Source of the DNA: a virus
Taxonomy: Duplodnaviria > Heunggongvirae > Uroviricota > Caudoviricetes
Length of the DNA: 11,330 bases
Strand: one strand, 5' to 3'
Virus record (IMG/VR): IMGVR_UViG_2548876932_000004
The notes under the pieces were generated by a model, which had not been told where the DNA came from, searched no databases, and worked only from the letters and a program-made list of their open reading frames with translations. Positions within the stretch are counted from its first letter, which is position 1, and every line of letters starts with the position of its first letter. Below, in pieces: positions 1 through 11,330 of this stretch. Both the position numbers and the translations under genes were made by a program.

Positions 1-54
1 CTGGCAGCCTGAGTTCACAGATAAAACACTCTCCAGGATTCCCGGGGCGGTTCA
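1..54 (+). mobile_element. Right terminus of an IS629-like (IS3 family) insertion sequence; element body lies upstream of the window
   Basis: Positions 29..54 read ...CTCTCCAGGATTCCCGGGGCGGTTCA, whose reverse complement TGAACCGCCCCGGGAATCCTGGAGAG matches the terminal inverted repeat I recall for IS629/IS1203 (TG...CA ends typical of IS3 family). Positions 1..12 (CTG GCA GCC TGA) fit the end of a transposase orfB (...L A A stop). Identification is from memory, not a search. Confidence 0.75.
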
Positions 55-258
55 GTCAGACGGGAGTTTGCCATCTGGGCAAAAGCGGTCGTGCAGGTGC
101 TGGAGACATTACCGGATATTCTGGAACGTGACTGCGGCCTGCAGCCTGCCGCTGTGAGCCGTGTTCAGTCCATTATTGATGATCTGCGCGATCAGATAGC
201 CCTGCGGGTGACCGAAGCAGGTGCGGATGATGAGGAGGAATTACAGCAGGAGGAGTAA
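55..258 (+). pseudogene. 3' fragment of terminase small subunit gene, 5' part removed by the IS insertion
   Basis: Open frame with no stops from 55 to TAA at 256..258 (67 codons, acidic C-terminus ...EAGADDEEELQQEE), with no start codon of its own after the IS boundary. Its stop overlaps the large terminase ATG (TAATG), the usual small/large terminase coupling arrangement. Confidence 0.6.
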
Positions 259-2360
259 TGCTGAATCAGGAAACCGCAAAGGCAGCACGAACCGATTCAG
301 GTTATATCCTTCGCGCACCGAGACGAATGCGGGTTGCTGATGCCGTTGCTCAGTATATGCGGGTGCCCATGGGGGCCGGGAACTCAGTCCCGTGGGATCC
401 GCTGGTGGCACCGTATGTTATTGAGCCGATGAACTGCCTGGCCTCGCGTGAATACGACGCAGTGATATTTGTTGGCCCGGCACGAACTGGCAAGACTATC
501 GGCCTGATTGACGGCTGGGTGATTTACAACGTGATTTGCGATCCTGCTGATATGCTGATCATTCAGATGACGGAGGAAAAAGCCCGCGAACACTCCAAAA
601 AACGACTTGCCAGAACGTTTCGCGTCAGCCCGGAAGTGGTCAGTCGCCTGAGTCCGAACAAAAATGACAACAACGTTTATGACAGAACATTCCTTGCTGG
701 CAACTACCTGAAAATCGGCTGGCCGTCAGTCAATATCATGTCCTCATCAGATTATAAATGCGTGGCGCTGACGGATTATGACCGTTTTCCGGAAGATATT
801 GATGGCGAGGGGGATGCCTTCTCTCTTGCCTCAAAACGTACCACCACATTTATGTCCAGTGGTATGACGCTGGTGGAGAGTTCCCCCGGCAGGGATGTGA
901 AGGATGTGAAATGGCGACGGACTTCACCGCATGAGGCTCCACCAACCACGGGGATACTGTCGCTCTATAACCGTGGCGATCGCCGTCGCTGGTACTGGCC
1001 CTGTCCACACTGTGGTGAGTATTTTCAGCCCTGCGGCGATGTGGTTGCTGGTTTCCGTGATATTGCCGATCCCGTGCTGGCAAGTGAGGCGGCTTATATT
1101 CAGTGTCCTTCCTGTTCAGGACGGATTATGCCTGAACAAAAACGTGAGCTGAACGGACGTGGGGTCTGGTTGCGGGATGGTGAATCCATCAATGCGGATG
1201 GCAGTCGTTATGGTGATCCCCGACGCTCACGTATTGCGTCATTCTGGATGGAGGGTCCGGCAGCTGCTTACCAGACACTCTCGCAACTCGTTTACAAACT
1301 GCTTGCTGCAGAACAGGAATACGAGACAACCGGAAGTGAAGAAACACTCAAGACGGTTATCAATACCGACTGGGGATTACCTTATCTTCCCCGTGCCAGC
1401 ATGGAGCAACGAAAAAGTGAACTGCTTGAGCAGCGGGCAGAGCCAGTTCCTTCCCGCAGTGTGCCGGATGGCGTTAATTTCCTGGTGGCGACAGTTGATG
1501 TGCAGGCGGGACGTCATCGCCGTTTTGTGGTTCAGGTAACGGGCTATGGCAGCCGTGGCGAACGCTGGATTATTGATCGTTACAACATCACGCAGTCATT
1601 GCGCGGTGACAGCGACGGGGAGAGCCAGCGAATTGATCCGGCCAGCTATCCGGAAGACTGGGATGTCCTGCTGACGGATGTTTTTCATAAAAGCTGGCCG
1701 CTGGCCTCCGATCCTTCTCAACAAATGCGACTGATGGCAATGGCGGTGGACTCCGGCGGTGAAGACGGAGTCACTGATAATGCCTATAAATTCTGGCGTC
1801 GTTGCCGTCGTGATGGCCTTGGTAAACGTATTTACCTGTTTAAGGGCGACAGCATCCGGCGCGCAAAACTGATCACCCGTACATTCCCTGATAACACCGG
1901 ACGAACGGGCCGACGGGCGCAGGCCGCAGGTGATGTACCGCTCTGGCTTCTTCAGACGGATGCCCTGAAAGACCGGGTGAATAACGCGTTATGGCGTGAC
2001 TCGCCAGGTCCCGGCTATGTGCATTTCCCTGACTGGCTGGGGAGCTGGTTTTACGACGAACTGACGTATGAAGAGCGGAGCAGTGACGGGAAATGGAGTA
2101 AGCCGGGTCGCGGTGCCAACGAAGCTTTTGACCTGATGGTGTATGCCGAGGCTCCGGTCATTCTGCATGGATACGAAAAGATCCGCTGGCCGGATGCACC
2201 GGAGTGGGCGAGCCGGGAAACCTGGCTGGAGTGTGTCCCGGACAGTACCGAACCGTCACCCACACCGGAACCGGTATCCACGCCTGTTAAAAAACAAAAA
2301 CGGAAGAAAACAGTAACTGACGATGTTAACCCCTGGCTGACTTCCGGAGGATGGTTATGA
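258..2360 (+). CDS. A: Terminase large subunit, lambda gpA family
   Basis: 700 aa ORF. Walker A P-loop VGPARTGKT near the N-terminus. CPHCGEYF...CPSC motif resembles the lambda gpA ACPHCGEE...CEHNAC region. FDLMVYAEA resembles gpA ALDCFVYALAA. Sits directly upstream of W-like and portal genes. Confidence 0.93.
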   Translation: MLNQETAKAARTDSGYILRAPRRMRVADAVAQYMRVPMGAGNSVPWDPLVAPYVIEPMNCLASREYDAVIFVGPARTGKTIGLIDGWVIYNVICDPADMLIIQMTEEKAREHSKKRLARTFRVSPEVVSRLSPNKNDNNVYDRTFLAGNYLKIGWPSVNIMSSSDYKCVALTDYDRFPEDIDGEGDAFSLASKRTTTFMSSGMTLVESSPGRDVKDVKWRRTSPHEAPPTTGILSLYNRGDRRRWYWPCPHCGEYFQPCGDVVAGFRDIADPVLASEAAYIQCPSCSGRIMPEQKRELNGRGVWLRDGESINADGSRYGDPRRSRIASFWMEGPAAAYQTLSQLVYKLLAAEQEYETTGSEETLKTVINTDWGLPYLPRASMEQRKSELLEQRAEPVPSRSVPDGVNFLVATVDVQAGRHRRFVVQVTGYGSRGERWIIDRYNITQSLRGDSDGESQRIDPASYPEDWDVLLTDVFHKSWPLASDPSQQMRLMAMAVDSGGEDGVTDNAYKFWRRCRRDGLGKRIYLFKGDSIRRAKLITRTFPDNTGRTGRRAQAAGDVPLWLLQTDALKDRVNNALWRDSPGPGYVHFPDWLGSWFYDELTYEERSSDGKWSKPGRGANEAFDLMVYAEAPVILHGYEKIRWPDAPEWASRETWLECVPDSTEPSPTPEPVSTPVKKQKRKKTVTDDVNPWLTSGGWL

Positions 2361-2569
2361 ACCAGAATGATATCGAAGCCATGATTCAGCGTTATACGGA
2401 AGCTGAAATGGCGGTGCTGGACGGAAAATCCGTCACCTTTAATGGTCAGCAGATGACCATGGAAAACTTATCTGAGATCCGGCAGGGACGGCAGGAGTGG
2501 GAGCGCCGCCTTGCGGCTCTGATTACACGACGACGGGGGCATCCCGGGTACCGGCTTGCGAGGTTCTGA
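2357..2569 (+). CDS. W: gpW-like head-tail joining / head completion protein
   Basis: About 70 aa. C-terminal ...RRRGHPGY resembles lambda gpW ...QRRRGPAGFYV. The ATG at 2357 has a GGAGG 6 nt upstream; the alternative ATG at 2351 has zero spacing. Overlaps the terminase stop (ATGA) and the portal start (TGATG at 2567..2571). Confidence 0.7.
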   Translation: MNQNDIEAMIQRYTEAEMAVLDGKSVTFNGQQMTMENLSEIRQGRQEWERRLAALITRRRGHPGYRLARF

Positions 2570-4077
2570 TGGCAATTCTTGATGATGTGATTGGCGTTTT
2601 TTCACCAGGATGGAAAGCGGCAAGGCTGCGTTCCCGTGCGGTGATCCAGGCTTATGAGGCCGTAAAAACGACGCGGACACACAAAGCCCGGCGGGAAAAC
2701 CGAACTGCCGACCAGTTAAGCCAGTACGGGGCCGTGTCGTTACGTGAGCAGGCCCGTTACCTTGATAACAACCACGATCTGGTCATTGGTGTATTTGACA
2801 AGCTGGAAGAACGGGTGGTGGGGAAAAACGGGATTATTGTCGAGCCACATCCGGTATTACGCAATGGGGCCATTGCCCGTGATCTGGCAGCGGAGATACG
2901 CACCCGATGGAGTGAATGGTCTGTCAGTCCGGAAGTCACCGGGCAGTTTACCCGTCCGATGCTGGAACGTCTGATGTTGCGTACCTGGCTGCGCGATGGT
3001 GAGGTGTTTGCCCAGATGGTTTCCGGGCGCATAAACAGCCTGACGCCTTCTGCCGGTGTTCATTTCTGGCTGGAGGCGCTCGAGCCGGACTTTATTCCCA
3101 TGACCAGTGATGAGAGCAACAGGCTGAATCAGGGCGTGTTTGTTGATGACTGGGGGCGTCCCGAAAAATATCTGGTGTATAAAAGCCGTCCCGTATCCGG
3201 ACGGCAGATGGAAACCAAAGAAGTGGATGCAGAGCGAATGCTGCATCTTAAATTTGTTCGCCGTCTGCACCAGATGCGCGGGACGTCTTTGTTGTCCGGT
3301 GTGCTGATCCGCCTCAGTGCCCTGAAAGAGTATGAAGATTCTGAGCTGACTGCAGCAAGGATCGCCGCTGCTCTGGGGATGTACATCCGGAAAGGCGACG
3401 GGCAGAGCTATGAACCGGATGGTAATGGCAGCAAGGATAAGGAACGCGAGCTTACCATTCAGCCAGGCATTATTTACGACGATCTGAAACCCGGCGAAGA
3501 AATCGGAATGGTGAAGTCGGATCGCCCCAATCCTAATCTTGAAACTTTTCGTAATGGTCAGTTGCGTGCCGTGGCGGCGGGCAGTCGTCTGAGTTTTTCC
3601 AGTACAGCGCGCAACTATAACGGCACTTACAGCGCCCAGCGTCAGGAGCTGGTTGAATCCACTGATGGCTACCTGATCCTGCAGGACTGGTTTATTGGTG
3701 CCGTCACCCGCCCGATGTATCGTGCCTGGCTGAAACAGGCTGTGGCATCCGGTGTTATCAGGCTACCCCGCGATCTTGATCGTTCTTCACTGTATACCGC
3801 GGTGTATTCCGGACCGGTGATGCCGTGGATTGACCCTGTTAAGGAGGCTGAGGCCTGGAAAATTCAGATTCGTGGTGGAGCGGCGACAGAATCAGACTGG
3901 GTACGTGCAGGTGGTCGTAATCCGGATGATGTCAAACGTCGGCGCAAGGCCGAAATTGATGAAAACCGCAAGCTGGATCTGGTATTTGATACCGATCCGG
4001 CCAGTGATAAAGGAGGCAGCAGTGCCGCAACGAAACGACAGGAGCCGCAGCACACCGACGACCAGTCCGAAGAATAA
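2569..4077 (+). CDS. Portal protein
   Basis: About 502 aa from the ATG at 2569 (MAILDDVIGVF...), overlapping the W-like stop. Size and position between terminase/W and the head protease are canonical. The track ORF begins at a GTG at 2497 inside the W-like gene, which I consider a less likely start. Confidence 0.88.
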   Translation: MAILDDVIGVFSPGWKAARLRSRAVIQAYEAVKTTRTHKARRENRTADQLSQYGAVSLREQARYLDNNHDLVIGVFDKLEERVVGKNGIIVEPHPVLRNGAIARDLAAEIRTRWSEWSVSPEVTGQFTRPMLERLMLRTWLRDGEVFAQMVSGRINSLTPSAGVHFWLEALEPDFIPMTSDESNRLNQGVFVDDWGRPEKYLVYKSRPVSGRQMETKEVDAERMLHLKFVRRLHQMRGTSLLSGVLIRLSALKEYEDSELTAARIAAALGMYIRKGDGQSYEPDGNGSKDKERELTIQPGIIYDDLKPGEEIGMVKSDRPNPNLETFRNGQLRAVAAGSRLSFSSTARNYNGTYSAQRQELVESTDGYLILQDWFIGAVTRPMYRAWLKQAVASGVIRLPRDLDRSSLYTAVYSGPVMPWIDPVKEAEAWKIQIRGGAATESDWVRAGGRNPDDVKRRRKAEIDENRKLDLVFDTDPASDKGGSSAATKRQEPQHTDDQSEE

Positions 4078-4090
4078 TTCCTGGTTCAGG

Positions 4091-6049
4091 ATGCAGGCAG
4101 GTCACCAGAGTGACGCGGATATTTATATTTATGACGAGATTGGTTTCTGGGGTGTTACGGCGAAGCAGTTTATCAGTGATCTGAATGCACTGGGCGATAT
4201 CACCCACATTAATCTCCATATTAATTCACCGGGTGGCGATGTCTTTGAAGGCATCGCCATTTTTAATGCACTGAAAACACATGGTGCGTCCATTACCGTT
4301 TATGTCGACGGTGTGGCGGCGTCAATGGCGTCGGTCATTGCGATGGTGGGAAACCCGGTCATTATGCCGGAAAACTCCTTCATGATGATTCATAAACCAT
4401 TTGGCTTTACGGGCGGTGATGCGGAGGACATGCGCACCTATGCCGACCTGCTCGATAAAGTTGAGGCGGTTCTGTTACCCGCTTATGCACAGAAAACCGG
4501 GAAAACCACCGATGAAATTGCTGCCATGCTGGCGGATGAGACCTGGATGTCCGGTGCCGAATGTCTGGCACAGGGATTTGCTGATCAGGTGACACCAGCC
4601 GTTAAGGCAATGGCATGTATTCAGTCAAAACGTACAGAGGAATTTAAAAAGATGCCGGAATCCATTCGAAATATGATTACTCCGCCACGCAACAGTGCTC
4701 CACGCGTACAGGATGATGGACCTGCAGCCTCCCGGACGCCAGTGCAGGCAGCAGCACCCGTGGTGGATGAAAACAGCATCCGTGCGCAGGTCCTGGCAGA
4801 GCAAAAAGCGCGTGTAAACGGTATTAATGATCTGTTTGCCATGTTTGGTGGGCGTTATCAGTCGCTGCAGGCTCAGTGTCTTGCCGATCCTGAATGTTCG
4901 CTGGAGCAGGCCCGCGAAAAGCTGTTGAACGAGATGGGGCGCGAGTCCACGCCATCCAATAAAAATACCCCGGCTCATATTTATGCCGGTAACGGTAATT
5001 TTGTGGGGGACGGGATCCGCCAGGCGCTGATGGCGCGCGCCGGGTTTGAAAAAACCGAACGTGATAATGTCTACAACGGGATGACCCTGCGTGAATATGC
5101 CCGTATGTCACTGACTGAACGTGGTATTGGTGTTTCCAGTTATAACCCGATGCAGATGGTCGGTGCGGCGTTCACACACAGTACGTCTGACTTCGGTAAT
5201 ATTCTGCTGGATGTTGCGAACAAAGCCATTCTGCAGGGCTGGGAAGATGCCCCTGAAACCTATGAACAGTGGACGCGGAAAGGTCAGTTGTCTGATTTTA
5301 AAATTGCCCATCGTGTGGGTATGGGGGGCTTCAGTGCTCTGCGTCAGGTGCGTGAAGGGGCAGAATATAAATACGTCACCACCGGAGATAAACAGGCCAC
5401 TATTGCACTGGCGACCTATGGCGAGCTGTTCAGTATCACCCGTCAGGCCATTATCAATGATGATCTGAATATGCTGACCGATGTCCCGATGAAGCTGGGC
5501 CGTGCGGCGAAATCCACTATTGCCGATCTGGTTTATGCCATTCTGACGTCTAACCCGAAAATCTCCACAGATAATGTAAGTCTGTTCGATAAAGCGAAAC
5601 ATGCAAACGTACTGGAGAGCGCGGCAATGGACGTGGCATCGCTGGATAAAGCCCGCCAGTTGATGCGCGTTCAGAAAGAGGGTGAGCGTCATCTGAATAT
5701 TCGTCCTGCGTTCGTACTGGTACCGACGGCGATGGAGTCTGTTGCTAACCAGGTCATTCGCTCCTCAAGTGTCAAGGGGGCTGACATTAACGCCGGTATT
5801 ATTAACCCGGTGAAAGATTTTGCGACCGTTATTGCAGAGCCTCGTCTTGATGATAACAGCCAGACCACCTTCTACCTGGCTGCGTCCAAAGGCTCCGATA
5901 CGATTGAAGTGGCTTATCTCAACGGTGTGGATACGCCATATATTGATCAGATGGAGGGCTTCAGTGTGGATGGCGTGACAACGAAAGTACGTATTGACGC
6001 TGGTGTTGCGCCAGTTGATCACCGCGGCCTAGTGAAATGTACGGCGTAA
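4091..6049 (+). CDS. Head maturation protease (ClpP-like, S14) - scaffold-like linker - major capsid protein (HK97 fold) encoded as one continuous ORF
   Basis: 652 codons with no internal stop. The N-terminal ~190 aa has a ClpP-like layout (IYIYDEIG..., INSPGGDVFEGIAIFNAL, candidate catalytic Ser in GVAASMASV, His in MMIHKP). The middle ~120 aa is Pro/Ala-rich then helical (ENSIRAQVLAEQKARVNGINDLF...). The C-terminal ~340 aa has the length and character of an HK97-type major capsid protein. Start is placed at ATG 4091, 13 nt after the portal stop; the track ORF start at 3830 is a TTG whose upstream extension overlaps the portal and looks non-protein-like. Confidence 0.88.
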   Translation: MQAGHQSDADIYIYDEIGFWGVTAKQFISDLNALGDITHINLHINSPGGDVFEGIAIFNALKTHGASITVYVDGVAASMASVIAMVGNPVIMPENSFMMIHKPFGFTGGDAEDMRTYADLLDKVEAVLLPAYAQKTGKTTDEIAAMLADETWMSGAECLAQGFADQVTPAVKAMACIQSKRTEEFKKMPESIRNMITPPRNSAPRVQDDGPAASRTPVQAAAPVVDENSIRAQVLAEQKARVNGINDLFAMFGGRYQSLQAQCLADPECSLEQAREKLLNEMGRESTPSNKNTPAHIYAGNGNFVGDGIRQALMARAGFEKTERDNVYNGMTLREYARMSLTERGIGVSSYNPMQMVGAAFTHSTSDFGNILLDVANKAILQGWEDAPETYEQWTRKGQLSDFKIAHRVGMGGFSALRQVREGAEYKYVTTGDKQATIALATYGELFSITRQAIINDDLNMLTDVPMKLGRAAKSTIADLVYAILTSNPKISTDNVSLFDKAKHANVLESAAMDVASLDKARQLMRVQKEGERHLNIRPAFVLVPTAMESVANQVIRSSSVKGADINAGIINPVKDFATVIAEPRLDDNSQTTFYLAASKGSDTIEVAYLNGVDTPYIDQMEGFSVDGVTTKVRIDAGVAPVDHRGLVKCTA

Positions 6050-6072
6050 ACGTCGCAGACAACAACTCTGAT

Positions 6073-6092
6073 GGCCCGTAAGGGCTTTTTTT
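6073..6092 (+). terminator. Putative rho-independent terminator after the capsid gene
   Basis: GCCC-GTAA-GGGC (short GC stem with a GNRA-type tetraloop) at 6074..6085, followed by 7 T at 6086..6092, 24 nt after the capsid stop codon. Confidence 0.55.
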
Positions 6093-6135
6093 GTACCTGA
6101 AATCAGCCCCTGAACGGGGCTGTGCGGAGACAGTT

Positions 6136-6459
6136 ATGGCAAAGAATTTTGTAGAAGAAGGAAAAACGGTGGCGATTGTTGCCAGTGCAGCCATCAGCAG
6201 CGGAGATCTGGTGCAGGTGGGTGATGTTTTTGCGGTGGCGCTGACCGATATTCCACAGGGAGAAACAGGCGACGGCATAACCGAAGGTGTGTTTATGCTG
6301 CCTAAGCTGAAAACGGATGACATGAAAACGGGTAAGAAGGTTTATATGAAGTCAGGAAAAGTTCAGCTGACTAACAGCGGCTCTGATCCGCTGGTCGGGG
6401 TTGTCTGGGCAGATGCCGGAACCAGTGCAGAAGAAGTGCCGGTAAAACTCAATGTCTGA
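6136..6459 (+). CDS. Small conserved phage head-region protein of unknown function (possibly DUF2190-like)
   Basis: 107 aa from ATG 6136 with GGAGA 5 nt upstream (the track ORF starts at an upstream TTG). Gly/Val-rich, beta-like composition. Sits immediately after the capsid gene. No similarity to lambda gpD or gpFI that I can see. Confidence 0.7.
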   Translation: MAKNFVEEGKTVAIVASAAISSGDLVQVGDVFAVALTDIPQGETGDGITEGVFMLPKLKTDDMKTGKKVYMKSGKVQLTNSGSDPLVGVVWADAGTSAEEVPVKLNV

Positions 6460-6727
6460 TCCCTTTTCCCGGCTGGCAGCGCGTATGGATGCGATCACGG
6501 TCAGAAAGATGGGAAAGACAGCCTCGATTAATGATGTCGATATGACTGTGATCCCGGGAGAAACACTGGCAGAGCTGAATGCTCTGTCCGGACCTGCGGT
6601 CTCTCTGGTGGTGTTTTCTTCGGGATACCGCCCACGGCGCGGGGATCGCGTTGTTTATGACGGACAACAATGGACGGTCACACGGCATGAACGCTTTAAC
6701 GGTAAGCCAATGATCTTTATTGAGTAA
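6452..6727 (+). CDS. Head-tail joining / head completion protein, gpFII-like
   Basis: 91 aa. Overlaps the upstream gene by 8 nt. The motif pattern ...RKMGKTASI...SLVVF...RRGD...W.V.R resembles lambda gpFII (...RGYMGTSATI...SLFV...RRGD...FWVDR). Confidence 0.7.
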   Translation: MSDPFSRLAARMDAITVRKMGKTASINDVDMTVIPGETLAELNALSGPAVSLVVFSSGYRPRRGDRVVYDGQQWTVTRHERFNGKPMIFIE

Positions 6728-6738
6728 AGAGGTGTGGG

Positions 6739-7317
6739 ATGAAGGGGCTTGAGAATGCCATCCGCAATCTGAACAGCCTTGATACCCGTATGGTGCCACA
6801 GGCCAGCGCATGGGCGATAAACCGTGTGGCACAGAAAGCGGTCTCGGTTGCCACCCGGCAGGTTGCCGGGAATACCGTTGCGGGAGATAACCAGGTGAAA
6901 GGGATCCCCCTGAAACTGGTACGTCAGCGTGTCCGGGTGTTTAAAGCCAGTCCGTCAGGAAAAATGACGGCCAGGATCCGCGTTAACCGAGGCAATCTGC
7001 CCGCCATTAAGCTGGGGACAGCCCGGGTCAGACTGGCCCGGCGTGGTGGAAAACTGCAGTACCGTGGCAGTGTGCTGAAGGTGGGTAAATATCTTTTCCG
7101 GGATGCGTTTATTCAGCAACTGGCGAATGGTCGCTGGCATGTGATGCGACGTATTGATGGCAAAAATCGTTACCCCATTGATGTGGTGAAAATCCCGCTG
7201 TCCGGACCGCTGACACAGGCATTTGAAGATGCCCGCGACCACATCATTGCTGCGGAAATGCCGAAACAGCTGGGGTATGCACTGAAACAACAACTGAGGT
7301 TATGGCTGACCCGATGA
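6739..7317 (+). CDS. Tail completion protein, lambda gpZ-like (by position and size)
   Basis: 192 aa, the same length as lambda gpZ. Good RBS AAAGAGG 6 nt upstream of the ATG. Located directly before the U homolog. Confidence 0.75.
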   Translation: MKGLENAIRNLNSLDTRMVPQASAWAINRVAQKAVSVATRQVAGNTVAGDNQVKGIPLKLVRQRVRVFKASPSGKMTARIRVNRGNLPAIKLGTARVRLARRGGKLQYRGSVLKVGKYLFRDAFIQQLANGRWHVMRRIDGKNRYPIDVVKIPLSGPLTQAFEDARDHIIAAEMPKQLGYALKQQLRLWLTR

Positions 7318-7715
7318 ACCGACATACACAAATCCGCCAGGCCGTACTGGCACGCCTTCGGGAACAGTGTGGAGACAGCGCCACGTTTTTTGACGGGCTT
7401 CCGGCATTTATTGATGCGCAGGAACTGCCTGCCGTGGCGGTGTGGCTGAGTGATGCTCAGTACACCGGAAAAATGACGGATGAAGATGACTGGCAGGCTG
7501 TTCTGCATATTGCCGTCTTCATCCGGGCACAGGCACCGGATTCAGAGCTGGATATGTGGATGGAGAGCACCATTTTCCCTGCCCTGAATGATGTACCGGC
7601 ACTTTCCGGACTCATCGACATCCTGATCCCACTCGGTTTTAACTATCAACGTGATAATGAGATGGCCACCTGGGCGATGGCGGAAATCACGTACCAGATC
7701 ACGTACACGAATTAA
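7314..7715 (+). CDS. U: Tail terminator protein, lambda gpU homolog
   Basis: Clear similarity to lambda gpU as I recall it: ATFFDG.PA..D....PAVAV.L....YTG...D.D.WQA.LHI.VF..AQ.PDSELD.WMES.I.P...D.PALS.LI; the C-terminal ITYQITY matches gpU LTYVITY. The ATG at 7314 overlaps the Z-like stop (ATGA); the alternative ATG at 7302 would add 4 aa. Confidence 0.9.
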   Translation: MNRHTQIRQAVLARLREQCGDSATFFDGLPAFIDAQELPAVAVWLSDAQYTGKMTDEDDWQAVLHIAVFIRAQAPDSELDMWMESTIFPALNDVPALSGLIDILIPLGFNYQRDNEMATWAMAEITYQITYTN

Positions 7716-7725
7716 GGAGGTGGTA

Positions 7726-8469
7726 ATGACCACACCAAATCCACTGGCAAAGACGAAAGGTGCGGGGACGACGTTCTGGATGTATACCGGCAACGGCGAT
7801 GCGTTTGCGAACCCTTTGTCGGACACTGACTGGCTGCGTCTTGCGATGGTGAAGGATCTGCAACCTGGCGAAATGACCGCTGATGCAGAAGATGACACTT
7901 ATCTCGATGATGAAGATGCAGACTGGAAAACGACAACCCAGGGGCAGAAATCCGTCGGTGATACTTCGGCGACGCTGGCCTGGCGTCCGGGTGACAGCGG
8001 GCAGAAAAAACTGGTTCAGTTGTTCGACTCCGGTGAAGTCTGCGCGTTTCGTATCAAATATCCCAACGGTACTGTTGATGTTTTCCGTGGCTGGCTGAGT
8101 TCACTGGGTAAAACCATTGCCTCAAAAGACGTGATGACCCGCACAGTGAAAATCAGCGGTGTGGGGCGTCCGTATCTGGCAGAAGAAGGCACTGAAACCG
8201 TGGGCGTTACCGGGCTGACGGTGGCACCGGCATCTGCCAGTGTAAAAGTGGGAGCAACCACCACGCTGACCTTTACAGTAAAACCTGACGGAGCCAGTGA
8301 CAAAGCGATCAGTGTGCATTCGACAGATCCACAGACTGCCACGGTGACCCTGAACGGGCTTGTGGCCACGGTGAAAGGCGTGAAGCAGGGCAGTGTCAGC
8401 ATTGTGGGCATGACTTCTGACGGCGATTTTGTGGCAGTGGCTACGGTGGCTGTCAGCGCCGCAGGTTAA
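7726..8469 (+). CDS. V: Major tail (tube) protein, lambda gpV homolog with C-terminal Ig-like (Big_2-type) domain
   Basis: 247 aa. Strong similarity to lambda gpV throughout (KGAGTT.W.Y.G.GD..ANPLSD.DW.RLA.VKDL.PGE.TA...DD.YLDDEDADW..T.QGQKS.GDTS.TLAW.PG..., PNGTVDVFRGW.SS.GK). The C-terminal ~90 aa (GLTVAPASASVKVG.TTTLTFTV.PDGASDK...) has bacterial Ig-like character. AAGGAGG RBS at 7714..7720. The track ORF start at 7651 is an upstream in-frame extension overlapping U and is rejected. Confidence 0.95.
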   Translation: MTTPNPLAKTKGAGTTFWMYTGNGDAFANPLSDTDWLRLAMVKDLQPGEMTADAEDDTYLDDEDADWKTTTQGQKSVGDTSATLAWRPGDSGQKKLVQLFDSGEVCAFRIKYPNGTVDVFRGWLSSLGKTIASKDVMTRTVKISGVGRPYLAEEGTETVGVTGLTVAPASASVKVGATTTLTFTVKPDGASDKAISVHSTDPQTATVTLNGLVATVKGVKQGSVSIVGMTSDGDFVAVATVAVSAAG

Positions 8470-8489
8470 CAGGACGATACTCATCATTT

Positions 8490-8513
8490 GCCCCGATTAT
8501 CCGGGGCTTTTTT
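8490..8513 (+). terminator. Putative rho-independent terminator between V and G
   Basis: GCCCCG (8490..8495), loop ATTATC, CGGGGC (8502..8507), followed by TTTTTT (8508..8513), 21 nt after the V stop codon. Confidence 0.6.
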
Positions 8514-8526
8514 GCAGGTGGAGAAC

Positions 8527-8916
8527 ATGATGTTTCTGAAACAGGGCACGTTTAATTATGAAAAGCAGTCCGTGGTGCTCAGTGAGCTGTCCGGGCTGCA
8601 GAGAATTGAATATCTGGCGTTTGTTCAGCAGCGAACGGCAAAGTTTGATGCCGAAGAGGGAGAACTGCCGGAGGCTGAACGACAGATTGCTTTTCTGCGG
8701 ATGGGGATGGATATCAATGCCTGGCTGGTTTCCCGCTCACTGTGGAATGCGGATCAGTCTAAGGATGTAGAGACGCTTTGCGCATCCGTTATTACAACAT
8801 GGTCGTATGATGCCCTGGGTGCGGGGGCGGAGATGGTTCTGTCGCTGAGCGGTATGGGGACCATTGATAATGCCGGGGATGATGAGCATGAGGCGCTGAC
8901 GCCGGAAAAGTCCTGA
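8527..8916 (+). CDS. G: Tail assembly chaperone, lambda gpG homolog
   Basis: About 129 aa. (M)MFLKQGTFNYEKQSVVLSELSGLQRIEYLAF... aligns with lambda gpG MFLKTESFEHNGVTVTLSELSALQRIEHLAL... Start is ATG 8527 or 8530, with GGAG at 8520..8523. The track start at 8488 is a TTG inside the terminator. Confidence 0.9.
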   Translation: MMFLKQGTFNYEKQSVVLSELSGLQRIEYLAFVQQRTAKFDAEEGELPEAERQIAFLRMGMDINAWLVSRSLWNADQSKDVETLCASVITTWSYDALGAGAEMVLSLSGMGTIDNAGDDEHEALTPEKS

Positions 8917-9254
8917 CGCGGGAAATGCAGTTTGTCATGCGGCTTGCCCGGGAGTTCCGACGGGCAGACTGGCGGCGGATGCTGTCGGAAATGTCGGCCA
9001 CTGAGCTTGGTGAGTGGGGCGATTATTTCCGGATGCAGAGCTTCAGTGATGTGTGGATGGATGCGCAGTTTGCCTCGCTGAAGGCATTGATCGTGAGAAT
9101 GGTGTCCGGTAGCAGTGATGCTGCGGTGGCTGATTTCAGCCTTTTACCGGAAGAGAACGGGATACCGGAGCGAACGGACGAAGAACTGATGCATCTTGGG
9201 GAAGGTATTTCCGGAGGTGTGCGTTATGGACCAGATAGCCAACCTGGTCATTGA
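8527..9254 (+). CDS. T: Tail assembly chaperone G-T fusion product (gpGT-like), made by -1 frameshift near 8904..8910
   Basis: The downstream ORF (frame 0, open 8892..9254) has no RBS or start of its own positioned for independent translation and lies in the -1 frame relative to G. This is the conserved arrangement in lambda-like tail gene clusters, immediately upstream of the tape measure gene. Product about 242 aa. Confidence 0.7.
8904..8910 (+). promoter_or_regulatory. Candidate -1 programmed ribosomal frameshift slippery site (G GAA AAG) for G-T fusion
   Basis: The T frame is -1 relative to G and is open only from 8892. G stops at 8914..8916. The only A-rich slippery candidate in this 25 nt overlap is GGAAAAG at 8904..8910. 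Confidence 0.6.
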
Positions 9255-11277
9255 TTTGGGGATTGATGCGGCAGAGTTTAAAAATGAAATTCCCCGTATC
9301 AAAAACCTTCTGAATGGTGCAGCCAGCGATGCAGAACGGTCTTCTGCCCGTATGCAGCGTTTTATGGAGCGTCAGACTCAGGCCGCCCGGCAGACAATGC
9401 AGGCGGCTTCTTCGGCTGCAACTGCCGCATCCGTCCATGCGCAGACGGTGGAGAAGAGCGCACAGGCTCATGAACGCATGGCCCGCGAGGTGGAGCAAAC
9501 CCGCCAGCGTATGGAGGCACTGAGCCAGAAAATGCGCGAGGAACAGGCGCAGGCCATGGCTCTGGCGGAGGCTCAGGATAAAGCGGCTGCCGCGTTTTAT
9601 CGTCAGATTGACAGTGTGAAACAGGCCAGTGCGGGGCTGCAGGAATTACAGCGTATTCAGCAGCAGATCCGACAGGCTAGAAACAGTGGCGGGATTGGTC
9701 AGCAGGATTATCTGGCGCTGATTTCTGAGGTTACGGCGAAAACCCGTGTTCTTACGCAGGCTGAGGCAGAGGCTACCCGACAGAAAGTGGCGTTTATCCG
9801 TCAGCTTAAAGAGCAGGCAACCCGCCAGAATCTTTCTTCTTCTGAGTTGCTTCGTGCTAAGGCTGCCCAGCTGGGGGTAAGCAGTGCTGCAGAAGTGTAT
9901 ATCCGCAAAATGGAGCAGGCAGGAAAAGCCACGCATTCGCTGGGTCTGAAAAGTGCAGCGGCCCGCCAGGAGATAGGCGTTCTGATAGGTGAACTGGTTC
10001 GCGGCAATTTAGGTGCGCTGAGGGGATCCGGGATAACGCTGGCTAACCGTGCCGGATGGATAGACACACTGATGTCACCGAAAGGCATGATGCTGGGCGG
10101 GGTTATTGGCGGTATTGCCGCGGCCGTCTATGGTCTGGGTAAAGCCTGGTATGATGGTCAGAAGGAGGGGGAAGAATTTAACCGCCAGTTGTCGCTGACG
10201 GGGCATTATGCCGGAGTCACTGCCGGGCAGCTGTGGACGCTCAGTCGTGCTATTTCCGGGAATGGTATCACGCAACATGCTGCAGCCGGTGCGCTGGCTC
10301 AGGTGGTGGGGAGTGGCGCATTTCGTGGAAACGATATCGGTATGGTGGCGAGAGCTGCCGCACAGATGGAGCGATCGGTTGGCCAGTCGGTCAGCGATAC
10401 CATAAGTCAGTTTAAGCGGCTGAAGGATGATCCTGTAAATGCCGCGAAGGCTCTGGACAATGAGCTGCATTTTCTTACTGCCACTCAGCTTGAGCAGATA
10501 CGTGTCCTTGGGGATCAGGGACGGTCCAGTGATGCTGCACGGATAGCCATGTCTGCACTGGCAGAGGAAACCGGTCGGCGTACTGCGGATATTGATAATA
10601 ACCTCAATGCGCTTGGCAGTACGCTGAAGTATCTGTCTGATTTGTGGAGTCGTTTCTGGGATGCGGCCATGAATATTGGTCGTGAAGACTCGCTGGATGA
10701 ACAGATTGCCGCTTTACAGGAGAAAGTGTCGCGGGCGAAAAGACTCCCCTGGACGGCATCATCTTCTCAGGTTGAATACGATCAGCAGCGTCTTAACGAT
10801 CTTCAGGAGAAAAAACGCCAGAAGGATTTGCAGGATGCAAAAGAGCAGGCAGAGCGGAATTATCAGGAGCAACAGAAACGACGTAATGCTGAAAATGCTG
10901 CACTGAACCGGATGAATGAATCGGAAGCAGCACGACATCAGCGTGAAATTGCGCGTATTAATTCCATGCAGTACGCCGATCAGGCTGTCAGGGATGCAGC
11001 GATACAACGTGAAAATGAACGTTACGAGAAAGCCCTGGCATCCGGTAAGAAAAAAACACGCGAAACCCGTAATGATGAGGCCACCCGGTTATTGCTGCAG
11101 TACAGTCAGCAACAGGCACAGGTGGAAGGACAGATTGCTGCTGCAAGACAGTCAGCAGGCATTGCCACTGAAAAGATGACAGAAGCGCATAAACAGCTTC
11201 TGGCTCTGCAGCAGCGCATCAGCGATCTGGACGGGAAAAAACTGACGACAGATGAAAAGAGTGTGCTGGCCCGTTGA
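9226..11277 (+). pseudogene. H: Tail tape measure protein, lambda gpH homolog, 3'-truncated by an insertion at 11275
   Basis: N-terminus MDQIANLVIDLGIDAAEFK resembles lambda gpH MAEPVGDLVVDLSLDAARF. The central region (...LSLTGHYAGVTAGQLWTLSRA...WSRFWDAAMNIGREDSLDEQI...) aligns with the gpH region (...LVLSGNQAGLTADRMLVLSRA...FKSMWDAVLDIGRPDTAQEM...). GGAGG RBS 8 nt before ATG 9226. The frame stops at TGA 11275..11277 after 683 aa, where the lambda homolog would continue about 350 aa further. The stop codon coincides with the first bases of an IS-like terminus. Confidence 0.85.
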
Positions 11278-11330
11278 GGTAGCCTGAGTTTAACGGACAC
11301 TCCTTCCTGAAATAGAATGGCATCAGAAGG
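11275..11330 (+). mobile_element. Probable left terminus of an IS3-family insertion sequence (possibly IS600-like), continuing beyond the window
   Basis: Abrupt loss of the gpH reading frame at a sequence starting TGAGGTAGCCTGAGTTTAACGGACAC... (TG start typical of IS3-family IRs). About 50 nt of leader ends in AGAAGG at the window edge, consistent with an RBS for a transposase orfA just downstream. The IS600 assignment is a tentative recollection and is not verified. Confidence 0.5.

What the first reader, a model, noticed from the sequence alone, without database searches (positions are those of the whole stretch)
1..54. IS629-like element inserted into the small terminase gene
The window opens inside the right end of an IS3-family element whose terminal 26 bp match the IS629/IS1203 inverted repeat as I recall it. 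The element abuts an open 67-codon C-terminal fragment of the small terminase gene. Without an intact small subunit the prophage cannot recognise and package its own DNA, so this is a defective prophage.
Basis: partly seen in the sequence, partly recalled or inferred. Interest (0 to 1): 0.5.

Follow-up and report, generated by a model that had tools for sequence, protein, structure and literature searches.

The report
IS629 end beside truncated terminase gene
The window opens in the last 54 bases of an IS629-type insertion sequence that cuts a prophage's small terminase gene, and in every identical complete genome about 17 kb of the prophage next to that element is gone, which is an ordinary, well-documented way for prophages of Shiga-toxin E. 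coli to decay.

Summary
Bases 1-54 are the right end of a 1310-bp IS3-family element of the IS629 type, with the transposase stop at 10-12 and a 25-bp terminal repeat at 30-54. Bases 55-258 are the last 67 codons plus stop of a 163-codon small terminase gene (DUF1441, PHROG 141).

The window is a whole draft contig, so nothing lies upstream of it. It also ends in another IS, the left end of IS600 at 11275-11330, inside the tape measure gene.

In the 19 complete genomes that match window bases 1-1500 exactly, the sequence left of the IS is a DUF551 gene near the integrase, not the 5' half of the terminase gene. There is no target duplication (AAA versus GTC). Against an intact prophage at the same yjjG-prfC site, 16,950 bp are missing: repressor, replication, Q antiterminator, lysis genes, the region upstream of terS where cos would lie, and 288 nt of terS.

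A sister strain keeps the same right junction with a deletion 830 bp longer. O157 genomes carry a different IS variant at the same nucleotide with a GTC duplication, and one of them has a rightward deletion.

Best reading: insertion followed by an IS-anchored adjacent deletion. This is a known phenomenon, so interest is low.

The parts
1..54 (+). Right end of a 1310-bp IS629-type IS3-family insertion sequence. It holds the last three sense codons and the stop of the transposase at 1-12, followed by 42 non-coding bases.
   Evidence: Identical to L001 6001-6054, the end of the 1310-bp element at L001 4745-6054. The transposase CDS ends at L001 6012, which is window 12. The full element carries OrfA HTH_Tnp_1, OrfB HTH_21 plus rve and the ALIL frameshift pseudoknot at 120 bits. 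It is 99.2% identical to a Shigella sonnei plasmid copy and about 96% identical to IS1203-labelled copies.
30..54 (+). Right terminal inverted repeat (IRR) of the IS, 25 bp, ending in ...TTCA.
   Evidence: 25 of 25 bases are complementary to the left end TGAACCGCCCCGGGAATCCTGGAGA in the complete genomes. Position 26 mismatches.
55..57 (+). GTC, the target triplet at the IS-terS junction (codon 97, Val, of the small terminase gene).
   Evidence: In strain 7784 (O157-type prophage context) an IS sits at the same nucleotide flanked by GTC on both sides. Removing the IS and one GTC restores the intact 163-codon gene. In the window's lineage the left flank is ...GTAAA, so there is no duplication.
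55..258 (+). 3' fragment of the small terminase gene (terS, DUF1441): codons 97-163 plus stop TAA at 256-258. It has no start codon and no N-terminal half.
   Evidence: Translation matches the intact 163-aa protein of RM12761 from residue 97. Pfam DUF1441 E=1.6e-12, profile positions 94-146. The intact protein hits PHROG 141, terminase small subunit, E=2.7e-77. RefSeq annotates it as partial, missing the N-terminus.
258..2360 (+). Intact large terminase gene (terL, 700 aa). Its start overlaps the terS stop (TAATG).
   Evidence: ORF list. PHROG 15 terminase large subunit, E=0. GpA_ATPase and GpA_nuclease domains. Same length as in the uninterrupted prophages.
11275..11330 (+). Left end of an IS600 (IS3 family) that cuts the tape measure gene (9226-11277). 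The IS end supplies the stop TGA at 11275-11277.
   Evidence: The window is 100% identical to RM9872 up to base 11274 and then diverges. The last 56 bases are a multi-copy element that lies directly upstream of an 'IS600 family transposase' in L012. The full tape measure gene is 3066 nt in RM9872. No complete genome has this junction.

Best explanation
The window is a complete draft contig from an E. coli of the O145:H28 type. It holds the head and tail module of a lambda-like prophage integrated between yjjG and prfC, and it is bounded on both sides by collapsed IS repeats.

At its left end an IS629-type element abuts codon 97 of the small terminase gene. The most likely history has two steps.
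1. The IS inserted into terS at the triplet GTC, making a 3-bp duplication. Other strains still show this state.
2. A deletion anchored at the left end of the IS then removed everything from the 5' half of terS leftward to a DUF551 gene near the integrase, about 17 kb. The IS and its right junction stayed untouched.

Step 2 would be the aberrant one-ended transposase reaction documented for IS3/IS629, which is enhanced by the IEE protein reported for O145:H28.

The result is a fixed, non-inducible prophage remnant of about 29.5 kb. It has no repressor/cro, replication genes, Q antiterminator, lysis genes, the region upstream of terS where cos would lie, or functional small terminase. Its structural genes are largely intact but have no evident promoter.

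Shown: the IS identity, the truncation, the missing 17 kb, the absence of a duplication, and the variable left endpoints against a fixed right endpoint. Inferred: the order of events, the molecular mechanism of the deletion, and that the draft source genome has the same left junction as the complete genomes.
For: IS identity and structure.

Breakpoint and gene fragment.

Left context: DUF551|IS in 19 complete genomes that are 100% identical to window bases 1-1500 (RM9872 was checked through base 11274). Flanks are AAA and GTC, not a duplication.

Intact comparator: strain L1PEag1 has a prophage at the same site with the identical integrase and left-arm proteins and a 99.9% identical right arm. 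The missing block is L007 21946-38895, 16,950 bp, and carries the repressor, cro, replication genes, RusA, Q (ydfT), holin, lysozyme, Rz and the 5' part of terS.

Fixed right junction with variable left endpoint: O145:H28 strain 16003 has the same IS|GTC-terS junction, but its left breakpoint lies 830 bp further left, a 17,780-bp deletion.

The terS junction is a genuine insertion site: four genomes with the O157-type prophage have an IS at the same nucleotide with a GTC duplication and both gene halves. In strain NZRM4169 the same insertion has a 5,251-bp rightward deletion into the capsid gene.

[quoted passage not shown] O145:H28 RM13514, which is identical to window 1-1500, carries iee (PMC5567499). 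IS629 is the most prevalent IS in O145:H28 (PMC3893438).

Other: no promoter-like site at the IS/terS junction. Further defects: tape measure cut by IS600 and minor tail L frameshifted.
Against: - The window's source is a draft assembly whose contig ends inside the IS, so its own left junction was never seen. It carries an IS600 insertion that no complete genome has, so it is not identical to any of them.
- No O145 genome with the simple-insertion intermediate was found. All 20 genomes with the O145-type junction are already deleted.
- The data cannot separate a transposase/IEE one-ended deletion from recombination between two IS copies.
- The true ancestor's deleted content is estimated from a comparator in another strain. 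A second comparator, RM12761, has a different left arm: 93% identity in DUF551 and a CHAT-domain gene in place of two hypothetical genes.
Confidence: 0.75

Rival explanations
1. The deletion arose by RecA-dependent homologous recombination between two directly oriented IS629 copies. One copy was inserted in terS at GTC and a second in the DUF551 gene. The recombination looped out the 17 kb between them and left one hybrid IS with mismatched flanks.
For: This gives the same end product: a single intact IS and no duplication. These genomes hold many copies; the number of matching places hit the 40-per-record cap in several O145 genomes. The related prophage in RM12761 has a further IS629-type copy in its early region, L004 28630-29803. 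PMC8860574 notes that recombination among IS copies probably adds to IS-linked deletions.
Against: None of 5426 complete genomes has an IS at the DUF551 breakpoint with the downstream prophage sequence still attached. The extra copy in RM12761 is inverted and truncated, so it could not produce this deletion. Strain 16003 would need yet another separate insertion and recombination to explain its different left endpoint with the identical right junction. The same applies to NZRM4169 on the other side.
Confidence: 0.2
2. This is the first reader's model: a simple IS insertion into an otherwise complete prophage. The 5' half of terS and a GTC duplication would lie just beyond the IS in the source genome.
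For: This state exists in four genomes with the O157-type prophage, at the same nucleotide. The source is a draft whose contig stops inside the IS, so its left junction is unseen.
Against: All 20 complete genomes with the O145-type right junction are deleted on the left. The 19 that match window bases 1-1500 exactly share the DUF551 junction. The O157 insertions involve a different IS variant, with 54 of 1310 differences, in a different prophage.
Confidence: 0.04
3. The IS first inserted in the DUF551 gene, and a rightward adjacent deletion happened to end at terS nucleotide 288/289.
For: Rightward IS-anchored deletions do occur in this prophage family, as in NZRM4169.
Against: The terS junction coincides to the nucleotide, and in orientation, with a genuine insertion site carrying a GTC duplication in other genomes. 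Strain 16003 shares the terS junction but not the DUF551 junction, so the left end is the variable one.
Confidence: 0.02

Closest known systems
IS629 (IS3 family; first described in Shigella sonnei, from my own knowledge) and its close relative IS1203/IS1203v of E. coli O157/O111
   Same: The element is 1310 bp with TG...CA ends and 25-bp terminal repeats. It has orfA (HTH) and orfB (DDE integrase core) joined by a -1 frameshift with an ALIL pseudoknot. It is 99.2% identical to a S. sonnei plasmid copy and 99.5% identical over 795 bp to a copy on a record where PGAP labels the transposase IS629.
   Different: It is about 4% diverged (54 of 1310 positions) from the O157-type copies that PGAP labels IS1203 and that the O157 literature usually calls IS629. 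This copy has no target-site duplication because one flank was deleted.
IS629/IS3-adjacent genomic deletions in EHEC, including IEE-promoted events (Kusumoto et al. 2011, as cited in PMC9943667; Kanai et al. 2022, PMC8860574)
   Same: The deletion starts exactly at one IS end. The IS and its other junction are retained. There is little or no homology at the endpoint. The size lies within the reported range of a few nucleotides to more than 40 kb. The host lineage is reported to carry iee.
   Different: Nothing mechanistic was tested here, and the involvement of IEE is inferred. In strain 16003 the left flank ends in TGTC, the same four bases that precede the IS in the simple-insertion form. 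That would fit a microhomology-guided event. The window's own lineage shows no such match.
Defective lambdoid prophages of EHEC ('defective prophage pool', Asadulghani et al. 2009, cited in PMC7067040)
   Same: It is a lambdoid prophage disabled by IS insertions and deletions while keeping a largely intact block of structural genes.
   Different: This remnant sits at yjjG-prfC in O145:H28. I found no published description of this particular prophage's deletion. I searched Cooper 2014 (PMC3893438) and Nakamura 2020 (PMC7067040) for the flanking gene names and found nothing.
Small terminase of mEp460 / Gifsy-2-type phages (Pfam DUF1441, PHROG 141)
   Same: The fragment is 99-100% identical to the 3' part of this gene. 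The gene overlaps terL in the usual terS-terL arrangement.
   Different: Only residues 97-163 remain. The N-terminal half, which has a weak helix-turn-helix signal at residues 11-40, is gone.

Membership tests
IS3 family / IS629 | Terminal inverted repeats of about 25 bp with 5'-TG...CA-3' ends | tested here: met
   IRL TGAACCGCCCCGGGAATCCTGGAGA matches the reverse complement of window 30-54 at 25 of 25 positions.
IS3 family / IS629 | Element length of about 1310 bp | tested here: met
   L001 4745-6054 is 1310 bp in genomes identical to the window. Only the last 54 bp lie in the window itself.
IS3 family / IS629 | orfA (HTH) and orfB (DDE/rve) joined by a programmed -1 frameshift | tested here: met
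   Pfam HTH_Tnp_1 in OrfA; HTH_21, rve and rve_3 in OrfB. Rfam ALIL pseudoknot at 120 bits at the overlap. RefSeq annotates a programmed frameshift.
IS3 family / IS629 | High nucleotide identity to the ISfinder reference sequence of IS629 | tested here: inconclusive
   ISfinder is not available here. Proxies: 99.2% identity to a Shigella sonnei plasmid copy; 99.5% over 795 bp to a copy on record NZ_LR883002.1, where PGAP labels the transposase 'IS629 family'; about 96% to copies labelled IS1203. Cooper 2014 names IS629 as the most prevalent IS in O145:H28.
IS3 family / IS629 | 3-4 bp direct duplication of the target flanking the element | tested here: not met
   The flanks are ...GTAAA and GTC... 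in the 19 identical genomes. This is expected after loss of one flank. Duplications are present at intact sister insertions: GTC in strain 7784 and CTGG in ECP19-198.
   The left neighbour is a DUF551 gene on the opposite strand. The 5' 288 nt of terS are absent from the locus. This could not be checked in the draft source genome itself.
IS-anchored adjacent deletion | One IS junction is conserved while the other flank has variable endpoints among relatives, with the IS intact | tested here: met
   The same right junction goes with two left endpoints 830 bp apart, RM9872-type versus 16003. The mirror case is in NZRM4169.
IS-anchored adjacent deletion | A contiguous block present in an intact relative is missing, starting exactly at the IS end | tested here: met
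   L007 21946-38895, 16,950 bp, is absent. The flanks are 99.4% identical on the left and 99.9% on the right.
IS-anchored adjacent deletion | Dependence on transposase and/or IEE rather than on RecA | not testable with these tools
   Only literature support is available: iee is reported in O145:H28 RM13514 (PMC5567499), and adjacent deletions are reported for IS629.
Phage small terminase (DUF1441 / PHROG 141) | Sequence membership, and position directly upstream of and overlapping terL | tested here: met
   Pfam DUF1441 E=4.6e-44 for the intact protein and 1.6e-12 for the fragment. PHROG 141 E=2.7e-77. The TAATG overlap with terL is at 256-260.
Phage small terminase (DUF1441 / PHROG 141) | Recognition of the phage packaging site and recruitment of terL | not testable with these tools
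   The function is assigned by annotation and gene position only. No experiment was found or run.

The most novel reading that the evidence does not exclude
Codon 97 (GTC) of this small terminase gene may be a true insertion hot spot for IS629-family elements. Two IS variants that differ at 54 of 1310 positions sit at the same nucleotide in the same orientation. They lie in different prophages of two lineages, O145:H28 and an O157 sub-lineage. Each insertion lies on its own lineage's allele, and sister strains still have the empty site. Each has since produced IS-anchored deletions, leftward in O145 and rightward in NZRM4169. Two more IS copies sit within about 430 bp. This would be a recurrent, possibly selected, route for immobilising prophages.
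Probability: 0.5. Interest if true: 0.3.

Novelty: already known. Interest (0 to 1): 0.12.

Why it matters
The practical value is small but real.
- It shows that this contig comes from a fixed prophage remnant, not from an inducible phage. That matters when prophage content is used for typing or risk assessment of Shiga-toxin-producing E. coli.
- The IS|terS junction, and the IS600|tape-measure junction that no complete genome has, are lineage markers that could be used for strain tracking.
- It is also a caution for reading draft assemblies. A contig that starts inside an IS says nothing about what lies beyond it. Here the natural guess, the other half of the gene, is wrong in every complete relative.

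The phenomenon itself, IS629 insertion followed by adjacent deletion in EHEC prophages, is well documented.

Tried and rejected
- IR-like target idea: I tested whether the shared target resembles the IS ends, as is known for some IS3-family members. The best ungapped match was 12 of 25, and 71% of random 83-mers from the intact prophage score at least as high. Rejected.
- Outward promoter: I looked for a promoter at the IS end that could drive terL. No promoter-like site was found in L001 5850-6400.
- Two-copy intermediate: I searched for an IS at the DUF551 breakpoint with the prophage still attached downstream. It occurs in 0 of 5426 genomes. This does not exclude the two-copy model; it only fails to support it.
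- Simple-insertion intermediate in O145: none exists among the complete genomes.
- Ooka et al. 2009, the key catalogue of IS629 polymorphisms, is not held in the library.
- Two literature look-ups failed on term syntax.
- Cooper 2014 and Nakamura 2020 do not mention the yjjG/prfC prophage by those gene names.
- RM12761 was first taken as the undeleted ancestor, but its left arm is a different mosaic (93-98% identity, different cargo genes). I replaced it with L1PEag1 as comparator.

Full report
WHAT THE WINDOW IS
The window is the head and tail module of a lambda-like prophage. Bases 1-1500 are 100% identical to 19 complete E. coli chromosomes, most of them labelled O145 or O145:H28, for example RM9872, RM13514 and RM12581. 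The window matches RM9872 exactly from base 1 to base 11274. A look-up of the truncated tape measure protein showed that the window is the whole of draft contig AIAI01000089.1, assembly GCA_000446195.2, 11,330 bp. Context has to be taken from the complete genomes.

CHECKING THE OBSERVATION
In RM9872 (locus L001, where position 6001 is window base 1) the IS runs from 4745 to 6054. It is 1310 bp long, begins TGAACC and ends GGTTCA. Window 1-54 is its last 54 bases. The transposase CDS ends at window 12, and window 30-54 is a 25-bp terminal repeat that matches the left end perfectly. The 26th position mismatches.

The element has the hallmarks of an IS3-family member.
- OrfA carries HTH_Tnp_1, and OrfB carries HTH_21, rve and rve_3.
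- An ALIL frameshift pseudoknot scores 120 bits against a gathering threshold of 50.
- RefSeq annotates a programmed frameshift.

Uninterrupted relatives all align from base 55: phage mEp460 at 99.1%, APEC O1, S88 and O145:H28 RM12761 at 100%. The empty site is present in 1366 of 5426 genomes.

The intact gene in RM12761 encodes 163 residues. Window 55-255 encodes residues 97-163, which is 67 codons, followed by TAA at 256-258 overlapping the terL start. The intact protein is Pfam DUF1441 (E=4.6e-44) and PHROG 141, 'terminase small subunit' (E=2.7e-77). The observation therefore stands, apart from the repeat being 25 bp rather than 26.

WHICH IS IT IS
ISfinder could not be queried. The element is 99.2% identical to a copy on a Shigella sonnei plasmid and 99.5% identical over 795 bp to a copy on record NZ_LR883002.1, where PGAP labels the transposase 'IS629 family'. 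It is about 96% identical to copies labelled IS1203. Cooper et al. 2014 report IS629 as the most prevalent IS in O145:H28 (PMC3893438). 'IS629-like' is therefore correct. From my own knowledge, IS629 was first described in S. sonnei, and IS1203 is a close relative.

WHAT LIES LEFT OF THE IS
In RM9872 the order is: yjjG, integrase, two hypothetical genes, a DUF551 gene on the opposite strand, the IS, the 3' terS fragment, then terL. The bases touching the IS are ...GTCGGTAAA on the left and GTCAGACGG... on the right, so there is no target duplication.

The right junction occurs in 24 genomes. Twenty have the O145-type IS and four have an IS1203-type element. The DUF551|IS junction occurs in 19 genomes, all within the O145-type set.

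Strain L1PEag1 carries an apparently complete prophage at the same yjjG site. It has the identical integrase and left-arm proteins and a right arm that is 99.9% identical. Mapped onto it, the window's lineage lacks L007 21946-38895, which is 16,950 bp. That block holds yfdP to yfdR, a LexA-family repressor, a cro-like gene, replication genes, RusA, the antiterminator ydfT (Q), holin, lysozyme, Rz, several cold-shock genes, the region upstream of terS where a cos site would lie, and the first 288 nt of terS.

The whole remnant between yjjG and prfC is about 29.5 kb.

EVIDENCE ON HOW IT HAPPENED
1. The terS junction is a genuine insertion site. In strain 7784 and three others an IS sits at the same nucleotide in the same orientation, with both halves of terS and a GTC/GTC duplication. 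Removing the IS and one GTC restores the exact 163-codon gene.
2. The left endpoint varies while the right one is fixed. O145:H28 strain 16003 has the same IS|GTC-terS junction and an IS differing by one base. Its left breakpoint lies 830 bp further left, which removes the DUF551 gene as well, for a total of 17,780 bp.
3. The mirror image exists. Strain NZRM4169 keeps the 5'-terS|IS junction of the O157-type insertion but has lost 5,251 bp to the right, into the capsid gene.
4. No genome has an IS at the DUF551 breakpoint with the prophage still attached, 0 of 5426.
5. The literature documents such events.
   - Chandler et al. summarise the original authors' hypothesis of a 'sloppy' strand transfer by one IS end for such deletions and propose a microhomology-guided strand switch (bioRxiv 10.1101/2023.06.07.543989).
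   - O145:H28 strains, including RM13514, carry iee (PMC5567499).

I therefore favour insertion at GTC followed by a one-sided, IS-anchored deletion. I put about 0.6 on that mechanism and about 0.9 on the structural description. Homologous recombination between two direct IS copies gives the same product and is not excluded (about 0.2).

One detail may bear on mechanism. In 16003 the left flank ends in ...TGTC, the same four bases that precede the IS in the simple-insertion form (...GATGTC). That would fit a microhomology-guided event starting from a simple-insertion ancestor. The window's own lineage shows no such match.

CONSEQUENCES FOR THE PROPHAGE
- The surviving terS fragment lacks a start codon and the N-terminal half, which has a weak helix-turn-helix signal at residues 11-40.
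- The late-gene activator Q, the lysis cassette, the immunity and replication regions, and the region upstream of terS where cos would lie are all gone.
- No promoter-like site lies between the IS and terL.
- In the window the tape measure gene is cut at base 11274 by the left end of an IS600.
- Downstream of the window the minor tail L gene is frameshifted in RM9872 and in 16003.

The other structural genes in the window have the same lengths, and in several cases the same protein accessions, as in the uninterrupted prophages. By inference only, they could still serve as recombination partners for other lambdoid prophages in the same cell.

THE SAME-SITE COINCIDENCE
The O157-type IS differs from the window's IS at 54 of 1310 positions spread along the element. 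It sits in a different prophage with different lysis genes at a different chromosomal place. Most O157 genomes, such as TW14359, have the empty site.

The O145 right flank is 100% identical over 1350 bp to the empty-site allele of sister strain RM12761, but only about 99% identical to the O157 IS-bearing allele. These look like two independent insertions at one nucleotide in one orientation.

Two further IS copies lie nearby: ECP19-198, 45 bp downstream, with a CTGG duplication, and CEC96047, in terL at gene coordinate 716, a third IS variant. The target shows no resemblance to the IS ends. This may be a real hot spot. I record it as the most novel reading, but it remains a modest point.

VERDICT
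The phenomenon is well known in EHEC genomes and the junction is already annotated in RefSeq as a partial gene next to an IS3-family transposase. Interest is low.

Noticed in passing
window 11275-11330: The last 56 bases are the left end of an IS600 (IS3 family) inserted in the tape measure gene. The IS supplies the stop codon at 11275-11277 and truncates the protein to 683 of 1021 residues. No complete E. coli genome (0 of 5426) has this junction. Two Logan read-set assemblies (ERR10936281, SRR21142927) encode the same truncated protein.
   Followed up: yes
whole window (1-11330): The window is an entire draft contig (AIAI01000089.1 of GCA_000446195.2). It is bounded by 54 bp and 56 bp of two different IS elements, the usual signature of a short-read assembly breaking at repeats.
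   Followed up: yes
window 55-57; L005 6742-6744 and 8055-8057: Two IS variants that differ at 54 of 1310 positions occupy the same nucleotide and orientation of terS in O145-type and O157-type prophages, apparently independently. Two more IS copies lie within about 430 bp in other genomes (L009 and L010). This may be an insertion hot spot. It is not explained by similarity of the target to the IS ends.
   Followed up: partly
L008 4056-5365 (strain NZRM4169): The same 5'-terS|IS junction as in the O157-type simple insertion is followed by a 5,251-bp rightward deletion. It removes 3' terS, terL, the portal gene and most of the protease-capsid gene. This is the mirror image of the O145 case.
   Followed up: yes
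L006 18737-18744 (O145:H28 strain 16003): The left flank of the IS ends in TGTC, the same four bases that precede the IS in the simple-insertion form. This is possible microhomology at the deletion endpoint, and it mimics a GTC duplication.
   Followed up: partly
L004 28630-29803 (O145:H28 RM12761): The undeleted sister prophage carries a truncated IS629-type copy lacking the first 136 bp, inverted, in its early region. Its right repeat reads GGGTTTCC where the window's reads GGGAATCC.
   Followed up: no
L011 5327-6026 (RM9872, about 1.3 kb downstream of the window's end); L006 32630-33329: The minor tail protein L gene is annotated as frameshifted in both RM9872 and 16003. This is a further defect of the same prophage.
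   Followed up: no
window 4022-6049: A single 675-residue ORF combines a ClpP-like prohead protease with a major capsid domain (CLP_protease plus Phage_capsid_4). Its start overlaps the end of the portal gene by 56 nt. The arrangement is shared with the related prophages examined here (RM12761, strain 7784).
   Followed up: no

Follow-up and report, generated by a model that had tools for sequence, protein, structure and literature searches.

Head gene module and start of the fusion gene

The analysed window, an 11,330-nucleotide stretch of a Caudoviricetes genome (IMG/VR record IMGVR_UViG_2548876932_000004), matches an E. coli O145 prophage at 100% identity and phage mEp460 at 99%, and all features described here lie on its + strand. 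The head module is centred on a single coding sequence, 4022..6049 (675 codons and a TAA stop), in which a ClpP-like prohead protease, a scaffold-like segment and a major capsid protein follow one another in one frame. It is preceded by a lambda-family portal gene at 2569..4077 (Pfam Phage_portal_2, E 6.5e-82; RefSeq coordinates), the 3' end of which overlaps the 5' end of the fusion gene by 56 nt. Directly after the capsid reading frame, a terminator-like GC hairpin with a T-run is found at 6073..6096; the mEp460 annotation places a rho-independent terminator at the corresponding position, and taken by itself the short stretch has a fold that is statistically not distinctive (z -1.55). The next gene, 6136..6459, encodes a head decoration or cement protein of the DUF2190 type (Pfam Phage_cement_2, E 2.7e-20); its equivalent is annotated as 'head decoration' in mEp460, a gene of this type occupies the same position in Gifsy-2, and the product is likely a capsid stabiliser. 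No separate capsid or scaffold gene was found in the head module, either by the Pfam search or in the mEp460 annotation. The strain in which this sequence occurs unchanged carries a small terminase gene cut short by an IS3 element; therefore, this prophage copy may never build heads on its own.

The initial annotation described the fusion as a single 652-codon reading frame. The frame 4091..6049 is indeed open, with 652 sense codons followed by TAA, but it continues upstream of ATG 4091, which is codon 24 of the coding sequence 4022..6049, and the proposed start was not upheld. When all in-frame start codons were scored for ribosome-binding sites, the strongest match was the Shine-Dalgarno sequence AAGGAGG at 4010..4016, 5 nt before GTG 4022, while no such sequence was found upstream of ATG 4091. 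Both AAGGAGG and the GTG codon are kept in the diverged relatives Klebsiella phage Kp4865-4 and phage CP-1639, and an NSWF/NSWY motif in the N-terminal extension is conserved among homologues, Gifsy-2 included. The RefSeq coding sequence WP_001136588.1, located in the 100% identical E. coli O145 prophage, has the same coordinates as 4022..6049. Because of the upstream AAGGAGG, its conservation in diverged relatives and its use by RefSeq, GTG 4022 is the more likely start, giving 675 codons rather than the 652 counted from ATG 4091, and the ATG start in the mEp460 record is probably 23 codons too short.

Domain organisation of the encoded protein

The presence of a ClpP-like domain at the N-terminus, proposed in the initial annotation, was borne out by a Pfam CLP_protease match (E 4.6e-36) to residues 23–168 of the frame 4091..6049, and the ClpP fold of the domain was confirmed. 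In the 675-residue protein, used for numbering below unless stated otherwise, the serine protease domain spans residues 20–195 (4079..4606). The NCBIfam domain model for ClpP-related head maturation proteases was matched with 217 bits (cut-off 120), while the canonical ClpP equivalog models scored far under their cut-offs (for example, 60 versus 308.6 bits for TIGR00493); therefore, the protein is related to ClpP and is not a cellular ClpP. The usual working form of ClpP is a heptameric or tetradecameric ring acting with a Clp ATPase, whereas here the protease domain would be tethered 1:1 to the hexamers and pentamers formed by the capsid protein. The predicted catalytic residues are Ser101 (codon 4322..4324, motif GVAASMA) and His124 (codon 4391..4393, motif MIHKP), aligned with the ClpP active-site serine and histidine, respectively. 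Both are invariant in all 135 diverse full-length homologues, with identities down to about 34%, in an alignment whose overall column identity is 27%. Alignment to ClpP places Glu173 (codon 4538..4540) at the position of the triad aspartate; this position is acidic but usually not Asp, with Glu in 117 and Asp in 12 of the 135 homologues.

No Pfam family was matched between the protease and capsid domains (residues 196–370). This region was characterised by alignment conservation and an AlphaFold model, both of which agree with the Pro/Ala-rich and helical middle part noted initially. It begins with a post-protease segment of two short helices (residues 196–222, 4607..4687) carrying a conserved [FY]-x-x-x-P motif (F208 and P212), followed by a Pro/Ala-rich disordered linker of variable length (residues 223–249, 4688..4768), which shows the lowest conservation and the most gaps in the alignments and has pLDDT below 50 at residues 223–245. 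A moderately conserved helical scaffold-like segment then occupies residues 250–370 (4769..5131), with AlphaFold helices at 250–273, 280–288, 294–306, 327–340 and 356–365; the loop 307–326 is a plausible candidate for a cleavage region. The size of this segment resembles that of the HK97 delta domain, which comprises 102 amino acids (PMC8508860).

The HK97-fold major capsid protein domain (residues 371–675, 33.1 kDa) is encoded at 5132..6046. Its assignment to the Phage_capsid_4 / Mu gpT-like group relies on the Pfam Phage_capsid_4 match (residues 354–649 of the frame 4091..6049, E 6e-55) and on the presence of the E-loop hairpin, spine helix and A domain of the HK97 fold. A capsid domain at the C-terminus had thus been correctly predicted, but not its boundary at 4950, since the Pfam capsid core begins at about 5150 and the interval 4950–5150 still belongs to the conserved helical region that precedes it. 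The AlphaFold monomer built from the 135-sequence alignment has a mean pLDDT of 87.9 and a pTM of 0.58, which leaves the inter-domain arrangement uncertain.

Family membership and proposed capsid maturation

The NCBIfam model NF045540 (scaf_prot_MCP1), named 'ClpP-like prohead protease/major capsid protein fusion protein', was matched with 984 bits, the cut-off being 475, and residues 9–651 of the queried sequence were aligned to positions 2–651 of the 652-position profile; RefSeq gives the identical protein the same name. PHROG 133 was matched end to end with E = 0. Judged from its sequence, the protein is a typical member of the NF045540 / PHROG 133 family, and with full-length family profiles matched, the single-frame arrangement is far beyond chance. 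Both domains occur in 135 of the best 148 cluster representatives at 50% identity, down to about 34% identity. Matches over 80% or more of the protein were obtained in 80 phage records, with Klebsiella (74% identity) and Pseudomonas (56.5%) phages among them, and in none of these 80 does a stop codon separate the domains. Functional, plaque-forming phages such as mEp460, cdtI, Ayreon and HannyBb likewise encode the fusion without interruption, the genes of mEp460, Ayreon and HannyBb being 98–99% identical to this one. The lost stop considered earlier as a possible origin of the fusion is effectively ruled out by this conservation. The remark that such an arrangement is known in some prophage families also holds, as evidenced by the Gifsy-2 tripartite type and by the dedicated NCBIfam model. 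The protease–scaffold–capsid fusion gene is real, ordinary and already described, and E. coli prophages often carry it. This example adds little, the arrangement having been published, studied experimentally in Gifsy-2 and named in the NCBI annotation rules.

Phage records often label the gene only as 'head maturation protease', 'Clp protease', 'Nu3' or 'protease/scaffold', and genomes carrying such partial labels then seem to be without a major capsid protein. One survey did not recover an HK97-fold capsid protein for Gifsy-2 (PMC8814770).

Taken together, the domain content, orthology and gene order indicate that 4022..6049 is very probably an orthologue of the Gifsy-2-type tripartite capsid gene of lambdoid prophages, producing one 73-kDa polyprotein that would process itself after assembly. 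The sequence of assembly steps, the self-cleavage and what becomes of the fragments are proposed by analogy with Gifsy-2, HK97 and lambda. The C-terminal HK97-fold domain would build the procapsid shell around the portal, with the helical middle segment acting as a built-in scaffold similar to the HK97 delta domain, and the scaffold segment and ClpP-fold protease domain would point to the procapsid interior. After assembly, the protease, using Ser101, His124 and Glu173, would cleave the polyprotein in the linker and the scaffold region, so that the N-terminal part of about 40 kDa would be degraded and exit, while a mature capsid protein of about 33–40 kDa would stay. DNA packaging would then lead to shell expansion, and the cement protein encoded at 6136..6459 could stabilise the expanded shell. 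A literature search for virion proteomics or N-terminal sequences of this phage or mEp460, and for usable processing data on mEp460-like phages, returned none.

An alternative route to the mature shell is a nested gene pair similar to lambda C/Nu3, in which the polyprotein is accompanied by a product of an internal start, best placed at ATG 4652 (Met211). This codon lies in the post-protease segment exactly at the protease/scaffold boundary, and initiation there would yield a 50.6-kDa scaffold–capsid protein lacking the protease and resembling HK97 gp5, so that the protease would be sub-stoichiometric in the procapsid. A consideration in favour is internal space: at 1:1 stoichiometry a T=7 procapsid would need room for about 415 copies of the 40-kDa internal part, according to our own estimate based on the geometry reported for Gifsy-2. 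The GAGGA...ATG context is kept in Gifsy-2 and a Klebsiella phage, but GAGGA also belongs to two consecutive Glu codons within a conserved peptide, and its retention is thus confounded by coding constraint. The Shine-Dalgarno match itself, GAGG 11 nt upstream, is weak and its spacing long; no other in-frame start with a Shine-Dalgarno sequence was found at residues 170–350, and none of the in-frame ATG, GTG or TTG codons in the interdomain region is preceded by a good one. Met is present at position 211 in just 15 of the 135 homologues, whereas the neighbouring Pro212 is present in 129; therefore, an internal start is probably not a family feature. The initial impression that internal starts are not evident from the sequence is consistent with these data, ATG 4652 being only a weak candidate. 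One relative (P0165/L004) has its two parts split over different frames, with the downstream gene called from the equivalent Met-Pro; however, the split is due to a 1-nt frameshift at the domain boundary, the genome is a draft whose prophage context is scrambled, and this relative was rejected as a case of naturally split protease and scaffold–capsid genes. On balance, a nested arrangement is unlikely, and the same low likelihood applies to the narrower proposal that in the enterobacterial branch ATG 4652 serves as a second start, from which the protease-less scaffold–capsid protein is made in addition to the polyprotein. If true, the ratio of the two products would determine how much protease is present and how crowded the procapsid interior becomes, and the strategy would be a hybrid of lambda C/Nu3 and HK97.

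Two further explanations were weighed. The N-terminal ClpP-like domain could be catalytically dead and serve as a scaffold or core only, any processing being performed by a host protease; the third triad residue, Glu instead of the canonical ClpP Asp, could be read in this way. However, the invariance of Ser101 and His124 against the much lower overall column identity is a maintained active-site signature, and the match to the head maturation protease model points in the same direction, making loss of activity highly improbable. As for an accidental fusion or pseudogene, formed when separate protease–scaffold and capsid genes were joined through stop loss or a frameshift in a decaying prophage, the IS-truncated small terminase in a source-like strain indicates that decay is under way nearby, and several database entries of the family are chimeric or truncated. 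Nevertheless, the same frame is intact in plaque-forming phages and Gifsy-2, both domains are retained across the 135 of the best 148 representatives to about 34% identity, and the module has no separate capsid or scaffold gene, which reduces the probability of this explanation almost to nil. The self-processing polyprotein of the Gifsy-2 type is therefore the preferred reading.

Comparison with known capsid gene systems

The Gifsy-2 tripartite capsid gene and the T=7 geometry of its capsid are reportedly the subject of a study by Effantin et al. (2010, Virology 402:355-365). Genes of this type are characterised by release of the mature capsid protein through proteolysis and by a T=7 capsid bearing decoration trimers; of these traits, the module described here shows the decoration gene. 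The Gifsy-2 protein (NC_010393, CDS 22471..24561) shares 70% identity and 84% positives with the protein studied here over 669 amino acids, with identity near 90% in the capsid domain. The three-part layout is the same, an N-terminal ClpP-like protease, a middle part without a matched family (about 200 residues in the Gifsy-2 type, possibly a scaffold) and an HK97-fold capsid protein being encoded in one frame. The neighbourhood also agrees: in both, terminase and portal genes of the lambda type precede the fusion gene, which is followed by a DUF2190 decoration gene and then by Z/U/V-type tail genes. The two genes differ in the N-terminal extension and start context, with GTG and AAGGAGG here and an annotated ATG in Gifsy-2, and in the linker, which is shorter here and of another sequence. 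The hosts are E. coli here and Salmonella for Gifsy-2.

In HK97 the protease is encoded by a separate gene and belongs to a different protease family, whereas here a ClpP-fold protease domain is fused in frame. The system is similar to HK97 gp4 (protease) and gp5 (delta domain plus capsid protein) in that the scaffold, here a putative one, occupies the N-terminal part of the capsid precursor and is, or here would be, removed by the prohead protease, the shell has the HK97 fold, and the protease gene or domain lies directly upstream of the capsid coding sequence (PMC8508860). Another difference is the decoration or cement gene in this module, while the HK97 shell is held by covalent chainmail cross-links (PMC8538268).

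With lambda, the module shares a lambda-family terminase and portal, as well as the location of protease and scaffold in one frame. The lambda protease belongs to the related SppA-like S49 group rather than matching Pfam CLP_protease (S14) as the protease domain does here. The lambda capsid is stabilised by a trimeric protein that is added at its 3-fold axes (PMC8538268; PMC8508860), and the cement protein encoded here is a likely counterpart. However, the lambda capsid protein E is encoded by a separate gene and Nu3 is produced from an internal start within C (PMC8508860), while no convincing internal start was found in the fusion gene described here.

A second, distinct fusion family is represented by NF045541 (scaf_prot_MCP2), to which this protein scores 399 bits versus a cut-off of 525, the match being restricted to the scaffold region onwards. 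One gene for protease, scaffold and HK97-fold capsid protein has also been described as gp5 of Pseudomonas phage MD8 and in MD8-like phages (PMC8508860), and a relative in Pseudomonas phage vB_Pae_CF145a shows 56.5% identity to the E. coli protein over the full length.

Reading frame and domain architecture

The gene combining a ClpP-like prohead protease, a scaffold-like segment, and a major capsid protein was placed by the initial annotation at 4091..6049 on the plus strand. That frame is open, with 652 sense codons followed by TAA, and only its start codon and the capsid-domain boundary required small corrections. The mechanical ORF extends upstream to 3830. When all in-frame starts were compared, GTG 4022 was the only one with a strong ribosome-binding site (AAGGAGG at 4010-4016, plus strand, spacer 5 nt), and no Shine–Dalgarno sequence was found for ATG 4091. 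Klebsiella phage Kp4865-4 and phage CP-1639 share the Shine–Dalgarno sequence and the GTG, which stands 35 codons ahead of the conserved IYDEIG motif, although the residues just after GTG differ there. The N-terminal extension includes a conserved KNNSWFR motif (NSWY in the Gifsy-2 counterpart), and the RefSeq CDS in the identical prophage is exactly 4022..6049 (WP_001136588.1, 675 aa). On these grounds, the gene was taken as 4022..6049 (plus strand, 675 codons, 73.4 kDa), sharing 56 nt with the 3′ end of the portal gene. The ATG start (652 aa) is used in the phage mEp460 (NC_019716; L001, 4352) and cdtI records, whereas bacterial genomes in RefSeq take the GTG further upstream (675 aa); the Shine–Dalgarno evidence in the sequence favours GTG.

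Pfam searches of the 652-aa version assigned CLP_protease to residues 23-168 (E 4.6e-36) and Phage_capsid_4 to residues 354-649 (E 6e-55); Mu-like_gpT matched more weakly, and the middle segment matched no Pfam family. The protein matches NCBIfam NF045540 ('ClpP-like prohead protease/major capsid protein fusion protein') end to end, with 984 bits against a cut-off of 475, as well as the domain model NF045542 ('head maturation protease, ClpP-related') and, over its whole length, PHROG 133 (E = 0). Since its scores are far under the cut-offs of the NCBIfam ClpP equivalog models, it is ClpP-related rather than a cellular ClpP.

From an alignment of 135 diverse full-length homologues, AlphaFold produced a confident model (mean pLDDT 87.9). 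In the numbering of the 675-aa protein, which runs 23 ahead of that of the 652-aa version, it comprises a disordered N-terminus (1-19), a ClpP fold (20-195), two short helices (196-222), a Pro/Ala-rich disordered linker (223-245), helices at 250-273, 280-288, and 294-306, a low-confidence loop (307-326), further helices (327-409), a beta hairpin (419-434), a long helix (483-510), and a beta-rich C-terminal domain extending to residue 675. Three matches to shell proteins each aligned about 240 residues, and the C-terminal part has a remote sequence match to the solved Mu GpT-domain capsid proteins 8rkc and 8rkx (E ~5e-4). The N-terminal protease fold and the C-terminal capsid fold, whose absence would have refuted the initial annotation, are thus both present.

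In an alignment of 135 sequences, with a mean column identity of 27% and identities to the window protein as low as 34%, only Ser101, His124, and Asn529 are invariant. Ser101 (GVAASMA) and His124 (MIHKP) correspond in alignment to the ClpP catalytic Ser and His. Glu173 occupies the Asp position of the ClpP triad, where 117 of the 135 sequences have Glu and 12 have Asp. This conservation pattern indicates a maintained protease active site.

Conservation of the fusion and its genomic setting

A fusion created by the loss of a stop codon should be distinguishable by comparison with relatives, as the initial annotation suggested. A tblastn search against phage genomes found 80 records with at least 80% of the protein covered at one place, including Klebsiella (74% identity) and Pseudomonas (56.5%) phages. 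Exhaustive searching of the representatives of 50%-identity clusters yielded 6,843 matches with E <= 1e-30; of the top 150, most are 640-740 aa long and align in one stretch from about residue 8 to 649 with 34-60% identity. When each domain was searched separately, both were present in 135 of 148 retrieved representatives. Because the full-length architecture is conserved across relatives, a lost-stop origin was rejected. One relative of about 50% identity, P0165 (L004 2411-4386; GCA_000755365.1, BBMQ01000056.1), has the protease and scaffold-capsid parts in different frames: a 1-nt frameshift falls precisely where the protease meets the scaffold, and the downstream ORF starts at the Met-Pro equivalent to Met211-Pro212. 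It was not counted as a natural split, given the 1-nt shift, the draft genome, and the scrambled prophage context; sequencing error or decay may explain the shift, and a genuine split is conceivable.

The protease and capsid domains are highly conserved and the helical segment moderately so; conservation is lowest at residues 196-255, where gaps are numerous. Among close relatives, the linker (4688-4768, residues 223-249) is the part most variable in length: in variants from Shigella, E. coli, and Salmonella it is longer by up to about 15 residues, rich in Thr, Ala, and Gln. In an alignment of 12 close relatives, the shortest linker is that of the window.

E. coli O145 strains such as RM9872 harbour a prophage that matches positions 1..11274 with 100% identity; the match ends within the tape-measure gene and excludes 11275-11330 (56 bases). 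Of 5,426 complete E. coli genomes, 1,799 contain at least 80% of the window. The fusion gene is 99.2-99.7% identical at the nucleotide level to that of phage mEp460 and 98-99% to those of cdtI, Ayreon, HannyBb, phi458, and others. It lies in a lambda-type head-tail module, preceded by genes for the large terminase, a small head-tail protein, and a lambda-family portal, and followed by a terminator-like hairpin, a DUF2190/Phage_cement_2 decoration gene, a Gifsy-2-type head-tail protein gene, and homologues of Z, U, V, G, T, and the tape measure.

The start of the window, to about nt 12, is the very end of an IS3-family transposase CDS, and 52-258 is a 3′ remnant of a small terminase/DUF1441 gene (Pfam DUF1441 profile positions 94-146 of 147), called a pseudogene without its N-terminus by RefSeq in the RM9872 prophage. 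Owing to this loss, this prophage copy is probably unable to package DNA unaided. Directly 3′ of the capsid ORF, before the decoration gene, a GC hairpin with a T-run (6073-6096) coincides with a rho-independent terminator annotated in mEp460; it is short, its folding energy is not distinctive, and it may be a partial terminator tuning the ratio of capsid to downstream products. Homologues of the lambda tail-assembly chaperones G and T lie at 8530-9254, with T lying in frame -1 with respect to G. Lambda's slippery heptamer, GGGAAAG, occurs only at 6511 and not at the G/T junction, so any G-T frameshift would need a different slippery site; the G homologue ends in CCG GAA AAG TCC TGA.

Putative assembly and processing

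The window provides one frame, both folds, a conserved active site, and an adjacent cement-protein gene; in the protein, the flexible, variable linker precedes a helical segment of about 120 residues. By analogy with Gifsy-2, HK97, and lambda, we infer that the polyprotein would co-assemble via its capsid domain around the portal, with the helical segment acting as an internal scaffold akin to the HK97 delta domain. Protease domains concentrated within the shell would cleave the linker and scaffold region, the N-terminal part would be degraded and lost, and the shell would expand on packaging and be locked by the cement protein. The expected position of the mature N-terminus is between the three-helix unit and the capsid core; stand-alone Phage_capsid_4 proteins would start near residue 371. 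The most plausible cleavage places are the 307-326 loop and the 341-375 region, giving an estimated mature capsid protein of about 33-40 kDa.

Residues 1-370 have a computed mass of 40.4 kDa, and with the T=7 geometry reported for Gifsy-2, 415 copies of this 40-kDa part amount to about 17 MDa, which by this rough estimate would fit the procapsid but crowd its interior. This crowding led us to consider an internal start. None of the in-frame starts between the protease and capsid domains has a good Shine–Dalgarno sequence. The best candidate, ATG 4652 (Met211, plus strand), has GAGG 11 nt upstream. This context is retained in Gifsy-2 and a Klebsiella phage but coincides with conserved Glu-Glu codons; Met occurs at this position in only 15 of 135 family sequences, against 129 for the adjacent Pro212. 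A functional internal start is judged very unlikely.

Relation to Gifsy-2 and other known systems

The Gifsy-2 genome carries a counterpart in the equivalent place (22471..24561, 696 aa), whose product is 70% identical and 84% similar to the window protein over 669 residues. Effantin et al. reportedly described in this Gifsy-2 gene an N-terminal ClpP-like protease, a middle domain of some 200 residues that may serve as a scaffold, and a C-terminal major capsid protein. Their cryo-EM reportedly revealed procapsids and capsids of T=7 geometry that fit the capsid protein of HK97 and decoration trimers resembling lambda gpD.

In phage records, the fusion gene carries at least eight product names, including head maturation protease, Major head protein, protease/scaffold, head-tail preconnector protease C, Nu3, and ClpP protease-like/scaffold, and many such genomes consequently seem to be without a capsid gene. 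Retrieval of the HK97-fold capsid protein of Gifsy-2 failed in PMC8814770. Independently, PMC8538268 counts Gifsy-2 with the phages whose 3-fold axes carry a trimeric cement protein, and Pseudomonas MD8-like phages have the same one-gene arrangement (PMC8508860, section 2.5). With the Gifsy-2 study, the MD8-like phages, and NF045540, the arrangement is published, experimentally examined, and included in NCBI naming rules, which bears out the earlier remark that it is known in some prophage families. The initial observation is real and its interpretation correct, and the fusion gene typifies a family that already has a name and has been studied by experiment.

What the first reader, a model, noticed from the sequence alone, without database searches (positions are those of the whole stretch)
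8892..8916. G-T frameshift confined to a 25 nt window with a semi-canonical slippery heptamer GGAAAAG
The -1 frame needed for T opens at 8892 and G terminates at 8916, so the shift must occur in between. The only plausible site is G GAA AAG (8904..8910), two codons before the G stop. The A-site half (A AAG to AAA) is the classical E. coli slippery motif, but the P-site half (GAA to GGA) would need a G-U type mismatch, unlike lambda's GGGAAAG.
Basis: partly seen in the sequence, partly recalled or inferred. Interest (0 to 1): 0.5.

Follow-up and report, generated by a model that had tools for sequence, protein, structure and literature searches.

The report
Lambda-type G/GT tail-chaperone frameshift site
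This is the well-known programmed -1 ribosomal frameshift that makes the gpGT tail-assembly chaperone of lambda-like phages; its heptamer GGAAAAG is already annotated as the slip site in phages N15, phi80 and LLS and is the commonest variant in the family, so the finding is real but ordinary.

Summary
The gpG homologue (8527-8916) ends at TGA 8914-8916. The -1 frame encoding a gpT homologue opens at 8892, after TGA 8889-8891, and runs to 9254. G GAA AAG (8904-8910) is the only in-register site in the 25-nt overlap where a tRNA can re-pair cognately (A AAG).

GGAAAAG is annotated as the -1 slippery sequence in N15, phi80 and LLS, at the position homologous to lambda's GGGAAAG. It accounts for 48 of 62 non-redundant G/T junctions from Enterobacterales genomes and occurs across the whole T tree.

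Heptamer positions 1, 2 and 4-7 are nearly invariant, including three synonymous positions, while flanking synonymous positions vary freely. Codon periodicity switches from the G frame to the T frame exactly at the heptamer. All 80 close relatives in IMG/VR keep the site without an indel, and 1,833 of 5,426 complete E. coli genomes carry this junction.

I found no conserved downstream RNA structure. A weak SD-like GAGG lies 10 nt upstream, and its role is inconclusive.

Database records for this lineage annotate T as a stand-alone gene starting at ATG 8925, which is probably wrong.

Efficiency and the exact slippage mode remain untested. Verdict: already known, low interest.

The parts
8527..8916 (+). 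Gene G (tail assembly chaperone gpG homologue), zero frame. ATG at 8527 or 8530, stop TGA at 8914-8916.
   Evidence: Translation. PF06894 E=2.8e-39 and TIGR01674 E=6.1e-55. Annotated as minor tail protein or chaperone G in mEp460, cdtI and PGAP records.
8904..8910 (+). Slippery heptamer G GAA AAG, the proposed site of the -1 shift. tRNA-Glu would move from GAA to GGA and tRNA-Lys from AAG to AAA.
   Evidence: In register with G. The same heptamer is annotated as the -1 slip site at the homologous position in N15, phi80 and LLS. Found in 48 of 62 non-redundant family junctions. Positions 1, 2 and 4-7 carry 1.7-2.0 bits, against 0.08-0.61 bits at flanking synonymous positions.
8892..8916 (+). 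The 25-nt G/T overlap within which the shift must occur. The -1 frame opens after TGA 8889-8891 and G stops at 8914-8916.
8910..9254 (+). T-frame (-1) extension read after the shift: VLTREMQF...GPDSQPGH, 114 codons plus stop. The GT product is join(8527..8910, 8910..9254), 242 aa.
   Evidence: PF06223 E=1.9e-14 and TIGR01715 E=2.3e-39 on the fusion. T-frame codon periodicity begins right at the heptamer.
8925..8927 (+). ATG used as the start of a stand-alone T gene in database records. Probably not a real start.
   Evidence: Annotated as the start in mEp460, cdtI and PGAP. It corresponds to a Leu to Met change in the conserved E-L of relatives, which have CTG there. GGGAA directly abuts the ATG with no spacer.
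8890..8893 (+). SD-like GAGG 10 nt upstream of the heptamer. A candidate weak stimulator, unproven.
   Evidence: Anti-SD duplex scan: -5.6 kcal/mol for this lineage's upstream sequence. The family mean dips at 6-10 nt spacing. Strong only in Pantoea and Sodalis; N15 and phi80 have none near this spacing (their best matches lie 23-31 nt upstream). It overlaps a conserved Glu codon.
8490..8515 (+). Terminator-like hairpin plus T-run between V and G (context: sets G/T/H transcript level relative to V).
   Evidence: Annotated as a rho-independent terminator in mEp460, with an equivalent in N15.

Best explanation
The site is the programmed -1 ribosomal frameshift of a lambda-like (mEp460/cdtI-type) E. 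coli phage. It yields two tail assembly chaperones from one start. Most ribosomes read G to TGA 8914-8916 and make gpG (about 129 aa). A small fraction slip back one nucleotide on G GAA AAG (8904-8910) and continue in the T frame to 9254, making the 242-aa gpGT fusion. The most likely mode is tandem slippage during translocation. The A-site tRNA-Lys (mnm5s2UUU) moves from AAG to AAA. The P-site tRNA-Glu (mnm5s2UUC) moves from GAA to GGA, keeping pairs at positions 1 and 3 and a G.U at position 2. No RNA structure is needed, and efficiency is expected to be low (at or below lambda's roughly 4%), which suits a chaperone pair needed at a high G:GT ratio. Shown here: the frames, the homology, the homologous position, and conservation at the nucleotide level. 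Inferred: that slippage actually occurs, its mode, and its efficiency.
For: The gene order V-G-T-H and the family assignments of G and T are established. The heptamer lies at the position homologous to lambda GGGAAAG and is identical to the annotated slip sites of N15, phi80 and LLS. Relatives at 68-70% nucleotide identity (Gifsy-1, Gifsy-2, Fels-1) keep CCGGAAAAG(T/C)CCTGA while the upstream sequence diverges. Across 62 non-redundant junctions, position 1 is G in 60 of 62 although it is a third codon position and the codon varies (CCG, GCG, CTG, GTG, TTG, ACG). Position 2 is G in 62 of 62, positions 4-6 are A in 62 of 62, and position 7 is G in 59 of 62. Flanking third positions carry about 0.08 bits. 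Low-information positions switch from G-frame to T-frame third positions at the heptamer. All 80 close relatives are intact, and the junction is present in 1,833 of 5,426 E. coli genomes. The conserved T-frame residues V/A-L-x-x-E lie upstream of any candidate start. Literature: lambda shifts about 4% of the time, and the G:GT ratio matters and depends on s2U34 of tRNA Lys/Glu/Gln (PMC3296357; PMC5009743). The idea of G:U re-pairing of tRNA-Glu on GGA has been raised for annotated phage frameshifts (PMC10885494).
Against: There is no direct evidence for a fusion protein from this heptamer. In a reconstituted E. coli system, G GAA AAG served as the 'unfavourable' control and gave mainly zero-frame product with wild-type EF-G (PMC6924986). 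A_AAG alone is barely shifty without a stimulator: about 0.15% against 0.11% background (PMC4066793). No stimulatory structure was found: z = -0.03 for 8911-9000, and the alifold consensus is -1.4 kcal/mol with no covariation. Position 3 of the heptamer can be any base in relatives, so strict P-site re-pairing is not required. Morganella has A at position 1.
Confidence: 0.88

Rival explanations
1. Same site and product but a different mode. Only tRNA-Lys slips (A AAG to AAA A), as a single P-site tRNA while the next zero-frame codon (UCC here; CCC or a stop in relatives) is slowly decoded. tRNA-Glu re-pairing plays no part.
For: A AAG (or A AAA plus a stop) is the only universally conserved cognate re-pairing element. 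Heptamer position 3 varies through A, G, U and C. Morganella has A GAA AAG TAA. Thirteen of 62 junctions have a stop codon directly after the heptamer, the classic context for P-site slippage. tRNA-Lys is highly shifty (PMC4066793).
Against: Positions 1 and 2 (GG) are nearly invariant although they fall at a synonymous position and across four different amino acids (60/62 and 62/62). A Lys-only slip does not predict this. All four P-site codons observed are GNA, whose tRNAs would keep a G:C36 pair on GGN (inference). A_AAG alone without a stimulator is near background.
Confidence: 0.25
2. T is an independent gene translated from ATG 8925, as annotated in mEp460, cdtI and PGAP records, and no frameshift occurs.
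For: An ATG exists at 8925 in the T frame, and several records annotate a 109-aa T protein from it.
Against: The ATG replaces the conserved Leu (CTG) of relatives and is absent from Gifsy-1, Gifsy-2, Fels-1, N15, phi80 and lambda. There is no spaced SD, because GGGAA abuts the ATG. T-frame conservation and periodicity start at the heptamer, five codons upstream of the ATG. The heptamer's synonymous positions are conserved.
Confidence: 0.04
3. The frame break is a sequencing error or an inactivating indel in a decaying prophage.
For: None specific. It is the generic alternative for any frame break.
Against: The arrangement is identical in 80 of 80 IMG/VR relatives, 17 isolated phages and 1,833 E. 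coli genomes. The same two-frame layout is seen in every diverged relative, including viable phages (lambda, N15, phi80, mEp460, LLS).
Confidence: 0.01
4. RNA polymerase slippage on the A4 run adds or deletes an A in a fraction of transcripts, producing GT without ribosomal slippage.
For: The site contains a short A run.
Against: Four A's is far below the runs of more than 7 A's or more than 8 T's cited for transcriptional realignment (PMC3711429). The conservation of G at positions 1, 2 and 7 is not predicted by this model.
Confidence: 0.02

Closest known systems
Phage N15 genes 14/15, phi80 G-T and phage LLS genes 11/12 (-1 frameshift at GGAAAAG)
   Same: The heptamer is identical, at the homologous codon positions of homologous G and T genes. 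It is explicitly annotated as the -1 slippery sequence (NC_001901 10027-10033, FN582354 10194-10200, PQ299149 9222-9228). The junction peptide pattern is also the same...T-x-E-K | A/V-L-x-x-E-L/M-x-F.
   Different: T is only about 41-43% identical. In those phages the G stop lies 5 codons after the heptamer, whereas here it is 1 codon after (TCC TGA). Here the -1 frame opens only 12 nt upstream. Records for this lineage lack the frameshift annotation.
Phage lambda G/GT frameshift (G GGA AAG)
   Same: The genes, gene order (V-G-T-H) and position of the shift are the same, and neither needs an RNA structure. The A-site half, A AAG, read by tRNA-Lys mnm5s2UUU, is the same (PMC5009743; PMC3296357).
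   Different: Heptamer position 3 is G in lambda (Gly GGA, with cognate re-pairing to GGG) and A here (Glu GAA, re-pairing to GGA through a second-position G.U). T is 38% identical. Lambda's form is the derived minority state in the family.
Salmonella prophages Gifsy-1, Gifsy-2 and Fels-1 G/T
   Same: These are the closest diverged relatives (68-70% nucleotide identity). They share the same CCGGAAAAG(T/C)CCTGA, the same stop one codon after the heptamer, and Gifsy records that describe T as made by translational frameshifting.
   Different: Different host. The upstream acidic tail of G is diverged, and there is no ATG at the position of 8925.
E. coli dnaX -1 frameshift (A AAA AAG with upstream SD and downstream hairpin)
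   Same: The A-site codon AAG is read by the same shifty tRNA-Lys. A possible SD-like element lies about 10 nt upstream (GAGG 8890-8893).
   Different: There is no downstream hairpin. The SD-like element is weak and not conserved. The P-site codon is not cognate after the shift. The expected efficiency is a few percent or less, against 50-80% for dnaX (PMC6787027).

Membership tests
Lambda-type gpG/gpGT tail assembly chaperone -1 PRF | Two overlapping ORFs located between the major tail protein gene and the tape measure gene | tested here: met
   V 7651-8469, G 8527-8916, T frame 8892-9254, H from 9226.
Lambda-type gpG/gpGT tail assembly chaperone -1 PRF | Upstream ORF is a gpG homologue | tested here: met
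   PF06894 134 bits (cut-off 27); TIGR01674 equivalog 185 bits (cut-off 74).
Lambda-type gpG/gpGT tail assembly chaperone -1 PRF | Downstream ORF in the -1 frame is a gpT homologue without a conserved start of its own | tested here: met
   PF06223 54 bits; TIGR01715 134 bits. ATG 8925 is lineage-specific and lacks a spaced SD.
Lambda-type gpG/gpGT tail assembly chaperone -1 PRF | Canonical X XXY YYZ slippery heptamer in register within the overlap | tested here: not met
   G GAA AAG is in register, but position 3 differs from positions 1-2, so the P-site codon re-pairs with a second-position G.U. The family as documented nevertheless includes this heptamer: see the annotated N15, phi80 and LLS sites.
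Lambda-type gpG/gpGT tail assembly chaperone -1 PRF | Slip site at the position homologous to documented sites, conserved at synonymous positions | tested here: met
   It aligns with lambda GGGAAAG and N15 GGAAAAG. Positions 1, 4 and 7 carry 1.7-2.0 bits, against about 0.08 bits at flanking third positions. Periodicity switches at the heptamer.
Lambda-type gpG/gpGT tail assembly chaperone -1 PRF | A GT fusion protein made at a few percent of G and required for tail assembly | not testable with these tools
   This needs protein expression, mass spectrometry and genetics. It is known for lambda (PMC5009743; PMC3296357).
dnaX / IS-type stimulated -1 PRF | Downstream stem-loop or pseudoknot 5-9 nt after the heptamer | tested here: not met
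   8911-9000 gives MFE z = -0.03. The consensus fold of 26 diverse relatives is -1.4 kcal/mol with no compensatory pairs.
dnaX / IS-type stimulated -1 PRF | Upstream SD-like stimulator about 10 nt before the heptamer | tested here: inconclusive
   GAGG at 8890-8893 has 10-nt spacing but is weak (-5.6 kcal/mol). Strong only in Pantoea and Sodalis; N15 and phi80 have none near this spacing (their best matches lie 23-31 nt upstream). It is confounded by a conserved Glu codon.

The most novel reading that the evidence does not exclude
The 'semi-canonical' G GNA AAG, not lambda's G GGA AAG, is the ancestral and dominant slip site of lambda-like G/T genes. It works by tandem slippage that needs only the first and third P-site positions to re-pair: G1 and G2 are invariant while position 3 is free. 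Because both GAA and AAG are read by mnm5s2U34 tRNAs, the G:GT ratio in these very common E. coli prophages would be doubly tuned by host tRNA thiolation. The heptamer would then function in vivo even though it is used as the non-slippery control in vitro, which would imply an unrecognised stimulator or a tolerated second-position G.U in the P site.
Probability: 0.3. Interest if true: 0.35.

Novelty: already known. Interest (0 to 1): 0.15.

Why it matters
It matters mainly for annotation. In this very common prophage lineage (about one third of complete E. coli genomes), T is annotated as a stand-alone gene rather than as the frameshift extension of G, so the real 242-aa GT chaperone is missing from protein sets. 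There is also a minor mechanistic point. A heptamer that biochemists use as the 'unfavourable' control is the one nature uses most often in this gene family, with GG at positions 1-2 under clear nucleotide-level selection. That makes these junctions a convenient natural series (G GNA AAG; stop at +0, +1 or +5 codons; with or without an SD-like element) for testing the rules of P-site re-pairing.

Tried and rejected
- **Downstream stimulatory RNA structure.** The single-sequence fold of 8911-9000 is no better than shuffles. Per-sequence folds of 26 relatives showed a recurrent hairpin about 34-69 nt downstream in N15-, phi80- and lambda-type sequences. The alignment fold gave no consensus helix and no covariation, and the hairpin lies too far away to act on a ribosome at the heptamer, so I rejected it as a conserved stimulator.
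- **Upstream SD-like stimulator.** A modest family-wide dip appears at 6-10 nt spacing, but it is confounded by a conserved Glu codon and absent from N15 and phi80. Left as inconclusive.
- **Stop-codon proximity as a conserved stimulator.** The stop lies 0, 1 or 5 codons after the heptamer in different lineages, so it is not a shared feature.
- **Rarity of the heptamer string.** There are 5 copies in the window, so the string alone is not evidence.
- **Literature.** Searches for explicit discussion or in vivo measurement of GGAAAAG in G/T genes found nothing in the held library. Xu et al. 2004 (Mol Cell) is not held. Prior knowledge of the heptamer therefore rests on GenBank feature annotations.
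- **Other slip sites in the overlap.** Enumerated and excluded.

Full report
**Observation**

The window is the late (head and tail) region of a lambda-like E. coli phage. It is 98-99.5% identical over 8400-9400 to phages cdtI, mEp460, Ayreon, Tritos and others. The ORF map gives terminase, portal, head genes, V (7651-8469), G, T and H.
- G (8527 or 8530 to 8916) translates to a 129-aa protein ending ...EALTPEKS*.
- The -1 frame has TGA at 8889-8891 and is then open from 8892 to 9254.
- GGAAAAG lies at 8904-8910 in X XXY YYZ register: G-frame codons CCG GAA AAG TCC TGA.
- Of the seven G-frame codons inside the overlap, only AAG keeps cognate pairing after a -1 move. GAA to GGA keeps the first position.

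The heptamer string itself is not rare: 5 copies in the window against 1.56 expected. The copy at 8904 is the only + strand copy in register with its ORF.

**What it is**

The conceptual fusion (G through Lys 8908-8910, then the T frame) matches the expected families on both halves:
- G half: PF06894 (lambda chaperone G, E=2.8e-39) and the NCBIfam equivalog TIGR01674.
- T half: PF06223 (tail protein T, E=1.9e-14) and the NCBIfam equivalog TIGR01715.

The position is homologous to lambda's slip site. Lambda reads GCG GGA AAG TGT..., N15 reads GCG GAA AAG CCC..., and this window reads CCG GAA AAG TCC TGA. The T-frame peptide that follows is conserved as V/A-L-x-x-E-L/M-x-F-x-x-x-L-A-R-E-F.

GGAAAAG is explicitly annotated as the slip site in three GenBank records:
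- N15: 'slippery sequence for -1 translational frameshift', NC_001901 10027-10033.
- phi80: FN582354 10194-10200.
- LLS: 'minus-one programmed translational frameshift site GGAAAAG', PQ299149 9222-9228 (checked).

The Gifsy-1 and Gifsy-2 records also describe T as made by translational frameshifting.

**Comparative evidence**

Salmonella prophages Gifsy-1, Fels-1 and Gifsy-2 are 68-70% identical at the nucleotide level. They keep CCGGAAAAG(T/C)CCTGA while the sequence just upstream is unalignable.

An unbiased sample of T homologues came from one genome per species (78 loci) plus phage records. It gave 62 non-redundant junctions:

| Heptamer | Count | Where |
|---|---|---|
| GGAAAAG | 48 | Escherichia, Salmonella, Citrobacter, Kosakonia, Kluyvera, Klebsiella, Enterobacter, Serratia, Sodalis, Proteus, Providencia and others |
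| GGGAAAG | 5 | lambda group, E. albertii, Edwardsiella |
| GGTAAAG | 4 | Pantoea |
| GGCAAAA + TAG | 2 | Kluyvera, Ewingella |
| AGAAAAG + TAA | 2 | Morganella |
| GGGAAAA + TAG | 1 | Providencia |

On a neighbour-joining tree of T, GGAAAAG is spread over the whole tree and GGGAAAG appears in separate clades. Lambda's canonical heptamer is therefore the derived minority.

Column statistics:

| Heptamer position | Composition | Note |
|---|---|---|
| 1 | G in 60/62 (1.79 bits) | A third codon position; the codon varies (CCG, GCG, CTG, GTG, TTG, ACG) |
| 2 | G in 62/62 | |
| 3 | A 50, G 6, T 4, C 2 | The only free position |
| 4-6 | A in 62/62 | |
| 7 | G in 59/62 | |

By contrast, G-frame third positions upstream carry 0.08-0.61 bits. 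Downstream of the heptamer, the low-information positions fall on T-frame third positions. This is the classic signature of a recoding site, and it places the frame switch at the heptamer.

Among close relatives, 80 of 80 IMG/VR contigs keep GGAAAAG with no indel. The junction occurs in 1,833 of 5,426 complete E. coli genomes.

**Mechanism**

The best-supported model is low-efficiency -1 slippage on the heptamer without an RNA structure, as in lambda.
- The A-site half is A AAG, read by tRNA-Lys mnm5s2UUU, the shiftiest E. coli tRNA (PMC4066793).
- The P-site tRNA-Glu would re-pair GAA to GGA with G:C, G.U and A:U. The same G:U argument has been made for annotated phage frameshift motifs by the PRFect authors, whose empirical 'twofour' motif would fit this heptamer (my reading of the motif name) (PMC10885494).
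- The near-invariance of GG at positions 1-2, across four different P-site codons (GAA, GGA, GUA, GCA), argues that the P-site tRNA takes part. The freedom at position 3 argues that the middle pair is dispensable. This is my inference.

I found no stimulator.
- The 90 nt after the heptamer fold no better than shuffles (z = -0.03).
- 26 diverse relatives share no helix: -1.4 kcal/mol with no compensatory pairs.
- A weak SD-like GAGG (8890-8893) sits 10 nt upstream, the spacing that works in dnaX. Such elements are strong only in Pantoea (GGGGAGGA, 9 nt) and Sodalis, absent near this spacing in N15 and phi80, and overlap a conserved Glu codon. I leave this as inconclusive.

Experimental literature cautions against assuming high efficiency.
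- G GAA AAG was the 'unfavourable' control in a reconstituted system and gave mainly zero-frame product (PMC6924986).
- A_AAG alone is near background without a stimulator.
- Second-position mismatches were not covered by the thermodynamic model of Bock et al. (PMC6787027).

[quoted passage not shown] Here both slip-site codons are read by s2U34 tRNAs, by established knowledge of E. coli tRNA-Glu and tRNA-Lys. That is a testable corollary.

**Rivals**

- **Lys-only P-site slippage.** This is a real alternative for the mode of slippage. It fits the relatives with a stop directly after the heptamer and Morganella's A GAA AAG TAA. It does not explain the conserved GG.
- **Independent initiation of T at ATG 8925.** This is how mEp460, cdtI and PGAP annotate it; Ayreon starts T even later. 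It is unlikely. The ATG is a lineage-specific Leu to Met change, it has no spaced SD, and T-frame conservation begins five codons upstream of it.
- **Sequencing error or pseudogene.** Excluded by the comparative data.
- **Transcriptional slippage on four A's.** Implausible, because documented cases need much longer runs.

**Comparison and novelty**

In function and by membership this is the lambda-type gpG/gpGT frameshift. In detail it is the N15/phi80-type heptamer. It differs in that the G stop lies one codon after the heptamer rather than five, as in Gifsy and Fels-1. The strict X XXY YYZ criterion is not met, but the documented family already includes this heptamer. Nothing here is new in kind.

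Two points go beyond the existing annotation. The frameshift is missing from records of this lineage. And the 'semi-canonical' heptamer is the family norm, with GG under nucleotide-level selection.

**Verdict**

The feature is already known and of low interest (0.15). What remains open is quantitative: the efficiency, the mode of slippage and any stimulators. Reporter assays, mass spectrometry and tRNA-modification mutants can settle these.

Noticed in passing
window 8925-9254 (and L001, L002, L003, L170): Records for this lineage (mEp460 and cdtI RefSeq, PGAP E. coli genomes) annotate T as a stand-alone 109-aa protein from ATG 8925. Ayreon starts it even later (about 8991). None annotates the G-T join, so the 242-aa GT product is missing from these protein sets.
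   Followed up: yes
window 8490-8515: A GC-rich hairpin (GCCCCG...CGGGGC) followed by TTTTTT lies between V and G. It is annotated as a rho-independent terminator in mEp460, and N15 has an equivalent. It may lower G/T/H transcription relative to the major tail protein.
   Followed up: partly
L064-L070, L072-L076, L084-L086, L088 (genome contigs): G/T junctions identical to lambda over the compared interval turn up on short contigs, several with low coverage in their names, in assemblies of unrelated taxa (Kitasatospora, Neobacillus, Oceanobacillus, Pseudomonas, Shewanella, Leeuwenhoekiella, Enterococcus, Paenibacillus, Pseudoxanthomonas and others). This is most likely lambda DNA contamination. 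E. coli-type prophage sequence also appears in MAGs labelled Bacillota (L013) and Geobacteraceae (L055).
   Followed up: no
L056, L058, L059, L061 (Pantoea): The slip site is G GTA AAG, with poor P-site re-pairing, and a strong SD-like GGGGAGGA/AGGGAGGA lies 9 nt upstream (about -10 kcal/mol with the anti-SD). This is a dnaX-like arrangement that could compensate for the weaker heptamer.
   Followed up: partly
L020, L022, L024, L025, L028, L031, L033, L034, L041, L062, L078: In Proteus, Providencia, Morganella, Kluyvera and Ewingella relatives, the G stop codon follows the heptamer directly (GAA AAG TAG/TAA, GCA AAA TAG, GGA AAA TAG). When the last codon is AAA rather than AAG, a stop always follows. 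This suggests a 'shifty stop' variant of the same site.
   Followed up: partly
L007, L009, L010, L021, L043, L049, L083, about +34 to +69 nt after the heptamer: Single-sequence folds repeatedly give a hairpin of about 35 nt within the codons for LAREFGRPDWRAML (z down to -2.9).
   Followed up: partly
window 9226-9254: The tape measure gene H starts at ATG 9226, in the same frame as G, and overlaps the last 29 nt of the T frame.
   Followed up: no
window 6355, 6463(-), 7093(-), 9922: There are four further copies of GGAAAAG in the window (5 in total against 1.56 expected by shuffling). The two on the + strand are out of register with their ORFs.
   Followed up: yes

Follow-up and report, generated by a model that had tools for sequence, protein, structure and literature searches.

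The right edge of the window, i.e., the whole 11,330-nt stretch of viral DNA analysed here, which is the entire draft contig AIAI01000089.1 of the assembly GCA_000446195.2, lies within an insertion sequence (IS) that interrupts the tail tape-measure gene of a prophage. The reading to which we give a probability of about 0.9 is that a single IS600 (1264 bp) transposed into the tape-measure gene of a lambdoid prophage at codon 683/684, in an O145:H28-type Escherichia coli, and duplicated the trinucleotide CGT in doing so. The features of the window on which the argument bears are the following:

1 to 54, plus strand: right end (last 54 nt) of an IS629-like element, with an identical junction in O145 genomes where the transposase is annotated
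55 to 258, plus strand: 3' remnant of a DUF1441 gene, 67 codons and a stop (Pfam DUF1441, profile positions 94-146 of 147)
9226 to 11277, plus strand: 5' two-thirds of the tail tape-measure gene, 683 of 1021 codons (Pfam TMP_2 and TMP_4; identity to the RM9872 gene)
11272 to 11274, plus strand: target site CGT, tape-measure codon 683 (Arg), repeated at positions 55-57 of AIAI01000105.1
11275 to 11330, plus strand: first 56 nt of IS600, 100% identical to the copies at L008 1701-1756 and L009 1701-1756
11275 to 11301, plus strand: left inverted repeat, 27 nt, imperfect, within the IS600 left end
11325 to 11330, plus strand: AGAAGG, the first 6 nt of the orfA ribosome-binding site

The interrupted gene comes after those for a Phage_TAC_2 and a Phage_tail_T protein and is of the lambda type, with TMP_2 and TMP_4 recognised in 9226-11274 and the domain Tape_meas_lam_C on the separated 3' fragment. 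Its start codon is the ATG at 9226, the start given in the list of open reading frames being a TTG at 9196. Up to codon 683, its identity to the counterpart in E. coli O145 strain RM9872 (WP_000372002.1, 1021 codons) is 100%, after which the intact RM9872 gene continues AAAGATGAACTG and the window continues TGAGGTAGCC (in a longer form, TGAGGTAGCCTGAG...). When positions 10330-11330 were compared by megablast with 5426 complete E. coli genomes, genes annotated as 'phage tail tape measure protein' were matched at 100% identity and every top alignment to an intact gene stopped exactly at window position 11274. As identity is lost after this position and the sequence onward is foreign, the gene is broken after codon 683. 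The initial annotation, which called the gene gpH, had placed the end of its frame exactly where a sequence TGAGG... begins, and this holds to the nucleotide: the similarity stops at 11274 and the frame closes on the TGA of 11275-11277, which are at the same time the first three bases of IS600. The truncated product thus counts 683 aa, without IS-encoded extension, and is separated from the C-terminal 338 aa that include the Tape_meas_lam_C domain; an exact look-up of this product leads to contig AIAI01000089.1. The same allele was also encountered in the Logan assembly SRR32768194 (L012 7928-10993), where it is 99.9% identical and carries a nonsense change, CAG to TAG, at codon 657, which is a second and independent route to the decay of the tape-measure gene.

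IS600 belongs to the IS3 family, was first described in Shigella sonnei and is common in Shigella, EIEC and EHEC. Two copies in complete genomes, namely those of E. coli MBT-5 (L008), where the element splits a prophage portal gene, and of strain 2013C-4538 (L009), where it adjoins nleC, served as references. Both are 1264 bp long with TG...CA tips, imperfect inverted repeats of 27 nt (70% complementary) and 3-bp target duplications, ACC and AGA respectively. In these copies, the ATG of orfA stands at IS position 65, preceded by AGAAGGAG, and a slippery motif A-AAA-AAG (A7G) is present at IS position 316; the products match HTH_Tnp_1 (OrfA) and HTH_21 together with rve (OrfB) in Pfam, and orfA/orfB of L008 bear the PGAP note 'programmed frameshift'. 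Three other copies were unusable as references, i.e., that of the plasmid pWR501, broken by IS629 after 590 bp, that of an ETEC plasmid, which is only a fragment, and that of FDAARGOS_944, which is truncated.

Window positions 11275-11330 are identical, over all 56 nt, to the left end of this 1264-bp element, where they form the outermost 56 nt upstream of the coding sequence annotated in intact copies as 'IS3-like element IS600 family transposase, programmed frameshift'. The same 56-mer occurs at 99% identity or more in 3353 E. coli records (E = 3e-20) and in 381 Escherichia/Shigella plasmid records (E = 7e-21), with 100% identity among the matches listed in either search; chance cannot explain an exact match over 56 nt. 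An IS3-family left end interrupting the tape-measure gene had indeed been proposed from the letters of the window, and the element can now be named as IS600. The TG terminus then described is there, at 11275-11276, and the AGAAGG likened to a ribosome-binding site at the window edge turns out to be the first 6 nt of AGAAGGAG, which occupies IS positions 51-58. Only the leader, estimated at about 50 nt, was set too short; given the position of the orfA ATG in an intact copy, it measures 64 nt, and this ATG is expected 9 nt past the end of the window.

The left end is shared by a close variant of the element on the Shigella virulence plasmid pWR501 (NC_002698.1, L001 1601-2190), labelled ISSfl11 by PGAP, of which the first 56 nt are identical and the first 590 nt carry 39 mismatches. 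As the left end is the same in both, it does not allow the variant to be assigned; the element in the window is probably IS600 rather than the pWR501 variant, as the 54-nt match of the right end to IS600 (described below) and the host background suggest. The pWR501 variant is interrupted by a copy of IS629 after position 590, which makes for nested IS elements.

The 56-mer is widespread, since 3169 of the 5426 E. coli genomes contain it, the median being a single copy per genome. The K-12 derivative NZ_CP014348.1 (L015 1501-1870) has it once, inside the pseudogene of a truncated transposase, with an ISEc52-family remnant on one side and IS30 on the other. A single truncated remnant with the 56-mer is thus found in over half of E. 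coli genomes, K-12 included, and because such remnants are widespread, the 56-mer alone is no proof of a full element. It could accordingly be asked whether the window ends in a solo left-end fragment of this kind, and several plasmid copies are truncated or interrupted too. Against this stand the right end of the element, found with a target duplication in the same assembly, and the breaking of three independent assemblies at one point, which a unique remnant would not cause; a solo fragment is extremely unlikely. A full, multicopy IS is the best reading, as drawn from the reciprocal junction and from the assembly breaks.

The reciprocal junction was approached through its protein products. 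The expected right junction was modelled as the right end of IS600, CGT and the tape-measure gene from codon 684 onward, and ten possible gene-caller products of this arrangement were looked up by exact sequence in a protein collection. Two of the ten exist, one of 330 aa (from Met692) and one of 357 aa, the latter composed of WLLKKRTNGSVRYCQYTS (18 aa from the IS600 right end), R, and then KDELIQ... (residues 684-1021), as would be predicted for a contig beginning some 54-56 nt within the IS. Its coding sequence opens contig AIAI01000105.1 (L014), which belongs, like the window, to assembly GCA_000446195.2. The first bases of this contig are the final 54 nt of IS600, without any difference from L008, and CGT and the tape-measure gene from codon 684 come next; the remaining 1017 nt of the gene are 100% identical to RM9872, and further downstream come genes for Phage_min_tail, Phage_tail_L, an NlpC/P60 peptidase and Lambda_tail_I, then the start of gpJ. 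In a homology search with the tape-measure C-terminus, the expected fragment was absent among the matches listed, which are cluster representatives only.

As such, the 56 nt at 11275-11330 of the window and the 54 nt at 1-54 of AIAI01000105.1 are both 100% identical to one reference copy of IS600 (L008), and the terminal dinucleotides TG...CA are distributed over the two contigs, TG in the window and CA at positions 53-54 of AIAI01000105.1. The 3-bp target-site duplication is CGT, present at 11272-11274 of the window and at 55-57 of the partner contig. The initial annotation had advised looking for the 3' part of gpH and for a target-site duplication beyond the element, and AIAI01000105.1 supplies the two of them. 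With CGT duplicated and the gene continuous on both flanks, the event corresponds to a simple transposition of IS600 in which no target DNA was lost. Both IS ends, the duplication and an uninterrupted gene sequence on either flank are seen directly. To judge by its ends, the element at this site would be full and intact, 1264 bp long and with its transposase, the IS body lying outside both contigs; likewise, the duplication and the continuity of the gene suggest that the two junction contigs are adjacent in the genome.

Two further observations concern this partner contig. The database entry UniRef100_UPI0003EF2661, named 'phage tail tape measure protein' (357 aa; L014 1-1074), owes its first 18 residues to the non-coding right end of IS600, so that its N-terminus is a contig-edge annotation artefact. 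Moreover, the gene for minor tail protein L is frameshifted in RM9872 (L011 20327-21026) and forms an intact open reading frame of 232 codons in AIAI01000105.1 (L014 1413-2111); this indel between RM9872 and the assembly of the window, some 1.84 kb downstream of where IS600 inserted, may be a real difference or a sequencing error.

It is conceivable that IS600 transposed normally and that the two junctions are no longer next to one another, following recombination between IS600 copies with inversion or translocation, or that the insert is larger, i.e., two direct copies of IS600 flanking other DNA. The two contigs reach 56 and 54 nt into the IS and none spans it, EHEC genomes carry many copies of IS600 and IS629, and the neighbouring IS629 element already sits at a rearrangement junction devoid of target duplication. 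The matching CGT and the perfectly continuous gene nonetheless form the pattern of a single undisturbed insertion, and no positive sign of rearrangement was seen, which makes such a separation or enlargement unlikely.

The position of the junction at a contig end calls for some comment. The window ends lie 54 nt (left) and 56 nt (right) inside IS copies, and short-read assemblers break at repeats; IS600 being multicopy, the short-read assembly broke there, which accounts for only 56 nt of it being in the window. The overhangs look like assembler k-mer overlaps, and IS termini at the window edges are therefore expected rather than special. Contig ends are also where misjoins and repeat overhangs accumulate, and the 56-nt tail might as such be an assembly chimera in a genome with no IS at this site. 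The same truncated gene and left junction were however recovered from two other sequencing runs, ERR10936281 and SRR21142927, assembled independently in Logan, with 30 and 24 nt of the IS, respectively, before the contig ends; taken with the existence of the reciprocal junction and its duplicated CGT, this makes a chimera extremely unlikely. No record covering both sides of the junction was found by megablast among the 5426 complete E. coli genomes, which thus offer no closed reference for it, and an exact search of genome contigs for the 43-nt tape-measure/IS600 junction gave no match in a collection that probably holds too few E. coli.

Concerning the host, positions 1-11274 show 0 mismatches to positions 5325697-5336970 of the chromosome of E. 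coli O145 RM9872, from which it follows that the source is an E. coli of O145:H28-type EHEC background or a very close relative. RM9872 shares the IS629-like junction at position 54 but its tape-measure gene is intact. The suggestion that the pattern is typical of IS-rich Shigella or EHEC genomes agrees with this background, the host being EHEC-like on the strength of those 11,274 bp. In O145:H28, IS600 has been reported as the second most abundant IS, after IS629 (PMC3893438).

How the element would have reached this site can be outlined by analogy with its family. Elements of the IS3 family, e.g., IS911, IS2, IS3 and IS150, transpose by a copy-out-paste-in pathway via a circular form that brings their two ends together. 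By extension, the OrfAB transposase of IS600 would be made by a -1 frameshift at A-AAA-AAG and would join one end of the element to the other to yield a circle, in which the abutted ends would create a strong junction promoter; the circle would then integrate by a 3-bp staggered cut. Junction promoters have been described for IS911 and IS2. With the IS600 ends abutted through a 3-bp spacer, a candidate junction promoter can be read, consisting of a -35 box TTGCCA from the right end, an 18-bp spacer and TAGCCT from the left end. As for the consequences on the gene, no stop codon interrupts the tape-measure frame over the last 50 codons of IS600, where a TTG in the same frame stands 46 codons ahead of the junction. 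Transcription from within or across the IS could in principle yield a hybrid of 385 aa carrying Tape_meas_lam_C and, together with the 683-aa fragment, a split tape-measure protein; this outcome, read from the frames, is highly unlikely. If true, such a split protein might still allow tails to assemble to some degree, or might serve another purpose.

At the left edge, the window begins with the last 54 nt of a different element, already recognised as an IS629-like end at position 54 and now identified, from the identical junction of RM9872, as the right end of an element of 1310 bp. In RM9872, this element extends over L011 6442-7751 with termini TGAACCGCCCCGGG, and its coding sequence, 'IS3 family transposase, programmed frameshift', is on the plus strand, upstream of the part present in the window. 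The name IS629 is taken from its termini and from PMC3893438, the PGAP label being only 'IS3 family'. The element cuts off the DUF1441 gene, which adjoins the gene for the large terminase and bears in RM9872 the annotation 'DUF1441 family protein, missing N-terminus'.

The RM9872 copy of the IS629-like element has no target-site duplication, its flanks reading TAA and GTC, and what adjoins it on the other side is a DUF551 gene of opposite strand instead of the N-terminal part of the DUF1441 gene. The prophage of RM9872 comprises an integrase next to yjjG and a few small genes, then the IS629-like element and the truncated DUF1441 gene, and no regulatory, replication or lysis genes were found there between the integrase and the packaging genes. 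The missing duplication, the DUF551 neighbour and the proximity of the integrase to the packaging genes indicate together that the IS629-like element marks a large deletion or rearrangement by which the early and lysis region was removed. With these genes lost at the IS629 junction, the prophage was already defective before the arrival of IS600, whose insertion is most likely a neutral further decay.

Within the window, the remaining prophage genes offer two side observations. The genes for the tail chaperones, G (Phage_TAC_2) and T (Phage_tail_T), occupy positions 8530-9254 in a lambda-like arrangement; G ends in ...CCGGAAAAGTCCTGA (8902-8916), a slippery sequence at which a -1 frameshift might produce a G-T fusion and which fits the canonical lambda heptamer G-GGA-AAG inexactly. 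Positions 4022-6049 form a single open reading frame of 675 codons with ClpP-like prohead protease and major capsid domains, of which the start overlaps the end of the portal gene and for which the RM9872 annotation reads 'ClpP-like prohead protease/major capsid protein fusion protein'.

The initial annotation had further seen the head-tail module as bracketed by two IS3-family elements with their transposases on the plus strand, in a configuration that could allow IS-mediated deletion or mobilisation of the 11-kb segment. Family and orientation are as it said for both elements, the bracketing itself partly reflecting where the assembly broke. A composite transposon consists of two copies of one IS flanking a segment, as in Tn10 or Tn5, and the window resembles this organisation in that an 11-kb segment lies between two IS3-family elements of the same orientation. 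It differs in that the boundaries carry neither the same IS nor compatible ends, IS629-like (TGAACCGCC...) on the left and IS600 (TGAGGTAGCC...) on the right being different elements with unrelated termini, and in that no duplication flanks the pair; the composite reading was rejected accordingly. With unrelated termini, one transposase is not expected to act on both outer ends, and the part of the proposal that concerns mobilisation is thus not to be retained. The part that concerns deletion is more fortunate, as IS-associated deletion is generally plausible here and the IS629-like element already marks one.

Compared with known cases, nothing in the present element is demonstrably unlike IS600, the comparison extending over the ends only: there is no difference in the 56 nt of the left end or the 54 nt of the right, the tips are TG...CA, the repeats are of 27 nt and the duplication is of 3 bp; what sets this copy apart is its site, absent from the 5426 complete E. 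coli genomes. As in MBT-5, the target is a prophage gene, the portal gene there and the tape-measure gene here. In STEC O121:H19, IS600 interrupts lacZ at a 3-nt IS600 target sequence, in a lineage-specific manner and reversibly via the IS-excision enhancer (PMC9397093). The two cases have in common the element, a target duplication of 3 nt and the interruption of a gene in an EHEC background (PMC9397093); unlike lacZ, the gene hit here belongs to a prophage that was defective already, so that neither a phenotype nor selection for excision is expected.

In practical terms, the target duplication can serve to join contig 89 to contig 105 of GCA_000446195.2, and the case explains why draft contigs of such genomes start or end in IS termini. 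Present in at least three assemblies and in none of the complete genomes searched, the insertion marks a particular strain or sublineage of the O145:H28-type background. Its biological weight is small, insertions of IS600 and IS629 into cryptic prophages being routine in EHEC and Shigella: a known insertion sequence shows here its known behaviour, and the interruption of the tape-measure gene is ordinary genome decay.
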